A DNA stretch of 64,000 nt, taken from positions 128,001 to 192,000 of the forward strand of contig JAVZNE010000002.1 in NCBI GenBank assembly GCA_038882975.1. The letters are read 5' to 3'. The notes under the pieces are model-generated. The model did not search any database. It saw only the letters and a list, made by a program, of their open reading frames with translations, and was not told the DNA's origin. Below are positions 1 through 64,000 of the stretch, one piece after another. Made by a program: the position numbers and the translations under genes. Source of the stretch: Candidatus Bathyarchaeia archaeon. Lineage in GTDB: Archaea > Thermoproteota > Bathyarchaeia > Bathyarchaeales > Bathycorpusculaceae. Within the stretch, counting starts at the first letter, position 1; each line of letters opens with the position of its first letter.

Positions 1-629
1 ACGGTATAGGTGTATACCCAAATCAAGTTAAGGAACTTGCAATGAGGGACATTTATGGGCAATACAGGTTAGCCTCAAAGCTCATCGCACAAATCCCAGA
101 CTACATTGAAGTGATAATTATTCCGGGAAACCACGACGCCCCCCGAAAGGCTTTACCCCAACCGCCGATTTCCGACGCGTTTTTGGAAACTCTGCATAAT
201 TCACCTAATGTGCACTCCTTTGGAAATCCGTGTCGTCTAAGCCTCCACGGTGTTGAAGTTCTCATGTACCATGGGCGAAGCCTCGATGACATAATCTCCA
301 CAGTCCCGGGAATAAATTATACCCAGCCGGAAAAAGCAATGACTCTACTTTTGCAGTGTCGCCACTTGGCGCCAGTTTATGGTGGAAAAACGCCGCTTGC
401 GCCTGAGAGTAAAGACTGCCTTGTTATAGAACGTGTGCCTGACATTTTCCACGCCGGCCACATCCACACAGTCGGGCATGCAAACTATAGAGGTGTCACC
501 GTCGTTAACTCTGGTTGTTGGCAAGAGCAGACGGAGTACATGCGGAGGCAAGGGTTCACTCCAATGCCGGGCTTGGTTCCAGTGGTAAATCTCCAAACAC
601 TAGATGTTAGAATCCTTTCATTTGCCTAG
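1..629 (+). CDS. polB: DNA polymerase II (PolD) small subunit DP1, 5'-truncated by window edge
   Basis: Frame is open from base 3 (GIGVYPNQ). Contains the DP1 phosphoesterase motifs PGNHD, YHGRS, RHLAP.YG, HAGHIH and NSGCWQ.QT. Confidence 0.95.
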   Translation, partial: GIGVYPNQVKELAMRDIYGQYRLASKLIAQIPDYIEVIIIPGNHDAPRKALPQPPISDAFLETLHNSPNVHSFGNPCRLSLHGVEVLMYHGRSLDDIISTVPGINYTQPEKAMTLLLQCRHLAPVYGGKTPLAPESKDCLVIERVPDIFHAGHIHTVGHANYRGVTVVNSGCWQEQTEYMRRQGFTPMPGLVPVVNLQTLDVRILSFA

Positions 630-1183
630 GATAGACCACGAGCAATTAATCTAACAACACGGAGGGGTTCTGGCACCCGGCCACAAACAGTGGAACCCAC
701 TATAAGGCGGATGGCCCATTCAGGTTCCGCTCCAACAACTTCAAAATATAATGGAGGCTCTCCATCTAGCACTTTCACCTCATGGATAGGCCCTAATCTT
801 TCAAAAACTTTCCACCGTTCCCTCCAGTCTTTAAAATGTCGAATAAGTGCCCACTTTACCGCCTTATTATCGGGCTTCGTCCTTGCCACAACAATAACGG
901 GTTTCCGAAACTTTTCATAGAGAACTAAAGGATCTATAATGTTAAAACCGGCAAAGGACACCCCAGCAAGCATAACAGCCTCAAAGTCCCATTGCTTAAG
1001 GAGGCCCGTGACTTTTTCCGTCGCATTGAAGCCGTCAACGGCTATCCACTCGAAAGCCACATCCTCAATTTTAAAGCCCTTGAAAAGAGCGGCGGCTAAA
1101 AGAGCCTTTCTATTAACACCTTTTACAAAGCTTCCATCTTCAATTCCTACTACCCGCATCCTTTGAAAGGCATTTAGGCTCAT
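626..1183 (-). CDS. DUF99 family protein (endonuclease V-like fold)
   Basis: Motifs VVGIEDG, VDG.NAT, GVSFAGFNIID and GRVPEPLRV are typical of DUF99. Confidence 0.85.
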   Translation of the reverse strand: MSLNAFQRMRVVGIEDGSFVKGVNRKALLAAALFKGFKIEDVAFEWIAVDGFNATEKVTGLLKQWDFEAVMLAGVSFAGFNIIDPLVLYEKFRKPVIVVARTKPDNKAVKWALIRHFKDWRERWKVFERLGPIHEVKVLDGEPPLYFEVVGAEPEWAIRLIVGSTVCGRVPEPLRVVRLIARGLS

Positions 1184-2387
1184 AATCGATCAAGCGTCCG
1201 AGCCTACTGTCATTAGAGAAGGCTTCTTTAATAAGGGTGCGTGTCACCTCCATGCGGATTTTTTTCGTACGTCCATAACGCCCCATACTTACAACCTGTG
1301 CGTTCAATAGTCCCAAAGCGTCAAGCTCGTTGACCAAAGTGCTTACGCGTCTTTGCGTTAGAGGTGTCACAGCCAATTCGCTGCAGAGCTCATTGTATAC
1401 CTCATATATTTCGCCAGTTACTGCACGGTAACCATTCGCCCTAACAAGATGGTAGACGCTCAACATTACAAGCTTCGAGTGTAAGGTCAAATTCGCTAAG
1501 GCATCAACAACTCTATTATGTTCTATGAGCCTCTCAGCCTCGCGGACGTGCTCTTCGGTTATGGCGCTTGCGCCTTTACGTTCTGCAACTTCACCAGCAA
1601 CCCTAAGCAGATCTAAAGCCCTTCGAGCATCACCATGCTCAGCAGCGGCCAAGGCGGCACAGAGGCTTAGTGCGCCTTCACTAAGCGCCCCTTCATGGAA
1701 CGCCATCTGTGCCCGCTCAGCTAAAATATTACGCAGTTCAGACGCATTGTAGGGCCGAAAGACAATTTCTTCCTCACTTAGCGAGCTTAAAACTCGGGGG
1801 TCTAAGAACTCTTTTAGGCGTAGATCGTTGGAAATGCCGATTATAGAGACTTTACTGCGAGCTAATGTTTCGTTAATTCTTGTAAGCTCGTATAAGAGAA
1901 TGTCGCTTCGCGCCTTTATTATAGCGTCTACTTCATCGAGGCCTATAATAAGTATCCTTTTAGCCACATCCAAGCCTTGCTTAAACCTATCAAAAACCTC
2001 GCCTAAAGATAGTCCAGTAAATGGAACGGCAAGGCGAATGCTCTGGCATAAGTTCGCGAGAACGCGGTACTCTGTCCCAGCTAAACGACAATTTACATAA
2101 CAAAAACTGACGGCGGCCCCTATCTCCTTTGCTTTTGCGTCCAAGCGATTCAGAACATACTTTGTCACAGCCGTCTTACCAGTCCCTGTTTTCCCATAGA
2201 CAAAGATATTAGAACACCTTGCACCCTTCAAAACTGGCGCTATTGCCTCTCCAAGTCGTCGAATCTGCTCTTCACGATGAGGAAGTCTTTCAGGCAAGTA
2301 GTCATGACGGAGAACCTCCCGGTCTTTAAACACCCCCGCAGCATTACAGAACCTATCAAAGACATCATCAAGTATAGCATCTTTCAT
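1140..2387 (-). CDS. cdc6: Orc1/Cdc6 replication initiator
   Basis: LPHREEQI, Walker A GKTGTGKT, LDEVD, GDARRALDLLR and a C-terminal wHTH with GRYGRT. Start moved to ATG 2387, which follows an AAGGAG SD. Confidence 0.97.
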   Translation of the reverse strand: MKDAILDDVFDRFCNAAGVFKDREVLRHDYLPERLPHREEQIRRLGEAIAPVLKGARCSNIFVYGKTGTGKTAVTKYVLNRLDAKAKEIGAAVSFCYVNCRLAGTEYRVLANLCQSIRLAVPFTGLSLGEVFDRFKQGLDVAKRILIIGLDEVDAIIKARSDILLYELTRINETLARSKVSIIGISNDLRLKEFLDPRVLSSLSEEEIVFRPYNASELRNILAERAQMAFHEGALSEGALSLCAALAAAEHGDARRALDLLRVAGEVAERKGASAITEEHVREAERLIEHNRVVDALANLTLHSKLVMLSVYHLVRANGYRAVTGEIYEVYNELCSELAVTPLTQRRVSTLVNELDALGLLNAQVVSMGRYGRTKKIRMEVTRTLIKEAFSNDSRLGRLIDYEPKCLSKDAGSRN

Positions 2388-2531
2388 TAGCACTCCTTCC
2401 TCCTGTTTGTCACATAGTATTTGCCCTTTACTCCAAGAGTGGAAAAATAAGGCATACCATATAGAAAAGTGAACAAGCAACAGAAAAATTCTAAAAATTA
2501 ATGAACAGTCCGCATTAGAAAAAGAGAGACA

Positions 2532-2553
2532 CCCCCCGATTTCAACTGGAAAA
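2532..2553 (-). promoter_or_regulatory. ORB element 1
   Basis: Minus strand reads TTTCCAGTTGAAATCGGGGGG, matching the ORB core plus G-string. Confidence 0.9.
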
Positions 2554-2715
2554 CTCTTAAGCTTTTAGGTGTAGCTTGTTTCTTCTAAGGAAAAGAAAAT
2601 ACTCTGAAAGGTTAGAGCATCACCAAAAGTAAAAAGCTTCACATAGAAGTTTTTATACCAAAGCTTCAAATGATTAGCACACGACTTTTAACAAGATTTT
2701 AACTTTTTAATATTC

Positions 2716-2741
2716 CTCCAGCGGAAATAATGGGGTGGTGG
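2716..2741 (+). promoter_or_regulatory. ORB element 2
   Basis: CTCCAGCGGAAATAATGGGGTGGTG. Confidence 0.88.
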
Positions 2742-2845
2742 GCTACATCCCTTCTTACCATGGTGAACTAATAAAATACTTGAAATTTCAGTTTTGTAGT
2801 GTAACCGCCATAATGGAGTAAGTGACCCATAATTTTGTTCACGCT

Positions 2846-3139
2846 TTGTGAAAACCTTGTGAAGTTTATTTAGTTTTGGTATTTTTATTTTCTCCTTTTC
2901 CATAATTGTTGCTATTTTTATGTCTCTTTTCTGTGAAAACACCACCCCATCTTTTCTATTGGAAGCCGCAAGTATTGTTTGTTATTCTGTCCGTTTTCAC
3001 AAAGATCACTTTTGTGAAGTACGTTATTTAGAATCTTTGGAAATATAGCTTCTTATACTCTTTTCGGCTTTTAATTGCCTTTTTTATTTCCTTAGGTTCA
3101 CCGTAATAGCTATATCTTGTGAAGTGTAAAACTTGTGAA
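2846..3139. repeat. Cluster of TTGTGAA heptamer repeats in and beside oriC
   Basis: TTGTGAA at 2846, 2857, 3012, 3117 and 3133, reverse copy TTCACAA at 2996, near-copy CTGTGAA at 2931. Confidence 0.8.
2941..2964 (-). promoter_or_regulatory. ORB element 3, inverted relative to ORB2
   Basis: Minus strand reads TTCCAATAGAAAAGATGGGGTGGT and shares ATGGGGTGGT with ORB2. Confidence 0.85.
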
Positions 3140-3163
3140 AAGAATTTACAGGTGCCAGTAATA

Positions 3164-3598
3164 GTGCCAGCTAGGAAAATGCGAATCGAAGTATTCGACA
3201 ATGAGGGCAACAAATATAGCATAGCCTTTGAAGGGCAGATTACACGAGATAAAGCCCTTCGCCTTTTAGATTTGGTGGAGTTACTGGGTGGAGTTGCATC
3301 AAGCGGAACCAACTCGGGGGTCAGTGTTACGACTATTGAAAAGTCAAAATATGATAGGCTCTTGGCTGTCCTTCAGAAGCATTTTCCGATAGTTTGGTTT
3401 TCGTCAAAAGAGGTTCAAGCGGTCTACGAGCAAGAGTTTAAGGAGCCTATAAACCTAAGCACGGTGGCCACATACCTTTCCCGGATGGCTAACAAAGGGT
3501 TTCTTATCAAAGCCGGGGCCTCTAACCGTCTTAAATACAAAATAGCGCCCAGTCTGCCACAAGTTGTGGTAAAACATTACGCATCAAACGAGGGTTAG
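3164..3598 (+). CDS. Conserved hypothetical protein with C-terminal winged-helix domain, origin-adjacent
   Basis: GTG 3164 follows an AGGTG SD. C-terminus FSSKEV...INLSTVATYLSRMANKGFL..RLKY is wHTH-like. Confidence 0.8.
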   Translation: MPARKMRIEVFDNEGNKYSIAFEGQITRDKALRLLDLVELLGGVASSGTNSGVSVTTIEKSKYDRLLAVLQKHFPIVWFSSKEVQAVYEQEFKEPINLSTVATYLSRMANKGFLIKAGASNRLKYKIAPSLPQVVVKHYASNEG

Positions 3599-3606
3599 CT
3601 TGTTTC

Positions 3607-4320
3607 TTAAGCGGTCTCCGTCTCTGCTTTCTTCAAAAATTTTTCCATTTCCTTCTTCACGTTATACCTAAAGGGAATTTTACTAGAATCCCTTTCCAAA
3701 TAACCTTCCTCATAAAGCTTCTTCATAAGCCTGGCTGTGTGCTCTCTGCTAAGCCCAATTCTTTCCTTAATCTCCGGAGCTGTTTTAGGGCCCTCGGCAG
3801 CCAGCATCTCCAACACCGCTAACTCTGTTTCCGTTAACTTTGCTAACGCTTTTTCCCTTTTTATTGGTATGACAGTTTCAACTCTAAGCTCGGGTAAAGT
3901 TGGCACATTTTGAGTTCGCTCTTCAATAATTGAAACTTTGGCGAGGATCTCCTTATGAGACTCGACGATGTCACGCGTCTGCCTTTCTAAATCACTTAGC
4001 CGAGTTAACAGATGCTCCCTATCCTCCAAGATTCCCTTTGCTTTGCCTTCCAAAAGTTTTAGCCGATTCTCTAACTCTTTAACAGCCTTTAATGCATCGC
4101 TACCCTTAGCGGAAGCGGCCTCAACTTTGTAAGAAAATGCTTGCAAGCTTTCCGTTGCACGCTTAAGCTCCCTACTAAAACTTAAGATTATATCATTAAA
4201 AGCTTCCTTAGCCTTCCCATACTCTTTCCTAATTTTGACAAGATTCTTGTAATATCCGACCGCAGCACCAACAGCCACGGCTAAGAAAGCACATGAGACA
4301 AAGATTAAAAGGTCAATCAT
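3607..4320 (-). CDS. Membrane-anchored coiled-coil protein with C-terminal winged-helix (MarR/ArsR-like) domain
   Basis: N-terminal hydrophobic helix (LLIFVSCAFLAVAVGAAVGYY), heptad-rich middle, C-terminal LTETELAVLEML..EGPKTAPEIKERIGLSREHTARLMKKLYEEGYLER. Confidence 0.85.
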   Translation of the reverse strand: MIDLLIFVSCAFLAVAVGAAVGYYKNLVKIRKEYGKAKEAFNDIILSFSRELKRATESLQAFSYKVEAASAKGSDALKAVKELENRLKLLEGKAKGILEDREHLLTRLSDLERQTRDIVESHKEILAKVSIIEERTQNVPTLPELRVETVIPIKREKALAKLTETELAVLEMLAAEGPKTAPEIKERIGLSREHTARLMKKLYEEGYLERDSSKIPFRYNVKKEMEKFLKKAETETA

Positions 4321-4370
4321 GTGATATCCCCCGTGACTTCCTTAAAGTAACGTGTGACCTTATCATGTTG

Positions 4371-4587
4371 CATCACAAATCACACTTTTAACACTAAACC
4401 TTTTAAAGATTATGGTCCCTCATGGAACATATGACATCACAAATCACAGAAACTTCTATCCACACGAATACAAATATTGTTGCGAGAAAAGTACATTTTC
4501 CACTTCTTTTAGCTATTTAGCCTTATTCTATGCCTTATTTTTCTACCTGGAATGATCGTGGTTTTTGCTATGTGATTTGTGATGTCA
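4371..4587. repeat. Three copies of CATCACAAATCACA (two direct, one inverted)
   Basis: Copies at 4371-4384 and 4435-4448. TGACATCACAAATCACA (4432-4448) is a perfect 17-bp inverted repeat of 4571-4587. Confidence 0.9.
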
Positions 4588-5061
4588 CGTGAAGCCCTCC
4601 GACGGGTTTGAGAGCGCTTTTAAGCTATTTTCGAGTTCTTCTCTTAACATTTTAAGGAATTTTATTTGCTCCTCTGGTTGTTCAGGTTTATTCGGCAAGT
4701 CTTTGTGGGCTTCTATGTATTCTTGTAGTTTGTTTGCGATTTCAAGATACTGGTCAAGAGTTGTGCTTTCGAAGATTCCTAAATACCCTAAAAGCAGCAC
4801 GGTGTAGATCGCCTTTATAACGTTTTCCTGAGCCTGTTTTAAAGTTCTGTTAAAGGCGCCTCGGCTTATTTTTGCCTTTGTTAGTCGTAATCTGGCTTTT
4901 TCATCGTATTTTAATGGTTTTCCCAAAATATTTTCGGCTAAAACGTCTATTAGCAATGTTTCTAGCTGCGTTTTTGTTAAGTGGCTGTTTTTTGCCAGTA
5001 TTTTGACTATGGGGTCTTCTAAAGATTTTTTTAGCCATAATTGCACGCTGTTTTTTAACAT
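4585..5061 (-). CDS. Conserved hypothetical protein, possible HTH (sigma-4/Tfx-like pattern)
   Basis: LTKTQLETLL...ISRGAFNRTLKQAQENV pattern followed by a hydrophobic helix and a coiled coil. Confidence 0.7.
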   Translation of the reverse strand: MLKNSVQLWLKKSLEDPIVKILAKNSHLTKTQLETLLIDVLAENILGKPLKYDEKARLRLTKAKISRGAFNRTLKQAQENVIKAIYTVLLLGYLGIFESTTLDQYLEIANKLQEYIEAHKDLPNKPEQPEEQIKFLKMLREELENSLKALSNPSEGFT

Positions 5062-5208
5062 CTCCGCTTTTCTCCCATAAGGTTGTGCTTGTTGAATACA
5101 TTTTTGTATACGGCCCTTTTAAAAGAGTTTTGCCCAAACATTAAAAACCGTGCCTTCTAGTCGCAACCATTATATGCTCATCCGTGTAACGCGTAATGAG
5201 GAGCGCAT

Positions 5209-6390
5209 TTGAAGTTGCAATTTAAGGCAGCCGAACGCCTGAAATGCATAAAGCCCTCTGGAATTCGCCGATTTTTTGCTTTGGCCCAAGAAATTCCCGA
5301 TATAATTAATTTAAGTGTGGGGGAGCCGGATTTTACGCCGCCCATACACGCCCTAGAGGGAGGTTGGAAGGCCACATTAGCGGGTAAAATACACTACGCT
5401 CCAACAAATGGTATCCCAGAACTTAGAGAGGCTCTAGCTGAGAAGGCTCGTGTGGAATACGGCCTTCAATATGACCCAAAATCTGAGGTATTAGTAACTG
5501 TTGGCGGGACAGAGGCGATTTCCCTTGCCTTGATGGCGCTAGTTAATCCTGGTGATGAAGTGTTGATACCTAATCCTGGTTTTGTCTGTTATGAGCCTAG
5601 CGTTAGATTGGCGGGCGGCATTCCCGTTTCAATCCCCATTTTGGAGAAAAATGGGTTTAAGCCCTCTATTGATGATGTGACGTCACTTATCACGGAAAAA
5701 TCACGTGTGATGATTCTAAACTATCCAAACAATCCGACAGGGACGATTCTATCATACAATGAGCTTAAGGCGTTAGCCAAAATTGCTGTTGAACGTGATT
5801 TGATTGTGATTTCGGATGAAGTCTACGAGAAAATAATATACGATGGAGAAAAGCACCACTGCGTGGCGACTTTTCCGGAAATGCGGGAGCGCACATTAGT
5901 TGTAAACTCTTTTTCTAAAACCTATGCAATGACCGGTTTAAGGGTTGGTTATGTTTACGGTCCTAAGGAGCTTATCGCCCCTCTATGGCTCTGCCACCAG
6001 TATTTTGTTGCTTGTGTAGATACTTTTGCGCAGTATGCCGCGTTAGCCGCCTTAGAAGGGCCACAGGGCTTCGTTAAGGAGATGGTAGCTGAATTTAATA
6101 GGCGAAGACTTTTTGTTTTTAAGAGACTGAATGAGATTGGTGGATTTAGCTGTGTCCTTCCGAAAGGCGCTTTTTACATGTTCCCAAGCATAAAGGCCTT
6201 TAACATGTCTTCAGAGGATTTTGCCCAATTCCTACTTAAAGAGGCACGAGTTGCCACCGTTCCGGGTTCTGCTTTCGGTTCTTATGGTGAAGGGTACATT
6301 AGAATTTCCTATGCCGCAGCTTATGAACAGTTGGAAGAGGCTTTCAACAGCATAGAGAAAGCCGTTAAAAAAATCAAGGGCCATTTTTAG
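5209..6390 (+). CDS. PLP-dependent aminotransferase class I/II (aspartate/aromatic)
   Basis: GEPDF, NYPNNPTG, SDEVYE and SFSKTYAMTGLRVG. Confidence 0.95.
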   Translation: MKLQFKAAERLKCIKPSGIRRFFALAQEIPDIINLSVGEPDFTPPIHALEGGWKATLAGKIHYAPTNGIPELREALAEKARVEYGLQYDPKSEVLVTVGGTEAISLALMALVNPGDEVLIPNPGFVCYEPSVRLAGGIPVSIPILEKNGFKPSIDDVTSLITEKSRVMILNYPNNPTGTILSYNELKALAKIAVERDLIVISDEVYEKIIYDGEKHHCVATFPEMRERTLVVNSFSKTYAMTGLRVGYVYGPKELIAPLWLCHQYFVACVDTFAQYAALAALEGPQGFVKEMVAEFNRRRLFVFKRLNEIGGFSCVLPKGAFYMFPSIKAFNMSSEDFAQFLLKEARVATVPGSAFGSYGEGYIRISYAAAYEQLEEAFNSIEKAVKKIKGHF

Positions 6391-7220
6391 AATTCTTCCG
6401 CCTTTTCTTTTAATTTGGCGAAGAGGTCCGGGCGCAAGTCCTTTAATGTTGGGACGAAGGCTTCTACAGGTTTTATGTCAGCGTAGTCCACTTCGCCTAC
6501 CACAAGATCTTCCTCATCGTATTTCGCTTTTGCAATGATCTTTCCGTTGGGAGCTATTAGCCTGCTTCCACCCCAGAACTGCAACCCGTCTTCTATACCC
6601 ACAAGGTTAACATATGCCAGAAATGCGGCGTTTTCGATAGCTCTTGCAACCGTTAGAGTTTCAAAGAATGATTTGCGAACAGCTGGTGAAGCTGAAATAC
6701 AAACAATTAGTTGTGCACCTTCGAGGCGTGTTAGCCGACAAACTTCTGGAAAGAAGATGTCATAACATATGATTAGCCCAACTTTCCCGATGTTCGTATC
6801 AAATGTGCCAACATGATAGCCTGGCCTAAAATACCTTTTTTCTTCAAAAACGCTGTGGGTTGGTAAGTACATCTTCCTATATTTCCCAATGTAGCCTTCC
6901 GGTCCCACAAGAACCGCGGAATTATAAATTGTTGCCTGCGCCTTTTCGCTGAGTTCCGGCATTCCAAACACTATATGGGCTTCGTGTTTTTTTGCGATTT
7001 TTTCTATGGCGTTTGTTGATGGCCCAGGAATTTTTTCTGCTAGTTCATAAAGCTCGTCCCTTATTGTATAGCCTGTCACTGAGAGTTCAGGGAAAATAAC
7101 AAGTTCTGCGCCTTGCTGTTTTGCTCTTACCGTGTATTCTTCAATTTTTTGTATGTTTGACTTTTTATCTCCCCTTTGGCAGCTTATTTGGGCAAGAGCA
7201 GTTAAGAATTTCTCTTTCAA
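6387..7220 (-). CDS. Carbon-nitrogen hydrolase (nitrilase family)
   Basis: E-K-C triad motifs FPEL, YRK and ICYD. Confidence 0.93.
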   Translation of the reverse strand: MKEKFLTALAQISCQRGDKKSNIQKIEEYTVRAKQQGAELVIFPELSVTGYTIRDELYELAEKIPGPSTNAIEKIAKKHEAHIVFGMPELSEKAQATIYNSAVLVGPEGYIGKYRKMYLPTHSVFEEKRYFRPGYHVGTFDTNIGKVGLIICYDIFFPEVCRLTRLEGAQLIVCISASPAVRKSFFETLTVARAIENAAFLAYVNLVGIEDGLQFWGGSRLIAPNGKIIAKAKYDEEDLVVGEVDYADIKPVEAFVPTLKDLRPDLFAKLKEKAEEF

Positions 7221-7232
7221 ATTTCCCCTTCC

Positions 7233-8087
7233 TTATCGTGCGAACGGTATCCTAAAATCAAACCCAACAGTCCTATATTGAAGTTTTGTTGCAAGCGGCA
7301 TTCTTCTCTTATGCTCCATTTTTCGCCAACGCTCTTTCACCCTTTCCACCAAGCCTTTTTGTATGCCCAACTGTTCTGCTATTTCTTCTGTTTTCATGAA
7401 GTGCTCAAGCCCGTATAAGATAAGGTCCAATGTTTCATATTTTATCCCTAATTCCTCCTCTGCTGTTTGCCCCGGCCACAATGTTGGGGATGGTGGTTTT
7501 TCCACGATTTCTTTTGGTATGCCCAAATGCCTTGCGAGTTTTTTCACTTGCGTTTTGTATAGGTCCATTATTGGGGATATGTCTGCTGCGGCGTCCCCCC
7601 ATTTTGTGAAGTAGCCCATTAGAGTTTCTGATTTGTCAGAGCTCCCGCATACTATCAGGTTTAGCTTGTTGGCGTAATAATAAAGGTAGAGCATTCGCGT
7701 TCGCGCCTTTAGGTTTCCTTTTGAAAGTTTATCTTCAGCATCAAAAATTGGTATTGTTTTTTGAAGAGCCTCCAATGCCGGTGTAATATCTATAGTCTCC
7801 GTTCTCAGTCCAAACTTCTCTGTCACAAGCCTTGCGTGTTCCATGTCTCTAGGGTTATAGGTTTCCTTCTCTGGAAGCATGAGCCCCAAAACCTTGTTTC
7901 CTCCGATGGCTTTTGCGGATAGTGCTGCTACAGTGCTGCTGTCTATGCCTCCAGAAAGCCCTAAAACTATGCCGTTAGCCTTTGCCTTTTCCACATAACC
8001 CTTTATAAAATGCTTTATTTTTTCTTCCACTTCCGCCCAATCTAACTCCAAAGCTGATGGTGTTAGTTTCAAGGTTTTCATCCTCAA
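7233..8087 (-). CDS. nadE: NAD+ synthetase (single domain)
   Basis: GLSGGIDS, GNLKARTRM, GYFTKWGD and LYKTQV. Confidence 0.96.
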   Translation of the reverse strand: MRMKTLKLTPSALELDWAEVEEKIKHFIKGYVEKAKANGIVLGLSGGIDSSTVAALSAKAIGGNKVLGLMLPEKETYNPRDMEHARLVTEKFGLRTETIDITPALEALQKTIPIFDAEDKLSKGNLKARTRMLYLYYYANKLNLIVCGSSDKSETLMGYFTKWGDAAADISPIMDLYKTQVKKLARHLGIPKEIVEKPPSPTLWPGQTAEEELGIKYETLDLILYGLEHFMKTEEIAEQLGIQKGLVERVKERWRKMEHKRRMPLATKLQYRTVGFDFRIPFAR

Positions 8088-8173
8088 TGTTTATGGGATT
8101 AGGCAAGTATTTAAGGACGAAGATGGGATAATGAATAGTGTAGCCTTAAACACTCTACATGAAGGATTGGTGT

Positions 8174-8443
8174 ATGGGGCGTAGAAGGCGGAAGGTTGTC
8201 CGTATTCCAAAGAAACGTTTGCCAAAATTCTTTTCCTGCCCTATCTGTGGAAAGGCGTCAGTTCGTGTGGAAATGTTCCGAGAAGAAGGGAGAGCCGTTG
8301 TAAGCTGCGGTAACTGCGGCGCGAAGGAAGAATTTCCAGTTAAGGGTGCCCTCGGTGAGATAGACGTGTACTGCATGTTCACCGACAAAATTTACACAGG
8401 TGTCAGAAGGCTACCCGCCCCAGAGGTTAAAGAAGCAGCGTGA
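8174..8443 (+). CDS. elf1: Transcription elongation factor Elf1-like zinc ribbon
   Basis: MGRRRRK N-terminus, F.CP.C and C..C, IDVY..F.D. Confidence 0.85.
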
Positions 8444-8458
8444 AAGGATGGATAGCCC

Positions 8459-9211
8459 TTGATAGGAGTTGTTGAAAAATATTTGCTGGATAAAATCAGC
8501 TCGGAAGGCTCAATCCACATAACCCTAATCGACCCCGAAAAAGTCACGCCTTCCCAAGCTTCAGCAATCGCCAGAAGGGCGAGGGCAAGTGGGACGTCGG
8601 CAATTATGATAGGCGGCTCCACCTTCATCTCAGCTAAGCATCTGGACGATGTTGTTAAGACTGTTAAGCGGGCTGTAGACATTCCGATAATCCTATTTCC
8701 CAACAACATCACTAGTATAAGCCGTTATGCGGACGCCATATGGTTCATGTCTCTCCTAAACTCCCTCGACCCATACTTCATAGTGGGTGCGCAAGTTTTA
8801 GGTGCACCCTTAATCAAGCGGTATCGCTTAGAACCAATTCCGCTGGGCTACATTATTGTTGGCGAAGGTGGAACAGCTGGCATTGTGGGGAAGGCGGTTC
8901 CAATACCCTATGACAAGCCAGAATTGGCTGTTGCCCATGCTTTGGCAGGGCAGTATTTGGGTATGCGTTTCATCTACCTTGAGGCGGGTTCAGGTGCTAA
9001 AAAGCCTGTTCCCAAAGAAATGATAGGCGCCGTGAAGAAAAACATAGATGTTCCTTTAATTGTTGGTGGAGGGATAAGAACAAGAGCGCAGGCACTGATG
9101 GCGGCGTCGGCGGGCGCTGATATCATTGTTACCGGTAATGTTGTTGAGAACGGTCATGTTAGAGATAAGGTTTCAGAGATTGTTGAGGGCTTGAAGAACT
9201 GTAAAGTGTGA
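8459..9211 (+). CDS. Geranylgeranylglyceryl phosphate synthase
   Basis: LIDPEK, MIGGS, YLEAGSGA and VGGGIR. Confidence 0.95.
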   Translation: MIGVVEKYLLDKISSEGSIHITLIDPEKVTPSQASAIARRARASGTSAIMIGGSTFISAKHLDDVVKTVKRAVDIPIILFPNNITSISRYADAIWFMSLLNSLDPYFIVGAQVLGAPLIKRYRLEPIPLGYIIVGEGGTAGIVGKAVPIPYDKPELAVAHALAGQYLGMRFIYLEAGSGAKKPVPKEMIGAVKKNIDVPLIVGGGIRTRAQALMAASAGADIIVTGNVVENGHVRDKVSEIVEGLKNCKV

Positions 9212-9345
9212 TATTCCTTAAAGGGTTGCATTTTCTTGTATAAAACTTGATAGCCTTGATGCATTAAGACGTTGGAGACTTTGCTTTTTACGTGTTAGAA
9301 AACAAAAATATGCAAACGTTGCCAAATGAGGTACCGAGTGATTAA

Positions 9346-12300
9346 TTGGGCATACAGATGAGCAAAACCTACGAGGAATACGTTGAGGCTTTAGAAAAGC
9401 AACTCGAGCAGTTGTATAGCATAGCCACTAAAGCCCGAGAAAGGGGTTTTGACCCCGAATTTGAGCCAGAATGCACTGTTGCAAGGGACATGGCTGACCT
9501 TATTGAGGGGCTTGTTGGTCCAAAAGGTGTTGCAGAAAGAATTCGAGAGTTAAGCTCAAAACTTTCAAGGGAGGAGCTTGCCTTCAAAATTGCTGAGGAA
9601 ATTGTCTATGGAAAGTTTGGACATTTGGAGCCGGAGGCTGCTGCTGAACAAGCCATTCGCACAGCCTTAGCCATTCTCACGGAAGGCGTCACCGCCGCCC
9701 CAATACAAGGAGTCGCGCAGGTCAAGATAAAAACCAACCATGATAGGTCAAAGTATTTGGCTATATACTTTGCCGGTCCTATACGCTCTGCCGGTGGCAC
9801 AGACCAAGCACTTACACTTGTTATTGGTGATTTTGTCCGTAAGATTCTGGGGCTTGACCGTTATAAGCCCACTGAGGAGGAAATTGCTCGCTTCATTGAG
9901 GAGATTAGGCTTTACGAGCGCAATGTAAGCCGCTTCCAATATCACGTTTCAGATGAAGAGTTGCAGAGGGCTCTTCGCTGGTTGCCCGTAGAAGTTACTG
10001 GCACGGAATCCAATCTTGTGGAAGTTTCCTCCTACCGCAACCTGCCCCGTATCGAAACTAATAGGGTTCGCGGTGGGGCGCTTCGCGTAGTTAATGATGG
10101 AGTTGTTGGGCGAGCTTCTAAGGTTTGGGCTATTGTGGAGAAACTTGGGATTCAAGGCTGGGATTGGCTCAAGGAAATTCGAAAAATGTCTGAGAAGAAG
10201 CCAGCCGGTTTTATGGATGACATTGTTGCAGGGCGTCCCATATTCTCCTTCCCAAGTAGGCGGGGCGGTTTTCGCTTGCGCTATGGAAGGGCAAGAAACA
10301 CGGGATTGACCGCCGTGGGCGTCCATCCAGCTGCAATGCTCGTCCTTCAAGGCTTCATTGCAGCTGGGACCCAACTTCGCCTTGAGCTTCCGGGAAAAGG
10401 CGGCATCGCGGTACCTGTTGATACTTTAGAGCCTCCAATAGTTAAATTAAGAGATGGTTCTGTTGTGCGCGTCACCGTGGAAAACTTCAGCGATGTTAAA
10501 GATAAAATTGAGAAAATCTTGTTTTTGGGCGATATCCTCATCAGTTTTGGTGATTTCCTTTACCAAGGAAAAAGCCTTGTTCCCACCGGGTATGTTGAAG
10601 AGTGGTGGGTTGAAGATTTAAGAAAAGCCATTACTGAAAGATTTGGAGGAGATTTAGAAAAAGCAGTGGCAGCCACCCGAATATCCGGCGAGAGGCTTAG
10701 AAGATTTCTCGAAAACCCGTTTGTTAATAAGCCGACGTGCAAAGAGGCTATAACGCTTTCCTTGAGCGTTGGAATTCCGCTTCATCCCACCTTCACTTTT
10801 TTCTGGTCTGGTTTAGGTTCTGTTGAAGAGCTTAAGCTTCTTAGGGATTGGCTGGCTTCAGCTGAAGTGGAGCATGATGGGGATTACGCCCGATGCATAG
10901 TTGGCAAGATGGAAAAGAATGTTAAAAAGGCTTTAGAGGCGATATGCCTACCCCATAAAGTGATAGGGGACAAAATAGTTGTTGAAGGGGATGACGCGTG
11001 TGCCTTCGCCTTCTGCCTTGGCATCAAAAATTCCAGCAACGATTTTCGCTCATCTGGAGATATTTTGGAGGCTATTAGAGGGCTCTGTAGCATAGTTGTT
11101 AAGGATAAGGCTTCAACCTTTGTTGGAGCAAGAATGGGACGTCCTGAAAAGGCTAAGAGGCGGGAGATGAAGCCCCTCGTGCATGTTTTGTTCCCAGTGG
11201 GTTTGGCTGGCGGTTCTCAAAGGGATATCTTGGAGGCTGCTGAACATGAAAATGTTTACGTGGAAGTTGTCAAACGCAGATGCCCATCATGTAAAACAAA
11301 CACCCTTGGAATAAGGTGTCCTGCATGTGGTTCTGAAACTGTTCTAGAGTATGCTTGCCCAAGGTGTGGTAGGTCGCTTAACGATGGTGGTGAATGCCCA
11401 GTTTGCAACGTGCCAGCGGTTCCTTATCAGAGGCAGAATATTAACATAAAGGAGTTACTTGATCAAGCATGTTCTCGTCTAAGTGTTTCAGCACTAAAGA
11501 TTTTGAAGGGTGTTAAGGGCTTAACCAACGAGACCAAAACTCCTGAAACTCTCGAGAAGGGTGTTTTGCGGGCGAAGTACGACTTGTCCGTTTACAAGGA
11601 TGGAACTGTTCGCTTTGATGCCACCAATGCCCCATTAACACATTTTAAACCGTCAGAGGTAGGAGTCTCGGTGGAAAAACTTGTTAAGCTTGGCTACACG
11701 ACCGACGCTTATGGCAATCCCTTAACAAGACCTGACCAAATATGCGAACTGAAAATGCAGGACGTTATCATCCCGATTAAATGTGCGGAATACTTTGTCC
11801 GTGTGGCAAACTTTGTTGACGAACTTCTGGTGAAGGTTTATGGATTGCCACCATTCTACAATGTTAGGCGGGTTGAAGACCTTGTTGGGCATCTAGTCGT
11901 TGGTTTGGCGCCTCACACGTCTGTTGGTATCCTAGGTCGGATAATTGGTTTTACAAATTTGAATGTTTGTTATGCCCATCCAATTTGGCATTCTGCCAAG
12001 CGTAGGGACTGCGACGGCGACGAGGACGCCCTAATGCTTGCATTAGATACGCTGCTAAACTTTTCAAGGGTTTTCTTGCCATCGCAGATTGGGGGGATAA
12101 TGGACGCGCCCTTGCTGTTAATCTCTGTTGTTAACCCAAGAGAGGTGCAAAGACAGGCGCACGATTTTGATGTGGCTGATAGCTATCCCTTAGAGTTTTA
12201 CCTGAAAACTTTGGAAAGGGCAGAGGCGCGACATGTTAGTCAACTGATAGACCTTATTGAGTACCGCCTTGGAACAGAAGCACAGTTTGAGGGCTACCGC

Positions 12301-12762
12301 TTCACAATACCTGTTTCAAACATTAATGTGGGGAATGAAGAAAGCGCTTACAAACGTTTCAAAACTATGGTGGAAAAACTTAACGGTCAGTTGGCGCTTG
12401 CGGAGAAACTAGAAGCTGTGGACGCCAAAAAGGTCGCCTTGAAAGTTTTAACAAAACATTTCATCCGCGACATCGCTGGAAACCTTAGAGCCTTCTCAAT
12501 GCAGGGTTTCCGCTGCAAATCCTGTAATAAGCGTTTTCGCCGCTTGCCGCTGCGAGGCAGGTGTCCAACATGTGGCGGCGAGCTAACCTTAACAGTTTAT
12601 CGCGGCGGTATAGAAAAGTATCTTGAGGCTGCCGAGCACATAATTAAGAAGTATGATTTGCCGCGCTACTATAGCCAACGGATTCTGCTTGTGAGGGAGG
12701 AGATTAACTCACTCTTTGAGGGTAAAAAGCCGAAGCAAATTAGCCTAACAGACTTCGCTTAA
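9346..12762 (+). CDS. polC: DNA polymerase II (PolD) large subunit DP2
   Basis: AGPIRSAGGT, GFRLRYGR, RMGRPEK, catalytic KRRDCDGDED, zinc clusters and C-terminal PIP box QISLTDF. No intein seen. Confidence 0.98.
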   Translation: MGIQMSKTYEEYVEALEKQLEQLYSIATKARERGFDPEFEPECTVARDMADLIEGLVGPKGVAERIRELSSKLSREELAFKIAEEIVYGKFGHLEPEAAAEQAIRTALAILTEGVTAAPIQGVAQVKIKTNHDRSKYLAIYFAGPIRSAGGTDQALTLVIGDFVRKILGLDRYKPTEEEIARFIEEIRLYERNVSRFQYHVSDEELQRALRWLPVEVTGTESNLVEVSSYRNLPRIETNRVRGGALRVVNDGVVGRASKVWAIVEKLGIQGWDWLKEIRKMSEKKPAGFMDDIVAGRPIFSFPSRRGGFRLRYGRARNTGLTAVGVHPAAMLVLQGFIAAGTQLRLELPGKGGIAVPVDTLEPPIVKLRDGSVVRVTVENFSDVKDKIEKILFLGDILISFGDFLYQGKSLVPTGYVEEWWVEDLRKAITERFGGDLEKAVAATRISGERLRRFLENPFVNKPTCKEAITLSLSVGIPLHPTFTFFWSGLGSVEELKLLRDWLASAEVEHDGDYARCIVGKMEKNVKKALEAICLPHKVIGDKIVVEGDDACAFAFCLGIKNSSNDFRSSGDILEAIRGLCSIVVKDKASTFVGARMGRPEKAKRREMKPLVHVLFPVGLAGGSQRDILEAAEHENVYVEVVKRRCPSCKTNTLGIRCPACGSETVLEYACPRCGRSLNDGGECPVCNVPAVPYQRQNINIKELLDQACSRLSVSALKILKGVKGLTNETKTPETLEKGVLRAKYDLSVYKDGTVRFDATNAPLTHFKPSEVGVSVEKLVKLGYTTDAYGNPLTRPDQICELKMQDVIIPIKCAEYFVRVANFVDELLVKVYGLPPFYNVRRVEDLVGHLVVGLAPHTSVGILGRIIGFTNLNVCYAHPIWHSAKRRDCDGDEDALMLALDTLLNFSRVFLPSQIGGIMDAPLLLISVVNPREVQRQAHDFDVADSYPLEFYLKTLERAEARHVSQLIDLIEYRLGTEAQFEGYRFTIPVSNINVGNEESAYKRFKTMVEKLNGQLALAEKLEAVDAKKVALKVLTKHFIRDIAGNLRAFSMQGFRCKSCNKRFRRLPLRGRCPTCGGELTLTVYRGGIEKYLEAAEHIIKKYDLPRYYSQRILLVREEINSLFEGKKPKQISLTDFA

Positions 12763-12808
12763 AGTGAAACCTTTTCTACCTCTCATTGTAAAATTGCTTT
12801 TGATGGGC

Positions 12809-13072
12809 ATGCCACGGGAAGAGTATCACCCTAACGCTTACCTTATAGACTTTAGAAACGTTAGGTTGGGCTTGAAGGCGCGAACCTTAATACTGAATTT
12901 TCTTGAGAAGTCCACTGCTGATGCTAGAACTGTTGCTAAAGAAACCGGCTTGCCCTATAATGTGGTTGTGCATCACCTTAAACTTCTGGAAGCAAGAGGA
13001 ATCGTGAAAAGGGGAGGCAAACGCCCATCTGTTTGGGCTTTAACTGGGCTTGGGCAAAAACGTTTAGGCTAA
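12809..13072 (+). CDS. Small winged-helix (ArsR-like) protein
   Basis: VAKETGLPYNVVVHHLKLLEARGIV. Start chosen at MPREE. Confidence 0.75.
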   Translation: MPREEYHPNAYLIDFRNVRLGLKARTLILNFLEKSTADARTVAKETGLPYNVVVHHLKLLEARGIVKRGGKRPSVWALTGLGQKRLG

Positions 13073-13076
13073 CCAC

Positions 13077-13364
13077 TTAAAAAGTACATTGACACGGTGA
13101 GTACCCACATTTTGGGCACTTTCCATCATATTTGCCGAGGGCAGCCTTTTCCAAGTTTACACCTGTTATGTTGGCTAGTGAAGCCAACCAAGCAATGACG
13201 TCTGCAAACTCATCTTCTAATGCCTTTTTATCGTCAGTTTTTAGTGCTTCGCCCAGCTCTGCCACTTCTTCTACTAGCCATTCGAAGGTTTTTTCTACAC
13301 CTCGCTGTGAGTCTCTATGGAAGTAAAGGATTCTCATCAACTCCTGAAATTTATGTATGTGCAT
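13077..13364 (-). CDS. MazG-like nucleotide pyrophosphohydrolase
   Basis: WLVEEVAEL...EDEFADVIAWLASLAN and a C-terminal CPKC..PC.C. Confidence 0.88.
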   Translation of the reverse strand: MHIHKFQELMRILYFHRDSQRGVEKTFEWLVEEVAELGEALKTDDKKALEDEFADVIAWLASLANITGVNLEKAALGKYDGKCPKCGYSPCQCTF

Positions 13365-13400
13365 TTTCGTGACACCAGACAATCCGAGTTTGTGTTACTT

Positions 13401-13847
13401 TTAGCTTTTAAAGTTAAGTAGGGCTTTCTGTCCCTTGGTGGTTATGTGAATGACTTTTACGCCTTTCCTTTCAAGGTGGGAGGCGATGAAACGCCTATGA
13501 CAGTATTTTGGGTTTGGCTCCATGCACATGAGGCATGTCCTCTTTTGACCGGCTACCTCCAGAAGCCTCTTTATGCCTTCTCTGAAAAGTTTAGTTCGCA
13601 TGTGTCTCTTATAGCCGCCCTTTCGGTAGCCTCCTAGTTCTTTTCCAAGCCACATATATTCTATTCCATTTTCTGGCAACCACTTTTCCATTTTTTCTTT
13701 TTTGAAGTGCTCAATTTTTGAAGTTGGAAAGTGGCGGATATCTACCAGTACTTGTATTTCATGCTGCCTTAGCATTTCAAGGAAGGCATTTGTAGAGCGG
13801 TTGCTATGTCCAATGGTCCAGACGGTTACCTGTTTTCCCATCTGCAA
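13401..13847 (-). CDS. DUF488 family protein
   Basis: TIGHSNR, LVDIRHFP, ELGG and CME..P..CHR. Confidence 0.9.
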   Translation of the reverse strand: MQMGKQVTVWTIGHSNRSTNAFLEMLRQHEIQVLVDIRHFPTSKIEHFKKEKMEKWLPENGIEYMWLGKELGGYRKGGYKRHMRTKLFREGIKRLLEVAGQKRTCLMCMEPNPKYCHRRFIASHLERKGVKVIHITTKGQKALLNFKS

Positions 13848-13849
13848 GC

Positions 13850-15172
13850 CTAGCGGATTTTTATGTACTGATAGGCTTCTGTTGCATTCTCGAAACAGTA
13901 GTGCACTTTCTGGTAGCCTTTTCGGAACTCCGCCACGTCAGAGGCGACTCTTACTGGCGGCTCCTTATCTATTACCACACGTTTTATGAACTCGGCTATT
14001 TCCACCATTTCTGACTCTCGCATTCCAAGCCTTGTGACCTCTGATACGCCTAGTCTTATGCCGCCTGGATGCTGGAAGTGGCGTCCTTCCTTAATGTCCC
14101 ATGGCAAGAGATTCCTATTGATTATTATGTTCGCTTTTTCCAGAGTTTCTTCTATGGTGCCCCCATCACCATACCTTGTTATGTCTATCAGAATTACGTG
14201 AGACTCTGTAAAACCTTTATGCTCAGCTAGGACATTGAAGCCTCTTTCATACAATGCTTGGGCTAAAGCCTTGGCATTCCTAACAACTTGGCGTGCATAC
14301 TCTCTTCCAAACTCAAGCAGCTCAGCAGCCGCAATCGCCACACCAGCCACTGCATGCAAGTGGTGGTTGCTCACCATTCCGGGGAAAGTGGCACGCTTTA
14401 TCTTATCGGCGTACTTCTCCCATGATAAGACTCCACCGTGTTGAGGGCCGAAAAACGTTTTGTGGGTGCTTAAGCTTACAACATCAGCGCCTTCGCGAAG
14501 TGGGTCTTGGAAGCATTTCCCAGCGATCAAACCAGCAACGTGGGCAGCATCATAACCGACGGTTCCGCCCACCGCATGTATAGTTTCCGCCAGTTCTTTC
14601 ACCGGGTGGGGAAATGGGAAGACGCTGGCTCCAAACATCACGAGTTTTGGAGGCTTTCCTTCAGCTGCAAGCTTCTCTATGCGCTGCTTCGCCTTATCCA
14701 CGTCAATGTTCAACTCCTTATAGTCCAGAGGCAGGTATTCAACCACTAAACCGTGAACCGCGCCCGCTGTGCCTCCAAGTTCTTTCTTTCCCATTGTTAT
14801 ATGTCCACCGCAAGGTATGGACAAAGCCATCATCACGTCGCCAGGCTCGGTGAAAGCTGTATAGACAACGAGGTTTGCCACGACGCCAGAAATGGGCCGC
14901 ACATCAACAAACTCGGCGTTAAACAGCCTTTTCATGAGTTCAATGCATTTAAACTCAACTTGGTCTATGAAGCGGCATCCAGCATAAACGCGTTCTCCCG
15001 GCCAGCCCTCGGCATATCTGTTTCCAAAATCTGTTGTTAATGCCTCGCGTACCGCTGGGCTTGGTATGTTTTCGCTTGCTATTAAAGGTATACATTCCCG
15101 AAACCACGCATGATGCTTCTGCAGAACATCCAACACGTATTGATATTCCTCACGTGGAGTTGGCATCGGCAT
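13850..15172 (-). CDS. glyA: Serine hydroxymethyltransferase
   Basis: LIASEN, YAEG.PG.R.Y.G, YDAAHVAGL and STHKTFFGPQ. Confidence 0.96.
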   Translation of the reverse strand: MPMPTPREEYQYVLDVLQKHHAWFRECIPLIASENIPSPAVREALTTDFGNRYAEGWPGERVYAGCRFIDQVEFKCIELMKRLFNAEFVDVRPISGVVANLVVYTAFTEPGDVMMALSIPCGGHITMGKKELGGTAGAVHGLVVEYLPLDYKELNIDVDKAKQRIEKLAAEGKPPKLVMFGASVFPFPHPVKELAETIHAVGGTVGYDAAHVAGLIAGKCFQDPLREGADVVSLSTHKTFFGPQHGGVLSWEKYADKIKRATFPGMVSNHHLHAVAGVAIAAAELLEFGREYARQVVRNAKALAQALYERGFNVLAEHKGFTESHVILIDITRYGDGGTIEETLEKANIIINRNLLPWDIKEGRHFQHPGGIRLGVSEVTRLGMRESEMVEIAEFIKRVVIDKEPPVRVASDVAEFRKGYQKVHYCFENATEAYQYIKIR

Positions 15173-15288
15173 ACCTCGCTCGCATTATCGCCCTTACTAA
15201 AATAAAACTGTTTTGAGCGACAACGCAAGGTTAATAATGAAGGGGGACCACATGTTAAAATGCAAAAGCTGTTTGGAGAACGCTTCAA

Positions 15289-15468
15289 ATGAGTATTAAG
15301 AAAAAGAGGAAGAAAAGTGAGTCTTCGCCTATGCCGGCTGCAAGCGCTGGACTGCTACGATTCTTTGAAGAGGAAACAGAAGGTGTCAAAGTTAGACCAG
15401 AAATTCTAATAGCTGCAGCCATAGCCCTAATTGTGATATGCATCCTAGCACGCGTATTCTTCCGTTAA
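15289..15468 (+). CDS. secG: Preprotein translocase subunit Sec61-beta (59 aa, below ORF-track cutoff)
   Basis: Hand translation gives MSIKKKRKKSESSPMPAASAGLLRFFEEETEGVKVRPEILIAAAIALIVICILARVFFR, with the AGLLRFF motif and a C-terminal TM helix. Confidence 0.92.
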   Translation: MSIKKKRKKSESSPMPAASAGLLRFFEEETEGVKVRPEILIAAAIALIVICILARVFFR

Positions 15469-15752
15469 CGGCGAGAAGCCGAATGTAAAATCTCTATCCT
15501 TTGGACAGAATTCAAGTGGATAAATATTTCACTGCGCTCCTCTCTACTTGCAACTTGTGGGATAGGCTGAGCAATTGTTGCACGTAGGACTATGGCTTCC
15601 GCATTTGAAAGCCATATTCCGGCTGGCTCGCGGGTTACCGCCGCCAAAGTGCCTTCAAAGCCATAGGAGGGGTCTAAAATAACGCGGACGCTTTTCCCAA
15701 GGTTTTTCTCGAGCATGTGGAATATTGTTGGGGGCAAGGTTTGCTCGGGCAT
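15465..15752 (-). CDS. Divergent Sm/LSm-fold protein
   Basis: L...LGK.V.V.L.....FEG.L...IWL.NAE...IFI.....I.I pattern. Confidence 0.6.
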   Translation of the reverse strand: MPEQTLPPTIFHMLEKNLGKSVRVILDPSYGFEGTLAAVTREPAGIWLSNAEAIVLRATIAQPIPQVASREERSEIFIHLNSVQRIEILHSASRR

Positions 15753-15924
15753 AGCACCAGCAAAACCTATAAGTGGTGGTTCAAGGATAAAACACTTGCC
15801 CCTCAAAGCAACATTCGGTGCAACCTTAAGGCAACTTTCTTTTAAACTACTTTATTTTTTCTCCCAATTTATGCAACACTTTAATATGCCTATGCGCCTT
15901 CAGAAACTCTTTGAGCGGGTATAC

Positions 15925-17742
15925 GTGGCCAACGATGCCTCTTTCAACCAGTATTTAGATAGGGCAATTAAGCATTACAAATCGCTTTTCAGACTCCCAT
16001 CATACAAGAGAATAATTCTACTTCTAGCCGTGTTATGCATCTTCTGTGGCCTTTTATCAACTTTTAACTTCTCCCTCTCACCTGTAGGGCTGGCCTACGG
16101 GCTGCTTCTCGGTTTCGCACTTTTTTCCGTAACGCTACTTACAGATCGTTTTACGCTGTTTCTTTTTAAAGGAGATCCAATTTACGACCGGAGAAGAACT
16201 GCTGCTCTTTCCTTATTTTGTTGGGCTTTGTGGCTTCTTTTCATTTTTATAGGCTATGTTGTGTCTTCTTTCGCGGTTTTTCCCCGATGGACGATTAGAC
16301 TTTGCCTCCTAGGTTTTTCTGCTGTTTTAACATTCCGCGTCATCGTCTTATACTCAACATCTTCCGTGAATCATCAACGCTTTTTGTTAGTCTCTATTCT
16401 CCAGCCATTTCTATCTCTCATTCCATTTACCTTATCATGGTGGCTGAACGGCACTAATATTACGGCTATCTTGGGCTTTTCAGCTATTGCCTTAGCCGCG
16501 GCTTTCACCTCAAGCTTCTCTTTCATTTTTCTCTTGAATCTTGTTGGAAAACGCTCCGTCGGTGAGGAATCAATCCCCATTTTTAAAGCTTTTCTGCTGA
16601 ACTGGGTTACGGACTTAAACGTCCCCTTTGAGACTTTCCTTGAAAAGTTAAGCGAAGAACATGATGTTGAGGTTTCAATATTAAAGTTTGAGGGCTCAAA
16701 CTCTAGAACGTTCATGGTTGTTCCGTCGGTGCATCCCGGCCCGTTTAAAAATGTCGGGAGCAGCCTTTTGCCTTTCATGCTTAAAGTGGCTTTGGAGCAA
16801 AAATTTGGCGGCGTTGCATGTGTGCCGTTGGGATTGCTGGGTCACGAGCTTGATGCGGCATCCCAAAGTCAAGTTCAGCGGATAATTGCTGGTGCCCTTG
16901 AATCGGCAAACTTTAGAGTGAAAGAGGCTAAAGCCACGCCTTTCATTAAGGTCAGCGATGGCTTAGCCACTGTCTGCTGCCAAATTTTCGGTAAAACCGC
17001 CTTAATTTCGTTTTCTCTGGCTCCAAAAACAACTGAAGATTTCCCCAAAGAATTAGGCGACGCGGTTCGGAAAGAAGCCGAAAAACTTGGTTTGGAATCA
17101 TGCATTACCATCAACGCGCATAACAGCATAGACGGTATTATAAATGTGCAGACGGCATTAGATGCTTTGAAAAACGTTGCGACTGTTTGTCTAAAAAAGG
17201 CATCTTCTGCACGCTTTGCCCCATTTAAAATGGGTGCTTCAACCGTTATGCCAAAAGAGTTCAGCCTAAAGGATGGTATGGGCCCGGGTGGCATAACGGT
17301 GGTGGCTGTTGAGGTTGGCTCTCAGAGAATTGCCTACGTGGTTGTTGATGGCAACAACATGGTTTCTGGTTTGCGGGAAAAAATTTTGGATGCCCTTAAG
17401 CCTTTGGGCTTTTCTGATGGTGAAGTTTTCACTACGGATACTCATGCTGTTAATGCTGTTACGTTTAATAGGCGTGGATATCATCCCGTCGGCGAGGCTA
17501 TTAGCCACGAGAAGCTTGTTGGCTACATTGTTGAAGCTGCAAAGGGCGCGGTGGCAGGCATAGAACCAGTTAGGTCTGGGCACAGAAGCACGCTTATTCT
17601 GAAGGTAAGGGTCATCGGGCAGAGACCACTGGAGAAATTATGTATGCTTACTGACAAGGTTATTCAAACTGCAAAGAGGATAATTGTTCCCTTATTTGGT
17701 GCAACTTTTCTAGTTTTGATGTTGATTTTGCTTCATATCTAG
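15925..17742 (+). CDS. DUF2070 family membrane protein
   Basis: Multi-TM N-terminus, VHPGPF..VGSS.LP, DGNNM..GLRE and TTDTH. Start moved to GTG 15925. Confidence 0.88.
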   Translation: MANDASFNQYLDRAIKHYKSLFRLPSYKRIILLLAVLCIFCGLLSTFNFSLSPVGLAYGLLLGFALFSVTLLTDRFTLFLFKGDPIYDRRRTAALSLFCWALWLLFIFIGYVVSSFAVFPRWTIRLCLLGFSAVLTFRVIVLYSTSSVNHQRFLLVSILQPFLSLIPFTLSWWLNGTNITAILGFSAIALAAAFTSSFSFIFLLNLVGKRSVGEESIPIFKAFLLNWVTDLNVPFETFLEKLSEEHDVEVSILKFEGSNSRTFMVVPSVHPGPFKNVGSSLLPFMLKVALEQKFGGVACVPLGLLGHELDAASQSQVQRIIAGALESANFRVKEAKATPFIKVSDGLATVCCQIFGKTALISFSLAPKTTEDFPKELGDAVRKEAEKLGLESCITINAHNSIDGIINVQTALDALKNVATVCLKKASSARFAPFKMGASTVMPKEFSLKDGMGPGGITVVAVEVGSQRIAYVVVDGNNMVSGLREKILDALKPLGFSDGEVFTTDTHAVNAVTFNRRGYHPVGEAISHEKLVGYIVEAAKGAVAGIEPVRSGHRSTLILKVRVIGQRPLEKLCMLTDKVIQTAKRIIVPLFGATFLVLMLILLHI

Positions 17743-17793
17743 CTAAACACTAATAAGGGGAGCTATTCAAACCTTCCAATTCTCAAGAAAGGG

Positions 17794-18360
17794 TTGAAAA
17801 GCTTGCTTAGGGAAATTAGAATACATGGTCGAGGCGGGCAAGGCGCCGTCACTGCTGCACAACTGTTAGCCCACGCGGCTCACATCGAGGGTAAGCATGT
17901 TCAAGCCTTCCCATATTTTGGGGCTGAACGCAGAGGCGCCCCAGTTAAAGCCTTTGCCAGAATAAGTGACGCACCCATTCTTCTTCACAGCCAAGTTTAC
18001 AACCCAGACTATGTGGTGGTTTTAGACTCGCAGCTTTACAAAATAATAGATGTTGTTGAAGGTCTAAAAAAGGAAGGGGTTATAGTTATAAACACGACGA
18101 AGAAGCCAGACGAGTTAGGTTTGAAGGACTGGCGGGTTGCCACCGTTGACGCTACTGGTATTGCTCTGGAACTGAATCTCCGTGTGGCTGGTTTACCAGT
18201 GGTTAACACTTCAATTTTGGGGGCTTTTGCGGGGGCAACCGGTGAGGTTCGGTTGGAAAGTGTTTTAAAAGCTATAAAGGAGAATTGGCGGGGCAGCGCT
18301 GGGGAGAAGAATGCCCGTGCCGCTGAGCTTGCCTACGAGCGCCTAATTAAAGGATGGTGA
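17794..18360 (+). CDS. porG: Pyruvate/2-oxoacid:ferredoxin oxidoreductase gamma subunit
   Basis: [10 protein letters not shown] and [10 protein letters not shown]. Confidence 0.95.
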
Positions 18361-18364
18361 AAAG

Positions 18365-18646
18365 ATGATTGTTCCCAAATCGCGTAAAGACATGCCTCTC
18401 ACGCCAATATCTTATCCAACCTTTGGAAGTATGGGAAAAACCGGGTCTTGGAGAACCTTCCGCCCCATAATAGACTATTCAAAATGCACAAAATGCACAC
18501 TCTGCTGGGTTTACTGTCCAGACGCGGCCATAACAAGACGTGATGACGACTCTCCGGAAATTGACTACGAATATTGTAAGGGTTGTGGCATATGCGCAAA
18601 CGAATGCCCAGTTAAAGCAATAACGATGAAGAGGGAGGAGGAATAA
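18365..18646 (+). CDS. porD: Pyruvate/2-oxoacid:ferredoxin oxidoreductase delta subunit
   Basis: TGSWR..RP and two CxxCxxCxxxCP motifs. Confidence 0.95.
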   Translation: MIVPKSRKDMPLTPISYPTFGSMGKTGSWRTFRPIIDYSKCTKCTLCWVYCPDAAITRRDDDSPEIDYEYCKGCGICANECPVKAITMKREEE

Positions 18647-19824
18647 TGGCGCAAATCATAATTGACACAGCAAACCACATTGCTGGCTACGCTGCCAAAG
18701 CCGCAAGAGTCAAAGTTGTTGCCGCATACCCCATAACCCCACAAACAACCGTTGTGGAGAAAATCGCCGAATTTGTTGAAAGTGGCCAAATGGACGCCGA
18801 ATACATTCGAGTGGAATCTGAGCACAGCGCCATGGCCGCTTGCATAGGCGCCGCAGCAGCCGGTGTCAGGACGTTTACGGCGACTTCAGCTCACGGATTG
18901 GCTTTGATGCATGAGGCTTTACACTGGGCTTCTGGTGCTCGTTTGCCAATTGTTATGGCTGTTGTTAATCGTGCAATGGGGGCGCCTTGGAGCATCTGGC
19001 CTGACCTCAGCGATTCACTTTCGCAACGAGACACTGGGTGGATTCAGTTTTATTGTGCTGACAACCAAGAGGTTTTCGACACCATTATTCAAGCTTATAG
19101 AATATGCGAGGATGAGCGGGTTTTTCTGCCAGCCATGGTCTGCCTCGAAGGATTTCTCTTATCCCATACATACATGCCTGTAAAAATTCATGACCAGGAG
19201 GAGATAGACGCCTTTCTGCCACCCTACAAGTCAGGGTGGATTTTAGACGTAAACAACCCATTCTCTCATGCGAATCTCGTTTCACCAGAATGGTATATGG
19301 AGTTCCGCTATATGATACAAGAGGCTATGGAAAATGCCAAACAGCTGATACCCAAAGTTGACAAGGAGTATGGAAGACGCTTCGGCCTCCAATATGGCGG
19401 GCTCATTGACAAATACAAGTGTGAAGATGCGGATTTAATCATCTGCACAATGGGGACTATGGGGAGCGAAGCCAAAATAGCCGTTGACCACCTTAGAGAA
19501 GAGGGCTTAAAAGTTGGAGCTGCGAGAATTAGGGTTTACCGCCCCTTCCCGGTTGAAGAAGTCAGAAAGCTTGCCGAGCAAGCCAGCATCATTGCCGCAA
19601 TAGACCGCCACATATCCTTCGGGATGGAAGGCTTTCTCGCGTCAGAAATTAAGGCTTCGCTTTACCACATGGAGGACAAGCCTCTGCTAGCTGGCTTCAT
19701 CGCAGGTTTAGGTGGGCGGGATGTGACGTTCAAAACCATCGAGGAAATTGCCGGAAAATCGCTGAAGTGGATGAAAGCGGGGAGGGTTGAGAAAGAAACT
19801 GTATGGGTTGATTTGAGGGAGTGA
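18646..19824 (+). CDS. porA: Pyruvate/2-oxoacid:ferredoxin oxidoreductase alpha subunit
   Basis: YPITPQT, VESEHSA and GLGGRD. Confidence 0.95.
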   Translation: MAQIIIDTANHIAGYAAKAARVKVVAAYPITPQTTVVEKIAEFVESGQMDAEYIRVESEHSAMAACIGAAAAGVRTFTATSAHGLALMHEALHWASGARLPIVMAVVNRAMGAPWSIWPDLSDSLSQRDTGWIQFYCADNQEVFDTIIQAYRICEDERVFLPAMVCLEGFLLSHTYMPVKIHDQEEIDAFLPPYKSGWILDVNNPFSHANLVSPEWYMEFRYMIQEAMENAKQLIPKVDKEYGRRFGLQYGGLIDKYKCEDADLIICTMGTMGSEAKIAVDHLREEGLKVGAARIRVYRPFPVEEVRKLAEQASIIAAIDRHISFGMEGFLASEIKASLYHMEDKPLLAGFIAGLGGRDVTFKTIEEIAGKSLKWMKAGRVEKETVWVDLRE

Positions 19825-20732
19825 AGATTATGGTTACAATTAAAGAGTTTCCGAAGGAGGAGTATCTGCTTAAAGGACATGCGGCTTGCGCTGGATGCGG
19901 TCCATCAATAGCTCTTCGCCTCCTTTTCAAAGCCCTTGGAAACAAGGTCATCATGGTTGTGCCTGCGTGCTGTACCACAGTTATCCAAGGGCCATATCCA
20001 TATACTTCCTTTGCAGTCCCCCTTCAGAACATGCTTTTTGAGGCTACTGGTGCCACTTGTTCTGGGATAGTGGCAGCTCTAAAAATTCGAGGTTTGGAAG
20101 ACATAACGGTGGTGGGGTGGGCTGGTGACGGGGGAACGGTTGACATAGGCATACAAGCCCTATCTGGTGCTGCTGAGCGGGAAACCAACTTCATTTACAT
20201 ATGCTATGACAATGAGGCTTATGGGAATACGGGGCTTCAAAGGAGTGGAGCCACACCTTATGGTGCTTGGACAACCACGACGCCCACTGGTAAGAGGGAG
20301 AGGAAGAAGAACATGCCCCTAATAATGGCTGCTCATAAGATACCTTATGTCGCCACTGCATGTCCCTCCTATCCAGTGGATTTCGTTAACAAGTTGAGGA
20401 AAGCTAGAGAAATTAGGGGAACCAAGTACATCCATGTTTTGACTCCTTGCCCCACTGGTTGGCGCTACGACACCAGCAAAACTGTGGAAATTGGACGGCT
20501 TGCTGTTCAAACCGGCATATGGGCTCTTTACGAGATTGAAAATGGAAGGTTTAGGCTTAACTCTCCCAGCGACCGCTTAATTGATAAGTCGAAACGTAAG
20601 CCGGTTAGGGAATATTTGGCTATGCAGGATAGATTCCGCCACTTAACAGAGGCTGACATTGAAAAGATTCAGCAATGGGTTGACGAAGACTGGGAATACT
20701 ACCGAAAATTAGCCTCCAACGAGTGTGTCTGA
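19821..20732 (+). CDS. porB: Pyruvate/2-oxoacid:ferredoxin oxidoreductase beta subunit
   Basis: GHAACAGCG, GDGGT.DIG, YDNEAY.NTG and PCPTGW. Confidence 0.95.
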   Translation: MKIMVTIKEFPKEEYLLKGHAACAGCGPSIALRLLFKALGNKVIMVVPACCTTVIQGPYPYTSFAVPLQNMLFEATGATCSGIVAALKIRGLEDITVVGWAGDGGTVDIGIQALSGAAERETNFIYICYDNEAYGNTGLQRSGATPYGAWTTTTPTGKRERKKNMPLIMAAHKIPYVATACPSYPVDFVNKLRKAREIRGTKYIHVLTPCPTGWRYDTSKTVEIGRLAVQTGIWALYEIENGRFRLNSPSDRLIDKSKRKPVREYLAMQDRFRHLTEADIEKIQQWVDEDWEYYRKLASNECV

Positions 20733-20828
20733 TTTAACCGCGCACGGAAAAATATAAGAACTCCAACATAATAATGATACCATTACACAACTGCCATCAT
20801 AGAGTTTAGATGCAGAAGGAGGTTGGAT

Positions 20829-21161
20829 ATGTCGGAGGAAAAACCTAAGAAAGCCGCCAAAGAAGAAAAAGCCGCCAAACCAGCACAAGCAAACGAGAAC
20901 ACTGTGCTGATCGGCAAAAAACCAATAATGAACTACGTGGTCGCCTGCCTAACCTTTTTCAATTCTGGTGCTCAAAAAATTGTTGTAAAGGCTAGGGGGC
21001 GGGCGATCAGCAGAGCAGTCGACACCGTTGAATTGTTGAGGAGGGCTTTCATGAAAGACCTGCAGCTGAAAGAGATCAAGATAGGCACAGAGGAAGTCGC
21101 TCGCGGCGAGGGACAGAAAACCAACGTTTCAACCATCGAAATAACCGTTGCAAAGCCATAA
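20829..21161 (+). CDS. albA: DNA/RNA-binding protein Alba
   Basis: IGKKP.MNYV.A, KARGRAISRAVD and NVSTIEI. Confidence 0.95.
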   Translation: MSEEKPKKAAKEEKAAKPAQANENTVLIGKKPIMNYVVACLTFFNSGAQKIVVKARGRAISRAVDTVELLRRAFMKDLQLKEIKIGTEEVARGEGQKTNVSTIEITVAKP

Positions 21162-21296
21162 GAGGCTTACAAAACCCGCTCATATTCGCGCAAAACCATA
21201 CGCTGTGTTAACTGACTATTTTGTATTGTAAATGATTTTTGGCAAGATTTACAGATAGTTATATATAACTTATTCTGGCTAAATGGGTAATCCCAC

Positions 21297-22643
21297 TTGG
21301 TGAGGCGTATGGCTGGTTATCCGAAAATTGTTGTAACCCCACCGGGACCAAAGGCGAGGGAACTTGTGAAAAAGGATGAGAGGTTTATTTCGCCTTCCTA
21401 TGTGCGTTTCTATCCTCTTGTGGTTGAGTCTGGCAAAGGCTGCATTGTCCGCGACGTCGACGGAAATGAGTACATCGATTTTAACTCTGGGCTGGCGTGC
21501 TTAAACGTTGGGCATAACCATCCAAAAGTGATTGAAGCCATTAAAAGGCAGTGCGACCGCTTCCTTCATTACTCAAACACAGACTTCTACTATAACGAGG
21601 TTATCGCGCTTGCTGAAAGGCTTGCGGAAATCACACCGGGAAACTTTGAGAAAAAAGTTTACTTCGGCAACAGCGGAACAGAAGCTATTGAAGCGGCTAT
21701 TAAGCTGGCAAAGTGGCACACGCGGAAACAGCTTTTCATAGCTTTCATTAACGCCTTTCACGGGCGGACAATCGGCTCATTGTCTTTAACGGCGAGTAAG
21801 CCAGCTCAAAGACGGTACTTCTTCCCCTTAATGCCAGGCGTAAACCATGTTCCATACCCGTACTGTTACCGTTGCCCCTTTAAACAGACCTATCCTGACT
21901 GCCACTACTGGTGTGTCGACTTCATAGACGAGTTTGTACTGCAAAAATATGCACCACCAGAAGATGTAGCAGCAATTGTTTTCGAGCCAATTCAAGGTGA
22001 AGGCGGATATGTTGTTCCACCACCAGAATACTTCCAACGCCTAAAGAAGCTTGCCGACAAATATGGCATCTTGTTAATAGATGATGAGGTTCAGTCTGGA
22101 ATGGGTAGAACTGGAAAATGGTTCGCCATTGAGCACTGGAATGTTGAGCCGGACATTGTATGCAGCGCTAAGGCATTAGCTTCTGGTCTGCCACTCGGTG
22201 CAACCATTGCAAAGGCGAAAATCATGGATTGGGTTGGCGGCTCCCACGCCAGCACTTTCGGCGGAAACCCGCTATCATGTGTTGCAGCAATAGCGGTTAT
22301 AGACGCCATTAAAGAGGAACGGCTGTTGGAGAACGCCATCAAACAGGGAACTTATATCCTCAAAAGACTTGAGGAGTTGAAGGAGAAAAGCGAAATAGTT
22401 GGAGACGTCAGAGGCAAGGGCTTAATGATTGGCATCGAATTTGTGGAAGACAAAGACGGCAAGAAACCAGCGCCCCAAAAGGCAAGTGAAATTATGATGC
22501 GGTCATGGAAACGCGGAGTAGCCGTTATAACATGCGGGATTTCAACACTGCGGATTATGCCACCCCTCAACATTACAAGGGAGCTTGTAGACGCTGGGCT
22601 GGAGATAATTGAAGACGTTGTAAAGGAAGTTGAAAAGGAATAG
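21297..22643 (+). CDS. Class III aminotransferase (4-aminobutyrate/acetylornithine family)
   Basis: NSGTEAIEAA, FHGRT, EPIQGEGG, DEVQSGMGRTG and AKALASG. Confidence 0.93.
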   Translation: MVRRMAGYPKIVVTPPGPKARELVKKDERFISPSYVRFYPLVVESGKGCIVRDVDGNEYIDFNSGLACLNVGHNHPKVIEAIKRQCDRFLHYSNTDFYYNEVIALAERLAEITPGNFEKKVYFGNSGTEAIEAAIKLAKWHTRKQLFIAFINAFHGRTIGSLSLTASKPAQRRYFFPLMPGVNHVPYPYCYRCPFKQTYPDCHYWCVDFIDEFVLQKYAPPEDVAAIVFEPIQGEGGYVVPPPEYFQRLKKLADKYGILLIDDEVQSGMGRTGKWFAIEHWNVEPDIVCSAKALASGLPLGATIAKAKIMDWVGGSHASTFGGNPLSCVAAIAVIDAIKEERLLENAIKQGTYILKRLEELKEKSEIVGDVRGKGLMIGIEFVEDKDGKKPAPQKASEIMMRSWKRGVAVITCGISTLRIMPPLNITRELVDAGLEIIEDVVKEVEKE

Positions 22644-22661
22644 TAGAGGCCAAACCTTTCC

Positions 22662-23090
22662 ATGGAAATTCGAGAATTAACAATAGACTACTATGAAGAG
22701 CTTATCAATCTTTGGCGTAGGGCAGGTTTACCTTTCAAACCAAAGGGGAGAGACAGCAAAGAAGCCATAGCGAAGCAGATAAGCGCAACCCCGGAATTCT
22801 TCTTGGGGGCATTTGAAAATGGACGGTTGATCGGTGCAGTTATTATCAGTTCCGATGGGCGAAAAGGTTGGATAAACCGCCTTGCTGTAGACCCAGATTT
22901 TAGGCGTCGCGGTGTCGCTAGTGCCTTAATTGCCGAGGCTGAAAGGATTCTCAGAAATCAAGGCATCAAAATTTTCTGTGCACTAATTGAGGATGAGAAT
23001 AGGGCTTCTAAAAGGCTTTTCAGAAAATGTGGGTATGTGGAGCATCGCGATATAATCTACTTTAGCAAGCGCGAATCCGATGATGTCTAG
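22662..23090 (+). CDS. GNAT family acetyltransferase
   Basis: LAVDPDFRRRGVA and N.AS..LF.K.GY. Confidence 0.9.
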   Translation: MEIRELTIDYYEELINLWRRAGLPFKPKGRDSKEAIAKQISATPEFFLGAFENGRLIGAVIISSDGRKGWINRLAVDPDFRRRGVASALIAEAERILRNQGIKIFCALIEDENRASKRLFRKCGYVEHRDIIYFSKRESDDV

Positions 23091-23662
23091 AAGCTGGAAG
23101 GCTTTGCTATAACTTCTTTTATTTTTAAATCGAAGAATCTTGCACTGTTCGCTGGCTGTATACGCAGCGCTGTGTCAGCACCCTTGCCAGTTCCAGCTAT
23201 GGCTATAACGTCTCTGTCAACCGGAATTAGCCCAGCATCGGCCGCCATGAGAACAATTTCCACGCCCACCTTAGTTCCTTCACCCATAAGCCTAAGAACA
23301 TTCGCGATAAGCTCAAGGGGCTGAAGGGTTCCAAAATCCTTCCGTATGGCTCGCTCAGCACTGCTGAGGGCGTGGGTCCCCGTGAAAATTTTACCTCCAT
23401 TTTTTAGGATTTCTTTTTTAAACTCCTCCCTTAGTTCACTTTCTCCCGGTTTTTGGAAGCCAACATGGTGGGTTACAACAACAATATTGTAGCCCTTGAA
23501 AATTTTTGAGGCTTTTGCTCCAGTTTCGCCTGTTGTTGATGCAACAACGATGTCTCTTATGCCCTCTTTTTCAGCATACTCCTTAACGATTTCCAGCAGC
23601 GTGTCCGTGTTCGCCTTCCCAACACTTTTGAAATATGCAACTTTTCTTTCAATGTAACTCAT
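23087..23662 (-). CDS. Pyruvate kinase alpha/beta domain-like protein (DUF1867-type)
   Basis: G..NT, VVASTTGET, G.KV..EI..MAADAG and GTG.GADTA. Confidence 0.85.
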   Translation of the reverse strand: MSYIERKVAYFKSVGKANTDTLLEIVKEYAEKEGIRDIVVASTTGETGAKASKIFKGYNIVVVTHHVGFQKPGESELREEFKKEILKNGGKIFTGTHALSSAERAIRKDFGTLQPLELIANVLRLMGEGTKVGVEIVLMAADAGLIPVDRDVIAIAGTGKGADTALRIQPANSARFFDLKIKEVIAKPSSF

Positions 23663-23672
23663 TTCATCTCAC

Positions 23673-24212
23673 CTAATCAGCCTTACTCTTTTGTGAAGTT
23701 CTTCTTAGCGGTTTCCTTTTAAGCTCTGTGCCGCAGACTTGGCATTTCCTTGACTTGTAATCTGAAGGATATTTTCTGTGGCATGCGGGACAGTATCTCA
23801 CCCATTTCAGCATTGTGCGTATGCCAAAGGTTGCGAGGGATGCAAACTCTATGCCTAAATATCGAGCAACATTTTGGATGGAATAATCGTCCGTAGCCAC
23901 CAGTGGCGTGTAACCCCGCGTTTTTAACTGTAAAGCCAAAGCCAAAACTTGTACGTCTGTTTCAGAAAGCCAGAAAGCATCACCAACGGCTTCAGACACC
24001 GCCTTAACCTTGTCAATAAAGGCTTCTCCTGGCGTCTGAATTTTTAATCGTCCACTTTCGATGGCTATTTTGAACCTTATTCTGGCTATGTGGCTTCCTG
24101 CCACTTCATCCCTAACCATTGGAACCGTATATTGCTCTTCACTTATCAAGAATGGGTCAAAGCCAGCCACAAAAGCCGAGGTGTCTAAAACAACAACTCT
24201 TTTGCCAGCAAT
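23673..24212 (-). CDS. nob1: Nob1 endoribonuclease (PIN domain plus zinc ribbon); start probably non-canonical
   Basis: In-frame VVVLDTSAF lies upstream of the called GTG. Also LS.TD, TDDY.IQN and CPAC...CQVCG. Confidence 0.88.
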   Translation of the reverse strand: MAGKRVVVLDTSAFVAGFDPFLISEEQYTVPMVRDEVAGSHIARIRFKIAIESGRLKIQTPGEAFIDKVKAVSEAVGDAFWLSETDVQVLALALQLKTRGYTPLVATDDYSIQNVARYLGIEFASLATFGIRTMLKWVRYCPACHRKYPSDYKSRKCQVCGTELKRKPLRRTSQKSKAD

Positions 24213-24217
24213 TACCG

Positions 24218-25066
24218 TTAGATTTTTCCCCCAAACCCGCGAAAGACGAGCCTACTTCTTAAACGGTTGTAGAAGTTTTCCCTAAACCTGATGAAGGCTG
24301 TCTCATTTTTTGAGCGTGTGACCGTTATGCATGGATTTTTGGAATCCAAAACATGCTTATGTGCTCCGTCAACAACAACCATTATCCTTTTAGGTCTTAA
24401 AACGGTCACCGTGATTTTTGAGTCGCTTGGGAAAACCAGCGAGCGTAAAACGCTTAGGGAACATATCGGCGTCAAAACAAAAGCATCAACGTTTGGGTCT
24501 AGAACCGGTCCTCCGGCTGAAAGTGAATAACCCGTCGACCCCGTTTGGGTGGCTACCATTAACCCATCTGCTTGGCAGTCTAAAACGTGCTCACCATTCT
24601 TTGAAACTTTGGCGTATAGTAGTTTTACTGGCTCGTCTACGGCTATGAGAACCTCATTTAATGCGTCAGGAATTTTTACATCGTCCGCTGTTATGGCGAG
24701 TTTTGAACATTTTTCCATTATATAGTCGCCTTTGAGGCATCTTTCAACAGCCGTATAAGCCTCTTTTGGCGCGACTTCTGTTAAGAAGCCTCTGACACCC
24801 ATATTTATTGCCAAAATTGGGGGTTCAGGTTTTGGAATTGCGACACATGTCCTTAAAATTGTTCCGTCTCCGCCAATAGTGATTATAAGATCTGTTTTCA
24901 TGTCTTCTAGTGGGCGGAAGTTCCCCCCCTTTTTTACCTTTCCCTTCAACGTTTCCTCAATGTAGACTTCTAAACCTTTTTTTCCTATATACTTCGCTAG
25001 TTCTTCTGCGAGTTTTATGGCTCTTCGCTTGTCGTAGCGGGCCACTATGCCGACGCTTTTGAACAT
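24218..25066 (-). CDS. nadK: NAD kinase
   Basis: GGDGT, ALNE, DGL..AT.TGSTGYSLSAGGP and DG. Confidence 0.95.
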   Translation of the reverse strand: MFKSVGIVARYDKRRAIKLAEELAKYIGKKGLEVYIEETLKGKVKKGGNFRPLEDMKTDLIITIGGDGTILRTCVAIPKPEPPILAINMGVRGFLTEVAPKEAYTAVERCLKGDYIMEKCSKLAITADDVKIPDALNEVLIAVDEPVKLLYAKVSKNGEHVLDCQADGLMVATQTGSTGYSLSAGGPVLDPNVDAFVLTPICSLSVLRSLVFPSDSKITVTVLRPKRIMVVVDGAHKHVLDSKNPCITVTRSKNETAFIRFRENFYNRLRSRLVFRGFGGKI

Positions 25067-25159
25067 TTTTCTCCCTTCGACAGCGAAATCTTTAAACTCA
25101 ACTTATATATGGGTGTTGTTTAAAATTGCTTTGGTGGGGACGTTTAAGCTGGTGATAAT

Positions 25160-25552
25160 GTGAGCAAGCCTGTCGATGTTGGGAGCCTCCGTGAGGGCGG
25201 CTACCTAATAGTTGATGGGGAACCATGCAGAATTGTTGAAATAACAAAATCCAAGCCTGGAAAACATGGCTCTGCGAAGGCGCGGATAGTTGCCATAGGC
25301 GTTTTTGACGGAGTTAAAAGAAGCATTGTTAAGCCAGTGGATGCAACAGCTGAAGTGCCAATAATTGAAAAGAGAAGCGGGCAAATTTTTGCTGTTACAC
25401 CCACAAGTGTCCAAATTATGGACTTAGAAACGTATGAATATTTGGATGCGCCTTACCCGGAAGAAGAGGAGCTTAAGGCTAAGCTGACTCCTGGTGTTGA
25501 AATAGAGTATTGGCGGATACTGGGCAAAGTGAAAATTGTAAGGACAAAATAG
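25160..25552 (+). CDS. eif5a: Translation factor aIF-5A
   Basis: Hypusine motif SKPGKHGSAK. Confidence 0.97.
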   Translation: MSKPVDVGSLREGGYLIVDGEPCRIVEITKSKPGKHGSAKARIVAIGVFDGVKRSIVKPVDATAEVPIIEKRSGQIFAVTPTSVQIMDLETYEYLDAPYPEEEELKAKLTPGVEIEYWRILGKVKIVRTK

Positions 25553-25588
25553 GCTAGCTACCCTTTTAGATTACCGAGGTCTAGGTTT

Positions 25589-26113
25589 TTGGAGACTTTT
25601 ACTGTAAAGTTAAAGGATGGAAGAACTGTTCAAATTAAAATGTTTCAACCACAAGACAAGGACAAACTTATCGAAATGTATGAATCTCTTTCCAGAGACG
25701 CTGTACGCTGGGGCATGCCCCCTTACACAAGGGAAAGATTAGAAGAAGGCTGGTTTAGAAACCTCCAAAACATAACGGCAATAGTAGCTTTTTACGGGGA
25801 TAAAATTGTTGGGCATGCCCAAATTTTTAAATTCCCTCACCCAAGACGAAAGGGAACAGCGGACCTTCTCACGTATATTCACCAGGACTTTCAAGGTGTA
25901 GGTTTAGGCACTCTGATGCTCGACAAATTAATAGAACTTGCAAAGAAAGAAGGACTGCATAGGATAGGCTTGTATGTGGTGGCAGATAATAAGCCTGCTA
26001 TCCGTCTATACCAGAAAATGGGCTTTAAAGTAGAAGGAGTTATGAAAGACGCTTATTTCGGCGAGGATGGGAAATACCACGACATGCTTGTTATGGGTTT
26101 GCTGCTTGAGTAA
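25589..26113 (+). CDS. GNAT family acetyltransferase
   Basis: FQGVGLG and N.PAIRLYQKMGF..EG. Confidence 0.9.
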   Translation: METFTVKLKDGRTVQIKMFQPQDKDKLIEMYESLSRDAVRWGMPPYTRERLEEGWFRNLQNITAIVAFYGDKIVGHAQIFKFPHPRRKGTADLLTYIHQDFQGVGLGTLMLDKLIELAKKEGLHRIGLYVVADNKPAIRLYQKMGFKVEGVMKDAYFGEDGKYHDMLVMGLLLE

Positions 26114-26121
26114 GGGGCAAG

Positions 26122-26322
26122 TTATCTCCACCATTCCCAGTCAAGCTTTTTGAAGCCTATGTATAGGATTAGGAGGATGACGCCCCAGCTTAGGGCTATT
26201 GCCGCAGCCTCTAGGATTATGTTTCCGCTTAGGTAGGTGTAGCTTGCCCAAGCGCTCAATCCACATAAGCCAACAAGAATTAGGATGAACATGGCACACT
26301 GTATTGCCCGTTCCGCAGTCAT
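26122..26322 (-). CDS. Small two-TM membrane protein
   Basis: Two hydrophobic helices, with a GGTGA SD upstream. Confidence 0.65.
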   Translation of the reverse strand: MTAERAIQCAMFILILVGLCGLSAWASYTYLSGNIILEAAAIALSWGVILLILYIGFKKLDWEWWR

Positions 26323-26413
26323 ATAAGAGTCACCAGCAAACCTAAGGTTTTAGCTGGTTTTTGTTTTAAGGTTTTTCATTAAGCTTATTTGGCAGTTTTG
26401 TCCCATTAACTTT

Positions 26414-26478
26414 TGAAGCCGATGATGCGAGAAGAGCCGTCTGAATTATGACGACGTCTGAGGAGAGCTGAGGCTTCA
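26414..26478 (+). ncRNA. Box C/D methylation-guide sRNA
   Basis: 7-bp terminal stem TGAAGCC/GGCTTCA. Box C ATGATGC at 26422, 12-nt guide, D' CTGA at 26441, C' ATGACGA at 26448, 13-nt guide, D CTGA at 26468. Confidence 0.85.
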
Positions 26479-26925
26479 TTCTATTGGAATTTCATACTCA
26501 CGCTTTCTTGGCAAACGAATTTCCAGTATGCCTCTCTTGAAGCGGATTTCCATTCGGTCCATGTAAACTGGCACTGGAATTCGCGTTTGACAGTGGAATC
26601 TTTGGAATTCGCCCTTATGGTGGGTTATGCCGAAGTCGTCAAAACTTATTTTGCGTCTCATTTTCGCCGAAATTTCAATGGTGTCTTTGCCTATGGGTTT
26701 AACCTCTATTGTGTTTTGCTCAGCGTAGGGAAGGTCAACGGTTACTATGACTTCGTCAGCTGTCACCATAATGTCTCGTAATGGTTCCATGGTGCATGTC
26801 CTACAGTTCCAGCTGGGCCTCTCCATTATGATTTCTCGGACTCTTTCAGCCCAAGCTTCAAGGTTTTCAAAATACTCGTCTATTATGTCGAAGATTGAGC
26901 GTCTTCTTCGACTGTAGTCCGACAT
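26476..26925 (-). CDS. Small heat shock protein Hsp20
   Basis: EP..DI, V.VDLP, F..GILEIRLP and C-terminal I.I motif. Confidence 0.88.
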   Translation of the reverse strand: MSDYSRRRRSIFDIIDEYFENLEAWAERVREIIMERPSWNCRTCTMEPLRDIMVTADEVIVTVDLPYAEQNTIEVKPIGKDTIEISAKMRRKISFDDFGITHHKGEFQRFHCQTRIPVPVYMDRMEIRFKRGILEIRLPRKREYEIPIE

Positions 26926-26939
26926 CTTTCATCAGCCTC

Positions 26940-27686
26940 CTATGAAATGTATAATGGTATGTCGTATTCCTGTGTCTTCCGCATTTTCGCCAGTTCCTGC
27001 TGTGTTCTCTTCATCATGTCTCTTGCCTTTAGGCGTATTTCCTCACCTTTTTCCAAAAGCTTTGAAACATCCACCTTGACTCCCGTTAGATTCGCCAACT
27101 GTTCTAATGCTTTGGCTGCGGCTTCTGGGTCTGGGTAGTTGAAAAAGCACTGTGCCAAGAGCGTTAGGGCTGGTACTCCAAGTGTGGCGCAATATTGGAG
27201 CATAACTGCTTGGGGACCAACCATGTAGCCTTCCCTCAAAATCTCCAATCCCTTATCTTGAACCTCTTTCAGCATTTCAGGGCTTGAGGCCGCCGCAAAG
27301 ACCTTTAATTCGTCAAGGTCTTGCCTATCCTGAACTGGTATGCCGCTCAGTGAAATCATCATTTTAGCCCCCTTGGTTTTTCCCCAGTCGATTAGTGCAT
27401 GCATTATTGGGTAAATTAGGTCTTCCCTTAGGGCTGTTTCTGAAACAGCCAAGAGGATTTGGTGGTTTCCAAAAATCCTTATGGGCGAGTGGGGTAGTCC
27501 CTCGTGTAGGACTATTACTGGGGGTAGAAGCCTCGAATCCATGTAGGCAACCTCCTCTAAATTTAGCTCCGAAATTAAGTGGGAAGCCGCTATAACGCCG
27601 ACAAGTCCAACATCTGGGAAGCCGAAAATCATAACAGCCCCTTTTGGGATCTCCTTCCTCTCAATAATTTTGATTTCTTCACTCAA
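26940..27686 (-). CDS. Proteasome assembly chaperone (PAC2 family)
   Basis: GFPDVGLVG.IA, PDPEAA and C-terminal PLY. Confidence 0.88.
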   Translation of the reverse strand: MSEEIKIIERKEIPKGAVMIFGFPDVGLVGVIAASHLISELNLEEVAYMDSRLLPPVIVLHEGLPHSPIRIFGNHQILLAVSETALREDLIYPIMHALIDWGKTKGAKMMISLSGIPVQDRQDLDELKVFAAASSPEMLKEVQDKGLEILREGYMVGPQAVMLQYCATLGVPALTLLAQCFFNYPDPEAAAKALEQLANLTGVKVDVSKLLEKGEEIRLKARDMMKRTQQELAKMRKTQEYDIPLYIS

Positions 27687-27766
27687 AACCTAACCCTCTT
27701 GAAGTGTTTTGTTAGGCAAGCTGTAAAAACCTTGCGGATAAAGTTCCCGAAGGCTTTAGTGAATTA

Positions 27767-29872
27767 TTAATTATTAAATTGCTCTATTCTCTCGAGGATT
27801 TTTTCTATATGTAAATGAGCCTTCATCTCGTTTTGCCACTCTACCGGAAGCTTACGTTTGAATCTTCCAGCTGCACGCCTATCCATAAGGATTATTATGC
27901 CCCTATCTTCTGGGCTGCGGAGGAGTCTGCCAGCGGACTGGGCTAGCGCGTTTAAACATGGCATGTTGTTGGCATATTCTATAGCTTTGGCTCCAAACTT
28001 TTCTTTAAAATACTTGTATAGGGCTGCTTGTAGCTCCGTCTTCTTTGGAAATGGCAGCCCAACAATGACGACAGCGGAAAGTAGGCTTTTTCCCTCCATT
28101 GTCATGTCAACGCCTTCGCTTATTTTGCCTCTTGCCACGCCGAAAACAACGCAGCTTCCATTTTCTTGTAAAAACTTTAGAACGTCTAGAATTTTTGTTC
28201 TCTTCTCTTCTATCAGCAGTGGCTGTTCCAGCTTAATTATTTGGGCTATTTCCCGCATAACCTCGTATGATGGAAAGTATACGGCGACTCTTCCACAAAC
28301 CTTTTGTATTATTTGGCTGAGGTGGGCTGCTATACGCTTCCATTGTATTTCGTTGCGTTTTTCAAACTTTGTTGTAACCGCCTCATCCACGAGTAGAAGT
28401 CTATTCTCTGATGGGAAGGGGTTTGGAAGATCTAGACTTTGACAGCGACTTCTGTCGAGCCCCAAAACATCAATGTAGTAATCCATGTTCCATAAAGTGC
28501 CTGACATGAGTATGGTGGAGCGGAGTTCATTGATTATGCCAGCCGCTAATGAGGGGTCGAGGCATCTGATTCCAAGCCTAACACGTTTTTTCTGTTCTCT
28601 GTCCGCTTCGACCTTAACATATCGCACATGGCTTGAACCAGTCAAACTCATCCAATTGGAGAGAAACTCCACACAACGTGAAAGATATGATACTGGGCTT
28701 TTTCCCATCTCGCTTCTTTTGACGCGGATTTGTTCGCCTTTATCAGCCAGTTCTTGCAGTATCTCGCCCAGTTTTTCATGGTTGACTTTGAGTTTCTCGG
28801 CTAATGCTCTGGTTAGCTCTTCTTCACCAATTATGTGTTCGACATCCAATCCATAGTTTCTATAAACCTTTTTCCCAAAATTCACCATGACTGTGTATAA
28901 GGCTTCCAAAAAGCCCAAATCGTCAATGTCGAAGTTTTTTACCTCTTTGTAAGCTCTTCTAACAGATCTTGATGAAAGCTCTTCTGAAGATATGCCGCTT
29001 GCGTAGTATGGTAGGCTATGCGCCTCATCGAAGACGCAGTTAATGGCTTTTGTGCGTATTCCAGCCTTTCCTAAAATTGAGCCGCGTATGGCGTCCACCA
29101 AGATGTAGTTGTAATTGCCTATGACAATGTCGGCGTAACGCGTCAGAATCTTTGTAACTTCGTAGGGGCATAAACCAGCGTCATGGCATATTTCATAGGT
29201 CTCTTCTGGAAGGAGGGGTCCAATCTTCTTTATCTTGCCCACCAGATTGTAGGCTTGCCAGCTTGGCTTCCAACCATCATATGTTCTTTCATAATATTCG
29301 CATGTTTTGCCGAACAAGCCTTCCTTCAATCCCTTGCAATAGTAGAGGAAGTCTCTGTAGGCTATGTCCTTAAGCTTGGGGTCTTCGAAGGTGTGGGGGC
29401 ACATTTCCTTCTTGCTTTTGAAAATTGATGCAGCAAAGCTTACGCCACAATGATCTTTTATGTTTTTCAGCTCTCTTGAGTAGATTTCAAGCTGATTTTT
29501 CGTTCTAGTTAGGGCTATAAGCCTTCTAATGGATGGATTTTGTTCTTTAGCCACGAAAAAAGCTGTTAAAACAGAGATGGATTTTCCAGTGCCACAGGGA
29601 GAGCAGAGCAAACCGATTTTTCCGTCTTTAATCACTTGGTAGGCAAATTTTATGGCTTTAATCTGGAATGGGCGAAAACTCTGATACGGGAAGAACTCCT
29701 TAACCAAATCCTCAAAGCCTTCTTCACCCTTAGCAGCTTCCTTTTCCACTGCGGCTTGGTGCGCAGTTGTCCTTGTCAAAAAAGTTCCACAGCTTCCACA
29801 GAAATGGCTCCTCAAATATTCCTCAGCGGTGTAGGTTTTCCCACATCGGCGGCAAATGTAAACCGTTTCCAT
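27767..29872 (-). CDS. XPD/Rad3/DinG-family Fe-S DNA helicase with N-terminal zinc ribbon
   Basis: SPCGTGKS, Fe-S cysteines, CPYE, DEAH, MSGTL, SEGVD and QSAGRLLR. Start moved to ATG 29872 (METVYICRRC). Confidence 0.92.
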   Translation of the reverse strand: METVYICRRCGKTYTAEEYLRSHFCGSCGTFLTRTTAHQAAVEKEAAKGEEGFEDLVKEFFPYQSFRPFQIKAIKFAYQVIKDGKIGLLCSPCGTGKSISVLTAFFVAKEQNPSIRRLIALTRTKNQLEIYSRELKNIKDHCGVSFAASIFKSKKEMCPHTFEDPKLKDIAYRDFLYYCKGLKEGLFGKTCEYYERTYDGWKPSWQAYNLVGKIKKIGPLLPEETYEICHDAGLCPYEVTKILTRYADIVIGNYNYILVDAIRGSILGKAGIRTKAINCVFDEAHSLPYYASGISSEELSSRSVRRAYKEVKNFDIDDLGFLEALYTVMVNFGKKVYRNYGLDVEHIIGEEELTRALAEKLKVNHEKLGEILQELADKGEQIRVKRSEMGKSPVSYLSRCVEFLSNWMSLTGSSHVRYVKVEADREQKKRVRLGIRCLDPSLAAGIINELRSTILMSGTLWNMDYYIDVLGLDRSRCQSLDLPNPFPSENRLLLVDEAVTTKFEKRNEIQWKRIAAHLSQIIQKVCGRVAVYFPSYEVMREIAQIIKLEQPLLIEEKRTKILDVLKFLQENGSCVVFGVARGKISEGVDMTMEGKSLLSAVVIVGLPFPKKTELQAALYKYFKEKFGAKAIEYANNMPCLNALAQSAGRLLRSPEDRGIIILMDRRAAGRFKRKLPVEWQNEMKAHLHIEKILERIEQFNN

Positions 29873-30001
29873 CTTTGAGGCTTCACTAATTCCACTAATG
29901 CCTTTCGCGGTAAAAGAAGTTTGCCCAGCGAGGCGAGACGCGGCGGAGATGTTAGGTTTAAGTTCTGCATGAAGCAATACTTTGATTGAGGCGTATAGGC
30001 G

Positions 30002-30667
30002 ATGGCGAACGAGTTTAAGCCAACAGTTTTCGCCGACGTCCGCGAAAGCATGGACGTGAAAGACCATTTGAAGGAGCTTGGCTGCGATGTTGTGGAGAAG
30101 GCTTTGGCTCCAGCGGACTATGTGGTGGCTGAAGACTACGCCGTTGAAAGGAAAGAGCTCCATGATTTTTTCCGCTCGGTCTTTGACGGTAGGCTTTTCG
30201 AGCAGGCTGAAAGGCTTGCAAAAACCTATGAAAACGCCTGCCTCATTGTTGAGGGAGACTTTGTCAACGCTGTAAAGTATGTTCGCACTCCGCAAGCTTT
30301 CTGGGGAGCACTGTCTAAGGTTATGGCTGACCATGGCATATCGGTGGTGTTTACTCCAAATGAGGCGCACACTGCTATGTTCCTATGCGCTCTAGCCAAA
30401 AAACTGCAAGAAGAGGAAAGACGGAAGATAGCAGTTAAGCACAAGCCTAAAACCTACACGTTGAGGCAGAGGCAACTCCTTGCAGTGCAAAGTCTGCCAA
30501 AGATAGGTCCGGAACGGGCAGAAGAACTTTTAAGACGTTTTGGAAGTGTGCGCCGCGTTTTCCAAGCCTCAAAAAGGGAACTGCTATCCGTTAAGGGTTT
30601 AGGCGAGAAGACTGTTCAAGCCATAATAGAGGTTTTAGACACAAAATATCCAGGCTTAGAACAGTAA
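30002..30667 (+). CDS. XPF/ERCC4 structure-specific nuclease (short form, nuclease plus HhH2)
   Basis: D.RE, ADY, VERK...DF..S..DGRL.EQ and two HhH motifs. Confidence 0.93.
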   Translation: MANEFKPTVFADVRESMDVKDHLKELGCDVVEKALAPADYVVAEDYAVERKELHDFFRSVFDGRLFEQAERLAKTYENACLIVEGDFVNAVKYVRTPQAFWGALSKVMADHGISVVFTPNEAHTAMFLCALAKKLQEEERRKIAVKHKPKTYTLRQRQLLAVQSLPKIGPERAEELLRRFGSVRRVFQASKRELLSVKGLGEKTVQAIIEVLDTKYPGLEQ

Positions 30668-30759
30668 TTTCGCACTTCCGCCGTATTTTCTCTCTAGGAT
30701 TGGAACTGATTTCTTAAATGTATTTAAGTGTGTAAGCGGTCTTAAATCTGGAGAATGTC

Positions 30760-32094
30760 ATGGCTTTAGAAAGGCTTGGCGCTTCGCTTCACGAGGCTTT
30801 AAGGAAGCTTTTTAGAGCCGTCGTCGTCGACGAAGCCGCTGTTAAAGAGCTTGTGAGGGACGTGCAGCGGGCACTGCTGCAGGCGGACGTGAACGTTCAG
30901 CTAGTCTTGGATATTTCTAAGCGCATAGAGGAGAGAGCCCTCAAAGAGAAGGTTCCACCCGGAATTTCACGCCGCGAGCACGTAATTAAAGTTGTTTATG
31001 AAGAGTTAACACGCTTTCTAGGAGAAAAGCCTGTTCCGTTGAAGGTTGAGCCTGGCAAAAGGAAGGTTTTGATGCTTGTTGGCATTCAAGGTTCTGGAAA
31101 AACCACTGCTGCAGCCAAGCTTGCAAGATACTTTCAGAAGAGAGGTTTAAAACCAGCCTTAATATGTGCCGACACCTACCGCCCGGGCGCCTTTGACCAG
31201 CTTCAGCAACTTGCCAACAGAATAAATGTGCCAATTTACGGCGATCCAAAATCTAAGGACCCTGTTAAAATAGCGCTTGAGGGGTTGAAGCAGTTTAGTG
31301 ACAAGGACATAGTTATAGTTGACACGGCTGGACGCCACAAGGAGGAACGTGAGCTTATTAAAGAGATGAAAATGCTTGAGGAGAAAATTAAGCCGGACGA
31401 GGTTATGCTTGTCATTGACGGAACTATTGGTCAGCAAGCCCTTGTGCAAGCAAAAGCCTTCAACGAGGCAACATCCATAGGCTCCATACTTGTGACAAAA
31501 CTTGACGGTTCAGCTAGGGGTGGGGGCGCCTTGTCCGCTGTTGTGGCCACCGGCGCGCCGATAAAGTTCATAAGTACCGGCGAAAAGGTTGAGGACATTG
31601 AGCCTTTTGTTCCATCCCGATTTGTGGGTAGACTCCTAGGCATGGGTGACTTGGAAACCCTCATCGAAAAGGTTCGTGAAGCCGAAATCAAGGTTCCGGA
31701 GAAGAAGGCCAAGGCAATTTTAAGCGGCAAATTCACTTTGACGGACATGTATGAACAGTTTGAAGCCATGAAAGGCATGGGGCCCTTCCGTAAACTCTTG
31801 AAGATGCTTCCAGGCATGTCCTACGATGTGCCAGAAGAAATGCTTGACATGGCTGAGGACAAACTGGAAAAGTGGCGTGTCATAATCCAGTCAATGACTC
31901 CGGCGGAGCGGGAAAACCCCAAAATCTTTAACGCTTCGAGGATTAGACGTGTGGCGCGGGGCTCCGGAACAAGCGAGAAGGATGTGAAGGAACTTTTGAA
32001 ACAGTATGTTCTCATGCGGAAAATGTTGAAAACATTAAGAAGAAAGAAGAGGCTTCCCTTCTTTGGAAAGGGACTGCCCATTGACGTAGGCTAA
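30760..32094 (+). CDS. srp54: Signal recognition particle protein Srp54
   Basis: GIQGSGKTT, DTAGRH, TKLDG and M-domain SRIRRVARGSG. Confidence 0.97.
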   Translation: MALERLGASLHEALRKLFRAVVVDEAAVKELVRDVQRALLQADVNVQLVLDISKRIEERALKEKVPPGISRREHVIKVVYEELTRFLGEKPVPLKVEPGKRKVLMLVGIQGSGKTTAAAKLARYFQKRGLKPALICADTYRPGAFDQLQQLANRINVPIYGDPKSKDPVKIALEGLKQFSDKDIVIVDTAGRHKEERELIKEMKMLEEKIKPDEVMLVIDGTIGQQALVQAKAFNEATSIGSILVTKLDGSARGGGALSAVVATGAPIKFISTGEKVEDIEPFVPSRFVGRLLGMGDLETLIEKVREAEIKVPEKKAKAILSGKFTLTDMYEQFEAMKGMGPFRKLLKMLPGMSYDVPEEMLDMAEDKLEKWRVIIQSMTPAERENPKIFNASRIRRVARGSGTSEKDVKELLKQYVLMRKMLKTLRRKKRLPFFGKGLPIDVG

Positions 32095-32130
32095 GGCTTT
32101 ATCGCAAAAACGTGCCAAAAGGAGTCTTTT

Positions 32131-33468
32131 ATGGGCATATTGGAAAAAGTCCTCCAAATGCTGGAAAAACACCCCCTATGCGACCACTGTTTAGGTAGGC
32201 AATTCGCCTTTCTAGGGCATGGAATGGAAAACGACGAAAGGGGAAAAGCCATAAAAAACGTCTTATTAATGGAGGCCCAAGCCCTCGCTCGCACAAAAGA
32301 GGATGAAGGGGTAAAAATCCTTAAAGTTCTTGCAACAAACGGTTTCTGCAAAAAGGCGCTGGAAACTCTCAGTAAAATGGGAAGGCGCATTTCCGAGAAA
32401 AAAGTGGCGGAGACTTGTTTTCTATGTGAAAACCGCTTCGAAATTGTTGATGATTTGGCAAAAAAGGCTGTTGAGAAGTTGAGGGAATACGAGTATAGCA
32501 ACTTTTTGGTCGGCATAGAACTCCCTGTTGAAGTTGAGGAACGCGAGGACGAGTTTAAGGCTCGATTTGATGTAGAGTATGGTGAAAATATTAGGCTGGA
32601 ATTTGGTAGAACCTTAGGCAAAAAGATCGCTTCATACAGTCAAAAACCTGTAGAACACCGAAAACCAGACATTGTTGTCCTCATAAACCCCATGACCAGC
32701 AAAATAAAGGTTCAAGTTAACCCCCTCTACATTGCCGGGCGTTACAAGAAACTTGTTAGGGGTATACCCCAGTCCAAATGGTTCTGCACCAACTGCCGCG
32801 GGAAAGGGTGCGAAAAATGCAACTGGACTGGGAAAAGGTATCCAGAATCCGTTGAGGAGCTGATAAGCGAGCCCATTTTGAAGGCTACGGGCGGCACTAA
32901 CACGTCATTTCATGCTTCTGGGCGGGAGGATGTGGACGCCCGCATGCTTGGAAAGGGCAGACCCTTCGTCATAGAAATAGCACAGCCTAAAAGGCGTTTC
33001 CTAGACCTTAAACAGATCGAAGACGCCGTGAACACTCACGCAAAAGGTAAGGTTGAAGTTTCAGAACTCCGACTTGTTGACAAAGACTTTGTGCGAAAGC
33101 TGAAAAAGGCGGAGTCAGCGCAAAAAGAGTACCGCGTCATCGTGGAATTTGAAAGAGAAGTTACAGACGTGGATTTAAGACTGTTGGAGGAAAAGCTTAG
33201 CGGCACGATTGTTAGGCAGAGGACGCCACTACGTGTTTTGCATAGGAGGGCGGATTTAACGCGGGAAAAGTACATATATGAGGTTAAGGCTAAGAAATTG
33301 TCATCGAATAGGGCTGAACTGAAGGTTAGATGTCAAGGAGGATTATATGTAAAAGAGCTGGTGACGGGCGATGAGGGAAGAACAACCCCGAGCGTTTCAG
33401 AGATTCTCGGATGCAAAGCGAAGCCTATAAAACTTGATGTTTTAAAGGTAATTGTGAGGGAAGGTTGA
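32131..33468 (+). CDS. pus10: tRNA pseudouridine(54/55) synthase Pus10
   Basis: LCDHCLGR, GREDVDARMLG.GRPF and GGLYVKEL. Confidence 0.95.
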   Translation: MGILEKVLQMLEKHPLCDHCLGRQFAFLGHGMENDERGKAIKNVLLMEAQALARTKEDEGVKILKVLATNGFCKKALETLSKMGRRISEKKVAETCFLCENRFEIVDDLAKKAVEKLREYEYSNFLVGIELPVEVEEREDEFKARFDVEYGENIRLEFGRTLGKKIASYSQKPVEHRKPDIVVLINPMTSKIKVQVNPLYIAGRYKKLVRGIPQSKWFCTNCRGKGCEKCNWTGKRYPESVEELISEPILKATGGTNTSFHASGREDVDARMLGKGRPFVIEIAQPKRRFLDLKQIEDAVNTHAKGKVEVSELRLVDKDFVRKLKKAESAQKEYRVIVEFEREVTDVDLRLLEEKLSGTIVRQRTPLRVLHRRADLTREKYIYEVKAKKLSSNRAELKVRCQGGLYVKELVTGDEGRTTPSVSEILGCKAKPIKLDVLKVIVREG

Positions 33469-33471
33469 AAA

Positions 33472-33768
33472 TTGAGGAAGTCAAAGGGGTACAGGTCAAA
33501 AACACGGCGGCTCCTTAGGAAAAACCCTAGGGAAAGAGGCAAACTGCGGCTAAGCAAACTGCTCCATGAATACCAGCCTGGAAACAGCGTAGTCATAAAA
33601 ATTGATCCCAGTTTCCAGAAGGGTATGCCTCATAGGCGGTATCATGGAAAGGTGGGCAAGGTTGTTGGTGTTCGTGGGAAAAGCTACATTGTGAGCGTTA
33701 CACAAGGCGACGCTGTTAAGGAAATCATTGTTAGACCAGAGCATTTGGAGCCCTATAAGGGTGGTTGA
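33472..33768 (+). CDS. rpl21e: 50S ribosomal protein L21e
   Basis: KGMPHRRYHGKVG and VRPEHL. Confidence 0.97.
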   Translation: MRKSKGYRSKTRRLLRKNPRERGKLRLSKLLHEYQPGNSVVIKIDPSFQKGMPHRRYHGKVGKVVGVRGKSYIVSVTQGDAVKEIIVRPEHLEPYKGG

Positions 33769-33769
33769 A

Positions 33770-34117
33770 ATGCTGGAAAAGGCTGAGACTGAAAAAGTTA
33801 AGGAGAAAAGCCTCACAATCCCGCAGGTCAAAAAGCTACTGGACGAGCTTGGCGAGGAAAAATTGGACCAGTTCCAAAGACGTGTGCTTGACTATGCCTC
33901 AAAGTTTTCGAAGGTTGACGCCGAAACCGCTGAAAAGCTTGTGGAAAAACTTGTCAAAGAATTCGGTTTAGAAGAAACTGAAGCTGTCCAAATAGTTAAT
34001 TGTATGCCAGGCACCGTGGAAGAGCTTAGGGTTTTTCTTGGAGGCGGTCGCAAGATTATCGAAGCCTCTAAATTGGAAGCTATGGTTAAACTTTTAAATG
34101 AACATAGATTGAAATAG
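33770..34117 (+). CDS. rpoF: RNA polymerase subunit F (Rpo4)
   Basis: Y..KFSK, AVQIVN.MP....ELR; conserved position after L21e. Confidence 0.9.
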   Translation: MLEKAETEKVKEKSLTIPQVKKLLDELGEEKLDQFQRRVLDYASKFSKVDAETAEKLVEKLVKEFGLEETEAVQIVNCMPGTVEELRVFLGGGRKIIEASKLEAMVKLLNEHRLK

Positions 34118-34164
34118 CTCTTCACACCGTATTTTAAAATGTGAGGAGTTTAAAAGGGGATATA

Positions 34165-34737
34165 ATGGAGAAGGAGAAACGCTACGAAGAGTATGCCTAC
34201 GTCCTAGACTTTCTTCCCCACGGGCGCCCCGGAGTTCGGATAACTGGGAGAGCTGGTTACAGAGCTGGCGCCCTAGTTCAGCTTGTGGGCGAGGAGTTTT
34301 TCACGCTTTTAGAGGCACTCGTTAAGGAAGGCGTGACTTTAAAGCCTCATGACCGTGTTTATGTTGGCAAGGAGGCCCGTGAGGAGATAACCTACATCAT
34401 TGGGCGGATAGGCTATGACGAATTGACTTCTGCCGCAAAGATGGAGCTCCCAGCAGTTGTTAGCCGCATAGTCCTCAACCGAGAAAAATGGTTTGTCAAT
34501 TTCTTTAATACAGCTCAAGCCATAACCCCTCGAATGCACGCATTAGAGCTTATCCCCGGTATAGGCAAGAAATACATGTGGCAAGTTATAAACGAACGGG
34601 AAAAGAAGCCCTTTGAAAGTTTTGAGGATTTGCAGAAGCGAACAGAAATCCCCAACCCCGTTAAGCTCCTCACAAAGAGGATTTTAGAGGAGTTGGCTGG
34701 CGAAAGCAAGTATAGGCTTTTCACGAGAGCCCGTTGA
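34165..34737 (+). CDS. DUF655 RNA-binding protein
   Basis: YEEYAYVLD, FFTLLE and RMHALELIPGIGKK. Confidence 0.92.
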   Translation: MEKEKRYEEYAYVLDFLPHGRPGVRITGRAGYRAGALVQLVGEEFFTLLEALVKEGVTLKPHDRVYVGKEAREEITYIIGRIGYDELTSAAKMELPAVVSRIVLNREKWFVNFFNTAQAITPRMHALELIPGIGKKYMWQVINEREKKPFESFEDLQKRTEIPNPVKLLTKRILEELAGESKYRLFTRAR

Positions 34738-34758
34738 ACGTGGCTGGTAAACGCTCTT

Positions 34759-35577
34759 ATGAGCCTAATTGAAGAAGCGAAGTTCCTCCTTCGAAGGTAT
34801 CGAATTTTTCCGAAAAGGCGCCTAGGGCAACACTTTATGGTTGAGCCGTTAATTTTTCAACTTCTAGCCAACTATGCCTCACTCTGCAAAAACGACATCG
34901 TTTTGGATGTTGGCGCTGGTCTGGGTTTTCTAACACGCTTTTTAGCCGAAAGGTGTGGAAGGGTTTTGGCTGTTGAGCTGGATAATAGGCTTGTTAAGGT
35001 TTTGTATGAACAACTTAAAGGCTTGCCAAACATTGTGGTTATCGAAGGCGACGTGCTTAAGATACCTCTCCCTACATTTAACAAGGTTGTTTCCATACCG
35101 CCCTACGGCATCTCTTCGACTCTAGTCCAATGGCTTTTCAGCAAGAAGCTCGACTGTGCAGTGATGGTTTTTCAAAAAGATTTTGCCAAACGCCTCATGG
35201 CGCCTATTGGAAGCGATGACTATGGCTGGCTAACGGTTCTGGCATATTACCATTTTGACGTTGAGCTTTTAGACGATGTGCCGAAGAGCTTTTTCTATCC
35301 ACAACCCGAAATAGACTCCATAATTGTCCGCCTAAAGCCGAAGCCGCAACCGCCTTTTAGGCTGAGGGATGAAGCCTTTTTCACAAGGCTTGTGCAAGCC
35401 CTTTTCACACAGCGTAACAGAAAAGTTAGAAACGCCATCAAACCCTTCATAAGGAAAGAGTGCAAGGTTTCCGAAGCTGCCGCCAGAGTGGCTGACTCTC
35501 TCCCCTTTCATGATAGGCGTGTGCGGGAATTGGCGCCAGAAGACTTTGGTGAACTTGCAAATGTCCTCGCCAACTAA
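34759..35577 (+). CDS. rsmA: 16S rRNA m6,2A dimethyltransferase KsgA
   Basis: LGQHF, DVGAGLG.LT, PY.ISS and F.QR.RKV.N. Confidence 0.94.
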   Translation: MSLIEEAKFLLRRYRIFPKRRLGQHFMVEPLIFQLLANYASLCKNDIVLDVGAGLGFLTRFLAERCGRVLAVELDNRLVKVLYEQLKGLPNIVVIEGDVLKIPLPTFNKVVSIPPYGISSTLVQWLFSKKLDCAVMVFQKDFAKRLMAPIGSDDYGWLTVLAYYHFDVELLDDVPKSFFYPQPEIDSIIVRLKPKPQPPFRLRDEAFFTRLVQALFTQRNRKVRNAIKPFIRKECKVSEAAARVADSLPFHDRRVRELAPEDFGELANVLAN

Positions 35578-36184
35578 GCGAGTGTTTTTCGGAGGCTACG
35601 TTTTCGATGTTTGGCAAGACGTTTACGAACCAGCAGAAGACTCCTTTCTATTCGCGGAAAACCTAACAGTGTGGAAAGGTGAAAAAGTCCTTGACATGGG
35701 GACAGGATGCGGTATCCTTGGCATAATCGCCGCAGACAAAGCCTCGCAAGTGGTTGCCGTAGACATAAACCCGATAGCTGTGCGGTGTGCAAAAGAAAAC
35801 GCCAAACTAAATGGAGTCGCTGACAAAATGTTTTTTATTCAAGGCGACTTGTTCACGCCACTGAAAGTAGAGGAAAAATTCGACTTAATCCTTTTTAACG
35901 CGCCCTATTTGCCAACCGAACCTTTTGAGGGCGAAACCTTAATTGAACGTGCATGGGCTGGTGGAACAGATGGCAGAGCTGTCCTAGACCGCTTCTTAGA
36001 AGGAATATCTGGACATGTTAAGGTTGGCGGTCGTGTTTTGTTGATGCAGTCAACCCTTGCAAATGTGGACAGAACCGTGAAAATTTTGGAAGATGAAGGT
36101 TTCAAGGCAAGAATTGTTGCGAGTTTAGACTTTCCCTTCTTCGAAACAATAGTGCTCATCGAGGCAAAGGCTACCTCTTCATAA
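35561..36184 (+). CDS. HemK2/Mtq2 family protein methyltransferase
   Basis: VYEPAEDSFL, DMGTGCG, FNAPYLP and GG.DGR. Confidence 0.93.
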   Translation: MSSPTKRVFFGGYVFDVWQDVYEPAEDSFLFAENLTVWKGEKVLDMGTGCGILGIIAADKASQVVAVDINPIAVRCAKENAKLNGVADKMFFIQGDLFTPLKVEEKFDLILFNAPYLPTEPFEGETLIERAWAGGTDGRAVLDRFLEGISGHVKVGGRVLLMQSTLANVDRTVKILEDEGFKARIVASLDFPFFETIVLIEAKATSS

Positions 36185-37196
36185 CTCTAAATTTTTCCAG
36201 TCTTGTGAGCATTTCCCGCTTTTCATGCTCGCTTAGGAAGGATGCTTGGAAAGAGTTTCTGGCAAGCTCGTATATCTGCTGGGCATTTAAGCCCAACGCC
36301 TTCTGCACTGCAATGTAATTTTCATTAATGTAGCCTCCAAAATACGCTGGGTCATCAGAATTCACTGTTACAAGGAGTCCTTTGTCAGGCATCTTTTTCA
36401 GCGGATGCTCCTCCATTCCTTTTATGACGCCTAACTTTAGGTTTGAAAGCGGGCAAAGTGTCAATGGGATTTTCCGCCTTGCCAGCTCTCTAACGAGATT
36501 TTCATCGTCGAGGGCGTGGTTTCCATGGTCAATGCGGGAAACTTTCAGAAGGCTTATTGCTTCCCAAACATAATCTGCTGGTCCCTCTTCGCCAGCGTGG
36601 GCAACCGTTAAAAAGCCTTCATCCACGGCTTTTTCAAAGACTTTTTGGAACTTTGATGGTGGATTGCCAATTTCGGCTGAATCAAGCCCGACAGCCACAA
36701 TCCAGTCCTTGTAGGACAAAGCCTCTTCTAAAGTTTCGAAGGCTGAATCCACACTTAAATCCCTTAAAAAACACATTATCAGCTTTGTTGAAACTCCAAG
36801 CCTTTTCTCCCCATCCCTAAGAGCCTTATAAATGCCCGTTATTACCGTGTCAAATTTTACGCCTCCTCTCGTGTGGGCTTGAGGGTCAAAGAATATTTCA
36901 GTGTGTAAAACGTTTTGGGAGCGCGCCTTTTCCAGATATGCCCATGTTAAATCGTAAAAATCCTGCTCTTTTTGCAGAACTTTAACTCCTTCATAGTAGA
37001 CATCTAAAAAATCTTGAAGGTTTCTAAAATTATAGGCTGCCCTGGCTTCTTCAACGCTCCCGTATTTTGGTTTAATTTTATTCCTTTTTGCAATTTCCAT
37101 CATCATTTTAGGTTCAAGGGTTCCTTCAATGTGTAGGTGGAGCTCTGCCTTCGGGATTTTCCTAATAAGCATCTCCAAGGAATTTCTGCCTCTCAT
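36171..37196 (-). CDS. Adenosine/adenine deaminase (bacterial-type, amidohydrolase superfamily)
   Basis: PKAELHLHIEG, HAGEEG, RIDHG, CPLSN and NSDDPAYF. Start uncertain (37172-37202). Confidence 0.9.
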   Translation of the reverse strand: MRGRNSLEMLIRKIPKAELHLHIEGTLEPKMMMEIAKRNKIKPKYGSVEEARAAYNFRNLQDFLDVYYEGVKVLQKEQDFYDLTWAYLEKARSQNVLHTEIFFDPQAHTRGGVKFDTVITGIYKALRDGEKRLGVSTKLIMCFLRDLSVDSAFETLEEALSYKDWIVAVGLDSAEIGNPPSKFQKVFEKAVDEGFLTVAHAGEEGPADYVWEAISLLKVSRIDHGNHALDDENLVRELARRKIPLTLCPLSNLKLGVIKGMEEHPLKKMPDKGLLVTVNSDDPAYFGGYINENYIAVQKALGLNAQQIYELARNSFQASFLSEHEKREMLTRLEKFRVMKR

Positions 37197-37304
37197 TTTC
37201 ATGTGATATGCCTTTTCAACTGCTTTATAGGATTTTGTTGAAAAACTATATAACGTGAAGGCTTTACTATTGCTAGAAAACATCTCTCTGGGAGTGATCA
37301 TTCC

Positions 37305-37826
37305 ATGTGCATAATTGGAAAGGACAAGTTGAAGGAGCTTATTGAAAATTATAAGTGCATATACCCCTACGACTACAACCTCCTCGACGGAGACAGCTAC
37401 GTGCTAACGGTTAAGGATGAGACAACATTGAATTATCTGGAGCACAAAAACCTGATATCCTACGAGATAGTTTTCACGCCACCAAATTATGTGGCTCATC
37501 TAACAGCTAAAAGCAAGTACGGGCGAATGGGGTTATCCTTCCTCAACGCGGCGAAGGTCCACAGCGGTTTTGTGGGTAGGCTTGCGCTTGAGATTGTGAA
37601 TTTGAGTAATGACCGTTGTCCCATAACAATTAAGCGGGGAGACCCCTTCATGCACATAGAGTTCATAACAAGGGAAGGTGAACCATCGCCATACATTGGT
37701 GAATACCAGTTTCAATACTTAACAGACGAGGAAGTAAAGATGTATGTTCCAATTTTGAAGCGAGTTTTTCCAAACTATGATGAGCTGGCAAAAATATGGT
37801 TCAAAAATAGGCCGCTGCTCCCATAA
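37305..37826 (+). CDS. dCTP deaminase/dUTPase superfamily protein, divergent
   Basis: KS..GR.GL....A..V.SGF.G.L.LEI.N and Y.G.YQ.Q. Confidence 0.8.
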   Translation: MCIIGKDKLKELIENYKCIYPYDYNLLDGDSYVLTVKDETTLNYLEHKNLISYEIVFTPPNYVAHLTAKSKYGRMGLSFLNAAKVHSGFVGRLALEIVNLSNDRCPITIKRGDPFMHIEFITREGEPSPYIGEYQFQYLTDEEVKMYVPILKRVFPNYDELAKIWFKNRPLLP

Positions 37827-37948
37827 TTTGCGTTTTATAGCCCTAAACTGAATTTGAAATTCATAATCTTAATCAAATATTGTGGCGTTTATGTGTGTTT
37901 GGCAAATTGCTTAAATACCGCCCTACCATATGCTGAAAGGGATGCATT

Positions 37949-38461
37949 ATGCGCGCACGCAACTACAGAGAGGTTAAGGGGCAGCCTTACACTAGAAGAG
38001 AGTTTGTTAAGGGTTTCCCCCAGCCGAAAATAACAAAGTTTACTATGGGGGACCCCAACGCCAAGTTCGAGTATGAAGCTAGGCTTATAGCCCTAGAAAG
38101 AGCCCAGATTAGGCACAACGCCTTGGAAGCTGCCCGTGTGGCGACAAACCGCCTCTTAATGGATAAGCTTTCAAACAATTACTTTCTGCAAGTTCATCCA
38201 TACCCTCATGTTATTCTTCGGGAAAACAAAATGATTTTTGGGGCTCATGCAGACCGCCTTCAAGACGGCATGAGGCGGGCTTTTGGAAAGCCAATTGGCA
38301 CTGCGGCGCGTGTGGAGCCAGACCAGACGATTATGACGGTTAGGGTGAACAACAACGGTGTTGAGGTTGCAAAAGAAGCCCTAAGACGGGGAGCCGCAAA
38401 GCTTCCAACACCATGCAGAATTGTTGTTGAGAAATTACAGGTTGAGGAGGCGAAGGCGTAA
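37949..38461 (+). CDS. rpl10e: 50S ribosomal protein L10e/L16
   Basis: ALEAAR, LRENKM...A.ADRLQDGMRRAFGKP.G. Confidence 0.97.
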   Translation: MRARNYREVKGQPYTRREFVKGFPQPKITKFTMGDPNAKFEYEARLIALERAQIRHNALEAARVATNRLLMDKLSNNYFLQVHPYPHVILRENKMIFGAHADRLQDGMRRAFGKPIGTAARVEPDQTIMTVRVNNNGVEVAKEALRRGAAKLPTPCRIVVEKLQVEEAKA

Positions 38462-40935
38462 TGGCAGGGATGAAAACAGACCTCGTGATATGGTTTGAAA
38501 ACCTTAGGAGAGCGGACATACCACTTGTTGGAGGGAAAAATGCGAACCTAGGCGAGATGCTGAGTGCCGGCATTCCAGTCCCTCATGGGTTTGCGATAAC
38601 AGCTTACGCCTACAAACGTTTCATTGAGGAAACCGGCATAGCCAGCGAAATCTACAAAATCATAAAGGAGACCGTTAAAGACCCAAACGACCCTAAGCAG
38701 TATGAGGAAGCCTCAAAGAAGATTCGTGCTCTAATTGAGTCTACGCCCATGCCTAAGGATATTGAAGAGGCTGTAAGAGCCGCCTACCGAGAGTTGTGCA
38801 GAAGATTAAATCTTAGTGATGTTTTCGTGGCGGTGCGGTCCAGTGCCACAGCTGAAGACTTGCCAGACGCGTCCTTTGCTGGGCAGCAGGAAACATACTT
38901 GAACGTTAGGGGCGAGGACGAGGTTATCGAAAAAACCGTTAAATGTTGGTCTAGTCTTTTCACGCCCCGTGCCATATTCTATCGCACCCAGAAAGGCTTC
39001 GCCCATGAAAGGGTTCTCATAAGCGTTGGCGTTCAAAAAATGGTTCACGCCAAAGCTGCCGGCGTAATGTTCACAATAAACCCTGTAACTGGAGACCCAA
39101 ACCAAATTGTTATTGAGGGCAATTATGGCTTAGGTGAGGCTGTTGTTTCTGGAGCTGTCACCCCAGACGAGTTCATTGTTGACAAGCAAACCATGAAAAT
39201 TGCTGAGAAACGAATTGCCACCAAGAAGGTGATGTATGCCCGCGATCCTAATACCGGCAAGACCGTGCACTTGGATGTGCCCGCTGAAAAGCAGAACCAG
39301 CCATGCTTAACAGACGAGGAGGTTCTAAAACTCGCAGAGCTAGCTAAAAACATTGAGCAGCACTATGGCAAGCCCCAAGACATTGAATGGGCTATTGACA
39401 GCGAGCTCGGCTTTCCAGAAAATGTTTTCATTGTGCAATCCAGACCAGAAACCGTTTGGAGCCTGAAAGCCGCCGAAGTGCCTGAAAAAAAGGTTGAGGC
39501 TGGATTAGCTAAACCAGAAGAGGCGTTAAAAGTTGTTGTTAAGGGCATACCAGCGGGCAAAAGGGGAATAGGCTTTGGCGTGGCAAAGGTTGTCCTAAAC
39601 CCTGAAGAGGCTGCAAAGGTTATGCGGAAGGGCGACATCCTCGTCACAGACATGACCAACCCGGACTATGTGCCATTTATGAGGCTTGCAGGCGCCATAG
39701 TAACGGACAAAGGTGGCATAACATGCCATGCAGCTATTGTAAGCCGTGAGCTTGGCATACCGTGTGTTGTTGGCACTGAAAATGCCACGAAGCTTATGGT
39801 TAGTGGTGAAGAGTATACTGTGGATGCGAGAAGCGGAGTTGTCTATGAAGGCATAGTTTCAGCCATGACTGAACATCCAGCGCCTACACTAGCCGGAGCG
39901 TCTTCTCAAGCGACTTTCGCTGGCGGCTTCTTCCAGTCTGTTCCAGTGACGGCGACAAAAATCTACATGAACCTCGGTGTTCCGGAGAAAATTGAGGATT
40001 ACAAGGACTTGCCTTTTGAAGGAATTGGGCTTATGCGAATTGAATTCATCCTAGCCAGCTACATCGGAGAGCATCCGCTTTACTTAATTGAGATTGGGCA
40101 AAGCCAGAAATTTGTTGATAAACTCGCAGAGGGCATAGCCACAGTTGCAAGGGCTATACAGCCCCGCCCAGTGGTGGTGCGCTTCAGCGACTTCAAAACA
40201 AATGAGTACCGAGAACTGAAAGGCGGAGAAAAATACGAAATTGTTGAGAACAACCCCATGCTGGGCTGGCGGGGGTGCAGCCGCTACATAAGCCCATGGT
40301 ATGAGAAGGCTTTCCGCCTTGAATGCCAAGCCGTAAGAAAGTGCCGTGAAGAGTGGGGACTGAAAAATGTTTGGGTTATGCTTCCAGTGGTGCGCACTGT
40401 CTGGGAAGCTAAAAAATGCTTGGAAATAATGCGGGAAGAAGGCTTGGAAAGGTCAAAGGACTTTAAGGTTTGGTTTATGGCTGAAACCCCTTCAATAGCC
40501 ATACTAGCCGACGAGTTTTCAAAACTTTGTGATGGCTTTTCCATAGGCTCAAACGACATGACACAAGGCATACTGATGATTGACAGAGACTCCGAACGCC
40601 TTGGGCAGATGGGCTACTTCGACGAGAGAGACCCCGCCGTAAAAAGGATAATAGCCCACCTAATCAGGGTGGCACATGAAAACGGCTGCACAGTCTCCAT
40701 ATGCGGTGAAGCCCCATCAAACCTTCCAGACTTCACTGAATTCTTGGTGCGAGCCGGAATAGATAGCATATCCGTAAACCCAGATGCCGTAATAGCCACA
40801 AAGAAGCTTGTGGCAAGCATAGAGCAGAAAATAATATTGGAAAAGCTTGCCGAACAACACGAGAGAGCCCTAGGGCGTCCAGTTAAAAGGCCGAAAGAAG
40901 ACTGGGAATGGACGCCTCAATGGGATGAAAAATAA
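38461..40935 (+). CDS. ppsA: Phosphoenolpyruvate synthase
   Basis: VGGKNANLGEM, SSATAEDLP.ASFAGQQ, phospho-His motif GG.TCHAAIVSRE and SIGSND. Confidence 0.97.
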   Translation: MAGMKTDLVIWFENLRRADIPLVGGKNANLGEMLSAGIPVPHGFAITAYAYKRFIEETGIASEIYKIIKETVKDPNDPKQYEEASKKIRALIESTPMPKDIEEAVRAAYRELCRRLNLSDVFVAVRSSATAEDLPDASFAGQQETYLNVRGEDEVIEKTVKCWSSLFTPRAIFYRTQKGFAHERVLISVGVQKMVHAKAAGVMFTINPVTGDPNQIVIEGNYGLGEAVVSGAVTPDEFIVDKQTMKIAEKRIATKKVMYARDPNTGKTVHLDVPAEKQNQPCLTDEEVLKLAELAKNIEQHYGKPQDIEWAIDSELGFPENVFIVQSRPETVWSLKAAEVPEKKVEAGLAKPEEALKVVVKGIPAGKRGIGFGVAKVVLNPEEAAKVMRKGDILVTDMTNPDYVPFMRLAGAIVTDKGGITCHAAIVSRELGIPCVVGTENATKLMVSGEEYTVDARSGVVYEGIVSAMTEHPAPTLAGASSQATFAGGFFQSVPVTATKIYMNLGVPEKIEDYKDLPFEGIGLMRIEFILASYIGEHPLYLIEIGQSQKFVDKLAEGIATVARAIQPRPVVVRFSDFKTNEYRELKGGEKYEIVENNPMLGWRGCSRYISPWYEKAFRLECQAVRKCREEWGLKNVWVMLPVVRTVWEAKKCLEIMREEGLERSKDFKVWFMAETPSIAILADEFSKLCDGFSIGSNDMTQGILMIDRDSERLGQMGYFDERDPAVKRIIAHLIRVAHENGCTVSICGEAPSNLPDFTEFLVRAGIDSISVNPDAVIATKKLVASIEQKIILEKLAEQHERALGRPVKRPKEDWEWTPQWDEK

Positions 40936-40987
40936 AGTAACCCTTCGCTTAAGCTCTCAATTTTCCATTATCAATGTTTTATAAAAC

Positions 40988-41998
40988 ATGTTGGTGTCCA
41001 CCTTGAAGATGTTCGATTTTGAAGAGGAAAGGCTGAAGCAGGAAATTGCCAAACTCGGAGCCAAGCGCGTTCTAATACAATTGCCAGAAGGGCTGAAAGG
41101 TGAGGCTCCGCGCCTAGCAAAAGTTGTTGAAAGGGCTGGCGCATTGCCAATCGTTTCCGCCGACCCGTGCTACGGAGCTTGCGACTTGGCAACTTCTGAA
41201 GCTGAAAGCCTTGGCGCAGACCTTATAGTGCATTATGGACACGCGAAGCTCTTGAAGTATGAGAAGGTGCCAACAATCTATATTGAGGCACGAGCCACCA
41301 TAAGCATAACAGATGCTGTCGAAAAAGCGCTGTCTTTAATGGCAAATTGGCATAAAATAGGCTTAGCCACAACTGTTCAGCACGTGCAAACCATTGACGA
41401 AGCAAAGGAAATACTAATCCGCGCCGGAAAAACCGTCATGGTTGGCGATGCTGGACGCCTAAACTATCCCGGACAAATTGTTGGATGCGACTATAGCAAC
41501 GCCAAATCCATAGCCGAGGACGTTGAAGGCTTCCTTTTTATAGGCGGTGGGCGCTTCCATGCACTGGGCTTAGCTCTCACAACTTCAAAGCCAACAGTGG
41601 TTGCAGACCCCTACGAGAAGAGAGCCTACCCGTTAGACGAAGAAATCCAAAAGGTTCAGAAGCAAAGGTGGGCGTGCATCCAAGAAGCCCAAAAAGCAAA
41701 AACCTTCGCGGTTCTTGTGGGACTTAAGCCTGGACAGAAAAGGCTTGAGGAAGCCTTAACCATTAGAGAAAAACTGGAAAAAGCCGGCAAAGACGCCTAT
41801 ATATTCGCCATTAGAGAAATAACACCAGAAACAGTCATAAACTTTCCAACGGTTGATGCTTATGTTAACACGGCATGCCCACGAGTATCCATCGACGTCC
41901 CCTCCAAATTTTCAAAGCCCATGCTAACCATGAACGAGGCGCTCGTGGTTACCGGCGAAATCTCGTGGAAGGAACTTTGCAAGAGGGGATTTTTCTAG
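40988..41998 (+). CDS. dph2: Diphthamide biosynthesis enzyme Dph2
   Basis: QLPEGLK, CYGACD, GQ.VGC, GG.FH and TACPR. Confidence 0.94.
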   Translation: MLVSTLKMFDFEEERLKQEIAKLGAKRVLIQLPEGLKGEAPRLAKVVERAGALPIVSADPCYGACDLATSEAESLGADLIVHYGHAKLLKYEKVPTIYIEARATISITDAVEKALSLMANWHKIGLATTVQHVQTIDEAKEILIRAGKTVMVGDAGRLNYPGQIVGCDYSNAKSIAEDVEGFLFIGGGRFHALGLALTTSKPTVVADPYEKRAYPLDEEIQKVQKQRWACIQEAQKAKTFAVLVGLKPGQKRLEEALTIREKLEKAGKDAYIFAIREITPETVINFPTVDAYVNTACPRVSIDVPSKFSKPMLTMNEALVVTGEISWKELCKRGFF

Positions 41999-42010
41999 AG
42001 ACGAAGCCAC

Positions 42011-42739
42011 ATGACAAGGAAGATAGCAGTTTGCCTAGAAGTTGGGTCAGAAAGTACAGGCGCCTTTGTTCCAGAGTGTCCTGGATGTTGGGTTTTCGGG
42101 CGCTCCCCAGAAAGTGTCCTTGCGAAAGTGAGGACTGTTGTTGCCGAGTGGTTCGATTGGTTAGAGAGGCATGGCGAGCGTGTTCCAGCCGAAGCAAGAA
42201 ACTTTGAAATAGAGGTTGCAGAAGTTTTAAGGGTGAGCTACAACCCTGTTGAGGCTGGAAAGCCCGAACCCCTCTTCTGGTCTGAAGTGGCTCCCGTCAC
42301 GAGGAAGGATGTTGCATGGACTTTAAAGCTTATGGAGTATTCTAGGGAAGACTTGTTAGAGCTTGTTTCAAACCTGAACAGCGAGGTTCTTGACTGGTTT
42401 CCTCCGGGGAAGCCTCGCACCATTAGGAACTGTTTGAGGCATATAGCCTATGTTGAGCCTTGGTACGTAACGCGTTTAGATGTTGAATTGCCGATACATT
42501 ATCCGAGAAACGTGTTTGAGCTGTTAAGCCACACCAGAAAAGTAGTTGTTGACTATTTGAGGAGTATGCCAAGGGACAGAATGCGAGGAATTTTCCAGCC
42601 TAAAAAGGACAAAAGCCCAATGTGCAACCTATGGACTGCAAGGAAGGTTTTAAGGAGGCTTGTAGACCATGAGAGGTTGCATACACGTTATATCGCCAAT
42701 ATCTTACAAGCCTATAGTGAGCTGGGAAAGGTTTATTGA
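42011..42739 (+). CDS. HicB-like N-terminal domain fused to DinB-like domain
   Basis: A.VP..PGC...G.S N-terminus, TI...L.HIA..E.WY and RR...HE..H. Confidence 0.7.
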   Translation: MTRKIAVCLEVGSESTGAFVPECPGCWVFGRSPESVLAKVRTVVAEWFDWLERHGERVPAEARNFEIEVAEVLRVSYNPVEAGKPEPLFWSEVAPVTRKDVAWTLKLMEYSREDLLELVSNLNSEVLDWFPPGKPRTIRNCLRHIAYVEPWYVTRLDVELPIHYPRNVFELLSHTRKVVVDYLRSMPRDRMRGIFQPKKDKSPMCNLWTARKVLRRLVDHERLHTRYIANILQAYSELGKVY

Positions 42740-42785
42740 GTTGTTCTAGAGTATTCTAATGAACCTTCAGCTGGATGCTGACAAA

Positions 42786-43367
42786 ATGAGTTTGCAATCA
42801 TCAAAACGGGACAGTGGGCAGCTGGTTTTGCCAGGTGAGCCCTTAGGCGTTATTGAAGAATTTGTTCCAGACGTCGGCACGTACGTTAAGGATGGGGTCA
42901 TATATTCAAAAGTTGTGGGGCGCTCCCTCCTAGATCTCCTCAACAAGCGGGTTTCAGTCTTCCCCCTAGTTCATGGAGCCCGTGTTCCAAAGGTTGGAGG
43001 CATTGTGATAGGGCAGGTTTCAAACGTTCAGACGCAAATAGCCACGGTTCGCATCTTTAAAATTGGGAAAAGGCTTCTTTCAGGATTTTTCACGGGCTTA
43101 TTGCATGTTTCTGATGTACATTTAAGATTTGTTGAATCCATGTTTGACATATGCAAGCCCGGCGACATACTTCGCGCAAAAGTGATAAGCGAAAAGAACA
43201 GGACTTATCACTTATCAACTAAGGATAAAAGCTTGGGCGTCGTTTACGCGTTCTGCTCCCAATGCGGCGAAGTGCTGGAACTGAAAGGTCGAGGGCTGCA
43301 GTGCCCGAGATGTGGGAAAATTGAAAAACGCAAAACAGCTATAGACTATGGTAGAGGAATCATCTGA
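42786..43367 (+). CDS. csl4: Exosome RNA-binding subunit Csl4
   Basis: VLPGE.LG..EEF, S1 domain, LGVV.A.CS.CG and CP.CG..E.RK. Confidence 0.94.
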   Translation: MSLQSSKRDSGQLVLPGEPLGVIEEFVPDVGTYVKDGVIYSKVVGRSLLDLLNKRVSVFPLVHGARVPKVGGIVIGQVSNVQTQIATVRIFKIGKRLLSGFFTGLLHVSDVHLRFVESMFDICKPGDILRAKVISEKNRTYHLSTKDKSLGVVYAFCSQCGEVLELKGRGLQCPRCGKIEKRKTAIDYGRGII

Positions 43368-43386
43368 ATGGCGGGGCGGGGGCAAA

Positions 43387-43668
43387 ATGAAAGTTAACAT
43401 TTTAAAGAAAACCGAAAACGAACTTAAAATCGAGGTTGAGGGGGCTGGTCACACCATATGCAACCTTCTCCAGAAAAGGCTCTTAGAGGACGAAAATGTG
43501 GAGTTGGCTGGCTATGACATTTCGCATCCACTCACACCAGTTCCAGTCATCTATGTTCGGACAAAGGGCAATGTAAAACCTGAAAAGGTATTGCTAAAGG
43601 CTTTGGAAAAAGCCCGTGAAATGAATGAGGAGTTTGGTAAAGCCCTCCAAAAAGCCCTCAAAAAGTGA
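43387..43668 (+). CDS. rpoL: RNA polymerase subunit L (Rpo11)
   Basis: GHT..NLL...L and AGY...HPL. Confidence 0.93.
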   Translation: MKVNILKKTENELKIEVEGAGHTICNLLQKRLLEDENVELAGYDISHPLTPVPVIYVRTKGNVKPEKVLLKALEKAREMNEEFGKALQKALKK

Positions 43669-44047
43669 TTCTATTCCTTATTGTGGATAGTAGCTGGATG
43701 AAGCCTTCCACAGAATTCTCGGCCCTGCATAATATTTCCACGCACTCATTTAGTTGCATACGTCCACAAAGCCAAGCATAAACTATTAGGGCTTCAGCCG
43801 CATCAGCCATCATATGGCTTGAAACTCTTGCTGGCATGTGTTCCCTTAAACCAGCTTTTTTAAAGGCTTCTGCCAGCACTGTTCCCCTGACCTTTGCTCC
43901 GTGTGGCTGACCCTTTTTCATTGACAACGCTAATGAGTAAGCAAAGTTTATGTACGCATCGCCCAAAGCCGCCAACCTACGGTCTGTAAGAACCTCCCTT
44001 AAGCTTCTGTAAGGCTTCGTAAAGGGAAACGGCTTGTTCCTCATCAA
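43658..44047 (-). CDS. Archaeal stand-alone ribonuclease III-family domain protein
   Basis: LAALGDAYINF and ADAAEALI. Confidence 0.82.
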   Translation of the reverse strand: MMRNKPFPFTKPYRSLREVLTDRRLAALGDAYINFAYSLALSMKKGQPHGAKVRGTVLAEAFKKAGLREHMPARVSSHMMADAAEALIVYAWLCGRMQLNECVEILCRAENSVEGFIQLLSTIRNRITF

Positions 44048-44132
44048 TTCTTAACCCTTAAAGGCTCTTGTGGCTTTAGCAATTTATATTTAAGTACAAC
44101 CTCCTATCTATGTTCGTTTTGGTGTAAGCTGT

Positions 44133-45260
44133 ATGGCTGGAGAGGGGGGCTGCAAGGCTGAGCGCATCAAAATTTCTAAGGAAGCCTTACGGGAATATCT
44201 TTCCAGCTTATATGGCTGTAAAGTGGAGATCCTTGGCGTTTGGAGGCTTGGCGAGGAAAAAGCTGAAGGCTTTGAAGATTTGAAGGGTTTTGGTTATGGC
44301 GTCCCATACGTTATCGAGTTTCGTGCTAAGGGTGAGGTTAAGCGGGCTGTGTTGGAAACGATGCGTACAAATGGTTTTGGTCATGATTTTCCATCGGACC
44401 GTGCGCAAGTCCTTCTTTGGCAGCACAGCGCCTTTAACAAGTTGAATAGGCATGTACGTTCTCTGGATGTTGGCGTCTTCACCGTTGATGGCAGGAAGCT
44501 AAAGTCTCTGGGCGACGCTGGAGAGTTCTTCATCCTAACAGAATTTGTGGAAGGCTTACCCTACCATTGCGATTTAGACAGAATTAAGGAAACTGGCAGA
44601 CTAACGGATTTAGACGAAGAAAGATGCCTAGCTCTCTCCGATTATTTGGTTGAAATCCACTCAGTAAAGAGAAAAGATGCGCCTCACCTTTATGTAAGGA
44701 GGCTTAGAGATCTTCTTGGACATGGGGAAGGAATCTTCGGGTTGACGGACAGCTACCCCAGCGGCTTAGACTATGTTAATGAAAAGTTTCTGGTTGAGCT
44801 GGAGAAGATGTGCGTAGAGTGGCGCTGGCGTCTAAAAAGGAAAGCCTATAGGCTTTCACAAGTTCATGGGGACTTCCATCCTTGGAATGTTCTTTTCAGA
44901 GAAGGCTTAGACTTCACGGTTCTCGACCGCAGCAGAGGCGAATGGGGTGAACCAGCGGACGATGTGAGCGCCATGACAATAAACTACATCTTTTACTCGC
45001 TGCAGGCTTATGGGCGGATGGATGAACCTTTTAACAGGCTTTTTCTGCTCTTCTGGCGAAACTATGTGGATAAGACTGGCGATGAAGAAATCTTAAGTGT
45101 AATTCAGCCCTTCTATGTCTGGAGAAGCCTTGTTCTTGCCTCGCCCATATGGTATCCCCACCTTCAACCTAATGTGAGGATGAAGATTCTGCAATTCGCG
45201 CAGAAAATGCTAAAAACCAAAACCTTCGACTATGAAGGTGTCGACTCGTATCTCAAATAG
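44133..45260 (+). CDS. Aminoglycoside phosphotransferase/choline kinase-like kinase
   Basis: Brenner motif HGDFHPWNVLF and LD...WGEPADD. Confidence 0.85.
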   Translation: MAGEGGCKAERIKISKEALREYLSSLYGCKVEILGVWRLGEEKAEGFEDLKGFGYGVPYVIEFRAKGEVKRAVLETMRTNGFGHDFPSDRAQVLLWQHSAFNKLNRHVRSLDVGVFTVDGRKLKSLGDAGEFFILTEFVEGLPYHCDLDRIKETGRLTDLDEERCLALSDYLVEIHSVKRKDAPHLYVRRLRDLLGHGEGIFGLTDSYPSGLDYVNEKFLVELEKMCVEWRWRLKRKAYRLSQVHGDFHPWNVLFREGLDFTVLDRSRGEWGEPADDVSAMTINYIFYSLQAYGRMDEPFNRLFLLFWRNYVDKTGDEEILSVIQPFYVWRSLVLASPIWYPHLQPNVRMKILQFAQKMLKTKTFDYEGVDSYLK

Positions 45261-45278
45261 GGTTTGGAGATATGCGCA

Positions 45279-45452
45279 TTGGATAGAGATTCAAGGTCCG
45301 ATGTGAAGGCTATGTTGAGGCAGATGGGTTATTCTGAAAAGGCTGTGAAAGAAATATTGAAATGGTATGAAAATAGCAGTTTGCGGATGGAAAAGTGTGG
45401 TGAAAGGGGTCTACATTCTGGCAATATCAGTCAACAGAAGCCTAAACGTTAA
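45279..45452 (+). CDS. Small hypothetical protein (doubtful)
   Basis: L..MGYSEKA..EI.KWY resembles a small helical motif, but the ORF overlaps the next gene. Confidence 0.35.
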   Translation: MDRDSRSDVKAMLRQMGYSEKAVKEILKWYENSSLRMEKCGERGLHSGNISQQKPKR

Positions 45453-45819
45453 GGTTTGCGCACAAAAAAGTTTTTCCTTGGGAAAAGGGTTTTATGCATA
45501 TGTGGGTTCAGCCCAAAAAGGCGTCGAAAAGCGTTTGATTAGGCACTTTAGAAGGGCTTGTAAGAAGCGTTTTTGGCACATCGACTACTTACTCGCGATG
45601 GACGACGTAAGCGTAGTGAAGGCTTTTTACAAAGAGGCTGGAAAATCAGAAGAGTGTGTGACCGCGCAAGTTCTCAAGGCTGTTGGCTCTCCGGTTGAGG
45701 GGTTTGGCTGCTCCGATTGTAGGTGTGGGAGCCACCTTTTTGGTTTTAACAGCCTCAGCCATCTGGAAGGTGCATGCCTAAAATTGGGTTTTAAGCCCTT
45801 TGCCCTACCTTGCCAGTGA
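45400..45819 (+). CDS. GIY-YIG (Uri) nuclease, DUF123 family
   Basis: GVY.L, G.YAYVGSA, R..RH, WHIDYL and GFG.SDC.C.SHL. Confidence 0.88.
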   Translation: MKGVYILAISVNRSLNVKVCAQKSFSLGKGFYAYVGSAQKGVEKRLIRHFRRACKKRFWHIDYLLAMDDVSVVKAFYKEAGKSEECVTAQVLKAVGSPVEGFGCSDCRCGSHLFGFNSLSHLEGACLKLGFKPFALPCQ

Positions 45820-46581
45820 ATCGCCATATTGAGAAACATCTGTTTTTTGGAGGATTTCTCTTCTCTTGACAACTTCTTCAAAGCTCATGTAGTCTCCACC
45901 GACTATTTTCAGTTTAGCCTCCACCATCTTGTTTTTTACTTCTATCACGTTGTAGGAATTTAGGAAGAAGCCTCGCAGCCTTTCGCATGAAACGCTTCCG
46001 GCATGAACCACTTGCATGTCTTCTATTCGCCATCTCCATGGCCTATGGCGGTGCCCACATAGGACTAAGTCCGCCTTGGCTTTTACTAGGCTTCTTAGTA
46101 CGTCGCCAGCATCCACTATTGTTATTTGGTCTGCGCCCGTGTCTGGAACCGGGATTATATGGTGGTGTATCGCCACAATTTTCACATGGTCCTTATAATT
46201 TTCCAGCGTGTTCTCCAGCCAAAGGTTTTGCCTATGTCCCACTTCGCCATCATCTCTGTCAGGGCGGGCGCTGCTTAACACAATTATCACGGCGTCATCA
46301 ACTTCTGTTATTTGGTTGAAGGGGAAGAACTGTTTGAAGAGCAAATAGCCAGTGGAACGGTAATCGTGGTTTCCACTTATGTAAATGACGTTTTTGGCTT
46401 CCAAACGTTTAAACTCGTCTGCAGCCATCTTAAACTCTGAGAGTATGCCATTCTCGGTTATGTCACCAGTTATCACCACTGCGTCAGGAGACAAGGCGTT
46501 AATCTCATCCATGGCGGTGCGGAAAATCCCATAATTAAACATCGGTCCACAGTGAACATCTGAAATTTGAACAACCAACAT
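45805..46581 (-). CDS. Calcineurin-like metallophosphoesterase (Icc/CpdA type)
   Basis: SDVH, TGD, GNHD, HHH and GH.H. Confidence 0.92.
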   Translation of the reverse strand: MLVVQISDVHCGPMFNYGIFRTAMDEINALSPDAVVITGDITENGILSEFKMAADEFKRLEAKNVIYISGNHDYRSTGYLLFKQFFPFNQITEVDDAVIIVLSSARPDRDDGEVGHRQNLWLENTLENYKDHVKIVAIHHHIIPVPDTGADQITIVDAGDVLRSLVKAKADLVLCGHRHRPWRWRIEDMQVVHAGSVSCERLRGFFLNSYNVIEVKNKMVEAKLKIVGGDYMSFEEVVKRREILQKTDVSQYGDSLAR

Positions 46582-46691
46582 AAACGCTCACCTTTTCAAG
46601 CCATGCACAACAGCAACTAAAATAAATGTTGTGGGAAATTAGAATATTCGGGCATTTAAAGCAGAGACATCCTTTAAAGGGAGTATCAGAA

Positions 46692-47243
46692 TTGGGCGAG
46701 GGTTGGTGTGTTTGGGTTACTGGTCTGCCAGGGAGCGGCAAATCTGTTGTAGCAGAAATGTTAATTAGGTTTTTGCTTCAGAGGGGCATACGTGCCCAAC
46801 TTTTGTCTTCAGATGCATTACGTAAGGTTTTGACTCCCAAGCCTACATACTCGCTTGAGGAACGCGACATAGTTTATGCAACCCTTACCTATATCGCAAG
46901 GTTGCTAACCCAGAACGGTGTGAACGTTGTTATTGATGCTACTGGAAATTTAAGGCGTTATCGAGATAATGCCCGAAACCAAATCCGGAAGTTTATAGAA
47001 GCCTATTTAGAGTGCCCACTTGAAGTTTGCATTGAACGCGAGTCTCAGAGGGCTGAAACACGCCAAGCGCCAAGACAAATCTATGCAAGAGCCTTAAAAG
47101 GTGAAGCGCCAACCGTGCCCGGTGTAGGGCAGCCCTATGAGCCGCCAGTGAACCCAGAAGTTACAGTGAATACTGCCGAGTGCGCGCCGGAATATGCAGC
47201 CCACAAAATATTGGAGGCTATAATTGGCAGGTGGTACACCTAA
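46692..47243 (+). CDS. Adenylyl-sulfate kinase-like P-loop kinase
   Basis: W.TGLPGSGKS, VVIDAT, YLECPLEVC..R and YEPP..PE. Start moved to TTG 46692, which follows an SD. Confidence 0.85.
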   Translation: MGEGWCVWVTGLPGSGKSVVAEMLIRFLLQRGIRAQLLSSDALRKVLTPKPTYSLEERDIVYATLTYIARLLTQNGVNVVIDATGNLRRYRDNARNQIRKFIEAYLECPLEVCIERESQRAETRQAPRQIYARALKGEAPTVPGVGQPYEPPVNPEVTVNTAECAPEYAAHKILEAIIGRWYT

Positions 47244-47363
47244 AATCTAGAGAGGGACTATCAATTTTGCAGTAGCTGGCACAGGGCAAAATTGACATGG
47301 CTTTGAATGGTAATGTTTATAACCTAAATGTCTCATTCCTAGAAGACGCGAAGCGGAGAAACA

Positions 47364-48377
47364 ATGGGTCACAGGAAACAGCACGGTCCAAAACGCGGTT
47401 CGCTTGCCTATTTGCCTAGGAAGCGGGCTAGAAGTATTTTGGCTAGAATACGCTATTGGCCAAAAATAAAGGCTGAAACGCCACGGCTTCTTGGTTTTAT
47501 TGGTTATAAGGCTGGCATGACCTATGCCATAGTAGTTGAAGACCGAAAGCGTTCTCCAAACTTTGGGAAAGAGGTGATCCGTCCCGTCACCGTTTTGGAA
47601 ACCCCGCCCCTTCTTATATGTGCCATAAGAGCCTATAAGAAAACGCCTTATGGCCTGCAAACATTTTGTGAAGCTTGGATGGAAAACCCTCCAGAAGGAC
47701 TTGATAGAGTTTTAACCCTTCCTGAAAAATTTAACACAGAAGAGAATCTGAAAAAGATTGAGGCTAATTTAGACAAAATATCAAATATTCGTGTTATAGC
47801 TATAACCCAACCTAAACAGGCAAGCGTACCCAAGAAAAAACCAGACGTAGCCGAAATAGAGATAGGCGGAGGAACAATCCAGCAACAATTCGAATATGCA
47901 AAAAGTCTCCTGGGAAAAACGGTGAACCCCTCTGACGTTTTTAAGGAAGGACAACACATAGACGTGATAGCCGTCACAACCGGCAAAGGCTTCCAAGGAC
48001 CAGTAAAACGTTGGGGTGTGGCCATACTCCAACATAAGGGCAGGAAAACAAAACGTGGGGTCGCTACCCTCGGTCCATGGAACCCCCACCGTGTGCTGTA
48101 CACGGTTCCCCGCGCTGGGCAGATGGGTTTCCATCAAAGAACAGAATATAACAAGCGAGTTTTGAAGATTGGCAAGGATGGCAAAGAAGTAACACCGAAA
48201 GGCGGATTCATACGCTATGGCATCGTCCGCGGACCCTACATGCTCATAGAGGGAAGCATACCTGGACCAGAAAAGCGTCCCATAAAACTGCGCTACCCAG
48301 CAAGACCGCCAAGAGAAGCCCCAGAAGAGCCCCCACAGATAACATACTTGTCCTTAGAGTCTCCGCAGGGAAAGTAG
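47364..48377 (+). CDS. rpl3: 50S ribosomal protein L3
   Basis: P.RGSL, GYKAGMT, GKGFQGPVKRWG and AGQMGFHQRTEYNKR. Confidence 0.98.
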   Translation: MGHRKQHGPKRGSLAYLPRKRARSILARIRYWPKIKAETPRLLGFIGYKAGMTYAIVVEDRKRSPNFGKEVIRPVTVLETPPLLICAIRAYKKTPYGLQTFCEAWMENPPEGLDRVLTLPEKFNTEENLKKIEANLDKISNIRVIAITQPKQASVPKKKPDVAEIEIGGGTIQQQFEYAKSLLGKTVNPSDVFKEGQHIDVIAVTTGKGFQGPVKRWGVAILQHKGRKTKRGVATLGPWNPHRVLYTVPRAGQMGFHQRTEYNKRVLKIGKDGKEVTPKGGFIRYGIVRGPYMLIEGSIPGPEKRPIKLRYPARPPREAPEEPPQITYLSLESPQGK

Positions 48378-48393
48378 GAACGGTGAAAGGTTT

Positions 48394-49182
48394 ATGGCAA
48401 AAACAGTGAAAGTCTTCGACCTCGACGGAAAACCCATTGGAAAAATAAGGCTGCCACCAATCTTTGAAACACCGATAAGGCCGGATGTCATAAAACGCGC
48501 AGTCCTAGCCATACAATCAACGAGGTTTCAGCCGCAGGGCAGGGACCCGATGGCTGGAAAAAGGACATCTGCGGAATCGAGAGGCGTAGGCTTAGGCATA
48601 GCAAGGATACCAAGAATTAAGGGACCGGCTGGAAGAGGCGCATTTGCGCCTGGAACAGTCGGTGGAAGGCTGGCACATCCACCATCTTCTGAGAAGAAGA
48701 TAGTTAAAAGGATTCCAAAAAAGGAGAAACGTTTGGCTCTTTTCTCGGCCATAGCAGCCACAGCCTCCAAAGAGATGGTGGTTTCACGGGGACACGCTGT
48801 TGAAGGAATACCGCAAATTCCGCTTGTTGTCACCGGCGAGTTTGAAAGTTTGAAAAGAACGAAGGAAGTTGAAGAAGCCCTCATAAAACTCGGGGTTCTC
48901 GCTGACTTATATAGAGTTAGGGAAAGCATTAAAGTCAGGGCTGGAAAGGGAAAGATGCGTGGTCGAAGGATAAAACAGGCTGTTGGACCCTTAATAGTTG
49001 TGGCCGAAGACAAAGGCTTAGGAGAGGCTGCAAGGAACATACCTGGCGTTGACGTTGTTCCAGTCAAGAGTTTAAATGCTGAGGTTCTTGCGCCCGGCAC
49101 ACATCCTGGAAGATTGACAATTTGGACAACCAGCGCCATAGAAACCCTTGACAAGCTTTATTGTAGAGGAGAGGAAGCCTAA
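48394..49182 (+). CDS. rpl4: 50S ribosomal protein L4
   Basis: AGKRTSAES and LAPGTHPGRLT.W. Confidence 0.98.
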   Translation: MAKTVKVFDLDGKPIGKIRLPPIFETPIRPDVIKRAVLAIQSTRFQPQGRDPMAGKRTSAESRGVGLGIARIPRIKGPAGRGAFAPGTVGGRLAHPPSSEKKIVKRIPKKEKRLALFSAIAATASKEMVVSRGHAVEGIPQIPLVVTGEFESLKRTKEVEEALIKLGVLADLYRVRESIKVRAGKGKMRGRRIKQAVGPLIVVAEDKGLGEAARNIPGVDVVPVKSLNAEVLAPGTHPGRLTIWTTSAIETLDKLYCRGEEA

Positions 49183-49442
49183 TGGACCCATATGAGGTTA
49201 TACTTTACCCTTTGATGACGGAATCCGCTAGCCTAATGGTTGAGAGGGAAAATAAGCTGGTCTTTATAGTTAACCTAAAAGCCACAAAGGAAGACGTTAA
49301 GAGGGCTGTTGAAGAGCTTTACGAGGTTAAGGTTGAAAAAGTAAACATTGTTATAACGCCAAAGGGGCAAAAGAAAGCCTTCGTTAAACTTCACCCAGAT
49401 TTTAAGGCGGCAGATGTCGCCATAAAGCTTGGAATACTATAA
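49182..49442 (+). CDS. rpl23: 50S ribosomal protein L23
   Basis: P..TE, ENKLVF.V and KKAFVKL. Confidence 0.97.
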   Translation: MDPYEVILYPLMTESASLMVERENKLVFIVNLKATKEDVKRAVEELYEVKVEKVNIVITPKGQKKAFVKLHPDFKAADVAIKLGIL

Positions 49443-49460
49443 TTTAATGGTGAAAAGTTT

Positions 49461-50204
49461 ATGGGAAAGAGAATTCGGGTCCAAAGACGGGGGCGTGGCG
49501 GACCAACCTTCAGAGCCGCAACTCACAAAAGGGTGGCACCGGCATGCTACCCGCCAACAAAACGGGAAATCTTTGACACAGTCACGAGAGGAATCGTTGA
49601 AGAAATTCTCCACGACCCTGGAAGGGGCGCCCCACTAGCCCTAATAAGATTTGAAAACGGGGAAGAATGCTACACTGTTGTTCCAGAAGGAGTTTACACT
49701 GGGCAGCAAATACAGATGGGAGGAAGGGCAAACGTCGAGGTTGGCAACATCCTGCCAATTGGGAAAATTCCGGAAGGCACAATAGTCTGCAACATAGAGC
49801 TTAAACCCGGTGACGGTGGAAAAATTGCAAAATCTTCAGGCGCCTACGCCACTGTTGTGGCTCACACAGCGCAAGGAACCCTAATAAAACTGCCTTCTGG
49901 CAAAACCAAGTATCTAAGCGATTACTGCAGAGCCACAATAGGTGTTGTCGCCGGCGCTGGCAGAACAGAAAAGCCTTTCCTCAAGGCGGGTGCAAAATTC
50001 CACCTAATGAGAGCTAGAGGGAGAAAATACCCGAGAACCCGTGGGAAAGCAATGGTTGCAGCGGTCCACCCATATGGAAGCAGCAAAAGAAGCGCACGGA
50101 AAGTCACAACTGTTTCACGGAACGCCCCGCCTGGAAAGAAGGTTGGGCTTATAGCGGCGAGAGGTGCGGGACGTAGAAAGAAGAGGGTGAAGGAAAGCGG
50201 GTAA
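49461..50204 (+). CDS. rpl2: 50S ribosomal protein L2
   Basis: MGKRI..QRRG, HDPGRGAP and PPG.KVGLIAAR. Confidence 0.98.
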   Translation: MGKRIRVQRRGRGGPTFRAATHKRVAPACYPPTKREIFDTVTRGIVEEILHDPGRGAPLALIRFENGEECYTVVPEGVYTGQQIQMGGRANVEVGNILPIGKIPEGTIVCNIELKPGDGGKIAKSSGAYATVVAHTAQGTLIKLPSGKTKYLSDYCRATIGVVAGAGRTEKPFLKAGAKFHLMRARGRKYPRTRGKAMVAAVHPYGSSKRSARKVTTVSRNAPPGKKVGLIAARGAGRRKKRVKESG

Positions 50205-50250
50205 TCAGAAGGTTTATAGCACCACATTCAAAATTTAGTGGTGATAGGCT

Positions 50251-50655
50251 ATGCCGAGGGAATTCACATACCGCGGATACACGCTTGAACAACTGCAAAG
50301 TATGTCAATGGACGAGTTCATAATGTTGCTTCCATCACGGCAGAGGAGAAGCCTCCACAGAGGCTTATCTCCAGAACAGCGAACCCTACTGGAAAACATT
50401 AGGAAGGCAAAAGAAGCCATGCGGAAAGGCGGAAACGTCACCATCAAAACTCACTGCCGCGACATGATAATCCTGCCAGAAATGGTAGGCTTGATTATTC
50501 ACGTTCACAACGGTAAAGAATTTGTCCCCGTTGAGATAAAACCCGAAATGATTGGGCACTACCTAGGCGAATTTGCAATAACAAACAAGCCAGTTAAGCA
50601 TGGAACACCCGGAATTGGAGCATCTCGCTCGTCAATGTATGTTCCACTAAAATAA
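50251..50655 (+). CDS. rps19: 30S ribosomal protein S19
   Basis: [15 protein letters not shown] and MIGHYLGEF. Confidence 0.98.
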
Positions 50656-50690
50656 AACGCTGCTGTTTCACTTAGAAAATTTTGGCAACG

Positions 50691-51116
50691 CTAGGCTGTA
50701 TAATCCACACCGGAAGGCTTTTTCTCCGCCTCTTTTGCTGGCGGAATCTGGGGCAGCGGAATCGGCGGCGGGATGTTCAATGTTCTGGAAATGATTACAC
50801 TTTCCACAAAAACCATGTTTGAAATCGACTGCACAATAACCGGTGGTGGCGGCTTCTTATCCTTATAATCCGAATAAATTTTCGCTATTTCGTCTTTGCT
50901 TCCAGCCACGTAAGCTCTTCCTTTAAGGCTTATTTGGGCTATTGAGGGGTTGTAGTTAACCGTTAAAACAAAGGGCACCTCAAGTGTATCATCCGACTTT
51001 TTCTCCACCTCGACAAGGTTAAGATTCGTGTTTATCTGGATAGGCGGTATGGGCTTCTTTATATCCCAGAACCGCTCTCCAGAAACATTTGTTATTAGGA
51101 CGTTTACTCTAATCAT
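50691..51116 (-). CDS. Conserved archaeal hypothetical protein
   Basis: Clean ORF at the end of the S27ae operon, beta-rich with a PPP.PLP tail. Confidence 0.75.
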   Translation of the reverse strand: MIRVNVLITNVSGERFWDIKKPIPPIQINTNLNLVEVEKKSDDTLEVPFVLTVNYNPSIAQISLKGRAYVAGSKDEIAKIYSDYKDKKPPPPVIVQSISNMVFVESVIISRTLNIPPPIPLPQIPPAKEAEKKPSGVDYTA

Positions 51117-51150
51117 TCTAGACCATCATAAACTATGATACTCGTACAAT

Positions 51151-51396
51151 TTAAGTGTGTTTATATCGTGTGAAGCCGCAGTGTCCGCATGCGTACCTGT
51201 CGCCATGGTCAGCCATGAAATATCCCGGTCCGCAGCGTTCACATGTTGGGCGAAGTCTAACAATTTTTTCTCCTTCAATTTTGTAGATGGAGTGGATGCC
51301 TTTCTCCTCCCTTTTCCTTTTTTCCCTCTTACCCTTCTTTGGAGCCGCTTTGGGTGCGGCTTCTTCCGCTGCGGCTTTCTCATCTTTTTCAGTCAT
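51151..51396 (-). CDS. rps27ae: 30S ribosomal protein S27ae
   Basis: C.RCGPG.FMA.H.DR..CG.CG.T. Confidence 0.95.
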   Translation of the reverse strand: MTEKDEKAAAEEAAPKAAPKKGKREKRKREEKGIHSIYKIEGEKIVRLRPTCERCGPGYFMADHGDRYACGHCGFTRYKHT

Positions 51397-51708
51397 CTAC
51401 TCTTTCCCTTCCTCTTTTGGTTTTTCTGGTGGTATGTTTCTCTTTACAATATACTCTGGCTCAATAAGCTTTGCGTGTTCAAATGAGTCATAAACATTAG
51501 CTAACCCTATGGCTTTTCGTGTGCCGGTCTTCGTCTCCAACTTTTTAATGAAAACGAGGTTCACGTCGGTTTTCAACAGTTTTGCTATGGCATTTTTCAC
51601 TTCCAATCTCGGAGGGGTGCTCCCGGTCTGGTTGTGGTCCACTTGGAAGACGACTTCTCTACGTTTTAGCAGCGGGTTCACATTTTCAGACAATATTTTA
51701 ACTTCCAT
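51397..51708 (-). CDS. rps24e: 30S ribosomal protein S24e
   Basis: NPLL.RRE, TP.R..V, G.A..Y and EP.Y..KRN. Confidence 0.95.
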   Translation of the reverse strand: MEVKILSENVNPLLKRREVVFQVDHNQTGSTPPRLEVKNAIAKLLKTDVNLVFIKKLETKTGTRKAIGLANVYDSFEHAKLIEPEYIVKRNIPPEKPKEEGKE

Positions 51709-51753
51709 ACGTTTTCCCTTGTGGTGTCTGACTTGATACCATTTTCCCTTTAT

Positions 51754-52281
51754 TTAGCCTTTCGCAACCTCCATAGCCCTTAATATACTGGCAACCTCTT
51801 CCTTCTTCTGCTTTGTAGCTTTGACAACCACCATGCCCTCATGGGGCTGACCATAAATCACAAAAGAGTTTTCAGGCGCATACAAAATAGCGCACAATGC
51901 CAAAAGGTCTTCCTCACCTTCAACAACAATTTTCGTCTTACGATTAGCCTTCAAGGCTTCTTTAATAGTGTTTAAGGCTTCAAAGGTTATGGTTCCCGGA
52001 GGATTTTTAACATGCTTTTCCACATCCGCGTTTAGCGGCTCTGGAGCTATATCTTTGCGCATAACCCGATTGTCAATAATCATAAGGTTTGGAGAAATCC
52101 CGTTTTCCACAAGGTTTTTTGAGACCGTGTCCCCAACAGAAACTATCCCCGGAGGCTTTTCAACGTCCACAATATGCTTAAACTTTTTAACAGTTTCTTC
52201 AAAGGAGCCTCTGATCAGCATGCCGAGGGGCTTTTTAAGTTTTCTACGAAGAGATGATGGCAACACATAAGCGGTGCTCAT
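51754..52281 (-). CDS. GTP-dependent dephospho-CoA kinase (DUF359)
   Basis: LK.PLG, VGD, NPPG.IT, V.GEEDLLAL and YGQP.EG.V. Confidence 0.92.
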   Translation of the reverse strand: MSTAYVLPSSLRRKLKKPLGMLIRGSFEETVKKFKHIVDVEKPPGIVSVGDTVSKNLVENGISPNLMIIDNRVMRKDIAPEPLNADVEKHVKNPPGTITFEALNTIKEALKANRKTKIVVEGEEDLLALCAILYAPENSFVIYGQPHEGMVVVKATKQKKEEVASILRAMEVAKG

Positions 52282-52467
52282 TTATCTGACCTTTAATGCG
52301 TAGCGTCCCTTCTCCTTAATGTTCATCGCCTTTGCAATAGCCGAGCCTTCCGGGTCAAAAATTATCACAAGCCCACTATAATCGTCGCTGAGGGTTGACG
52401 TTTTACACTTTGGACAGACGTTACTGGTTGTTATTGTGTGGCATGTAGTACACGCTTTTTCGCTCAT
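52282..52467 (-). CDS. spt4: Transcription elongation factor Spt4 (RpoE2)
   Basis: AC..C, CP.C, G...I.DP..S.IA and G.YALKVR. Confidence 0.95.
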   Translation of the reverse strand: MSEKACTTCHTITTSNVCPKCKTSTLSDDYSGLVIIFDPEGSAIAKAMNIKEKGRYALKVR

Positions 52468-53063
52468 TCTTTAGCTTTCTCCTTCTCTTTTTCCTTTTTC
52501 TTTTCAGAAGCCTCTTTTAACTTTTGCAAATCCTGCTCTATCCACTCTAACTTCCCTAAAAAGGGTTGTCTGGCTGTTACACCTATCTTCGCTGAGCCGC
52601 CAACCCTGCCGAGAGAGACGGCTGTTATGCGTACGCGAACTCTGTCGCCTGCTGCTAGCCTTCGGTGGGTCTCCTTGCCTATTAAAACTCCTTGTTTTTC
52701 GTCGTAGGAAATGAAGTCATCCATTAACTGTGAGACATGGAGCAGAGCGTCAACTGGTCCTATGCGAACGAAAGCGCCGAAATCTGCTATTTCAACGACC
52801 TCTCCTTCAACAACTTCTTGGAGCTCGGGATAAAATGTCAAAAGCGAAAAAGTTACCTTATGGTAGGTTGCGCCGTCGCCTGGAATTATTTTCCCTATGG
52901 GGCTTACCTTAACATTTGTTGCGGCGATAACATAGCCCAAAACCTCGTCCACAACCCCTTCATATTTTGCTTTAACTTGTTGGTATCCAACCTCATCCAG
53001 CGGATTACCAAAGGTTTCTGGCGGAATGCGAATAGTATCCTCCATGGTTATGAGCTTAAACAA
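52464..53063 (-). CDS. rpoE1: RNA polymerase subunit E' (Rpo7)
   Basis: D.IRIPP..FG, PGDG, FGAFVRIGP.D.LLH.SQ and RQP.LGKLEW. Confidence 0.96.
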   Translation of the reverse strand: MFKLITMEDTIRIPPETFGNPLDEVGYQQVKAKYEGVVDEVLGYVIAATNVKVSPIGKIIPGDGATYHKVTFSLLTFYPELQEVVEGEVVEIADFGAFVRIGPVDALLHVSQLMDDFISYDEKQGVLIGKETHRRLAAGDRVRVRITAVSLGRVGGSAKIGVTARQPFLGKLEWIEQDLQKLKEASEKKKEKEKEKAKE

Positions 53064-53526
53064 GGTTACATCCTCCCTCAATTTCAAGCCGGGACTTTTG
53101 CCTCACATAAATAACTGGCACATTTATATCTCTTAACCTCTTCCGAAGCGCTCTATCATTGGTGAAAACGGGGCTTTTCCATTCACTCGCAACCTTCACT
53201 ATGGCGTCGTCCGGAGAACTTTCATATATTTCGCCTAAATCCACAAGCTTACATTTCTTGGCAAGTCCCAGGGCGTATGTTGACTCTTTTCGGGTTTTCG
53301 GCGAACCCTTCGCGGCAAGAGTTTCCAACTCCCTCTTAACTGGTGAAAGCAGTACAAATTCAACATTCCTACTCAAAAGATTTCTCAACTCCTCAAATAT
53401 GTCAATCTTAAACTTTAAAGGTACGAAAAACGCGTTTGAATCCAGGATAACCTTCAACCTCTCTTTTTGGATCCTCTGGCTTTGGTGACATTTCACCTTG
53501 TCATTCCGTATCCTATTAATCGCCAT
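53056..53526 (-). CDS. PIN domain protein (Fcf1/Utp24-like)
   Basis: VILDSN, V..EL, DD and TND..LR..LR; conserved position between aIF2g and rpoE. Confidence 0.9.
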   Translation of the reverse strand: MAINRIRNDKVKCHQSQRIQKERLKVILDSNAFFVPLKFKIDIFEELRNLLSRNVEFVLLSPVKRELETLAAKGSPKTRKESTYALGLAKKCKLVDLGEIYESSPDDAIVKVASEWKSPVFTNDRALRKRLRDINVPVIYVRQKSRLEIEGGCNLV

Positions 53527-54743
53527 CTTCCAGCAATCTTCCTACTTATGGCAACCCTCGAACCAGCAAGAGCGCAGACTGGTCTTGTAAGCTTAAGCGT
53601 AGTCGTCTCACCCTTAACCGCAACAACTTTCCCAACAGTTATTGCAGCGCCGACGTGAAGCAACAACGTTTCATCCTTGCTTATGCTGTCCACTTTCGCA
53701 AGCTCCTTAGTTCCCACAGCCCGCTCAAGAATATACGTTTCTAAATTAAGCTCCGTAAGAATCTGCGGAAGCATTCCCGCCTTCCCAACAATATTTCCAG
53801 TCAAACCGTCAGCCTTAGAAAGCGAAGGGTCTAAGAGGGTGCCAACACCGACTAAACCACCGCAGTGGGCTTCCTTTACGTTTCTCCCGCCCGCGTGTAA
53901 GCTGGTGATTTCGCTAAAAAGGGGCTTATAGACACTTTTGCCCTCTTCTTCAACGCTTATTCCTGGGCGAAGCTCTATCTCATCCCCAACGGCAAACTTT
54001 CCGTGCAAAATTGTCCCACCTATAACCCCGCCCCTAAGTCTTTCTATTGGAGTGCCCGGCTTATTAACATCGAAGGATCGCACAACATACATTAATGGCT
54101 GTTTTGTCTCGTCCCTTTTAGGAGTCGGAATGAACTCCTCCATAGCTTGGATTAGGGCGTCTATGTTTACGCCCCGCTGGGCTGAAACCGGAATTATTGG
54201 AGCGTTTTCGGCAACTGTTCCTTTAACAAAATTTTTAATCTCCTCATAGCTTTTCCGAGCCCTCTCCTCAGTCACAATGTCAATCTTGTTTTGCGCAATT
54301 ATGATGTTCTTAATCCCAATAATTTCCGCAGCAGCCAAATGCTCTCTTGTCTGTGGTTGGGGACAAGGCTCATCAGCAGCAATAACCAGTATCGCCCCAT
54401 CCATTATCGCTGCTCCAGAAAGCATCGTAGCCATCAAAGCCTCATGCCCCGGCGCGTCAACAAAGCTTACGGCTCTGATAAAAGCTGTTTCAGAACCACA
54501 GTGGGGGCAAACCGGCTCTTTTGAATAGTTTTTCGGCGGTTCACATTTTGGGCACTTGTAGACCGGCATGTCCGCGTAGCCCAACTTTATTGTTATGCCC
54601 CGCTTAAGCTCCTCGCTGTGCCTAGCAGCCCAAATACCAGTTAAAGCCTGCACCAAAGTTGTTTTACCATGGTCAACATGCCCTATCGTACCAATGTTTA
54701 TTTCCGGCTGCCGCGGCAAGACGACGGTCTTTTCTTCGCTCAT
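53493..54743 (-). CDS. eif2g: Translation initiation factor aIF-2 gamma
   Basis: GHVDHGKTT, RGITIKLGYA, DAPGHE, NKID and WRLIG.G. Confidence 0.98.
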   Translation of the reverse strand: MSEEKTVVLPRQPEINIGTIGHVDHGKTTLVQALTGIWAARHSEELKRGITIKLGYADMPVYKCPKCEPPKNYSKEPVCPHCGSETAFIRAVSFVDAPGHEALMATMLSGAAIMDGAILVIAADEPCPQPQTREHLAAAEIIGIKNIIIAQNKIDIVTEERARKSYEEIKNFVKGTVAENAPIIPVSAQRGVNIDALIQAMEEFIPTPKRDETKQPLMYVVRSFDVNKPGTPIERLRGGVIGGTILHGKFAVGDEIELRPGISVEEEGKSVYKPLFSEITSLHAGGRNVKEAHCGGLVGVGTLLDPSLSKADGLTGNIVGKAGMLPQILTELNLETYILERAVGTKELAKVDSISKDETLLLHVGAAITVGKVVAVKGETTTLKLTRPVCALAGSRVAISRKIAGRWRLIGYGMTR

Positions 54744-54826
54744 TTTCTTTATTTTCCCTTCACAACTACAATCATTGAAGGATGTTACCCTACAAGCTAA
54801 TAAACGTTAAGCACACCATTCGTGTT

Positions 54827-55237
54827 TCAAGCTTTTTCCTCTTTGGTCAGCTGAGGCTTTTCCTTTGCCTCTCCAACCTTTTTACCCTTAAGCTTTTCAA
54901 CCACTTTCATGTTCACCTGAACAATCTCATCAGTGATAACGTTTCCACGAACCCTCTTTCGCCTCCGTTCCCCCTCATTCTGCGGGTTAAAGCCAACGCC
55001 GCCGCTTAAAACAACGCTTCTCCGCACCCCCCCATGCACATTAGGTCTCATTGGAAAACCATCCTTATCCGAACCGCCAGTAATCTGCACTTTAAAACCC
55101 GGCAAGCCGACAACCGAGCCGTCTATAACATCGCCTATCTTCTTCCCAATCAATGGAACCGCCCGTGCATCTTCCAACTCTACAGTTTTTGAAGTTCCAT
55201 CTTCTGGGTCCGACACTATAACCTTGAATTTAGCCAT
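54827..55237 (-). CDS. rps6e: 30S ribosomal protein S6e
   Basis: ITGGSDKDGFPM and G.RRRK.VRG. Confidence 0.97.
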   Translation of the reverse strand: MAKFKVIVSDPEDGTSKTVELEDARAVPLIGKKIGDVIDGSVVGLPGFKVQITGGSDKDGFPMRPNVHGGVRRSVVLSGGVGFNPQNEGERRRKRVRGNVITDEIVQVNMKVVEKLKGKKVGEAKEKPQLTKEEKA

Positions 55238-55377
55238 CGGCGCTTACTCTCCAGCGGAGATTATGAAGTTAAATCTCCTAATTATTAAGGGTTATGTGAA
55301 AACGTTGACTGTGATATAGCTTCAAGTTTTACTGAAGGCAAAAGTTTTTAATTTTGACCTTACGTTGTTCACCGTCT

Positions 55378-56565
55378 ATGTGGCGTCTAGGATTCCTGTT
55401 TCATGAAATGGCTTTTGGTCTCTTTCCGTTTTCCTTCCCCTCTATATCATAAGTATTGGCGGGTCATTGCTTGACATAGGAGTGATGACCTTCATCGCCT
55501 CGCTCATGTCTATTCCAGCATTCTTCTTTTGGGGTTACATGTGCGACAAAACGCACCATTATAAACGTTACATCCTAGTTTCTTTTTTATCCACCTCTCT
55601 TCTGTTGTATCTTTTAACCCTTTCAACAAATGTAAGCGTTCTCATAATTTTGTATGTAATTATGGCGGTTTTTCACGCTGCCCACGAACCACCCAAAAAC
55701 GTTCTCATAGCCGAATACTATCCAAGAGAGAAGTAGGAAAGGACCTACGCCATTTATGAAGCGCTAACTGAAATTGGCTGGATAACCGGGCTCTGCATTG
55801 GAATTTTCATAGCCTCTTCAGCAGGTCTTAACGCAAAGATAACATTGCTGATCTGCAGCGGTTCAAATTTCTTGGCTTTCTTTCTCTCCATGTTCTTGAT
55901 TGCAGACCCAATCATAATTTTTGAAAGAGGCTTGGTAAATATAGAAAAGAGCGTTGACCTCACTCATAAGGGTGTGACTTTAGCATCAAAAATTTTGGAA
56001 GGCTTTTCTGTTCGTATGCGCCTTAAAATGGAGAACTTCTACGCTTTCTGTGGAGGATTAGCACTTTTCTCCTTAGCCACAAACATTTTGTTCACACCCT
56101 TACCAGTCTTTTTCTCTAAAGATTTGAACCTACCCGCCAGCATGATTTACGCCATATATGTTTCAAACTCGACCGCGAGCGCCATTGGCTATTCCTTCGC
56201 ATGCAGTGAACTTGAACAGCACAAAGAAAGAATGCGCCTGCAAAAATAGTTTTAGTGAGAAGTCTCTTAGCCTTTCTTTTGGCTTGTTTTGCCGCTTTAA
56301 GATTTGGCACAGCAATAGCTGCTACACTAATTTTAACTTTAATGGGTTTCGCTTACCCCTATACCATGTTTCTGTACTCTCCTTGTCAATGGAGCCTATA
56401 CCCTCTGGGAAGGCAGGCTTATTTGATGTCCTCGTAAGTATAGGCAGCGCCATAGGGGCTTTCACAGGTCCACTTATTGCCCAATTGTTAGGTTTCACCC
56501 ATGTATTCTTGTTTTCAGGGATAGCTTTCCTCCCCGCCTACGCATTGTTTAAGGCATACTATTAA
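55378..56565 (+). pseudogene. Disrupted MFS transporter
   Basis: MWRLGFLFHEMAFG starts at 55378. Frameshift near 55425, in-frame TAG at 55734 and further frame changes near 56250 and 56370. MFS motif WG..CDK...K and many TM helices. Confidence 0.8.
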
Positions 56566-56580
56566 AATAAGAGGTATCGC

Positions 56581-58053
56581 CTATTCCACGTGGACTCTGT
56601 AGACATCTATGTCCTCCCGCATTTCAGGCGTTAACTCTAGGAACTCCCTCACAGACCTTTCAACATCCTTTGACTGTGTTACATAGCGCCCGACAACAAC
56701 TATGTCGGCGCCCTTCTCCAACGCCTCCTTTGCAGTTTCTGGAATTATCCCACCAGCCACCGCGATAAGGAACCTCTTATCCTTAAATGTCTGCCTAAGC
56801 TCTTGAATAAGCTCCAAACCAATGGTTTTTCCAGTCTCTTCATCTATACCCCTATGAATAACGACAACGTCCGGAAAATCTCTAAGGGTTTTCAGCTTCT
56901 TAACGGGGTCTTCAACGTTGAGCATGTCAACAGCTGCGTAAATCCCAAGTCTTTTCGCCTCATAAATAAAGGCGTCAAGGGTTTCGGTAGGCGCCAAACC
57001 AGCGGCTATAACACCGTCGGCTGTTTCCTCATATGCAATGTCCACTTCCACCTTTCCAACGTCAAGAGTTTTCAAATCCGCCATGAAAAATATGTCTCTG
57101 GCAACTTCTCTAAGCTCGCTTATCACTTTAGTGCCATAACGCTTTATGAGCGGCGTACCAGCCTCCAAAATTATTCTGTCGCTTCTCGGAATCTGCATAA
57201 TAATCTTCTTTGTCCGCTCTAGGTCAGGTATGTCAAGGGAAATCTGCAGGTACGGCGGTCTCCATAGGCGTGGCACCCTATAACCAAGCATTGGATGCTT
57301 GGCCCTATCCTTATCATAGAAAACCTTCTCCAGCGAGGGATACCTAGCCATAGCCCTTTTTAATGCCAACTTTGTTGCACTATAATTGTAATGGTATATT
57401 TTCCGGTGGTCACTCGCCTTCGGATGGACAAAAACGCTGCAAACCACAACCCAGTCGTCAACCTTATCTTTTGGAATTATGCCCTCCTCAACGGCATCAG
57501 CAATAGCCTTAGCAACAGCCGCCTGAGCAGGACCAAAAACCTTGCTGGCATCCTCAAGATTCTTAACAGTCACCTTAGGCACAAGCAAAGTATGCGGCTT
57601 AGGCGGAAGGTTAGGCCTAATAACCGCCAAAAGCGGCGTATGCCCCATAGAAAGATGAGCCAAACCATTTGCAAAAGCCTCGCCAACAGGGCCATCCTTG
57701 TCGCCTATCAAGAGGTCTATATGAGCAACCTCATTCCCCTCTCCGACAAAAGCCTCACCAATAAGGTACGTGTATCCCCTAGAAGGTTGTCGAACACCCG
57801 ACACCTCAACAGCCGAAACGCCAGCGACAACTTCGCCAAAATCGACATTAAACTCCCTAAGCCAAGAATAAAGGGTATCCCTATGAATCCCTAAAATCTT
57901 AGCAGTTCCAGAAACCGTTGGCTTCGCAGGCTTTCTCGACAAAAGACTGCGAGCTTCCACCTCCTTCCTAGCGGCATCCGTCAAAATCCTGACGAACTCT
58001 TCACGAGTTTCGGGCTTCTTAAAGTCTCTTTCCGACATATACCAATTCTCCAA
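56581..58053 (-). CDS. fae-hps: Bifunctional formaldehyde-activating enzyme / 3-hexulose-6-phosphate synthase with an extra N-terminal HTH domain
   Basis: Fae part: IGEAFVGEGNEVAHIDL, FGPAQAAVAKA, YNY.ATK.A. Hps part: PYLQ.SLD, EAGTPLIK, DLKTLD.G, AVAGG, VVGR. Confidence 0.93.
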   Translation of the reverse strand: MENWYMSERDFKKPETREEFVRILTDAARKEVEARSLLSRKPAKPTVSGTAKILGIHRDTLYSWLREFNVDFGEVVAGVSAVEVSGVRQPSRGYTYLIGEAFVGEGNEVAHIDLLIGDKDGPVGEAFANGLAHLSMGHTPLLAVIRPNLPPKPHTLLVPKVTVKNLEDASKVFGPAQAAVAKAIADAVEEGIIPKDKVDDWVVVCSVFVHPKASDHRKIYHYNYSATKLALKRAMARYPSLEKVFYDKDRAKHPMLGYRVPRLWRPPYLQISLDIPDLERTKKIIMQIPRSDRIILEAGTPLIKRYGTKVISELREVARDIFFMADLKTLDVGKVEVDIAYEETADGVIAAGLAPTETLDAFIYEAKRLGIYAAVDMLNVEDPVKKLKTLRDFPDVVVIHRGIDEETGKTIGLELIQELRQTFKDKRFLIAVAGGIIPETAKEALEKGADIVVVGRYVTQSKDVERSVREFLELTPEMREDIDVYRVHVE

Positions 58054-58169
58054 AAATATTTCCGTCGAAGTGTTATTTAAGTCTGTCGGATTATTTACTT
58101 ATTTACGCAACTTTTGAGCTACTAGAAGCTTATAGTGCCGGATATTAATGTTTTATAAGAAGCGTCGTG

Positions 58170-58247
58170 TGGTGCTCCGGCCGGGATTTGAACCCGGGTC
58201 CGCGGCTCGAGAGGCCGCTATACTTGACCGGACTATACTACCGGAGC
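58170..58247 (-). tRNA. tRNA-Glu(CTC), CCA encoded
   Basis: Acceptor stem GCTCCGG/CCGGAGC, anticodon arm GCGGC-CT-CTC-GA-GCCGC, T-loop GTTCAAATC. Confidence 0.96.
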
Positions 58248-58279
58248 CTTCTGCTAAATATATTCAATGTGGGCTGTAT

Positions 58280-58651
58280 TTAATTTGCTTTCCTCTTATC
58301 CTTTTCTTCTTTCCTTTTAAGTTTTAGTTCTTCAACTGCGTGTGCTTTTTGTAGTTGTTTCATGTACCATGCTCTTTCTCTTGCGTAGTGGATGCTTAGG
58401 GCTATGCCTAGAATTAGGAGGACTAGGCCTGTTAGTGTTAGGGATAAGCCCAAAAGGCTGTAGGGATGCGATGTTAAATGGTATGGTATTATTAGGAACC
58501 ATTTTGGGTTTTCAACTGTTATGACGGTTTCTAGGAGGCCTCCGACGAAGAATATTGAGCCTATTATGATTATTAGGTATCCAATAGTCTCGTTGTGTCT
58601 TGATTCTTCAGCCTTTTCATGGAGGTATTCGCTGAAAAGCATCAAATCCAC
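58280..58651 (-). CDS. Two-TM membrane protein, hypothetical
   Basis: Two hydrophobic segments and a basic tail. Confidence 0.7.
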   Translation of the reverse strand: MDLMLFSEYLHEKAEESRHNETIGYLIIIIGSIFFVGGLLETVITVENPKWFLIIPYHLTSHPYSLLGLSLTLTGLVLLILGIALSIHYARERAWYMKQLQKAHAVEELKLKRKEEKDKRKAN

Positions 58652-58803
58652 GATTTGTGGCGTGGGGTGGATGGCTATAAATGTTATTTTTGATTCCGAA
58701 TTCTAGGCTTTTGACCAGCGATTGATGGTTAGTAAGGGTTTAGAAAAGTCTATATGTGCAGAATTATTGTTTAGTTTGTTTATGCAGCGGCTAAAGTGAT
58801 TAG

Positions 58804-59466
58804 ATGCCTTTCAAGGACGAGTGCAAGCTGTGTGGAAGGGTTCTACCGTACAATTATCTTAGGCACTGTTGGAGATGTGGCAAGCTTTTCTGCATAGACT
58901 GCATGGTTCCTGAAGTGTCAACAGGAGACGCTTCAAGGCTGCTTTGCCTTAACTGTGCTAGGAAGATTGTTTCTCCAAAGCCTAGAGCCAAATACGAGTC
59001 TCTTAAGGGCTATTTGAAGTTTAGGGCTGCTTTCACGGACTTTGTTAAGCTTTCCTTCGCTCAAATAGACGGGATTATTGGGGACAATCTTCCCATGGAG
59101 GCTTTTCGCTCTGAAGAATGGTGGGCAAACTCGCCTGATAAAGTGCATGCACGGGCTTGGCTTGACGCCGGATGGGAAGCCAGCGAAGTAAACCTAAAGG
59201 GAGGGTATGTAATCTTCCGAAAAGTGAAAAGTCCTCAAGGTATAGCTCTTCCAAAGAAGAGGGATTTTGAGAAGCCTAAAAAGCCGTTTACACCGCCGCC
59301 CTCAAGAATTATGCACCACAAAAAGCCTTCGAAAACGAAAATTGCAAAGCTTTACGCTAGGCTGAAGAACTTGGAAAGGCAGAGGACTGCCACGCAAAAG
59401 CTTAGGGGTAGCTTCAAACCAAAACCGGCACAGGAAAAGCGGGTTTTCAAGCAGAAAACTGGGTGA
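58804..59466 (+). CDS. Hypothetical protein: N-terminal zinc finger plus KY..L..YL / WW.N / AW..AGW domain
   Basis: CKLC, CWRC...CIDC and CLNC, the conserved-looking KY..L..YL...LSF..I..I.G..LP...WWAN...AW..AGW pattern, and a lysine-rich tail. Confidence 0.75.
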   Translation: MPFKDECKLCGRVLPYNYLRHCWRCGKLFCIDCMVPEVSTGDASRLLCLNCARKIVSPKPRAKYESLKGYLKFRAAFTDFVKLSFAQIDGIIGDNLPMEAFRSEEWWANSPDKVHARAWLDAGWEASEVNLKGGYVIFRKVKSPQGIALPKKRDFEKPKKPFTPPPSRIMHHKKPSKTKIAKLYARLKNLERQRTATQKLRGSFKPKPAQEKRVFKQKTG

Positions 59467-59506
59467 AGAATTTTTATCTACCCGTTTTGAATTTAGAAAG
59501 TGTTGT

Positions 59507-59616
59507 GCGGCCGTCGTCTAGTCTGGTTAGGACACAGACGCTGTAAAGCGCTTTACAGCATGTGTGGAAGCCTTCCAAGCCTGCGATCCCGGGTTCGAAT
59601 CCCGGCGGCCGCACCA
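59507..59616 (+). tRNA. tRNA-Gly(TCC) with 32-nt intron at non-canonical position 29/30 (59538-59569)
   Basis: Acceptor stem GCGGCCG/CGGCCGC-ACCA. Removing 59538-59569 restores CAGGC-CT-TCC-AA-GCCTG. Confidence 0.9.
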
Positions 59617-59657
59617 ATAGCTTCTGTAAAAAGGATTTACTGGCAGTTATAGAATTT

Positions 59658-59767
59658 TGGCGGGCCCGCGGGGATTTGAACCCCGGTTCTCCGGCTCCGG
59701 AGGCTTGCGCACATGCATGTTTGTACATGCACATTCGGCGCCTTAATCCATACTTGGCCACGGGCCC
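59658..59767 (-). tRNA. tRNA-Arg(CCG) with 31-nt intron at position 29/30 (59705-59735)
   Basis: Acceptor stem GGGCCCG/CGGGCCC-GCCA. Removing the intron restores CCGGC-CT-CCG-GA-GCCGG. BHB central helix GCGC/GCGC. Confidence 0.92.
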
Positions 59768-59815
59768 CCAATGGATATGTTAGCACCTCGCCGGAATTAT
59801 TTGTTGTTGTGTTGG

Positions 59816-60316
59816 CTAGATTTCTATTAGTTCTTCGTTTATCCACCATGCCTTTTTCTTTCCGCCCTTTTCTCCTGGATAATATTCGATTATGGGTTTG
59901 CCCAGCTGTTTTTTTGAAGCCTTTTCTATTCTTCTTAGGCGGTTTAGGATTAGCCATCTATTTGTTTTTGTGTATTGGGCTAGTTCTGGTGTTGTTGCGC
60001 CTTTATAGTGCATTAGGTAGTCGATTATTTTGTGGTCTAGTTCGTCTATGCAGAAGGTGTGTGGGTTTGTTTTGCCCCTCTCGTAAGTGAGCAGTTCCAA
60101 ATCTGCGAGGTATTTCCTTATCTGGGAGAATTCAGCCTCAAGCTTTTCCAGCCGCCTTTCCAATTCGAGAATTTTGTCTGGTTTAGGCGTTTTTTGGAGT
60201 TTTTCTATTATGGCGTCTCTTATGAAGTTGCTTCTTTCGCCTTCTGGGACGCGTAAGAGCAACTCTTTGTAAACCTCTTCGGGGATTTTTACTGAGATTA
60301 CTTTTAACTCGTTCAT
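59816..60316 (-). CDS. Ribbon-helix-helix (CopG-like) + coiled coil + winged-helix regulator
   Basis: VISVKIPEEVY...RSNFIRDAI, a coiled coil, then DELDHKII.YL....GATTPELA. Confidence 0.8.
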   Translation of the reverse strand: MNELKVISVKIPEEVYKELLLRVPEGERSNFIRDAIIEKLQKTPKPDKILELERRLEKLEAEFSQIRKYLADLELLTYERGKTNPHTFCIDELDHKIIDYLMHYKGATTPELAQYTKTNRWLILNRLRRIEKASKKQLGKPIIEYYPGEKGGKKKAWWINEELIEI

Positions 60317-60420
60317 AGGCTTGTGCGCCCTTTTATGTTGCTGTTTTCTATTTCTTTCGGAAATCTTTTAAAAGCTAGAGGGTAAACTCTAGACCGAGTT
60401 CCGAATCAAAGTGGTATGTT

Positions 60421-61542
60421 ATGCCTAAAAGAACCACAATTTCCCTTATAAAATGTGATGTTGGCTCCTTAGCGGGACACCATGTTGTCCCCAAACCTAT
60501 ACTAAACATTGGAGAGAAAAACCTGAAAAAAGCTAAGGAAGAGGGCTTGATAAACAGTTACTATGTCTTCAATGTTGGCGACGACTTGGAACTTTTAATG
60601 GTGCATGAGCGTGGCGAATCGAACCCTGAAATCCACAAGCTCGCGTGGAATACTTTTCAAGAGGCTGCCAACAAAGCCTTGGAACTGAAGCTTTATGGTG
60701 CTGGACAAGACTTGCTGAAGAATGCTTTCAGTGGAACGGTTCGCGGACTTGGTCCAGGAGTGGCTGAGATGGAGATTGAAGAGCGAAAATCCGATCCAAT
60801 AGTTGTTTTTGCGGCGGATAAAACCTCGGCTGGAAGCTTCAATCTACCACTCTTCCGGATATTCGCTGACCCAATGAATACAGCTGGGCTTGTGATAGAT
60901 CCAAACATGGCTGGCGGCTTCAAGTTTGAGGTTATCGATGCCCAAGAAGGGAAGAAGGTGGTGCTTAAATGTCCAGAGGAAATGTATGAGCTTATCGCCT
61001 TAATTGGAACTGTTGAGCGCTACATAGTTTCACGGGTTTGGCGCGCCAGAGACGACTTGATATGCGCTTCTGGCAGCGTGACGAAGCTTTCGCTGATTGC
61101 CGGAAAATATGTTGGAAAAGATGACCCTGTGATGATTGTGAGGGCGCAGCATGGTCTGCCGGCCGTTGGGGAAGTTCTTGCGCCTTTCATGCACAGTTAT
61201 TTGGTGGCTGGTTGGATGAGGGGAAGCCACTGGGGGCCGATAATGCCCGTTGGTTTGAAAGATGCCCGCTGCACACTTTTTGACGGTCCGCCGAGGATGG
61301 TGGCTTTGGGCTTTCAAGTGGCGAATGGCGCGATAGCAAGCGACGATGATGGCGTGCCCATGATAACTGACTTTTTCGCTGACCCAGCGTTTGCCCTTGC
61401 AAGGAGAGAGGCGTTGAAGTATGCGGCTATGATTAGGCGTATGGGCGAGTTTGAGCCAGCCCGCTTGAGCGTCGAGTCTATGGAGTATACGACGCTGCCG
61501 CAGGTTATTGAGAAGTTGAAGGAGAGGTTCACGCCCATTTAA
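60421..61542 (+). CDS. fbp: Fructose-1,6-bisphosphate aldolase/phosphatase (class V)
   Basis: IK.DVG...GH, GDD, LYGAGQDLL, YVGKDDP, WMRGSH.GP, F.P.RL and MEYTTLP. Confidence 0.96.
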   Translation: MPKRTTISLIKCDVGSLAGHHVVPKPILNIGEKNLKKAKEEGLINSYYVFNVGDDLELLMVHERGESNPEIHKLAWNTFQEAANKALELKLYGAGQDLLKNAFSGTVRGLGPGVAEMEIEERKSDPIVVFAADKTSAGSFNLPLFRIFADPMNTAGLVIDPNMAGGFKFEVIDAQEGKKVVLKCPEEMYELIALIGTVERYIVSRVWRARDDLICASGSVTKLSLIAGKYVGKDDPVMIVRAQHGLPAVGEVLAPFMHSYLVAGWMRGSHWGPIMPVGLKDARCTLFDGPPRMVALGFQVANGAIASDDDGVPMITDFFADPAFALARREALKYAAMIRRMGEFEPARLSVESMEYTTLPQVIEKLKERFTPI

Positions 61543-61559
61543 GGTGCTTTTATAGTTTT

Positions 61560-62108
61560 TCACTGCTGCCTTAATTTCGCCAACTCTTCGCAGCGGCCCT
61601 TAACAACTTCATAGAGCTTACTCCGCAACTCCTCTCCAAACATTTTACGCTCCCTTATGAGTGCTGTTTTCTTGGCAAGTTCTGTGTCACCTATCCATGT
61701 GAACCAAGCTTCAAAGTCTCCACGGTACAAATGGAACTCTATTGAGCCTATATCGATTTTCTGGATTTTCTCGCAAAAGTCTCCTAGGCTTACGGCATAA
61801 ACACCTAAAGGCTTACCCACATCCGCATAAAAGTAAAAGGCTTTTTCCGCCGGCACGTATGCCAAAATCTGTCGAGCTTTCTCTCCATTAATTTTTGGTA
61901 AGCCTAGAGCCTCCCGCCCTTTGTCAGTTATAGCGTAATATCCCTTCTCTACAGCCTTGACATAACCCATTTTTGCTAAGCCGACAACATGCATCATGAT
62001 TGTTGGAAAGCCCAATCCCACTTTTCTTGCCACTTCAATAGGTTTTACGGGCTCATTAAGCATCCATATTGTTTCAAGAACAAGCCTTTTCACAGGAGAT
62101 AAACTCAC
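61560..62108 (-). CDS. Winged-helix + DUF5752-like domain protein
   Basis: N-terminal wHTH (EVARKVGL...HV.GL.KMGYV....GYY.IT.KG). C-terminal AFYF...A.SL.DF...SIEFH..RGDF..W....GD.ELA. Confidence 0.78.
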   Translation of the reverse strand: MSLSPVKRLVLETIWMLNEPVKPIEVARKVGLGFPTIMMHVVGLAKMGYVKAVEKGYYAITDKGREALGLPKINGEKARQILAYVPAEKAFYFYADVGKPLGVYAVSLGDFCEKIQKIDIGSIEFHLYRGDFEAWFTWIGDTELAKKTALIRERKMFGEELRSKLYEVVKGRCEELAKLRQQ

Positions 62109-62228
62109 AGTGTCATCCTCATTTCTATATTTTGATGAGTTTAGCTTTTCAGACTTTCGCTTGCACCAAATTGGGCTAAGCTAGCTTGAAACGGATAATT
62201 TATAGACTATGCCTTACCAATAGAATAA

Positions 62229-63044
62229 TTGGGTTTAGGCTTGCCTGTGGAGAGGCTTTCCACTGGAGTATCAGCCCTAGATAAAATGCTTGCTGGCGGG
62301 ATTCCTAGAGGCTTTTCTGTGGCTGTTACCGGTGAACCTGGCACTGGCAAAACAATCCTTTGCATCCATTTTATAGCACAGGGTGTTGCTGACGGCGACA
62401 AGTGCATTTATGTAACAACCGAGGAGAGCCGTGAGTCCATAATAACTCAAGCCAGCCAGTTTGGCTTCGACTTTTCCGCAGCCATTAAGGATGGTAAATT
62501 AATTTTGATTGACGCTTTGATGGGAACTGAGGACCAGTGGACTATTAAAGCGCTGGGTGTTGAGGAGCTTGTGAACAAGGTTATTGAGGCGAAGAAGGCT
62601 TTAGGCTATGGGAGAGCCCGCCTAGTTATTGATTCGCTTTCAGCTTTTTGGCTTGACAAGCCAGCCATGGCGAGGCGCCACTCATATTTTGTTAAGAAGG
62701 TTCTTTCAAAATGGGACTTCACAATATTGGCGACCTCACAGTATGCCATAACAACTTCTGAGGCTTTCGGTTGGGGAGTTGAACACATAGCTGACGGCAT
62801 AATAAGGTTTAGGCGTTTAGTCAGAAACGGTATTTTGAGGCGTTATGTGCTTGTTGAAAAAATGAGGCAGACACCCCACAGCCTTCAAATGCACGAAATC
62901 GCTATTGAGCATGGAAAAGGATTGGTAATCCTCGGACCAGTAGAAGAGCGGAGGGAAGACGTAGCCCTCCCAAGAAAAGTGATGGAGAGAATACAAAAAG
63001 CAGTGGAGAGGCGGGATGCCGAGCCCCCGAAACCTAGCGATTGA
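62229..63044 (+). CDS. KaiC-domain RecA-superfamily ATPase
   Basis: STG...LD.ML.GGIP, GEPGTGKT, TTEES, VIDS, EHIADGII and KMR.T.H. Confidence 0.92.
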   Translation: MGLGLPVERLSTGVSALDKMLAGGIPRGFSVAVTGEPGTGKTILCIHFIAQGVADGDKCIYVTTEESRESIITQASQFGFDFSAAIKDGKLILIDALMGTEDQWTIKALGVEELVNKVIEAKKALGYGRARLVIDSLSAFWLDKPAMARRHSYFVKKVLSKWDFTILATSQYAITTSEAFGWGVEHIADGIIRFRRLVRNGILRRYVLVEKMRQTPHSLQMHEIAIEHGKGLVILGPVEERREDVALPRKVMERIQKAVERRDAEPPKPSD

Positions 63045-63888
63045 GTACTATTCAAGAGCCGAAGTGCAAAGGGAGATAGCTGAATTTTGCAGGGGAAGGT
63101 GGATGGCAGCCCACTGCATAGGCGATTCTGGAAAACTTGTTTTTAGGCGTTATTTAGATGGCAAACCAATGGCGGTCAAAAATGAGGAAGAATTTGCCGC
63201 ATTTCTGAAAAGGTTAAAGAATACTGCTAGAGCCTTCTACGCCACAGCAAACAAGTACCCGACAATAGAGCGTATAGAAGACGTTGACTTTTCAAAGGCT
63301 TATCTTTGCACCCCAACATGGGACATTGACGGGACGCTGCAGAACTGGAGGGAAACCATCGCTGTCGCAAGAGAAATTCTTTCCATTTTGGAAAGCGAGG
63401 GCGTAAAGGAGTCCGTTTACGTGAAATGGTCTGGAAACGGATGCCACATTCACGTTCATGAAGAAGCCATTTCAGAATCAGTGATCAGTAAGGCGCATCC
63501 ATTAGACTTCGCCTATGCCATAGTGGAATACGTAAACGCTAAAGCAATGCCAAAAATAATTGAAAGCCTAAAGGCTGAAAACATAAAAGTTGAGAACAGA
63601 ATGGATGCGGGAAGGGTCTTCACATGCCCATTAAGTCTGCACCGTCAACTAGACGTGGTTTGTGTTTGCCTAAAATCCAACGACATTGACAACTTCTCCC
63701 CAGAATGGATAAAACCATCAAACTTTAGGCATAATCATGCATGGCGAAACTTCCAAAAAGGAGAAGCCGACACCCTAGCCACAAAAGCCTACGAAACAGT
63801 TGGAGGCTATCCAACCCCGCTGAGAAAGGGAAAGCCTAGAGGCAAAAGGCTGGACCAGCAGATAAAAGAGTGGCTCCAAAAATTTTAG
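63016..63888 (+). CDS. Archaeo-eukaryotic primase (AEP) superfamily protein
   Basis: Motif I WDID, motif II KWSGNGCHIH, and motif III region D..R...CP.SLH. Confidence 0.75.
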   Translation: MPSPRNLAIEYYSRAEVQREIAEFCRGRWMAAHCIGDSGKLVFRRYLDGKPMAVKNEEEFAAFLKRLKNTARAFYATANKYPTIERIEDVDFSKAYLCTPTWDIDGTLQNWRETIAVAREILSILESEGVKESVYVKWSGNGCHIHVHEEAISESVISKAHPLDFAYAIVEYVNAKAMPKIIESLKAENIKVENRMDAGRVFTCPLSLHRQLDVVCVCLKSNDIDNFSPEWIKPSNFRHNHAWRNFQKGEADTLATKAYETVGGYPTPLRKGKPRGKRLDQQIKEWLQKF

Positions 63889-64000
63889 CAACAACAACTA
63901 AAGAAAATGGCGCTTAAATTGTTTTAAAATTTGAATTTTTTATTCTCGATCGATAAGTTTCCAGTTTATCTTCCCATCTTTGCTTATTTTTGGTATAATC

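What the first reader, a model, noticed from the sequence alone, without database searches (positions are those of the whole stretch)
3164..5061. Candidate undescribed origin-tethering or segregation module: three putative DNA-binding genes including a TM-coiled-coil-wHTH protein
Seen: directly beside oriC are (i) a small N-terminal domain + wHTH protein, (ii) a protein with one N-terminal TM helix, about 110 aa of coiled coil and a C-terminal wHTH, and (iii) an HTH-like helical protein, with arrays of related heptamers nearby. No ParA/SegA-type ATPase is in this cluster. Established analogy: bacterial RocS and RacA link origin-proximal DNA to the envelope through an HTH and a coiled coil. Inference: protein (ii) is a membrane tether for the origin or a centromere-like site, and (i) and (iii) are adaptors or regulators, which would be a ParAB/SegAB-independent archaeal system. 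This is the strongest candidate for a new system in the window.
Basis: partly seen in the sequence, partly recalled or inferred. Interest (0 to 1): 0.88.

Follow-up and report, generated by a model that had tools for sequence, protein, structure and literature searches.

The report
Origin-flanking trio of DNA-binding genes
Three small DNA-binding genes, one of them membrane-anchored, sit beside the replication origin of this archaeon and of many distant relatives, each next to its own one-of-a-kind cluster of short repeats, which makes them candidates for unknown helpers of origin control or origin attachment.

Summary
Beside cdc6 and an ORB-flanked AT-rich origin lie gene A (3164-3598, small beta-beta-alpha domain + wHTH), gene B (3607-4320, N-terminal signal-anchor helix, about 120 aa coiled coil, MarR/TrmB-type wHTH) and gene C (4585-5061, helical, sigma-70-region-4-like HTH core). 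The organism is a Bathyarchaeia archaeon.

New here: the order Cdc6-oriC-A-B-C recurs far outside its order, including ammonia-oxidising archaea. Where the cluster is broken, A-B, C-B or C-A pairs persist.

Two box types each form one dense cluster in the 1.42 Mb genome:
- TGTGAA, 7 copies, interleaved with the ORBs and the A promoter.
- TGTGAY, 8 copies, in front of B.

TGTGAA enrichment follows gene A across lineages; TGTGAY boxes follow B.

Best reading (inferred, not shown): A is an accessory origin-binding factor, functionally like Sulfolobus UBP/ucm. B, with C, is an autoregulated membrane-anchored regulator whose operator lies 1.3 kb from oriC.

Some lineages have B without the helix or the genes away from cdc6. 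The haloarchaeal oapABC precedent warns that origin adjacency need not mean origin function.

The parts
1140..2387 (-). cdc6/orc1 initiator gene
   Evidence: Pfam Cdc6_C 1.8e-28, Cdc6_lid 2.7e-27, AAA_22. The ATG at 2387 is read from the sequence. The gene is conserved beside A in relatives.
2388..3163 (.). cdc6-A intergenic region, the presumed oriC plus the divergent promoters
   Evidence: G+C falls to 34%. ORB-like elements and conserved blocks are seen in 7 of 7 genus members. No origin mapping exists; oriC is inferred.
2531..2553 (-). ORB-like element 1 (C-run plus TTTCAACTGGAAAA)
2714..2740 (+). ORB-like element 2 (TCCAGCGGAAA..ATGGGGT)
   Evidence: One arm of inverted repeat I3. Conserved in 7 of 7 genus members.
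2940..2966 (-). ORB-like element 3, inverted relative to element 2
   Evidence: The other arm of I3, 79% complementary over 24 nt. Conserved.
2846..3139 (.). TGTGAA box cluster. YTGTGAA at 2846, 2857, 2931, 3012, 3117 and 3133 (+) and at 2996-3002 (-)
   Evidence: It is the only cluster of 5 or more per 300 bp in the 1.42 Mb genome. The boxes are conserved in the genus. TGTGAA is the most enriched 6-mer in 31 Cdc6-A intergenic regions.
3164..3598 (+). gene A: beta-beta-alpha domain, linker and wHTH (144 aa)
   Evidence: Start from the conserved MPARK N-terminus. Model pLDDT 71.3. Foldseek top hits are generic wHTH regulators with E of 3.8e-3 or weaker. The profile is found in 198 of 301 genomes of the phylum sample.
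3607..4320 (-). gene B: N-terminal anchor helix (nt 4255-4311), coiled coil, MarR/TrmB-type wHTH (nt about 3646-3849), 237 aa
   Evidence: Public records name it 'MarR family transcriptional regulator'.
4320..4587 (.). TGTGAY box cluster in the B-C intergenic region. Three 17-mers TGACATCACAAATCACA at 4368-4384 (+), 4432-4448 (+) and 4571-4587 (-), plus single half-sites
   Evidence: TCACAnnTCACA occurs only 3 times in the whole genome, all here. It is the only cluster of 5 or more TGTGAY per 300 bp in the genome. The boxes are conserved in the genus and across the order.
4585..5061 (-). gene C: helical protein with a sigma-70-region-4/LuxR-like HTH core and a C-terminal helical hairpin (158 aa)
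   Evidence: 3231 relatives were found; all but one of the names that sources give among the 120 listed are 'hypothetical protein', and none carries a Pfam domain. The profile is found in 142 of 301 genomes.

Best explanation
The three ORFs are real genes for small DNA-binding proteins. They form an old origin-associated gene cluster of Thermoproteota, and each comes with its own cis-element.

Shown:
- The domain make-up of A, B and C.
- The conserved order Cdc6-oriC-A-B-C.
- Two box types that each form a single dense cluster in the genome. TGTGAA boxes are interleaved with the ORB elements and the A promoter. TGTGAY boxes, three of them tandem 12-mers, lie in front of B.
- Across lineages, TGTGAA (TGTTAA in ammonia oxidisers) tracks gene A and TGTGAY tracks B.

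Inferred mechanism:
1. A binds the TGTGAA boxes inside and beside oriC through its wHTH. It acts as an accessory origin factor and represses its own promoter, since two boxes sit just downstream of a TATA-like element. In role, not in fold, this resembles the ucm-binding protein UBP of Sulfolobales.
2. B dimerises through its coiled coil and binds the TGTGAY boxes that flank its own TATA box, so it autoregulates.
3. B is held in the membrane by an N-out/C-in anchor with almost no outside part. The DNA it binds, 1.3 kb from oriC, would therefore be held at the membrane. Whether that is the selected function or a side effect is open.
4. C is co-transcribed with B in other lineages and acts with B as a second HTH subunit or co-regulator.
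For: Domains.

Synteny:
- B was found in 32 of 41 relatives.
- The same gene order holds in all 20 order-level loci fetched.
- cdc6 lies divergent within 1.5 kb of A in 73 of 73 Bathyarchaeia loci with enough flank, and B is the next gene in 52 of 65.
- Outside the order, 33 genomes that I picked from the hit lists were examined. cdc6 adjoins A, B or C in 16, and the full Cdc6-A-B-C order is kept in 8, including 3 AmoA-positive genomes. A-B pairs without cdc6 occur in 6, C-A pairs in 3, and C-B pairs without cdc6 in 4, as operons in 3 of them.

Boxes within the genome:
- TCACAnnTCACA occurs 3 times in 1.42 Mb, all between B and C.
- There is one cluster of 5 or more TGTGAA per 300 bp (7 copies, 2847-3134) and one of TGTGAY (8 copies, 4320-4578).

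Boxes across lineages:
- TGTGAA occurs 146 times in 22,384 bp of 31 Cdc6-A intergenic regions (6.5 per kb), against 0.69 per kb in all locus DNA and 17.7 +/- 4.2 in Markov resamples. It is the top-ranked 6-mer, ahead of ORB-derived words.
- Upstream of cdc6 in genomes where A was not found, there are 0 in 2 x 700 bp and 2 in 3,588 bp across 5 loci.
- A family with A but without B or C still has 5-7 boxes (L057-L059).
- Ammonia oxidisers carry TGTTAA instead: 8, 10 and 4 copies against 0.69, 0.40 and 0.12 expected.
- TGTGAY stands at 15.2 per kb in the 250 bp upstream of B in 36 loci, against 0.99 per kb. This includes a Bathyarchaeia family without A and the ammonia oxidisers.
- Of 55 TGTGAnnTGTGA matches in 1.02 Mb, 38 lie between B and C, in 18 of 20 order-level loci.

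Precedent: in Sulfolobus an extra origin motif between ORB2 and ORB3 is essential and is bound by the small protein UBP. The authors ask whether other lineages have analogues (PMC12141716; introduction, results parts 1-2 and passages read).
Against: - No binding, expression or localisation data exist. Every protein-to-box assignment rests on co-occurrence among related genomes, which are not independent.
- Only 7 A-lacking loci were examined.
- Where A lies away from cdc6, its upstream 320 nt carries only 0-3 TGTGAA. Autoregulation by A therefore rests on one conserved box next to the TATA element.
- The TGTGAA boxes could belong to Cdc6 recognition. In ammonia oxidisers GTTAA/GTGAA abuts the ORB dyad.
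- The A and C models are of middling confidence (pLDDT 71.3 and 69.6) and neither has a significant structural match.
- In several families the genes are not at cdc6.
- 9 of 22 B relatives outside the order lack the anchor helix.
- Unrelated genes (GGGPS, Elf1) share the conserved block, so synteny alone is weak evidence.
- The haloarchaeal origin-associated cluster oapABC proved to drive vesicle formation, not replication (PMC7002104 and PMC10927574, passages read).
Confidence: 0.5

Rival explanations
1. B is a dedicated membrane tether for the origin or for a centromere-like site. A and C are adaptors. Together they form a ParAB/SegAB-independent segregation system.
For: - B has a signal-anchor helix with the DNA-binding end in the cytoplasm, conserved in 21 of 21 order-level orthologues and 13 of 22 more distant ones, including ammonia oxidisers.
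- The only dense TGTGAY cluster in the genome lies 1.3 kb from oriC.
- The cluster is conserved next to cdc6.
- There is almost no extracellular part, so the helix is an anchor rather than a sensor.
Against: - The boxes lie in B's own promoter and flank a conserved TATA-like element, as for ordinary autorepression.
- In some families C-B lies far from cdc6 (L043-L045, L052).
- B relatives in five families lack the helix.
- ParA/MinD-like ATPases exist elsewhere in the genome, so independence from them cannot be claimed.
- No motor or partner at the envelope is identified.
Confidence: 0.15
2. A, B and C are ordinary local transcription factors with no role in replication or segregation. Their place beside oriC is inherited synteny of an origin-proximal block, as with haloarchaeal oapABC.
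For: - All three are HTH proteins.
- B is named a MarR family regulator in public records.
- The boxes sit in promoters.
- Unrelated genes (PolD small subunit, Endo_dU, GGGPS, Elf1) share the conserved block.
- oapABC is highly conserved at the haloarchaeal origin, yet OapA is a vesicle GTPase.
- Gene order around haloarchaeal oriC1 is generally syntenic (PMC4010727, passages read).
Against: - TGTGAA boxes lie between and beside the ORB elements, not only at the A promoter.
- TGTGAA is more enriched than ORB-derived words.
- Each box type has one cluster in the genome, so no wider regulon is visible.
- Pairwise linkage A-B, C-B and C-A survives where the block is broken.
Confidence: 0.3
3. The TGTGAA/TGTTAA boxes are an extension of ORB recognition by Cdc6 itself, of mini-ORB type. 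A would then be only a neighbouring regulator.
For: - In ammonia-oxidiser loci GCGTTAA/GCGTGAA directly abuts the ORB dyad.
- In the window and in L057 a TGTGAA sits 6 nt from the G-run of the inverted ORB.
Against: - The boxes also occur in pairs away from any ORB, at 2846-2863 and 3117-3139.
- They are at background level upstream of the best Cdc6 orthologue in 7 loci of genomes where A was not found, 3 of which still have ORB-like GTGGAAA/CTGGAAA words.
Confidence: 0.15

Closest known systems
UBP and the ucm motif of Sulfolobales and Desulfurococcales origins (PMC12141716)
   Same: A second conserved short motif lies inside or beside the ORB-flanked unwinding region. A small, basic, sequence-specific DNA-binding protein is the candidate reader. 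The lineages in which A was not found include families whose origins lack TGTGAA boxes.
   Different: UBP is a 111-aa beta-rich saddle with a strand-swap dimer, whereas A is modelled as a wHTH with a beta-beta-alpha domain. UBP has over 300 genomic sites; TGTGAA forms a single cluster here. The paper's text as read does not place the ubp gene beside the origin, whereas gene A is nearly always there in Bathyarchaeia. Binding of A to DNA, or to MCM, is untested.
Haloarchaeal oapABC, the origin-associated three-gene cluster (PMC7002104, PMC10927574)
   Same: A highly conserved three-gene cluster transcribed divergently from the origin-associated orc/cdc6 gene.
   Different: OapA is a small GTPase, OapB carries DUF2073 and OapC carries DUF2072. 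None of these families matches A, B or C. Here all three are HTH proteins with matching box clusters.
Bacterial origin-to-envelope tethers RacA, RocS and Noc (recalled), and RicO of S. aureus (preprint 10.64898/2026.03.06.710092, search listing only)
   Same: B combines a DNA-binding HTH, a coiled coil and a membrane attachment element. Its candidate sites lie close to the origin.
   Different: No sequence relation was found. B uses a true N-terminal transmembrane anchor rather than an amphipathic helix or a partner protein. Its sites form one promoter-located cluster, not tens of sites spread over the origin region.
MarR/TrmB/Lrs14-type archaeal wHTH regulators
   Same: The wHTH of B passes the Pfam MarR and TrmB cut-offs and gives sub-threshold NCBIfam matches to Lrs14 and Csa3.
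   Different: Only the 50-60-residue wHTH core matches. The membrane anchor and the long coiled coil are not part of those families.
SegAB of Sulfolobus (recalled; PMC5120986 and PMC11381335 seen in search listings only)
   Same: A site-specific DNA-binding protein whose sites lie just upstream of its own operon. The pair is conserved in archaea.
   Different: There is no ParA-like SegA partner in the cluster and no sequence similarity was detected.

Membership tests
MarR/TrmB-type winged helix regulators (gene B) | wHTH domain scoring above the curated Pfam cut-off | tested here: met
   MarR 33.9 bits against 24.6; TrmB 30.6 against 25.6; residues 162-221.
MarR/TrmB-type winged helix regulators (gene B) | Soluble dimer whose dimer interface is built from helices flanking the wHTH | tested here: not met
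   Only the wHTH core aligns (profile positions 1-52 of 59). The remainder is a membrane helix plus a coiled coil.
Origin-membrane tethers of RacA/RocS/Noc type (gene B) | Sequence or domain homology to those proteins | tested here: not met
   No such family appears among the Pfam, NCBIfam or PDB-sequence matches.
Origin-membrane tethers of RacA/RocS/Noc type (gene B) | A membrane attachment element joined to a cytoplasmic DNA-binding domain | tested here: met
   N-terminal hydrophobic helix with acidic or neutral N-terminus and a basic C-flank in 21 of 21 order-level orthologues. Judged by hydropathy and charge only.
Origin-membrane tethers of RacA/RocS/Noc type (gene B) | Binding sites concentrated near the origin | tested here: inconclusive
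   The only dense TGTGAY cluster is 1.3 kb from oriC. It is a single promoter-located cluster, and binding by B is not shown.
Origin-membrane tethers of RacA/RocS/Noc type (gene B) | Origin held at the envelope and a segregation defect on loss | not testable with these tools
   Needs cell biology in a cultured relative.
UBP/ucm origin accessory system (gene A with TGTGAA boxes) | A conserved non-ORB motif within the ORB-flanked origin core | tested here: met
   A box pair at 2846-2863 and a box at 2931-2937 lie between ORB-like elements 2 and 3. TGTGAA is the top-enriched 6-mer in 31 loci.
UBP/ucm origin accessory system (gene A with TGTGAA boxes) | The UBP fold (beta-rich saddle, strand-swap dimer) | tested here: not met
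   The A model is beta-beta-alpha plus wHTH. Foldseek top hits are wHTH regulators.
UBP/ucm origin accessory system (gene A with TGTGAA boxes) | Sequence-specific binding to the motif and interaction with MCM | not tested
WhiP/Cdt1-like initiators (gene A) | Tandem winged-helix domains homologous to Cdt1 (feature recalled) | tested here: inconclusive
   The model shows a single wHTH. There is no Pfam or NCBIfam match above cut-off; sub-threshold matches are Penicillinase_R at 18.7 bits and MCM_C at 15.3 bits. No WhiP sequence was compared directly.
Haloarchaeal OapABC | Small GTPase plus DUF2073 plus DUF2072 proteins | tested here: not met
   None of these families appears among the matches of A, B or C.
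Sigma-70 region 4 / LuxR-type HTH (gene C) | Match to Sigma70_r4, GerE or related Pfam models | tested here: inconclusive
   The window's protein has no match at E up to 1. Of 24 diverse homologues, 2 match Sigma70_r4 (best 4e-5), 2 match HTH_10, 1 matches GerE and 1 matches Sigma70_r4_2. A neighbouring Atlas cluster has Sigma70_r4 on 14% of members, at score 0.80, which is a lead only.
ToxR/CadC-type membrane-bound regulators (gene B) | N-terminal cytoplasmic wHTH, transmembrane helix, extracytoplasmic sensor domain (feature recalled) | tested here: not met
   The order is reversed and at most a few residues lie outside the membrane.
ParB/SegB centromere-binding proteins | A ParB-type or SegB-type domain with an adjacent ParA/SegA ATPase | tested here: not met
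   No such domain was found in A, B or C. The AAA_31 matches lie on other contigs.

The most novel reading that the evidence does not exclude
A, B and C together are an ancestral origin-organising system of Bathyarchaeia, ammonia-oxidising archaea and allied Thermoproteota. A marks oriC through TGTGAA/TGTTAA boxes set among the ORBs and modulates firing by Cdc6 and MCM. The membrane-anchored coiled-coil protein B, with its HTH partner C, clamps a unique TGTGAY site cluster about 1 kb away to the cytoplasmic membrane. Newly replicated origins are thus attached to the envelope and separated without a ParA-type motor.
Probability: 0.12. Interest if true: 0.9.

Novelty: new variant of a known kind. 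Interest (0 to 1): 0.62.

Why it matters
Beyond Orc1/Cdc6 and the recently described UBP of Sulfolobales, few factors are known to act at archaeal origins. That paper asks outright whether other lineages have analogous proteins (PMC12141716). How archaea without SegAB or ParAB position and separate chromosomes is also open.

This cluster offers concrete, testable candidates:
- a single-copy wHTH gene kept beside oriC from Bathyarchaeia to ammonia oxidisers, with a matching origin motif;
- a membrane-anchored coiled-coil wHTH protein with a unique site cluster next to the origin.

The same genes occur in AmoA-positive genomes, so the ideas can be tested in cultured ammonia oxidisers rather than in uncultured Bathyarchaeia.

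If the genes prove to be plain regulators, the result still annotates two families that have no Pfam model (A and C) and gives them likely operators.

Tried and rejected
- Complex prediction of B (residues 25-237) with C gave no verdict (score 0.00, controls not run). It is evidence neither for nor against binding.
- Public runs: no RNA holder is listed for 2300-5300. Nothing can be said on expression, and read laying was not used.
- Structure searches. Foldseek against the PDB gave no match at E of 0.001 or better for C or A. VIA-align wide for C returned only generic helical-hairpin matches to residues 97-158 (Z up to 8.7, within the range the tool calls common).
- Profile searches of PDB sequences gave nothing for C (best E 0.25), only a BlaI/CopR-like wHTH at E 0.068 for A, and only coiled-coil proteins for B.
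- PHROGs: no match for A or C and weak wHTH matches for B.
- An hhalign comparison of A with B gave probability 1.8%, so they are not detectable paralogues.
- Rfam and tRNA scans of 2300-5300 found nothing.
- Cumulative GC skew of the contig has no clear extreme at the locus.
- Search for fused forms of A. The 150 best of 484 representatives are 87-223 aa with one matched stretch in all but two, so there is no informative fusion.
- Neighbours of the C-B operon where it lies away from cdc6 are unrelated metabolic genes.
- I considered B as an ESCRT-III/CdvB-like or CdvA-like protein and dropped the idea: no Snf7 or PRC-barrel match appeared.
- The HerA-like gene of relatives was not found in this genome with that one query. 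The genome is 94.7% complete, so absence is not shown.
- Print search. Searches turned up no paper on this cluster, or on a membrane-anchored coiled-coil wHTH protein at an archaeal origin. The library lacks most subscription journals, and Pelve et al. 2013 on the Nitrosopumilus origin was seen only as cited in PMC4010727. Supplementary files were not consulted; those of PMC12141716 (UBP distribution) could bear on the comparison.


Full report
What is there.

The left end of the window reads as follows:
- PolD small subunit, 3-629, + strand.
- Endo_dU, 626-1183, - strand.
- cdc6/orc1, 1140-2387, - strand.
- A 776-bp intergenic stretch whose G+C falls to 34%.
- Gene A, 3164-3598, + strand.
- Gene B, 3607-4320, - strand.
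- A 264-bp spacer.
- Gene C, 4585-5061, - strand.
- An aminotransferase gene.

Names attached to relatives place the organism in Bathyarchaeia. The genome held for it has 1.42 Mb in 15 contigs and is 94.7% complete.

The three proteins.

- A starts at the GTG at 3164. This gives MPARKMRIEVF, the N-terminus shared by relatives, many of which have ATG there. Its AlphaFold model (31-row alignment, pLDDT 71.3) has two strands and a helix (residues 4-41), a disordered linker and a winged helix (56-127). The best Foldseek matches are generic wHTH regulators (ArsR, Fur, PadR, MecI, RosR) at E of 3.8e-3 or weaker. No Pfam or NCBIfam model passes its cut-off.
- B has a hydrophobic helix at residues 4-22. 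A conserved juxtamembrane block follows, then a variable coiled coil that matches tropomyosin and chemoreceptor coiled coils. The C-terminal wHTH is highly conserved and passes the MarR and TrmB cut-offs. The N-terminus is neutral or acidic and the flank after the helix is basic. The helix therefore reads as an N-out/C-in signal anchor with virtually no outside part, not a cleavable signal peptide. This holds in 21 of 21 order-level orthologues (simple hydropathy and charge, no dedicated predictor).
- C is all-helical in its model (pLDDT 69.6). It has 3231 relatives; all but one of the names that sources give among the 120 listed are 'hypothetical protein', and none carries a Pfam domain. Its conserved core, LTKTQLETLL...SRGAFNRTLKQA..N, resembles a sigma-70 region 4/LuxR-type HTH. 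Of 24 diverse homologues, 2 match Sigma70_r4 (best 4e-5), and single members match HTH_10, GerE and Sigma70_r4_2. An Atlas neighbour cluster points the same way, at lead level only. Residues 97-158 form a helical hairpin with only generic matches.

The origin.

The intergenic region carries three ORB-like elements, each a dyad of type TCCAGYGGAAA followed by a G-run. Two are inverted around an AT-rich stretch (2717-2740 and 2940-2963). They are invariant or nearly so in 7 of 7 genus members, amid variable sequence. The same kind of element lies between cdc6 and A in other classes. This matches the general description of archaeal origins (PMC5333045 and PMC4010727, passages read). GC skew is uninformative. 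oriC is therefore inferred, not mapped.

Synteny.

- B was found in 32 of 41 relatives, and in 24 of 27 good-quality genomes.
- All 20 order-level loci I fetched keep PolD-Cdc6-A-B-C.
- Among the 80 best Bathyarchaeia loci from the species collection, cdc6 lies divergent within 1.5 kb of A in 73 of the 73 with enough flank. The next gene after A is B in 52 of 65, and a NurA-like/HerA-like pair in 13 of 65.
- Across a 301-genome sample of the phylum, profiles find A in 198, C in 142 and B-like proteins in 179. For B the weaker hits may be other wHTH proteins.
- I picked 33 genomes outside the order from those lists; this is not a random sample. cdc6 adjoins at least one of the three genes in 16, with one more at 3.3 kb. 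The full order Cdc6-A-B-C is kept in 8. Three of those 8 carry archaeal AmoA, so they are ammonia oxidisers.
- Where the block is broken, pairs persist. A-B occurs without cdc6 in 6 genomes, C-A in 3, Cdc6-A alone in 4, and C-B without cdc6 in 4 genomes, as a tight or overlapping operon in 3 of them.
- Unrelated genes (GGGPS, Elf1) also stay nearby, so synteny alone is not proof of a shared function.

The cis-elements.

This is the strongest new evidence.

1. In the whole genome TCACAnnTCACA occurs three times, all between B and C.
2. The only window of 300 bp with five or more TGTGAY is 4320-4578, with 8 copies. The only one with five or more TGTGAA is 2847-3134, with 7 copies.
3. The B-type boxes are phylogenetic footprints in the genus and flank a conserved TTTAAAG element.
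4. Across the order, 38 of 55 TGTGAnnTGTGA matches in 1.02 Mb of fetched DNA lie between B and C, in 18 of 20 loci.
5. TGTGAY stands at 15.2 per kb in the 250 bp upstream of B in 36 loci, against 0.99 per kb overall. This includes a Bathyarchaeia family that lacks A and the ammonia oxidisers.
6. The A-type boxes are conserved in the genus. There is a pair inside the ORB-flanked core, one box 6 nt from the G-run of the inverted ORB, and a pair just downstream of a TATA-like element in front of A.
7. Over 31 Cdc6-A intergenic regions, TGTGAA is the most enriched 6-mer: 146 observed, 6.5 per kb against 0.69 per kb overall, and 17.7 +/- 4.2 in resamples. It outranks the ORB-derived words.
8. A family that has A but neither B nor C keeps 5-7 boxes (L057-L059).
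9. Seven loci from genomes where A was not found have 2 boxes in about 5 kb upstream of cdc6.
10. Ammonia oxidisers have few TGTGAA but carry 4-10 TGTTAA(C) boxes, one base different, where about 0.1-0.7 are expected.

By co-occurrence, TGTGAA/TGTTAA goes with A and TGTGAY goes with B (and C). These genomes are related, so the counts overstate independence.

How it most likely works.

A is best read as an accessory origin-binding protein that also represses its own promoter. B is best read as a coiled-coil dimer that binds the boxes around its own TATA element. Because B is anchored in the membrane, it would hold that DNA, 1.3 kb from oriC, at the membrane. C would be a partner HTH protein.

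The closest functional precedent for A is UBP. This small protein binds the essential ucm motif between ORB2 and ORB3 of Sulfolobus origins and touches MCM. Its authors note that ubp is confined to Sulfolobales and Desulfurococcales, and they ask whether other lineages have analogues (PMC12141716). A has a different fold, so it would be an analogue and not a relative.

Against a replication role stands the haloarchaeal oapABC cluster. It is equally conserved at the origin, yet it functions in vesicle formation.

It survives its own three tests but gains no direct support:
- The B boxes look like an operator.
- B relatives in five families lack the helix.
- In some families C-B is nowhere near cdc6.
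- ParA/MinD-like ATPases exist elsewhere in the genome.

I put this model at about 0.15. The plain-regulator reading gets 0.3. The mixed reading given as best gets 0.5.

Novelty.

A and C have no curated family. B is annotated only as a MarR-type regulator. My six literature searches found no description of this cluster, of the TGTGAA origin boxes, or of a membrane-anchored coiled-coil wHTH protein at an archaeal origin. The library is incomplete and supplements were closed. It is a new variant of known kinds (origin accessory factor; autoregulated HTH pair) rather than a new kind of system.

Limits.

- The complex job gave no verdict.
- No RNA data were listed.
- All functional statements are inferences from sequence comparison.

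Noticed in passing
L013:5554-8137 (relative G021); the same place in 13 of 65 Bathyarchaeia loci: In many relatives two genes on A's strand lie between A and B. One is a 351-aa protein with marginal NurA matches (E 0.12-0.13). The other is a 519-aa HerA/FtsK-like ATPase (Pfam DUF87 3.4e-11; NCBIfam CedD and HerA far below cut-off). The pair is missing at this place in the window, and the ATPase was not found in this genome with that one query.
   Followed up: partly
window 2439-2461 and 4524-4546: A 23-nt inverted repeat, 87% complementary, links the conserved leader just upstream of cdc6 with the B-C spacer (I1). The cdc6-side copy is conserved in the genus; the other copy only weakly. It may be chance.
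   Followed up: partly
window 2590-2612 and 2636-2658: Two blocks in the cdc6-A intergenic region, AAGAAAATACTCTGAAAGGTTAG and TTC.C.TAGAAGTTTTTATACC, are nearly invariant in 7 of 7 genus members. They are neither ORB-like nor TGTGAA boxes. Their function is unknown; one may be the cdc6 promoter.
   Followed up: no
window 626-1183 and 1140-2387: The Endo_dU gene (Pfam 8.3e-47) overlaps the 3' end of cdc6 by 44 bp. The PolD-small/Endo_dU/Cdc6 arrangement recurs in several other families.
   Followed up: no
L043-L045 (C-B operons of two other families): Where B is short (130-155 aa: anchor helix plus wHTH with almost no coiled coil), C is also short (129-136 aa) and lacks part of its C-terminal helical region. 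This hints that the tail of C and the coiled coil of B go together. The complex prediction gave no verdict.
   Followed up: partly
L047-L049 (AmoA-positive genomes), cdc6-A intergenic: In ammonia-oxidiser loci the ORB-like elements are directly followed by GCGTTAA or GCGTGAA, and further TGTTAAC boxes fill the region towards gene A.
   Followed up: partly
L039:11320 and L041:11228: In two families where B and C are divergent rather than tandem, a TGTGATnTGTGA box still sits at the 3' end of C. The box at C's stop codon in the window may therefore belong to C's end rather than to B's promoter.
   Followed up: no
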